From NCBI GenBank assembly GCA_020697515.1, contig JAIXNB010000002.1, positions 1-12,872 of the forward strand: 12,872 bases of DNA, in the 5' to 3' direction. Source of the DNA: Nanobdellota archaeon. Its GTDB lineage: Archaea > Nanobdellota > Nanobdellia > Nanobdellales > Nanobdellaceae. The position numbers and the translations under genes are program-made. Under the pieces are notes generated by a model. The model had not been told where the DNA came from. It was given only the letters and a program-made list of their open reading frames with translations, and did no database searches. Numbering within the stretch: the stretch's first letter is position 1; the number at the start of each line of letters is the position of its first letter. This document shows, in pieces, positions 1 through 12,872 of this stretch.

Positions 1-63
1 AGATTATGGCCATGGAATAATGATACTGAAGGTTTTTATATCGCAAAGATTAAAAAATCATGA
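1..63 (+). CDS. 3' end (20 codons plus TGA) of a gene entering from upstream. The C-terminal peptide resembles the conserved C-terminus of NOL1/NOP2/Sun (RsmB-type) RNA m5C methyltransferases.
   Basis: Frame 1 reads RLWPWNNDTEGFYIAKIKKS*. The D-x-(E/D)-GFF/Y-IAK-hydrophobic-K-K ending is the typical tail of this family. Only 20 residues are visible, so the family call is tentative. Confidence 0.45.
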   Translation, partial: RLWPWNNDTEGFYIAKIKKS

Positions 64-90
64 TATGCCTTATTACAACTGAAAGCCATG

Positions 91-117
91 CCTTTTAGGG
101 CGGGGAGGAGGTCAGAT
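91..117. repeat. GC-rich 27-mer ccttttagggcggggaggaggtcagat, an inverted copy of 7898-7922.
   Basis: The reverse complement of 7898-7922 is cctttaggacggggaggagtcagat. Aligned to 91-117 it gives 24 identical positions, 1 substitution and 2 single-nt indels. A shared 10-mer cggggaggag in a ~30% GC window is very unlikely by chance. Weaker similarity continues about 12 nt further (tcctctcaa vs tcatcttaa). Confidence 0.75.
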
Positions 118-293
118 TCCTCTCAATTAGTTTAGTATAGTGTATTTGAATATATAATACTTTTTTATTCAACATAATTTAGAGTAAGCAATCTAAATAG
201 TTATGTTTTAGACTTTCAACTAGCAAGTTTATTTAGTTAATATCTCCTGTATGTGGTTTCTTTCTATAATATTGGTTTTAATTTTTCAATAAT

Positions 294-319
294 CCCGATA
301 ATAGCTATCATTAATCGGG
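294..319. promoter_or_regulatory. Imperfect palindrome cccgat-N14-atcggg just upstream of the TATA-like block of the CcdA-like gene. It is a possible operator.
   Basis: cccgat (294-299) is the exact reverse complement of atcggg (314-319). A/T-rich TATA-like sequence at 324-346 follows, and the ATG is at 363. There is no other support. Confidence 0.2.
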
Positions 320-362
320 TGTCAATAAAAATTATAATTTTTATTTGTATTATTGCGTTAAT

Positions 363-1076
363 ATGGATCCGAGTATAATAACTAATATAACCAATAATAT
401 TATAATAACCCATGTAACTAATAATACGATTATTGCCACAACTTTATTAGCTATTACAGATTCTATAAACCCATGTACACTAGCAGTTCAATTAGCATTA
501 TTAGCTAGTCTGCTTACTGCAAAAGGGAGGAGATCAGTTCTGCTTGGAGGAATACTATTTTCTATAACAATTTATATAATGTATACTCTGTATGGTCTTG
601 GTATTTTAAAGGTTATATATACACTCGGCATAGATCACTTATTAAGATATATCCTAAAAGGACTTTTAATAGTGTTAGCTTCTCTAGAAATACTAGCATA
701 TTTTCATTATAGGCCAGGTATGGTATCTCTAGAAATGCCGCTTAGACTAAGGCCCATCGCTAGAAAAATCTTATCTTCAGTAAATAACCCACTCACAGTT
801 CTTCCGGCTGCAGTATTATGTTCTGTGCTACTACTTCCATGTACTTCTGGACCATATTTGGCTATGCTCATGATGATAGGAACCATGGAACAATATAAAC
901 AATTACTATGGATACTATATTATAACATTTGGTTTATTCTACCAATGATATTGATAACTCTATTAGTTTACTTCGGATTAAAACCCCAAAAAGTTACAGA
1001 ATGGAGGAAAAAACATATTAAAGAATTACATCTTATAGCCGGCTTACTGTTGTTATTAGTATTCTTCATGGTATGA
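363..1076 (+). CDS. CcdA/DsbD-family integral membrane thiol-disulfide electron transporter (cytochrome c biogenesis protein transmembrane region family).
   Basis: It is a polytopic hydrophobic protein with the two family-typical membrane-embedded cysteines: INPC (Cys codon 474-476) and LLLPCTSGP. It overlaps by 4 nt (ATGA) with a downstream CPHC thioredoxin-fold gene. I start it at the first ATG (363); the track starts it at TTG 345. Confidence 0.65.
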   Translation: MDPSIITNITNNIIITHVTNNTIIATTLLAITDSINPCTLAVQLALLASLLTAKGRRSVLLGGILFSITIYIMYTLYGLGILKVIYTLGIDHLLRYILKGLLIVLASLEILAYFHYRPGMVSLEMPLRLRPIARKILSSVNNPLTVLPAAVLCSVLLLPCTSGPYLAMLMMIGTMEQYKQLLWILYYNIWFILPMILITLLVYFGLKPQKVTEWRKKHIKELHLIAGLLLLLVFFMV

Positions 1077-1636
1077 ACGCTAAACAAATTATTGGAATAG
1101 GACTATTAGCTCTATTAGGTTTACTCTTAGGATATCTATATATCTCTAACATTAATAACCTTACAATTGAGCACAAAATATCTCTATCTAACAAAAGCTC
1201 CATTATCTATATAGTTTATTCCCCTACATGTCCACACTGTGAACATCTTTTAGAATATATATCCAACATTGAAACAAAGTATCCTAATGTAACATTTCTT
1301 AAAACTACTAATGCTAAAGAGATGAATGAATGTTTAAAAGAACATAATATTTCTTGGAATTTTGGAGTTCCATTAGTTGTAGCTTTTACAAAAAATAAAA
1401 CGTATGTTATTGAGGGGTATCCTGATAAATATCAAGATATTAATGGATATTTTCTTGGAGAGAATTTTGAAAGGAATGCGTGTGAACGATCCAACGGAAC
1501 AGCATTCTACAAAGATGGAAAGTATTTATTTTGCATATTCTCTAACGGGAGGATACTAGGAAATAAATATGCTATAGAATACTTAGCAGAGATATGTTCT
1601 AAAGAAAGTTGCATTCCCAAATGTAACCTTTCATAG
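1073..1636 (+). CDS. Membrane-anchored thioredoxin-fold thiol:disulfide oxidoreductase (DsbA-like CPHC active site) with a Cys-rich C-terminal extension.
   Basis: It has an N-terminal signal-anchor helix (IIGIGLLALLGLLLGYLYI). The CPHC motif lies at 1229-1240 in the context VYSPTCPHCEHL. A downstream GVP motif is consistent with the thioredoxin cis-Pro loop. The start ATGA overlaps the stop of the CcdA-like gene. Confidence 0.7.
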   Translation: MNAKQIIGIGLLALLGLLLGYLYISNINNLTIEHKISLSNKSSIIYIVYSPTCPHCEHLLEYISNIETKYPNVTFLKTTNAKEMNECLKEHNISWNFGVPLVVAFTKNKTYVIEGYPDKYQDINGYFLGENFERNACERSNGTAFYKDGKYLFCIFSNGRILGNKYAIEYLAEICSKESCIPKCNLS

Positions 1637-2416
1637 TTTTTTACTCTTATGTTTCTTTACTATCTCTTCCATTGCTTTTTTAAAATCAATTGCTCTTTGA
1701 AACCACTCCTCAACAACATTTCCGGAAATTTCGGATATCTCTCTATGAGCTAATTTGTGTACAAGTTCATAAATAGCCTTATACCACTTTAAATAAACGT
1801 CCTTAAGCACTTTGCTTTGGACCAAACTTTCTAAATATAAAGGAATCTCATCTGGGCTTGGTGGGTTATGTCCTAGAGACATTAACATATAGTGAGCAGA
1901 ATCTACGAATATCCAATAAACCATTTCGAGAGACTTTACAAGGTGATAATAATACATATTAATGTGACTCGGTATTCTACTTTTAATAACTATTATAGCT
2001 TCTTCAGATGGTCTGATTTTTCCTTGCATAAGCATCTTTTTAAGGGCAGCAAACATACCAAAACTGTCTAAAACTGGTATCCCATATCTTAATATATTTA
2101 TTGCTAAGGGGTCTCCAACCTTTACCATTTCCCAAAAGACCGATAAAGATATTGTATTAGCATGTATCTTTTTGAATTTATCTTTATTTAGGATTTCGGC
2201 TAATGTCTTATAGTAATACGCTTTTACAACGTCGTCCCATATATTGTAAATATCATCTACGATTATTAATACATCTACATCTGATTTATTTGTGTGTGTT
2301 TTTTTAGCATGAGATCCAAACAAAGCTACTACTCTAATTAACCCATCAAATTTCTCAACTAATTTTTTTGAAAAATCCAAGACAGTATTGTACGATCCAT
2401 TGTCAACGTCTACCAT
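1631..2416 (-). CDS. Pol-beta-superfamily nucleotidyltransferase domain protein with a C-terminal all-helical (KNTase-C/HEPN-like) domain. Its substrate is unknown.
   Basis: The N-terminal motif LFGSHAKKTHTNKSDVDVLIIVDD matches the G-S-x(9-13)-D-x-D minimal NTase signature. The C-terminal ~150 aa look helical, and no R-x(4-6)-H HEPN nuclease motif is present. It lies 32 nt downstream of pheS on the same strand. Confidence 0.6.
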   Translation of the reverse strand: MVDVDNGSYNTVLDFSKKLVEKFDGLIRVVALFGSHAKKTHTNKSDVDVLIIVDDIYNIWDDVVKAYYYKTLAEILNKDKFKKIHANTISLSVFWEMVKVGDPLAINILRYGIPVLDSFGMFAALKKMLMQGKIRPSEEAIIVIKSRIPSHINMYYYHLVKSLEMVYWIFVDSAHYMLMSLGHNPPSPDEIPLYLESLVQSKVLKDVYLKWYKAIYELVHKLAHREISEISGNVVEEWFQRAIDFKKAMEEIVKKHKSKKL

Positions 2417-2448
2417 TAAGATATTAAGGTTGTGACAAAAATAAATAC

Positions 2449-3864
2449 CTATTTCATGAGCTTATATAAATTTCTAGAATGTAAATCTCTTATATCATCT
2501 ATTCCTAAGCTGATCATAGCTAATCTGTCTATTCCTAACCCCCATGCAATCACGGGGATATTTATTCCAAAAGGTTCTAGCAACTCTTCCCTAAATATTC
2601 CAGCACCTCCAACCTCTATCCATCCTAATTTGGGATGCTTGGCATAAGCTTCTACAGACGGCTCAGTGAATGGGAAATAGGCCGGATAGAATTTTACATC
2701 TTCTGCTCCAACTATATTTGTAATTAACTCTTTTAGTATCCCCAATAAATCCCTGAAAGATAGTCCCTCATCCAATACTATTCCTTCCAGTTGACTAAAC
2801 TCTATGAAGTGAGTTTTATCAATCGTATCATGCCTAAAAACTTTTTCTATCAAGAAATATCTCCCCGGGATTTTAACTTTCTGAAGAGTTCTAGCAGATA
2901 TGGCAGTTACATGAGATATTAACATAGGTATTCTAGGTAACTTTTCATCCCACTTTCCAAATACTCTCATATGTTGTCTTTTAACGCCCTCGTATAACTT
3001 TTCATCGAAATCTTTTAACTCTCCCTCTAGTACAAATATATCTGTAAACGACATTTCTCCTGAAGGATGGTCTTGAGGAACAAACAAAGCTTCGAAGTTC
3101 CAGAAATGAGAGATGATCATAGAGTAGTCTTCCATTTCCTGAAAGCCCATTGATATCAACTCTCTTCTTATATCGTCTAGAAATCTTAGATATGGGTGCT
3201 TTTTACCAGCTCTTGCTGGATTTACTGGAATGTTGATCTCATATTCCTTAAAAGGATACTTCTCCCACAATCTTTCGTTGAACACTCTTTTATCATACTT
3301 TACTATTACATTTTCATCTCTTAGTTGTTTTTTTATCTCTAAACCTTTTTCTGTTAGCTTTACAAAAAATCTTTTTTGCTTTACAATTTCAATTATTTTC
3401 TTTCTTTTGAGCAGATCCTTTACCTCTCCTAATTCTACACCACCTCTAGCTATCTTCTCCAGCAGTTCTTGTTCAGGTAGAGGAACCTTCTTCAGCAACT
3501 TTATAACCCCATTTTCTATCTTTATTGCCCCCTTCTTTTTGAGAACACCTATTGCAGTTTGAATTTCAGACTTATCAAAATACTGTTGAAGATCTCGTAC
3601 GTTTATTTCTTTTTTCTGATCTAGTAGTTCAAGTAGCCTCTTTTCAGGTAATCCTATCTCCAGGTACTTTTTGCCTAACTCTGTTAGTTTTATTCGAGTA
3701 ACTTCCTCCTCCCTAATGTCTACAAGCCCTTTTAGTTTTAGAAAACCTACAGTTCTCAAGACTTGAAAATATTCTAATCCTAGTTTGTTGGCTATATCAT
3801 CCACAGACTTTTCTGTAGTATCAAGGCATTTTAATACCTTTATTTCCAAACCAGAGAGCTCCAT
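2449..3864 (-). CDS. pheS: Phenylalanyl-tRNA synthetase alpha subunit, archaeal/eukaryal type.
   Basis: Class II motifs are present: FRHDTIDKTHFIEFSQLEGIV (motif 2) and GAGIFREELLEPFGI...AWGLGIDRLAM (motif 3). It has a long N-terminal winged-helix-like region. It starts 2 nt after the pheT stop. Confidence 0.93.
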   Translation of the reverse strand: MELSGLEIKVLKCLDTTEKSVDDIANKLGLEYFQVLRTVGFLKLKGLVDIREEEVTRIKLTELGKKYLEIGLPEKRLLELLDQKKEINVRDLQQYFDKSEIQTAIGVLKKKGAIKIENGVIKLLKKVPLPEQELLEKIARGGVELGEVKDLLKRKKIIEIVKQKRFFVKLTEKGLEIKKQLRDENVIVKYDKRVFNERLWEKYPFKEYEINIPVNPARAGKKHPYLRFLDDIRRELISMGFQEMEDYSMIISHFWNFEALFVPQDHPSGEMSFTDIFVLEGELKDFDEKLYEGVKRQHMRVFGKWDEKLPRIPMLISHVTAISARTLQKVKIPGRYFLIEKVFRHDTIDKTHFIEFSQLEGIVLDEGLSFRDLLGILKELITNIVGAEDVKFYPAYFPFTEPSVEAYAKHPKLGWIEVGGAGIFREELLEPFGINIPVIAWGLGIDRLAMISLGIDDIRDLHSRNLYKLMK

Positions 3865-3866
3865 TT

Positions 3867-5516
3867 TTATGATAACTTTAGTAGAGTTGATATGCTTATC
3901 TCAAAGCAAACCATTGGTAAATCAATATCTAATTTATCTAAAATTGCAGGATGTATCTCTGCAATCCATCCGGCATCTACACCATCTATTAATATCCTTC
4001 CAGATCTTCCAGGTATCCCAAATTTTATATCAGTCTTTTGAAGAGAGTACTTCTTATGGATCTCTACAAACAGTCTTTCCAATTTTTCTTTAGCTAAATT
4101 AAATGAAACCTCTGAATCCAAATACGTATAAAATAACTTCCATTCTTCTATTCTCCTTAAGTTTCTTTTAATTGCAGTAATTCCAACCTCAAAAAATTCT
4201 GCAGGCAAGGGGATACCTTTATTGTTGGCTAATATCTGTAAGAATGAGGCTAGTAGGGTTGGTCGAACAACATTATGCTGGGTAGATACAGGATTTAACA
4301 ATTCTATAAGATACTTTTTGTCATACAGAGAACCTGCAACATCTTTACTAACTAAAACGGGGGTATAAAGTTCTATTGCACGCATTCCCACCATTATCTC
4401 TCTTATTCTGTCTATTAATAATCTTCTTTTTGTAAGACCACCCTTTGTGTATATACTGGGTGTTTTAGGTTGTATTTTGTTATAACCGTAAGCTATAAGA
4501 ACCTCTTCGGCAACGTCTTGAGCAGAAATAATATCGTTTCTATAGTTTAGATATTTTATAGTTATCTCATTATCCTTTATTTCTGCAGAAAGTCTTCTTT
4601 TCTTTAGTAAATCTACTATACAACTATCTTTTAGATCCATACCTATTATTCGTTTAATTTTGTTATAACTTGTAGAAAGTTTTCTTTCTTCTATCACCGG
4701 AGTTTCTATTACATCATTGGAATATTCTATTGTTACACTATATACTTCTCCACCACGGTCAGCTAAAGCCAAAACTATTGAATTTAGGGCAATAGATACA
4801 GATTCGAGATCTGTACCAGTCACATCTATAAAAATATTTCTTGTGTTTTCAGAAATCTTCCCGATAGTATTTGAATTTATAATTGGAGGGAAGGATATAA
4901 CTTCACCCTTACTATCTATCAATAAAGGGTACTTATCCATGCCTTCAAGTAGATGTTTATATTTCCTACCGGTTTCTGTTTTGTCTAAGACCTCTCGTAA
5001 TGTCATTTCGGAAGATTCATACAAAGGTGTAAATTTAACAGAATCAGGATCTACTGCCTTATAGTAGACCGGAAACTTTATTAAATCAAGATTGTGGGTA
5101 CCGATAGCCACCTTTCTTCTTTTTCTTCCAAAAGTACTCATTATCTTTTCTTGTAACTGTATTAGACTTGAAAACCCATGTTTCCCAAGCTTGATATTTT
5201 TAACAACTGCTGCTGCAACATAAGGTCTTATTTCTTGGACATTTGGATCGACGATTAATGTGTAATCTCCTTTGTTAATATGATAAGATGGGAGACCAGT
5301 CTCTATCCCTAGGATTCCTTTTAGTTCTCTTACAATCCCTTCCACAGACCATAAATCCGGCCTATTAGTATCTTTAACTTCTATCTTTATTATATCCCCC
5401 AAGACCTCATCTACCTCCCCCTTTATATGAAGAATAAGGTTTTCTAGATCCTCGATAGTTATCTCTTTACCCAATAACCTTGTTAAGTCTTTATGGGAAA
5501 CTTCTATAGTTGGCAT
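3867..5516 (-). CDS. pheT: Phenylalanyl-tRNA synthetase beta subunit, archaeal type.
   Basis: The N-terminus MPTIEVSHKDLTRLLGK... and an overall length of 549 aa are typical of archaeal PheT (B3/4 and B5 domains). It lies directly upstream of pheS. Confidence 0.92.
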   Translation of the reverse strand: MPTIEVSHKDLTRLLGKEITIEDLENLILHIKGEVDEVLGDIIKIEVKDTNRPDLWSVEGIVRELKGILGIETGLPSYHINKGDYTLIVDPNVQEIRPYVAAAVVKNIKLGKHGFSSLIQLQEKIMSTFGRKRRKVAIGTHNLDLIKFPVYYKAVDPDSVKFTPLYESSEMTLREVLDKTETGRKYKHLLEGMDKYPLLIDSKGEVISFPPIINSNTIGKISENTRNIFIDVTGTDLESVSIALNSIVLALADRGGEVYSVTIEYSNDVIETPVIEERKLSTSYNKIKRIIGMDLKDSCIVDLLKKRRLSAEIKDNEITIKYLNYRNDIISAQDVAEEVLIAYGYNKIQPKTPSIYTKGGLTKRRLLIDRIREIMVGMRAIELYTPVLVSKDVAGSLYDKKYLIELLNPVSTQHNVVRPTLLASFLQILANNKGIPLPAEFFEVGITAIKRNLRRIEEWKLFYTYLDSEVSFNLAKEKLERLFVEIHKKYSLQKTDIKFGIPGRSGRILIDGVDAGWIAEIHPAILDKLDIDLPMVCFEISISTLLKLS

Positions 5517-5558
5517 AGAACTAATAATCGAAAGAAAAAATTAAATACGAAAATAAAT

Positions 5559-5816
5559 CTAGATCTCTATCCCTAGTTTCTTTAAGAGCTCTGGGCCCTT
5601 TTCCCTTACAACTCGTTTAGTGATACCCCTAAATCTTGCGCATGCTGGACAAACATGTATTTTTCTTGGTGCAGTTAGTACTGCTAATGGTTTTTGACTC
5701 TCTGGAATGTCTGGAGATACTAATTTTGGCGAGACGTATAATATTACTGCTTTATCAAGCCGTGTTAGCCTACCACAATAATAACACGTTACATATTGAT
5801 ATCTTTTGTACCTCAT
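5559..5816 (-). CDS. rps26e: Ribosomal protein eS26 (S26e), short form.
   Basis: The Zn-ribbon pattern VTCYYCGRLTRLDKAV ... KIHVCPACARFRGITKRV parallels eukaryotic and crenarchaeal S26e (xRCxNCxRCVPKDKAI ... KLHYCVSCAIHSKVV). It lacks the long basic N-terminal tail. Confidence 0.7.
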   Translation of the reverse strand: MRYKRYQYVTCYYCGRLTRLDKAVILYVSPKLVSPDIPESQKPLAVLTAPRKIHVCPACARFRGITKRVVREKGPELLKKLGIEI

Positions 5817-5905
5817 TTCTCTAATTCAATTTGTAACATATCATTAAGCCTGATCACCATTAAAAACCTAAATAAAAATTATTTAAAAGATTTTTATATA
5901 ATTTA

Positions 5906-5923
5906 GGATATCCTGTGGATATC
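5906..5923. promoter_or_regulatory. Tandem GGATATC heptamers spaced 11 nt apart in the divergent eS26/serS intergenic region. This is a candidate transcription-factor site.
   Basis: ggatatc occurs at 5906-5912 and 5917-5923. The first copy is part of the perfect palindrome ggatatcc. The pair sits between a TATA-like tttttatata (5891-5900) and the serS TATA-like ttatatataata (5955-5966). Confidence 0.2.
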
Positions 5924-5985
5924 TGGCCCTAAAAATTTAAATAATGAAGATCTGTTATATATAATAGATTATCGGCCTAACTAGC

Positions 5986-7575
5986 ATGATGGGTTTTCCA
6001 ATAGACTTGAATTTGCTGCGAAAGAATCCCAGATTATTTAAGGAGAGTATTAAAAAGAGAGGAGGGGATCCAAGTGTAATTGACAAGGCATTGGAATTAG
6101 ATAAAAGAAGACTACAATTACAAAGAGAACTAGATAGATTAAGACATAAGAAAAACATATATGCAAGGCTTTTTGGGTTTACAAAACAATATTTGTCCGG
6201 AAAACTAGATGAACAAGTAGTTTTATCTAAACTCAGAGAAGTTGGGATAGAAATCGAAAAAGTAGATGAGAGTATACTAAATAAAATTAAAAAGGAAGTT
6301 ACTAAAATAGACGAAGATATCAAAAAGACTGAAATGGTCTATAAAGATACTTTAAATAATCTAATTAAGTTATTATGGAACCTTCCAAACCTTGTTGCGG
6401 AAGATGTACCTGTTGGAAGTGAAGAAAAAAATATGCCTATAAGATTTTGGGGAATTCCAAAAGTTTATAAGCGGTATATTGAAGCTTTTAGGGAACAGGC
6501 TGAAAGATGGGGTTGGATAATTGTAGAACTAAAGAAATTCCTAGAGGATAAAAGATTCGAAAAGTATGTCAAAAATAGAGAAAAATTGGAAGAACTATAT
6601 AGAATATTAGAGGGAAAAGAGAGCTTTAAAGAGATTAATTTTAATGAAGTTCTCGATTTTAGATTATTAAATAGAGACAGGATAATCCCCTATACACTAG
6701 TAAATTTTGAACCAAAACATCATTATGATTTAATAAAAGATTTTGCTATTGCGGACACTGATAAAGCCGGTATAGTAGCAGGATCTAGGTTTTATTTTGA
6801 GTTCAAGGAGCTAGTACTAATGGATTTGGCGTTGTCTATTGAAGGCATAACATTTTTAATTGAAAGAGGATATAAACCCGTAATACCACCCTATATGTTA
6901 AAGAAGAAGGTATTAGATGGAGTAATAACATTAGAAGACTATGAAGATATGATGTACAAAATAGATGGTGAAGATTTATTTTTAATTGGTACTGCAGAAC
7001 ATCCAATAACTGCGTTATATTATAATGAAATATTTAATGAAGGAGATCTACCTTTAAAAATAGTTGGATGGTCTCCATGCTTTAGAAAGGAGGCAGGAGC
7101 ACATGGTAAGGATACTAAAGGAATATTTAGAGTACACCAGTTTCATAAGGTAGAACAATATATATTCTGTAAGCCAGAAGATTCTGAAAAACTACATGAA
7201 GAATTAATAAGAAATGCTGAGGAGTTCTTGCAGAGATTAAATATTCCATATAGGGTAGTTTTAATTGCTAGTAAAGATATGGGTAAAAGAAATTATAAGC
7301 AATATGATATTGAAGGGTGGTTTCCCGGACAAGGTAAATATAGGGAATTAGTTTCAGGCAGTAATGTAACTGATTGGCAGTCTAGAAGATGTAATATTAG
7401 ATATAGAAAAAAAGATAATAAATTAGATTTCGTACATACTTTAAATTGTACTCTTGTAGCAGTACAGAGGACTCTTTGTGCAATAATGGAAAACTTTTAT
7501 GATCAAAAAAGAGATGCGATAACTGTACCAAAGCTTTTAAGAAAATATATACCAAATAACACTATAGTTCGATGA
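5986..7575 (+). CDS. serS: Seryl-tRNA synthetase (common bacterial/archaeal type), unusually long at 529 aa.
   Basis: The N-terminal coiled-coil arm (IDLNLLRKNPRLFKESIKKRG...) is present, as are motif 2 (SPCFRKEAGAHGKDTKGIFRVHQFHKVEQ), TDWQSRR and motif 3 (HTLNCTLVAVQRTLCAIMENF). TATA-like sequence at 5955-5966, about 25-30 nt before the ATG, suggests a leaderless mRNA. Confidence 0.93.
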   Translation: MMGFPIDLNLLRKNPRLFKESIKKRGGDPSVIDKALELDKRRLQLQRELDRLRHKKNIYARLFGFTKQYLSGKLDEQVVLSKLREVGIEIEKVDESILNKIKKEVTKIDEDIKKTEMVYKDTLNNLIKLLWNLPNLVAEDVPVGSEEKNMPIRFWGIPKVYKRYIEAFREQAERWGWIIVELKKFLEDKRFEKYVKNREKLEELYRILEGKESFKEINFNEVLDFRLLNRDRIIPYTLVNFEPKHHYDLIKDFAIADTDKAGIVAGSRFYFEFKELVLMDLALSIEGITFLIERGYKPVIPPYMLKKKVLDGVITLEDYEDMMYKIDGEDLFLIGTAEHPITALYYNEIFNEGDLPLKIVGWSPCFRKEAGAHGKDTKGIFRVHQFHKVEQYIFCKPEDSEKLHEELIRNAEEFLQRLNIPYRVVLIASKDMGKRNYKQYDIEGWFPGQGKYRELVSGSNVTDWQSRRCNIRYRKKDNKLDFVHTLNCTLVAVQRTLCAIMENFYDQKRDAITVPKLLRKYIPNNTIVR

Positions 7576-7614
7576 TTTCTTTTCATCTTATTTTTAATTT
7601 CAAATTAAAATGTT

Positions 7615-7671
7615 ACCCGCTGGGGTGGTCGGTTGTCATTTATTCCAACCGACCGGTTTGGGCGGGCTTTT
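7615..7671 (+). ncRNA. GC-rich extended hairpin (~52 nt) followed by CTTTT. It is either a small structured RNA of unknown class or a 3' hairpin of the serS transcript.
   Basis: ggtcggttg (7627-7635) pairs perfectly with caaccgacc (7646-7654), giving 9 bp. cccgc (7616-7620) pairs perfectly with gcggg (7662-7666). The segment between the two stems can close with G-U pairs. The hairpin has no internal T4 and is followed by T4 at 7668-7671. The A/T block tttttaattt (7591-7600) lies ~20-25 nt upstream. The strand call rests only on the T-run. Confidence 0.4.
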
Positions 7672-7756
7672 AAAATATTTTAACATAACGTATAAGTTTG
7701 TTACGTAAATATTATCGATTGAGAGCCAGAAACATATAACGTGTTCTTTTGCATCA

Positions 7757-7772
7757 TTTAAATATTTTTATA
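7757..7772 (+). promoter_or_regulatory. TATA-like box tttaaatatttttata, positioned ~25 nt upstream of the start of the GC-rich island.
   Basis: tttttata at 7765-7772 lies ~25 nt before GAAGCCCCC at 7793. The same spacing is seen before several ATGs in this window. A/T-rich context makes this weak on its own. Confidence 0.3.
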
Positions 7773-7897
7773 GTGCTTTGCTAGATAGCAATGAAGCCCC
7801 CTCAAACCTTTAACCCTCTGTCCAATATGTGGGAAAAATAAGCTCACCTGTTTATGGAAATGATAAAAGATATGATTTACACCAGGTTAAGATGATT

Positions 7898-7922
7898 ATC
7901 TGACTCCTCCCCGTCCTAAAGG
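7898..7922. repeat. GC-rich 25-mer atctgactcctccccgtcctaaagg, an inverted copy of 91-117. It lies at the 5' edge of the structured RNA core.
   Basis: See the entry for 91-117. This copy includes the first hairpin (cgtcc-taaa-ggacg) of the RNA core. Confidence 0.75.
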
Positions 7923-8089
7923 ACGAGGGTTCCCCATAGGGGAACCACCATCGCACCCGTCTCACGACGGGGTCATCGGCTCGGTTGGTGTCATTGAGCT
8001 GGGTCAGAGCAGCCCTCTGTTATCATTATTGCAAGAAAAGGAAAAGAAATCTACTATCTGCCATGAAGGGTGAGGCTTCACGGTTGTGA

Positions 8090-8095
8090 TTTTTT
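8090..8095 (+). terminator. T6 run, a candidate archaeal oligo-T terminator for the + strand RNA candidate.
   Basis: It is the only run of 4 or more T after ~300 nt that are free of T4. It is preceded by the small hairpin gtga-ggct-tcac (8070-8081). Confidence 0.4.
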
Positions 8096-8320
8096 GGCTC
8101 AGATATTTTAAGACAAGTTAAATATTGAAAAGTCTGAAATCGGAAAAAGACGGGATTTATAATGTATTGAAGTGGCAAATAGACTAAAAATCATCTTTGT
8201 TTCTATTTTCAAAGTTAGGTATTTACTTTTTATAGTTCTTGGTAATTATAACATCTTGAGATAAACTCTATCAAAGCAGTATATAGGCTCTTTTATGCGA
8301 TGATGAGATGATATGATGAT

Positions 8321-9547
8321 CTATGTATCTGTTATCTCGATTCCTTCTGGTCTCCAATAAGGATCTATAGTATTTATACCCTTCACACTTTTTTTAAACC
8401 ACAAAATACCCGTCCAGGAAATCATTGCTCCATTATCATTAGCAAAATCTAAAGGCACTGTTCCAAATTTTATTTTCCTCTCTTCACACATTGATTTTAG
8501 CATACTTTGTAATCTTCTATTAGCAGCGACTCCTCCAGTTAATCCTACCTCTTTCTTATTCAAATGGGCTACTGCTCTCTCTACAATTTCTGTTAACATT
8601 GCAAATATGTGCTCTTGGATGGAGTAGGATAAGTCTTCTAGAGAAATATTTCTATCTCTATCTAACAGATTCTTGATATAAGTATAGATCCCTCCAAGAT
8701 GAATATCCATTCCTTTGACTGTATAGGGGAGCTCTATTAACTTTTTTCCCTTTTCTGCCAGCTTTTCGATTTTCGGACCAGCGGGAAATCCCAAACTTAG
8801 CAACCTTCCTATTTTGTCCAGAAAATTTCCTACTCCTATATCTAAGGTCTCCCCAAATACCCTGTATCTACCTCCTTCATAGGCCAATACCATCGTATTT
8901 GCTCCAGATACCAGTAATATCACAGGATCTTTAAAGTTGTTATATAGTTTAACAATTTCTATATGAGCTATTAGATGATTAACTCCAATTATTTTTATAT
9001 TTAAAGTATTTGATAATTCCTTTGCCAAAAAAGCACCCTGAACTAGTGTTGGATACAATCCGGGTCCCGCTGAGTATGATATTAGGTTTATTTTTCTTTC
9101 AAAGTTATTTAAATCTCTTTTAATTCTATTAAAAATTTTATTTAGCTTTTTTTCAATTTCTTCATCTGTAGATTTTATTTTTTGATCTTCCACCCAAACT
9201 TCTACTCCATCATTCAGAATTAGATATCTATACCTATTCCATGGTTCCTCGTGAAATCTCTCAAAAACTGTAAATTTATTTTCTAAATATTTCTTTAATT
9301 CATATAAAACATCAACAAAACAAAGTTTATCACCAACTTTTATTTTTACAAATCCAGCATTATTTAACGCTTTTTTTAAGACGTTAATAGCTTCTTTAGA
9401 ATGTAATTCAGCGGCTTCTCTAGGATGCACTCCTCCTTTCTCAGTTTTGAAAATAACTCTAGTGTTTGAATATATTTTACCTCTTTCGTCAACAATTCCT
9501 ATAGAAAACGTATGTGCTGTACATTCTATACCTAGTGAGATTATCAT
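8321..9547 (-). CDS. kae1: Kae1 (tRNA N6-threonylcarbamoyladenosine transferase, KEOPS catalytic subunit) carrying an ~85-aa internal insertion.
   Basis: Family motifs are present: MIISLGIECTAHTFSIGIV, GGVHPREAAELH, SAGPGL, GVNHLIAHIE (the HxxxH metal site), YRVFGETLDIGVGNFLDK, LPYTVKGMD, TGGVAANRRL and NDNGAMI. It is 408 aa against the usual ~325-340 aa. Confidence 0.9.
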   Translation of the reverse strand: MIISLGIECTAHTFSIGIVDERGKIYSNTRVIFKTEKGGVHPREAAELHSKEAINVLKKALNNAGFVKIKVGDKLCFVDVLYELKKYLENKFTVFERFHEEPWNRYRYLILNDGVEVWVEDQKIKSTDEEIEKKLNKIFNRIKRDLNNFERKINLISYSAGPGLYPTLVQGAFLAKELSNTLNIKIIGVNHLIAHIEIVKLYNNFKDPVILLVSGANTMVLAYEGGRYRVFGETLDIGVGNFLDKIGRLLSLGFPAGPKIEKLAEKGKKLIELPYTVKGMDIHLGGIYTYIKNLLDRDRNISLEDLSYSIQEHIFAMLTEIVERAVAHLNKKEVGLTGGVAANRRLQSMLKSMCEERKIKFGTVPLDFANDNGAMISWTGILWFKKSVKGINTIDPYWRPEGIEITDT

Positions 9548-9746
9548 AAAGAATATTCACAGTTAAATTTTTAGTATAGTTTTTATGTAACATGATAAGA
9601 AGGATGCGCTACTATTTTAGTGGAGGTAGCCTGATAACCTATACCCAAATATATTTCTATGATCTCTCCCCACTTTAGGGAATAGGATTAAAACGATTAA
9701 AACATTGATGTTATAATTTAATTTTTAATTATAATTTTGATTAAAT

Positions 9747-10175
9747 ATGGAAGAATACATCTTTGCTGATGGTGTTTTCGTGGGAAAAGATATTTTAACA
9801 ATATATGAAGGGCTATACTTATTAGAAAGTCGAAAAATAAAGGTTTATGATAAATATGGAAAAGAACTAGATATAACTGATATATTAACAGAGGACCTCA
9901 AAAAAAGATATATAGTCTATAAATTTTTGAAAGAAAGAAATATAATATTTGGGGCGGGTATGAAATTCGGTGGAACTTTTAGAGTTTATGAGAATCCAGG
10001 AGATGACCACTCTAAGTGGATATGTTTCCCAGTATATAAAAACGAAAAGTTTACAATATATGAATTCTTAGCAAAAAATAGAGTCGCACATAGCACCAGG
10101 AAAACATTACTAATATCTATAGTAGATAAAGACAAAATAAGAAAATTTTTAGAAATAAAATGGAAAAAGTTGTAG
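9747..10175 (+). CDS. endA: tRNA-splicing endonuclease, catalytic (alpha) subunit.
   Basis: GGTFRVYENPGDDHSKW...NRVAHSTRKTLLISIV matches the EndA catalytic core, with the Tyr in RVY, the His in HSK and the Lys in RK. It is small (142 aa). Confidence 0.88.
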   Translation: MEEYIFADGVFVGKDILTIYEGLYLLESRKIKVYDKYGKELDITDILTEDLKKRYIVYKFLKERNIIFGAGMKFGGTFRVYENPGDDHSKWICFPVYKNEKFTIYEFLAKNRVAHSTRKTLLISIVDKDKIRKFLEIKWKKL

Positions 10176-10648
10176 TATATAAAGAAAATAATTATTTCTG
10201 GACTAGTAAGAATAATTATAATATCTTGTACAAGTTAGGGAAAGTTGTAGGGAGAAGGGTTATATACTCACCAGAGGAAGTCCTATATCTCATAGAGAAA
10301 GAGAAAATAATTGTTAAAGATGGAGATAAAGTAATTGATAGCAAAATGGAGTTCTTATATACATATAAGAATAATATAAACATAAAGAAATTCCTTGTAC
10401 TTAGGAGACTGAGAGATGTCGGATATTATGTTGATATAGTTCCTGAAGGAGTCTTAGTTCATATGAAAGGAGAAAGATGGAACCCGATTTATTTGGCAGT
10501 TCCATACCATGAATACGAGATTATAGATTGGGAAAACATACTTAAACATTTAGAGAGTGCAAAAAGATATAAATCTAAACTTTTGCTGGCACTGATAGAT
10601 ATAGAGTTAGATATTGTGTTTTATGAAGTCTTAGAGCTTAGGTTTTAA
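10160..10648 (+). CDS. tRNA-splicing endonuclease, structural (beta) subunit paralog.
   Basis: It has the EndA-like core LVLRRLRDVGYYV...AKRYKSKLLLALIDIELDIVFYEV. It lacks the RVY Tyr and HS His of the catalytic triad. Its first 16 nt overlap the end of the alpha gene, which suggests translational coupling. Confidence 0.72.
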   Translation: MEKVVVYKENNYFWTSKNNYNILYKLGKVVGRRVIYSPEEVLYLIEKEKIIVKDGDKVIDSKMEFLYTYKNNINIKKFLVLRRLRDVGYYVDIVPEGVLVHMKGERWNPIYLAVPYHEYEIIDWENILKHLESAKRYKSKLLLALIDIELDIVFYEVLELRF

Positions 10649-10671
10649 TTAGGAAGTTGATATGAAGGAAG

Positions 10672-11232
10672 ATGATTAAAATTACAGAAGGCTGGCATGC
10701 AGAAATATTCCTAACGAAAAGAGGGACTATTATAAAAAAGTTTAAACCAGGATTAGAAAAGAACTTTTATAAAGAATGTTATTTTTTGAAGAAACTGCAA
10801 AATTACAATTTCGTACCCCGTCTATTGAGGTGCTATCCTAAAAGTTTGGAGGTAGAGATGGAATACATAGAAGGTACAGCATTTGGGAAATTAATAAGAT
10901 TAAGAGATATCTACAGTATAAGACAGATAATTCTAAAAATACTAGACATACTATATCTACTAGATATCAGTAATATACAAAAAGAGGAATTAAACAGACC
11001 TCATAAACATATAATAATTAATGGGGAACGAATTGTTTTGATAGATTGGGAAAGAGCAAAGGAGACTAATAAACCTTCAAATATAACGCAGTTTATATCT
11101 TTTTTGGTAAATTGTAGGGATCTTAATAAAATGGGTATACCTAAGAGTAGAGAATCTATTTTAGAACTATCCAGAAACTACAAAATAAGTTACTCCAGGA
11201 AGATTTTAGGCAAAATAAAATCGGTAGTTTGA
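10672..11232 (+). CDS. Small atypical protein-kinase-fold protein, Bud32/RIO-like (possible KEOPS Bud32 equivalent), with a divergent catalytic loop.
   Basis: EGWHAEIF resembles the Bud32 GAEA-x-I-Y/F P-loop. IIKKF contains the lysine, and EMEYIEG is the hinge. The HxDLxxxN position reads QKEELNRPHKH, and DFG is replaced by DWE. It is the third gene in the endA operon and lies close to kae1. Confidence 0.55.
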   Translation: MIKITEGWHAEIFLTKRGTIIKKFKPGLEKNFYKECYFLKKLQNYNFVPRLLRCYPKSLEVEMEYIEGTAFGKLIRLRDIYSIRQIILKILDILYLLDISNIQKEELNRPHKHIIINGERIVLIDWERAKETNKPSNITQFISFLVNCRDLNKMGIPKSRESILELSRNYKISYSRKILGKIKSVV

Positions 11233-11446
11233 TCTCTCACTCATCTCACAAAAGTAACATTTCCATTATACTAAATTCTTTACTACACCCACATATTTTA
11301 CAGAGATATCATTTTGGTCTGAACGTCATTGGGTAAGGACTCTGAAGATTCTTTTCATAAAAGCATAAACTCTTTGTTTTATAGAACTATAGAAAAGGTC
11401 CTTTCAGTTATTAAGTAATAAATTTTTGATTAACAATAAGATTTAA

Positions 11447-12872
11447 ATGCCCATACAACTGAGAGAGTACCAAAGGAACATTTTGCAAACTTGTCTACAA
11501 AAAAATACTTTAGTTATTTTACCAACTGGAATGGGAAAAACTATAATTGCATTCTTTTTAATAATAAACCAGCTAAAGAAATTTCCGGATCAAAAGATAT
11601 TCTTCTTAGCTCCAACAAAACCATTAGTCAACCAACATTACCAAAACTTTATTCAATCTTTTCCAGAGTATAGGCCAGAGTCTATAGTTATCACTGGTGA
11701 ACTCAGACCGGAGAGAAGGGAGATTATGTACAAAACTGCAAGAATCATATTTGTTACACCACAAACATTACAGAACGATATAATCGAAGGACGAGTGGAT
11801 TTTTATAATTCCTCTACAATAATTTTTGATGAGGCCCACCGAGCTGTTGGGAAATATGCTTACGTATTTATTGCAAAAAAATTTATAGAGCAGTCCCCAA
11901 ATCCTAGAATATTGGCTCTTACAGCATCTCCCGGCTGGAACCTAGAGAAGATACAGCAAGTAGTTAACAATCTATTTATAGAGGCCATAGAAATCAGAAT
12001 AGGTTATGAAAAGGATATCAGACCCTACATAAAGAAAATAGACATAAAAAAGGTAGATGTTATATTAAATGATGAATTACTTTCTGTAAAAAGGCTATTA
12101 GATGATGCAATTAATTTCAGATGGCAACGGCTAAAGGAATTATTGGATATAAATAAGGCTAAGGGAAAAAAGGAACTTTTAGATCTACATGAAGAACTTC
12201 GGAAAAGGTTATCTCAAGATCCCCGAGATATAAAAATAAGAAACGCTTTAATCATATTAGGAGAGATAATAAAAATAGAACATGCTCTAGAACTTTTAGA
12301 GACCCAAACATTATATACTTTTTATGAATATTTTAATGATTTGAAAGAGCGTTCTGAGTTATCAAGATCTAAGACTATTCGTAACGTATTAGAGGATATA
12401 AGGATTAGAAAGGCTCTGTTACTTGCAAGAGAATATTTAAATAAAGGAATCGAACATCCCAAATTAAATAGGCTTGTTGAAATTGTAAAGAGCAATAAAG
12501 ATAAGAAAATAATAATTTTTGCCCAGATTAGGAAGACAGTGGACAGAATTAAGGAATATTTAGAGAAGGAAGGAATTTCTGCTCAGAAATTTACTGGTAA
12601 GAAGGAAATGAAGCAATCGGATCAAGTAAAGGTATTAAAAGAATTCGCAAAAGGAAAGTTCAATGTATTAATAGCAACATCTATAGGAGAAGAAGGAATA
12701 GATATTCCGAAGGTTGATGTGGTTATATTCTATGAACCTGTTCCATCTGAAATAAGATCCATACAAAGAAGGGGTCGTACAGGGAGAACAGATGTAGGTA
12801 ATGTTATCATACTTGTAACGAAAGGGACTAGGGATGAAGTATTCTATTGGGTTGCTATCAACAAAGAAAGGA
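11447..12872 (+). CDS. hef: Hef/FANCM-type SF2 helicase (ERCC4-like helicase), N-terminal helicase part. The ORF continues beyond the window end.
   Basis: My translation from ATG 11447 gives MPIQLREYQRNILQTCLQKNTLVILPTGMGKT (motif I). It continues through FFLAPTKPLVNQH, IFVTPQTLQNDI, IIFDEAHRAVG (DEAH), LALTASPG, VLIATSIGEEGIDIP, IQRRGRTGR (motif VI) and GTRDEVFYW. The frame stays open to 12872. It is absent from the track because no stop lies in the window. Confidence 0.88.
   Translation, partial: MPIQLREYQRNILQTCLQKNTLVILPTGMGKTIIAFFLIINQLKKFPDQKIFFLAPTKPLVNQHYQNFIQSFPEYRPESIVITGELRPERREIMYKTARIIFVTPQTLQNDIIEGRVDFYNSSTIIFDEAHRAVGKYAYVFIAKKFIEQSPNPRILALTASPGWNLEKIQQVVNNLFIEAIEIRIGYEKDIRPYIKKIDIKKVDVILNDELLSVKRLLDDAINFRWQRLKELLDINKAKGKKELLDLHEELRKRLSQDPRDIKIRNALIILGEIIKIEHALELLETQTLYTFYEYFNDLKERSELSRSKTIRNVLEDIRIRKALLLAREYLNKGIEHPKLNRLVEIVKSNKDKKIIIFAQIRKTVDRIKEYLEKEGISAQKFTGKKEMKQSDQVKVLKEFAKGKFNVLIATSIGEEGIDIPKVDVVIFYEPVPSEIRSIQRRGRTGRTDVGNVIILVTKGTRDEVFYWVAINKER

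Follow-up and report, generated by a model that had tools for sequence, protein, structure and literature searches.

The window, that is, the whole stretch of DNA that was analysed (12,872 nucleotides), belongs to a MAG of Nanopusillus (Nanoarchaeota). Near its left end lies the stop codon (61-63) of a gene that had been called an RNA methyltransferase, correctly so: it is of the RsmF type. Two splicing-endonuclease subunits are also encoded in the window, again in line with the original prediction. Two short GC-rich features are of interest here. The first begins 10 nt past the RsmF stop codon, and has the coding end of RsmF on one side and an AT-rich spacer on the other. The second is placed between the convergent SerRS and Kae1 genes.

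That these two places match each other in inverted orientation was noticed from the letters alone, and the match is real. Read directly, positions 91-117 are ccttttagggcggggaggaggtcagat, and 7898-7922 read cctttaggacggggaggagtcagat when reverse-complemented. As claimed, one substitution (G/A) and two indels of 1 nt separate them. A repeat search of the window also lists the pair, as 83-110 against 7904-7931 (28 nt, 79% complementary, inverted).

Short GC-rich hairpins can recur randomly, also in an AT-rich genome, and the 43-nt fold of the first locus is by itself unremarkable (z -0.58). A chance likeness is nevertheless counted as already refuted. With up to 3 mismatches allowed, 0.04 occurrences of the core GGGGAGGAGGTCAGAT are expected, and 0 of 200 shuffles gave two or more matches. 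Profiles built exclusively on other genomes score the first locus at 52.4 bits (E 5.6e-15, all 43 positions covered, from 19 elements of the same kind) and the second at 28 bits (E 2.6e-7). Elsewhere, homologous copies number more than 190. The same profile search finds that a supposed third resemblance, at 9658-9686, is noise (4.6 bits, E 5.6). There is a genuine third copy, in decay, about 850 nt past the right end of the window (contig L003, 1042 to 1009, 18.3 bits, E 2.6e-4), which makes three copies within some 15 kb.

What the two loci have in common is the hairpin CCTCGCCC-TTTA-GGGCGGGG with the tail AGGAGGTCAG, and this module is the right end of one family of IS200/IS605 transposons. 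A scan for TTTAGGNCGGGGAGGAG(N)TCAG, using one genome per species, gave at least 119 stretches. The matches listed are from Thermoprotei, Archaeoglobi, Thermococci, Methanomethylicota, Marsarchaeota, Bathyarchaeota and Thermoplasmata, often with several per genome. In every copy, the end of TCAG is exactly where the similarity stops. Instead of covarying, the hairpin is conserved, with an identical 5' arm in 98 of 170 copies; this fits recognition by a protein, but is no proof of it.

Full copies consist of TTAC, a left-end hairpin, tnpA (a Y1 HUH transposase), tnpB (an RNA-guided nuclease) and a right-end hairpin (...GGAGGAGGTCAG). Just upstream of the module, and on the same strand, a TnpB-like ORF ends in 47 of 183 distinct copies. 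Pfam reports OrfB_IS605 and Cas12f1-like_TNB on these ORFs, and in several copies the TAG of the hairpin loop is itself the tnpB stop codon. Two full elements (L016 and L029) show a TTACAACTGAAAGCC-hairpin some 1.77 kb upstream, then a Y1_Tnp ORF (E-values 1e-37 and 8e-39), then tnpB. On the Sulfolobus virus SMV1 the motif is within 1 nt of the right boundary of an annotated 'IS element-IS200-605', which contains IS200 OrfA and IS605 OrfB, and on an S. solfataricus plasmid it lies under a TnpB gene. ORF-less elements of 140-320 nt with left and right ends exist in other genomes too. In subfamilies other than B, TTAC abuts 44 of 50 left ends.

Measured against this family, the shared stretch is real but its length had been understated: the elements run from 73 to 115 and from 7900 to 8085 (Table 1).

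Table 1 Features of the two elements in the window.
Feature	Position	Strand	Sequence or basis
Mini-element, 43 nt, subfamily A	73-115	+	profile match, family alignment
TTAC of mini-element	73-76	+	abuts left end
Left-end segment of mini-element	77-85	+	AACTGAAAG; same as left end of full tnpA-tnpB elements
Single hairpin of mini-element	5' arm 86-93, loop 94-97, 3' arm 98-105	+	
Right-end tail of mini-element	106-115	+	AGGAGGTCAG
Gene-less PATE-like IS200/IS605 derivative, subfamily B, 186 nt	7900-8085	-	alignment with 11 homologues
TCAC, presumed target / transposon-adjacent motif	8086-8089	-	abuts left end
Left-end remnant	8060-8085	-	AACCGTGAAGCCTCACCCTTCATGGC; aligns with GGAAGCCTCGCCTTTCAAGGCTGGG of homologues
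HgcC-family RNA body, omega-RNA-like scaffold	7900-8017	-	Rfam RF00062
Right-end module	7900-7928	-	hairpin CCTCGTCC-TTTA-GGACGGGG 7928-7909; tail AGGAG-TCAG 7908-7900
Flank 3' of right end, putative guide segment	7880-7899	-	AUAAUCAUCUUAACCUGGUG; inferred from omega-RNA architecture

The second element contains a structured RNA, HgcC, of which the inverted match had been taken to be the 5' part. It is in fact the 3' end, on the minus strand. Rfam model RF00062 matches from 8017 to 7887 on that strand with 83.6 bits (gathering score 50, E 3.5e-18), over model positions 1-130, so that membership holds over the full model; there is no plus strand match at the structured RNA. The sequence noted at 7898-7922 is part of the right-end module of this element. 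In the model the motif corresponds to positions 85-117 or so, the 3' hairpin and tail, and the first locus aligns there as well. That match is in plus strand sense and reaches only 19 bits (E 0.94) over the 3' part of the model, so the first locus is not an HgcC gene.

The HgcC body has a G+C content of 58%, against 32% in the window, and folds at a minimum free energy of -54.7 kcal/mol (z -3.2). Copies from Archaeoglobaceae, and others on contigs from vents and hot springs, are 82-90% identical to it over about 120 nt. The RNAalifold consensus of 10 subfamily-B sequences contains 35 pairs, and compensatory changes are seen at 6 of them. The window copy retains 34 of these 35 and has a compensatory change of its own, C-G to U-A at columns 7/18. 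The missing pair, of the closing helix (columns 28/120), is lost to a 1-nt deletion: the tail is one G short of the family consensus, as it is in all four population contigs covering the site.

Around this body lie a decayed left-end hairpin and a spacer on one side, and the right-end hairpin and tail on the other, with no ORF and no similarity to tnpA or tnpB anywhere in 7900-8085. Among the 11 homologues, similarity begins right after TCAC and ends after TCAG, and TCAC directly precedes the onset in all seven subfamily-B copies that have a left end. Of the left end in the window, the 5' arm and loop are recognisable and the 3' arm has decayed. Its profile match is weak (8087 to 8060, 7.0 bits, E 0.88 in the window); population variants L001/L004 reach 11.6 bits (E 0.03). 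Conservation stops exactly at TCAG in all copies, and the last 13 positions of the Rfam model are not conserved.

Homologues carry a BRE/TATA-like box upstream, in the minus strand (HgcC) orientation, and the window copy is without the clear CCGAAAYRTTTTTATT box of its relatives. Given the strand of the model and these promoters in homologues, HgcC would be transcribed from the minus strand.

HgcC is a high-GC noncoding RNA first found in Methanocaldococcus jannaschii, with a function described as unknown in papers from 2015 and 2017. Here its 3' end is connected with the IS200/IS605 right end. A right-end-like tetraloop motif has been described in HgcC (PMC4615843), and in T. kodakarensis three HgcC RNAs begin inside IS605 OrfB genes, in the same direction (PMC4247193). 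An adjacent tnpB was present in 0 of 17 sampled copies of subfamily B, HgcC proper, so it is the shared right end, together with the T. kodakarensis report, that links this subfamily to TnpB.

The first locus is simpler. Forty aligned subfamily-A copies have sharp borders, TTACAA... and ...GGTCAG, with unrelated flanks. Such 43-nt mini-elements also occur in other genomes, where the left part is likewise that of full elements. They are intergenic throughout (0 of 24 inside ORFs), and relative to neighbouring gene ends they show no clear orientation bias, with 6 co-oriented and 4 opposite tails. Two assemblies break within the mini-element, at position 90 of the window; a repeat can be expected to cause this. 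No description of this single-hairpin 43-nt form was found in the literature searched.

Neither element stands beside RsmF or Kae1 in the nearest available relatives. Where RsmF is 80-82% or Kae1 72% identical, the next gene is 18-41 nt away or overlaps. In 110 kb of related nanoarchaeal DNA there is no copy of the element, and tnpA and tnpB are absent from the window and from the nanoarchaeal sequences searched, which include about 20 kb of this organism. A first metagenome scan gave no match to the variant that this lineage has. No allele turned up that has identical flanks and an empty site, and the exact insertion borders therefore rest on the family alignments. The nearest relatives of the HgcC element are in Archaeoglobaceae, and those of the mini-element mainly in Thermoprotei, the class that supplies the known nanoarchaeal hosts.

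The best explanation is that both loci are independent insertions, in opposite orientation, of non-autonomous derivatives of a single IS200/IS605 lineage that is common in thermophilic archaea. We give this a probability of just under 0.9. It is in essence the third of the readings first offered, namely two copies of one dispersed element on opposite strands; the element turns out to be a very widespread right-end module.

The 25-27 nt that the loci share are this module, in which a subterminal hairpin is followed, 10 nt on, by TCAG at the terminus. The copy at 8085-7900 has lost both genes and retained HgcC, a structured RNA derived from the right end with an omega-RNA-type scaffold, whose 3' tail would reach into the adjoining DNA and so provide a guide. 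The 43-nt mini-element is, on this view, a collapse product, in which near-identical left and right hairpins merged and the two termini remained. Going by published IS200/IS605 biology, mobilisation would be of the single-strand 'peel and paste' kind by TnpA in trans, and HgcC could be used by a TnpB likewise supplied in trans.

Within the IS200/IS605 family, the window copies are derivatives only, and not autonomous, since they encode neither TnpA nor TnpB while related full copies have both. They do have subterminal hairpins without terminal inverted repeats. The right-end hairpin is intact in both, and the left-end segment is intact in the mini-element. By the alignment-based borders, TTAC abuts the first locus, TCAC abuts the HgcC element, and TCAG closes all right ends. 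Both elements join left and right ends without a protein gene, and these ends match those of tnpA-tnpB elements, which is what defines a PATE or non-autonomous IS200/IS605 derivative. The orientation of HgcC, its right-end position and its sharp conservation end fit an omega-RNA, with no tnpB beside the window copy.

It is quite unlikely that the host cell or a co-resident element supplies these elements, or mobilises them by its machinery, with the orphan HgcC kept as a guide or regulatory RNA. If this were so, the single-hairpin form would be among the smallest mobile DNAs. The gene-less derivatives do look fresh, in an obligate ectosymbiont with a tiny genome, and on this reading an inverted extra copy at the end of contig L131 could signal ongoing movement.

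The original prediction had given most prominence to a duplex of about 25 bp between RNAs of the two loci. On the plus strand the two sequences are indeed complementary, but a duplex requires both loci to be transcribed from that strand, and HgcC matches the minus strand only. With HgcC on minus and the first locus in HgcC sense on plus, native transcripts would be homologous and not complementary. Transcripts that come out alike had been named beforehand as an argument against pairing, and that is how they would come out.

One version of the duplex has a trans-acting small RNA pairing with the 3' UTR of the RsmF methyltransferase mRNA. The first locus comes after the RsmF stop and before the first T-run (161-166), and so is probably in this 3' UTR, and an antisense RNA to one HgcC copy has been reported in T. 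kodakarensis. T-runs have a role in archaeal termination, however, and T-rich tracts come right after the SerRS stop, which makes plus strand read-through into 7898-7922 unlikely. The motif is moreover a pan-archaeal transposon end found beside unrelated genes, and a survey of its copies shows many of them, scattered, with no partner logic. The motif pair is missing from the closest available relatives, none of which keeps both flanking genes of either site. With HgcC in the same motif sense as the 3' UTR, we regard such pairing as very improbable.

The other version holds that the complementary segments bring together pieces of a split RNA for the splicing endonuclease, in the manner of Nanoarchaeum equitans. 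There are superficial likenesses: the same phylum, GC-rich complementary segments, and two endonuclease subunit genes nearby. The leader and trailer pairs of N. equitans, however, are 12-14 nt long and unique per pair, and are not a dispersed repeat, while the module seen here has hundreds of occurrences in archaea that are not Nanoarchaeota. In the whole window ARAGORN detects neither a tRNA nor a half-tRNA. One locus is flanked by the RsmF coding end and the AT-rich spacer, the HgcC match on the opposite strand fully explains the other, and the native strands have the same sense. Assembly of a split gene is therefore barely credible. The two copies do not act together, and the finding is real but ordinary.

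That the insertions have since been retained for a host function is a separate matter. HgcC could have become a stable small RNA, and the mini-element a REP-like stabiliser or terminator of the RsmF 3' end. In favour of this, the HgcC structure still scores in full while the left end and promoter region have decayed, the compensatory change at columns 7/18 is specific to the window, and a body of 58% G+C persists in a streamlined genome of 32%. The absence of mini-elements from ORFs also fits, and overexpression of related RNAs has been described in the literature to improve the growth of Halobacterium. Against it, mini-elements lack a clear orientation bias, the sibling on L003 is decaying, and the apparent preservation could reflect recent arrival. 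Any host function would itself be recent, since the closest relatives are without the elements. Such exaptation is unlikely.

Among the closest known systems is the HgcC family. The window copy matches the full model end to end, with the same stems and with covariation among close homologues; it differs in its nanoarchaeal setting, in the absence of an adjacent transposase gene, and in its 1-nt tail deletion. With the IS605 group that has tnpA and tnpB (IS608, ISDra2, the SMV1 copy) the lineage described here shares hairpins at both ends, the lack of terminal inverted repeats and, going by the family alignments, a fixed TTAC or TCAC at the left end and a TCAG that closes the right end 10 nt after the foot of the hairpin. 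TTAC is also the target of IS608. Unlike autonomous members, the copies in the window have neither tnpA nor tnpB and are non-autonomous.

As in TnpB omega-RNA (reRNA, OMEGA), HgcC derives from the right end, and its scaffold ends at the transposon boundary, followed by flank sequence. OMEGA systems differ in that no cognate TnpB lies near the HgcC of the window, for which TnpB binding and the use of a guide are putative, and the characterised archaeal SisTnpB1 has a different TAM, TTTAA. The 186-nt element is like PATEs and other MITE-like derivatives of IS200/IS605 in joining ends without protein genes. PATE-like elements can give rise to transcripts, and what PATEs encode is often an omega-RNA dependent on TnpB in trans (PMC10055086). 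The mini-element departs from them by having one hairpin common to both ends.

By analogy, the mini-elements may be likened to the REP/REPIN elements of bacteria, which are also short, extragenic, scattered hairpins related to IS200/IS605, often near gene 3' ends. REP/REPIN elements go with RAYT, an IS200-like Y1 transposase; here no RAYT-like gene was seen and both IS termini are retained, and instead of an inverted doublet there are two copies with 7.8 kb between them.

For annotation this means that both GC-rich features should be given as transposon-derived, one an HgcC / omega-RNA-like element and the other a 43-nt mini-element, and not as a regulatory pair or as split-gene signals. More broadly, HgcC, of unknown function in Rfam, is now connected, across many archaeal phyla, with the right end of those IS200/IS605 elements that have tnpA and tnpB, and a recurrent single-hairpin collapse product of such elements is described. 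That a streamlined symbiont carries IS-derived repeats is of modest interest with regard to gene flow between archaeal symbionts and their neighbours.

The inverted match between locus 1, just 3' of the RsmF-type methyltransferase gene, and the second locus, between the SerRS and Kae1 genes, is real and above chance. The motif at locus 1 and the reverse complement of the second one are a single substitution and two single-base indels apart, and the pair was recovered as I10 in a repeat search of the window. For its 16-nt core, 0.04 matches are expected in shuffled sequence; none of 200 shuffles contained two.

What the match means depends on strand. An all-family Rfam scan finds one strong match in the window: HgcC (RF00062), at 8017-7887 on the minus strand, with 83.6 bits (E 3.5e-18) over the full model and a gathering score of 50 bits. 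The second motif is the last hairpin of this alignment (CCUCGUCC-UUUA-GGACGGGG) plus the tail AGGAGUCAG. The original prediction took it for the 5' edge of a plus-strand structured RNA; it is instead the 3' end of a minus-strand one. In the same scan, the plus strand of locus 1 aligned in sense to the same 3' HgcC model positions, with 19 bits. The two loci thus hold one module, in a single sense but on opposite strands, and transcripts in the native orientation would be alike and not complementary. Two of the proposed readings, an sRNA pairing with the methyltransferase mRNA and pieces of a split gene brought together by pairing, need complementary RNAs and fail by the strand criterion that the original prediction itself set: the native strands give RNAs identical in sense. 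ARAGORN found no tRNA in the window. An RNA-RNA duplex as posed is not supported. The remaining reading, copies of one dispersed element on opposite strands, is correct.

Table. Sequences of the motif pair, the predicted empty sites and the inverted junction
Feature	Positions	Strand	Sequence
Motif, locus 1	91-117	+	ccttttagggcggggaggaggtcagat
Motif, second locus	7898-7922		reverse complement reads cctttaggacggggaggagtcagat
Predicted empty site, locus 1		+	...GCCTTATTAC / ATTCCTCTCAATT...
Predicted empty site, HgcC element		-	...CCAAAAAATCAC / ATAATCATCTTAAC...
L131 junction (inverted mini-element copy)			...CAGTTGTAA / TAATGATAC...

The motif is a scattered repeat, its copies following no partner logic. 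A scan of one genome per archaeal and bacterial species found TTTAGGNCGGGGAGGAG(N)TCAG in at least 119 stretches. Among the matches listed, every one is archaeal, and thermophile lineages supply nearly all of them (Sulfolobales, Desulfurococcales, Thermoproteales, Archaeoglobi, Thermococci, Methanomethylicota, Marsarchaeota, Bathyarchaeota and Thermoplasmata), with several genomes holding multiple copies. A further 73 copies came from metagenomes scanned for a longer pattern, and a metagenome scan for this lineage's own variant, GAAAGCCAYGCCTTTTAGGGCGGGGAGGAGG, returned no others. In every copy the similarity ends exactly after ...GGTCAG, and the sequence downstream is unrelated. Such an exact stop is the signature of an element terminus.

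The element is known. Of 183 distinct copies, 47 directly follow the end of a TnpB-like ORF on their own strand; examples carry the Pfam domains OrfB_IS605 and Cas12f1-like TNB, and in several copies the TAG of the hairpin loop is the stop codon of this ORF. Two loci (L016 and L029) have TTACAACTGAAAGCC and a very similar hairpin some 1.77 kb upstream of the right hairpin, and between the two hairpins a Y1_Tnp IS200-type transposase gene (E 1e-37 and 8e-39) and tnpB. In the Sulfolobus monocaudavirus SMV1 the motif lies, within 1 nt, at the right boundary of an annotated IS200/IS605 element with OrfA and OrfB, and in a Saccharolobus solfataricus plasmid it is found under a TnpB gene. Because of the upstream ORFs, the layout of the two complete loci and these annotations, the module is identified as the right end of an IS200/IS605 lineage. 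A full copy reads TTAC / left hairpin - tnpA - tnpB - right hairpin - AGGAGGTCAG, and TTAC adjoins 44 of 50 left ends.

In the left ends of L007-L213 and of window 8071-8089, the tetranucleotide adjoining the left end co-varies between subfamilies with the 4 nt directly 5' of the left hairpin: TTAC goes with AAAG in subfamilies A and D, and TCAC with GAAG in subfamily B (7/7), with one counter-example, L065. This recalls the cleavage-site/guide pairing of IS608 TnpA.

Beside full copies there are ORF-less elements of 140-320 nt with a left and a right end, and also far shorter ones. The subfamily-A mini-elements have a 43-nt consensus (TTACAACTGAAAGCCTCGCCCTTTAGGGCGGGGAGGAGGTCAG) and are sharply bordered at either end amid unrelated flanking sequence. 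They consist of the left end followed by the right end, the two near-identical hairpins having collapsed into one. Some have the left-end loop TTTTA and others the right-end loop TTTA, which suggests more than one collapse event. Locus 1 is such an element: window 73-115 matches, at full length, a mini-element profile from other genomes (52.4 bits, E 5.6e-15), and begins 10 nt past the stop codon of the methyltransferase gene.

None of 24 mini-elements lies inside an ORF; their position is intergenic. With 6 tails co-oriented, 4 opposite and 6 heads, they show no convincing bias in orientation or position with respect to gene ends. A conserved link with RsmB/F-type methyltransferases was considered, as an Ignisphaera sp. 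MAG (L117 7218-7307) mirrors the window: the stop of its RsmB/F-family gene lies 46 nt ahead of a subfamily-A mini-element. This is probably coincidence, since the closest nanoarchaeal RsmF genes lack the element and the genes upstream of other copies are unrelated.

The HgcC element is of subfamily B. In its alignment with 11 homologues, the similarity starts directly after TCAC (window 8089-8086), runs from a left-end hairpin through HgcC, and stops at TCAG, so that the element in the window is 8085-7900 on the minus strand. Most relatives have a BRE/TATA-like box (CCGAAAYRTTTTTATT) about 25 nt ahead of the HgcC start; in the window copy the left hairpin and promoter region have decayed. None of 17 subfamily-B copies has tnpB beside it. 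In tblastn, four TnpB and two TnpA queries matched neither the window nor the other nanoarchaeal loci, and so showed no tnpB remnant beside HgcC. In one metagenome contig (L142 1622-1720), an HgcC copy is followed 22 nt later by a partial right-end module of the two last hairpins and the tail, giving tandem ends.

The RNA itself folds well (-54.7 kcal/mol, z -3.2), and an Archaeoglobaceae MAG as well as contigs from vents and hot springs hold copies whose body is 82-90% identical. Compensatory changes occur at 6 of the 35 consensus pairs of ten subfamily-B RNAs, and one of these changes (C-G to U-A) is specific to the window copy. The consensus fold of the ten pairs the 3' tail with an invariant UGACACC box. 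Over 19 related loci scanned at the Rfam gathering threshold, only subfamily B reached the HgcC score; the tnpB-linked subfamilies have just the last 35-40 nt in common with it. The terminal hairpin on its own gave no signal of RNA-type covariation in 170 copies: it is mostly invariant, and at its free position C·A mismatches are commoner than T-A. A K-turn or C/D-box reading of the tail did not fit on inspection by eye.

HgcC is described in the literature as a high-GC non-coding RNA of unknown function. Three HgcC RNAs of Thermococcus kodakarensis have their start sites within IS605 OrfB genes, whose direction they share (PMC4247193). A right-end-like tetraloop motif has been noted in HgcC, along with RNAs in haloarchaea derived from PATEs, gene-less IS200/IS605 derivatives (PMC4615843). 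PATEs often encode omega-RNAs that depend on a TnpB acting in trans (PMC10055086), and the archaeal TnpB guide is a right-end-derived RNA. HgcC as an omega-RNA-type scaffold would fit these reports, and the guide of the window copy would then be the flank 7899-7880.

HgcC, IS200/IS605 ends, omega-RNAs and PATEs are all known already. Mildly new are the tie between the HgcC 3' module and the right end of a tnpA-tnpB element across many phyla, the 43-nt single-hairpin form, and the presence of such elements in a nanoarchaeal symbiont of which the roughly 20 kb read shows no transposase.

The window comes from a hydrothermal-vent MAG of Candidatus Nanopusillus sp. (Nanoarchaeota). Relatives with an RsmF 80-82% identical have their next gene about 40 nt past RsmF or overlapping it; one that shares the EndA/Hef neighbourhood and has a 72% identical Kae1 leaves 18 nt between Kae1 and the gene after it. 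Neither profile found a copy in 110 kb of related nanoarchaeal DNA, so both insertions are specific to this lineage. The original prediction held that absence from relatives keeping both flanking genes would count against pairing; the pair is absent from the closest relatives available, none of which keeps both flanking genes of either site. With different neighbouring genes at both sites, no relative offers an empty site that matches exactly. Neither tnpA nor tnpB occurs in the nanoarchaeal DNA examined, of which no more than about 20 kb is from this organism.

Two independent assemblies (L129 and L132) start at window 90, inside the mini-element, as is typical of a repeat. Another contig (L131 1-39, ena:ERZ27236673:k127_516922) begins with an exact inverted 39-nt copy in place of the normal sequence just upstream of window 18; the copy meets the RsmF coding end at a point 55 nt upstream of locus 1. 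This could be a second, inverted insertion carried by some of the population, or else an artefact of assembly; a fold-back at a related hairpin in L207 is clearly artefact-like.

The HgcC tail (7900-7908, minus strand) reads AGGAG-TCAG, one G fewer than the near-invariant AGGAGGTCAG, in all four population contigs covering the site. The deletion leaves 9 nt instead of 10 between hairpin and terminus and costs one closing-helix pair. In the mini-element the tail is predicted to pair with the left-end CUGA, and in HgcC with the UGACACC box. The tail GGAGGAGGUCA (106-115; 7900-7908) also holds a Shine-Dalgarno-like GGAGGU, for which a ribosome link would be pure speculation.

The weaker third copy suspected at 9658-9686 is noise (4.6 bits, E 5.6, with the right-end and mini-element profiles). 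Window 524-539 (AGGGAGGAGATCAGTT), in a 243-aa membrane-protein ORF, matches the core with 3 mismatches and no profile support, and was treated as chance. A decayed third mini-element, TTACAACCGAAAACCCCGCTCTTTAATGTGAGGAAAAGGTAGAT, does exist about 850 nt past the right end of the window (L003 1009-1042, minus strand; 18.3 bits, E 2.6e-4). It follows the stop of a Hef-like helicase/nuclease gene by about 10 nt, its G/C positions have drifted to A/T, and it is missing at the same spot in the relative L214.

Window 7615-7668 holds a long GC-rich hairpin (ACCCGCUGGGGUGGUCGGUUG...CAACCGACCGGUUUGGGCGGG), 40 nt after the SerRS stop, which folds on either strand (-28.9, z -3.8 on plus; -26.8, z -5.2 on minus). 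It has no Rfam match. Two relatives (L133 and L134) keep it after SerRS, with changes that preserve the outer stem. An unannotated nanoarchaeal sRNA is one possibility for it, a 3'-end structure another. Two splicing-endonuclease subunit genes lie between Kae1 and a Bud32-like ORF (10672-11232). Kae1/TsaD itself (8321-9547, minus strand) has 408 aa, close to the roughly 400 aa of its nanoarchaeal homologues; with more distant ones, some 325 aa long, the match extends over only 58-74% of the protein, which points to a lineage-specific insertion of some 75 aa at residues ~50-130.

Follow-up and report, generated by a model that had tools for sequence, protein, structure and literature searches.

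Identity of the GC-Rich Island

The window (the whole stretch of nanoarchaeal DNA analysed here, 12,872 nucleotides) contains a gap of 745 nt between serS (5986-7575, plus strand) and kae1/tsaD (8321-9547, minus strand). Within this gap lies a GC-rich island, and the question raised by the locus is what the island encodes, and on which strand. A first-pass annotation had proposed a new class of structural RNA of about 300 nt, read from the plus strand at 7793-8095. The island itself is real, with a G+C content of 57-58% at 7887-8026 vs. 32% in the whole window. No ORF of 60 aa or more separates serS from kae1/tsaD, in line with the earlier description, but the stricter statement that none exceeds 28 codons does not hold, as short ORFs of 50, 37, 34, 34, 33, 32 and 30 codons are present.

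The sole above-threshold match in Rfam 15 (cmscan) is to HgcC (RF00062), at 8017-7887 on the minus strand, covering model positions 1-130 (83.6 bits, E 3.5e-18; the gathering score, the Rfam cut-off, is 50 bits). The match extends to 7887 and hence takes in 13 nt of flank. A permissive Rfam scan of 7500-8400 yields, beyond HgcC, only noise and a weak match to sot0042 (7908-7943), a tnpB sense-overlapping transcript, and the plus strand is without any family match in this interval. Matches to tRNA, SRP RNA, RNase P RNA and 5S rRNA are also absent there at E up to 10, as the annotation had judged by eye, and ARAGORN finds no tRNA in the window. The GC island is an RNA of a known family, HgcC, encoded on the minus strand. 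Thus the proposed database search confirms an RNA gene and removes both the plus strand and the novelty, the latter because a confident Rfam match was the very outcome that the annotation had named as doing so. The general premise, that GC islands point to structured RNA genes in the AT-rich genomes of thermophiles, was right here. HgcC was found in Methanococcus jannaschii and Pyrococcus through a high-GC screen (PMC4247193, PMC5732400), and its function is listed as unknown (PMC5732400).

The strand is assigned as minus because the covariance model matches that strand only and because of the G-U pair counts: 29 of the 30 consensus pairs of the window copy are standard on the minus strand vs. 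25 of 30 on the plus strand, which pairs worse because G-U pairs turn into A-C mismatches. The minimum-free-energy fold of the window copy contains the same hairpins as the HgcC consensus. Folding also recovers the four local hairpins noted at first (plus-strand stems of 5, 8, 6 or more, and longer), and folding either strand gives a series of hairpins that match those stems. Folding energy was rejected as a strand test, since both strands fold well (z -2.9 for minus vs. -3.3 for plus).

That the locus instead encodes a plus-strand RNA with its own TATA box and T6 terminator is very improbable. Such an RNA could appeal to the good folding of the plus-strand hairpins, to a TATA-like TTTAAATATTTTTATAG at 7758-7774 and to the T6 at 8090-8095, but it has no Rfam match to set against the full-length HgcC on the minus strand, it carries the A-C mismatches, and 7793-7899 is unconserved flank in all homologues. 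Its T6 is the A6 flank that precedes the TCAC boundary of the element described below. The pattern of T-runs is as first stated, the plus strand being without T4 from 7770 to 8089, with T6 at 8090-8095 and four A-runs, but it is not unusual: TTTT-free stretches of such length are common in the window, where six reach at least 324 nt. Moreover, the HgcC core lacks T4 and A4 on either strand. The case made from a plus-strand promoter and terminator is unsupported. The helix thought to join the ends of the unit (7793-7798/8074-8079) does consist of complementary 6-mers, GAAGCC and GGCTTC, about 275 nt apart, but it has no counterpart in any homologue and pairs a left-end remnant with unrelated flank about 100 nt past the right end of the element. 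In place of the 300-nt unit there is a scaffold of about 118 nt in an element of about 190 nt (Table 1).

Table 1. Features of the HgcC-containing element and of a second right-end module, in window coordinates.
Feature	Position	Strand	Basis or remark
HgcC scaffold, RF00062	7900-8017	-	Rfam match, covariation, 29/30 pairs
H1	8015-8010/8001-7996	-	HgcC hairpin
H2	outer 7981-7977/7950-7946, inner 7970-7966/7961-7957	-	HgcC hairpin
H3	7945-7940/7934-7929	-	HgcC hairpin
H4, the right-end (RE) hairpin, CCUCGUCC-UUUA-GGACGGGG	7909-7928	-	Locus comparison, covariation
Right-end linker, AGGAG-TCAG	7900-7908	-	One G short of the consensus AGGAGGTCAG
Right boundary of the element	after TCAG, 7900	-	Conservation ends there in about 150 loci
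Flank (AUAAUCAUCUUAACCUGGUG...), putative 3' "guide" tail of HgcC read-through RNA	7869-7899	-	Predicted from the omega-RNA model
First T4 past the element, possible archaeal termination signal	7865-7868	-	A4 on the plus strand; conjectural
Homologue of the promoter spacer found in intact elements	8018-8049	-	Alignment with relatives
Decayed left end (LE)	8050-8085	-	Alignment with L047, L136, L155 and L148, and with intact LEs in isolate genomes
TCAC, left boundary, conserved target or transposon-adjacent motif of the family	8086-8089	-	TCAC lies 5' of the LE in every intact copy
Second, minimal right-end module, TTAC-AACTGAAAG-CCATGCCT-TTTA-GGGCGGGG-AGGAGGTCAG, then unrelated sequence	70-115	+	Sequence comparison

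Covariation of the Fold

Copies from Archaeoglobaceae and from vent and hot-spring metagenomes share 80-90% identity with the scaffold. Where the scaffold departs from the consensus, the changes are compensatory or give rise to G-U pairs, and none of the substitutions disrupts pairing; in the RE hairpin, for example, the window copy has a compensatory U-A pair in place of the C-G of the family consensus. Covariation was taken from paralogous copies of the element because related kae1 loci have no orthologous gap. An alignment of 18 distinct window-like HgcC copies (A2), scored against a structure of the Rfam type, has 93.1% of its cells paired on the HgcC strand and 84.4% on the opposite strand. 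Two-sided changes affect 11 of the 30 pairs, including four of the five in the inner hairpin. The covariation score is reached by none of 500 shuffles, and pairing falls to 38-56% in controls with slid partners. The four-hairpin fold therefore covaries among element copies.

Relation of the HgcC 3' End to Transposon Right Ends

Homologous loci were gathered by the 3' motif TTTAGGNCGNGGAGGAG(N)TCAG (118 genome loci) and by a hairpin pattern specific to HgcC (28 metagenome loci). In about 150 loci conservation stops directly past TCAG, ...GGAGGAGGTCAG being identical and followed by unrelated sequence. Over its last 40 nt the window copy matches the 3' end of a gene annotated as "RNA-guided endonuclease TnpB" on the Sulfolobus solfataricus plasmid pMGB1, where it is part of an IS200/IS605 element with tnpA and tnpB. 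This was the one archaeal plasmid matched in the plasmid collection, over the terminal 40 nt only; matches to Providencia plasmids, short and unannotated, were treated as chance. Because conservation stops at TCAG and because of the match to the pMGB1 tnpB gene, the HgcC 3' hairpin together with AGGAGGTCAG is a transposon right end. A tetraloop motif like that of an IS1341-type right end has been described in HgcC (PMC4615843).

A MAFFT alignment of 104 terminal-motif loci (A1) proved too heterogeneous and was set aside; four classes of right end emerged from it. The first is the window-like full HgcC, the sole class that Rfam calls HgcC, the second comprises canonical tnpB-linked ends, the third is hairpin-rich, and the fourth is a minimal form of about 45 nt. 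Two loci have rearranged right ends: in L158 (1794-1854) two right-end modules form a perfect palindrome, and in L133 (around 1540-1659) two lie in tandem, 19 nt apart.

Organization of Intact Elements and of the Window Copy

Intact copies share a fixed order on the top strand: TCAC, a 19-nt linker, the LE hairpin, a TATA box, HgcC (about 118 nt), the RE hairpin and the 10-nt AGGAGGTCAG. The LE hairpin is either CCTCGCC-TTTCAA-GGCGGGG or a near copy of the RE hairpin, and a good archaeal TATA box lies 20-30 nt 5' of (A)GAGGG, the first bases of HgcC. Solo copies, which consist of TCAC, LE hairpin, TATA, HgcC and RE and contain no gene, are common and measure about 230 nt. All intact copies have TCAC ahead of the LE, and the sequence before TCAC differs among them; multiple copies with different flanks are seen in other genomes and in metagenomes. 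This variation of the flanks before TCAC and after TCAG identifies the unit as mobile.

The intact linkers (19 nt at the LE, 10 nt at the RE) reproduce the asymmetry of IS608, in which cleavage occurs 19 nt from the left hairpin, on its 5' side, and 10 nt from the right hairpin, on its 3' side (PMC3597680). Owing to this agreement, the HgcC strand is assigned to the active (top) strand of the transposon, and TCAC would be its target site and probably a TAM-type motif.

The window copy is solo, with no gene between its ends. Its linkers measure 10 nt on the left (AACCGTGAAG) and 9 nt on the right, vs. 19 and 10 nt in intact relatives, and it is considered a decayed derivative for this reason. 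The LE hairpin, CCTCACCC-TTCAT-GGCAGATAG, is broken by the loss of about three of its seven pairs, through decay of the 3' half (GGGCGGGGAGG to GGCAGATAG). The TATA position reads TTTCTTTT instead of the TTTTTATT or TTTATAAA of relatives. Neither tnpB nor tnpA is found in the 12.9-kb window by tblastn for TnpB and Pfam searches of unannotated ORFs. A tnpB pseudogene in the gap was considered and rejected, as five TnpB proteins from related loci matched nothing in the window (tblastn). Taken together, 7900-8089 (minus strand) is probably a decayed, gene-less miniature element of the IS200/IS605 family, similar to a PATE, of which the right two-thirds is the HgcC-family RNA. With its LE hairpin and linker lost to decay, a mutated TATA position and neither tnpA nor tnpB nearby, it is most likely an immobilised relic that has kept its structured RNA module intact.

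Two other readings of this relic have to be weighed. In one of them the hairpins serve, or served, just as single-strand DNA signals for a transposase, in the manner of REP sequences, and the window copy makes no functional RNA. A terminal hairpin with a linker is a classic right-end feature of IS200/IS605 elements, the window also holds the 45-nt minimal module with that hairpin alone, and the TATA is mutated. However, H1-H3 are not transposase sites and yet covary strongly, HgcC RNAs have been detected in other archaea by northern blot and dRNA-seq (PMC4247193), and intact copies conserve a dedicated TATA box. This DNA-only reading is improbable.

In the other, slightly less doubtful but still unlikely, the element has become immobile and its RNA has been kept for a cellular role unrelated to TnpB, for instance a regulatory or protein-binding one. 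The RNA module is intact although the LE and TATA have decayed, with 29 of 30 scaffold pairs kept and no pair-breaking substitution, which could reflect selection for such a host function. Moreover, six contigs of different metagenomic origin agree in the gap to 99.5-100%, two of the five expressed HgcC RNAs of Thermococcus kodakarensis have no link to a transposase (PMC4247193), and Halobacterium salinarum grew better when a related sotRNA and a PATE-derived RNA were overexpressed (PMC4615843). Nevertheless, the six contigs represent one species, so that their identity is uninformative; the compensatory pairs are common to other subfamilies (L133, L141) and may have been inherited and not selected here; the element is missing from the same locus in relatives, and its promoter position is mutated. 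An immobilised relic remains the preferred interpretation of the window copy.

Association with TnpB

Four metagenome loci have an ORF of 365-392 aa within the same ends, located between the LE and HgcC on the opposite strand. The ORF encodes TnpB, as judged from Pfam matches to Cas12f1-like_TNB (84-98 bits) and OrfB_IS605. The TnpB proteins of full-length copies (358-392 aa) form a sharply bounded clade in database searches, the named members of which belong to Archaeoglobus, Methanocaldococcus, Pyrococcus, Thermococcus and Methanococci. These are the taxa with known HgcC, and no clade member was found under a nanoarchaeal name. In 10 of the 10 clade loci examined (L133, L141, L143, L146, L160, L161, L162, L163, L164 and L166, where L160 is Archaeoglobus profundus, L161 Methanocaldococcus bathoardescens and L162 Pyrococcus kukulkanii), HgcC and tnpB are encoded head-to-head on opposite strands, with HgcC 50-125 nt upstream of tnpB. 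The A. profundus TnpB is located at CP001857.1 1539645-1540784. In these ten loci both genes sit inside IS608-like ends (TCAC ... TCAG), and with increasing divergence of TnpB the HgcC score declines from 123 to 33 bits. In L141 a CRISPR array (63-379, with Rfam CRISPR-DR42 repeats) is also present, no more than about 650 nt from the full-length HgcC/tnpB element and past its right end.

The pairing suggests, with roughly even chances, that HgcC is the guide (omega) RNA of a distinct archaeal clade of TnpB, its gene lying outside the tnpB 3' end, separately promoted and directed head-to-head toward the right end. The gene-less HgcC mini-elements would then be guide-RNA-only transposons that spread among hyperthermophiles and reached the reduced genome of a nanoarchaeal symbiont, in which the RNA module has survived longer than the transposon ends. 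No paper equating HgcC with an omega-RNA was found in the literature.

Several observations count against this proposal. The head-to-head layout differs from that of canonical omega-RNAs, which overlap the tnpB 3' end; a census of TnpB places omega-RNAs downstream of tnpB and does not mention a head-to-head layout. The window lacks tnpB and tnpA, and the clade lacks a TnpB under a nanoarchaeal name. In T. kodakarensis three of the five expressed HgcC RNAs are reported to be sense and to start within transposase genes, which is a caveat against the head-to-head reading, and the other two have no transposase link (PMC4247193). The P. furiosus HgcC is reported in that paper to be antisense to a transposase gene.

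If the association nonetheless reflects function, the head-to-head pairing offers a concrete candidate role for HgcC and suggests a non-canonical arrangement of transposon guide RNAs. The clade would also suggest a group of thermostable pairs of TnpB and guide for which TCAC is the predicted motif.

Proposed Mechanism

The anatomy of the element, with a scaffold at the right end, a guide in the flank and a TAM by the left end, fits the logic of TnpB omega-RNAs, and a cycle can be proposed by analogy. In active elements, a Y1 transposase acting in trans would mobilise the single-stranded element through both hairpins. Transcription from the HgcC promoter would proceed through the right end into the flank, giving a scaffold followed by a flank-derived 3' guide. 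TnpB, using this transcript as omega-RNA, would cut the empty donor site (TCAC plus flank), and the cut would lead to recombination that restores the element. A corresponding transcript of the window copy, if produced in the source nanoarchaeote, would carry the flank at 7869-7899 as its putative guide. This flank sequence is unique in the window, where no second target for it was found.

Comparison with Known Systems

The window copy agrees with the HgcC family in its full-length, above-threshold match to the model, its four-hairpin fold and its location as a GC island in an AT-rich thermophile. It differs in its nanoarchaeal host, in the loss of 1 nt from the 3' GGAGGAGGUCAG motif, and in being a decayed element without tnpB.

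TnpB omega-RNAs (also reRNA or sotRNA; RF02656/RF02657, IS200/IS605 OMEGA) resemble HgcC in that the scaffold ends at the right end and conservation stops at the cleavage site. Further shared features are a flank-derived 3' tail (putative in HgcC), the pairing with a TnpB clade and a TAM-like TCAC by the left end. By contrast, canonical omega-RNAs overlap the tnpB 3' end in sense, whereas the relatives of the window copy are head-to-head with tnpB and have a TATA box of their own; the window copy, in addition, has no tnpB.

PATEs and other gene-less IS200/IS605 derivatives, such as H. salinarum VNG_R0052 and the PATEs of Geobacillus stearothermophilus, contain no protein gene and have fused left and right ends. 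PATEs that encode omega-RNAs for use in trans have been described (bioRxiv 10.1101/2023.03.14.532601). Solo HgcC elements are similar, being present in many copies with different flanks and carrying an omega-RNA-like RNA that would need TnpB in trans. The window copy likewise has no gene between its ends and retains an intact RE hairpin and a homologous LE. However, the broken LE hairpin and the linker of 10 instead of 19 nt mark it as dead and not as an active PATE.

The Second Module and the History of the Locus

Two right-end modules are present in the window, the second being the minimal module at 70-115, which scores 19 bits with the Rfam HgcC model. It belongs to the class of about 45 nt, represented by at least 24 of 117 right-end modules in other archaeal genomes, in which conservation starts at TTAC. 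This module may be REP-like, or a mini-element in which left and right ends are fused. Like REP/RAYT-associated hairpins, it consists of one short-armed hairpin of the IS200/IS605 type that recurs in many genomes; unlike them, it belongs to an archaeal sequence family, and a RAYT-type gene was not observed. Two decayed modules in 12.9 kb hint at past transposon traffic into reduced nanoarchaeal symbiont genomes.

Homologues of the window Kae1 with 63-73% identity occur in Nanobdella, Nanopusillus and other nanoarchaeotes, which places the host among the thermophilic Nanoarchaeota. In four related lineages the next gene begins 0-30 nt past kae1, and these four kae1 loci lack both the gap and the HgcC motif and show no similarity to the gap by blastn. 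The conservation among relatives that the first-pass annotation had looked to is missing at this position. Because the related kae1 loci lack HgcC and any similarity to the gap, the HgcC element is a lineage-specific acquisition and not a conserved housekeeping RNA gene. An 85-aa gene downstream of kae1, initially considered as shared, was rejected, the proteins being unrelated. The locus is due for annotation as HgcC with an IS200/IS605 remnant, instead of a new RNA class.

The adjacency of serS and kae1, together with the 745-nt gap, is seen in this lineage only (5986-8320 compared with L125-L130), and in related nanoarchaeotes other genes are packed straight after kae1. The HgcC relic thus lies at a synteny breakpoint.

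A second GC-rich structure is found in the gap at 7615-7666 (plus strand), about 40 nt past the serS stop. It consists of a perfect 10-bp stem (GGUCGGUUGU.../...CAACCGACC) within an outer CCCGCU/GGCGGG stem, has a folding energy of -28.9 kcal/mol and is followed by TTTT. Rfam gives no match to this structure, and none of the fetched loci contains a homologue of it. It may represent a terminator-like hairpin or a further remnant of an element.

The product of kae1/tsaD measures 408 aa, and its nanoarchaeal homologues 392-416 aa. Typical archaeal Kae1 proteins (320-330 aa) align to 62-69% of the window protein, which suggests a lineage-specific insertion of about 80 aa. At 9747-10648 (plus strand), two neighbouring genes that overlap encode proteins of 142 and 162 aa, each with a match to tRNA-intron endonuclease domains, an arrangement consistent with a two-subunit splicing endonuclease.
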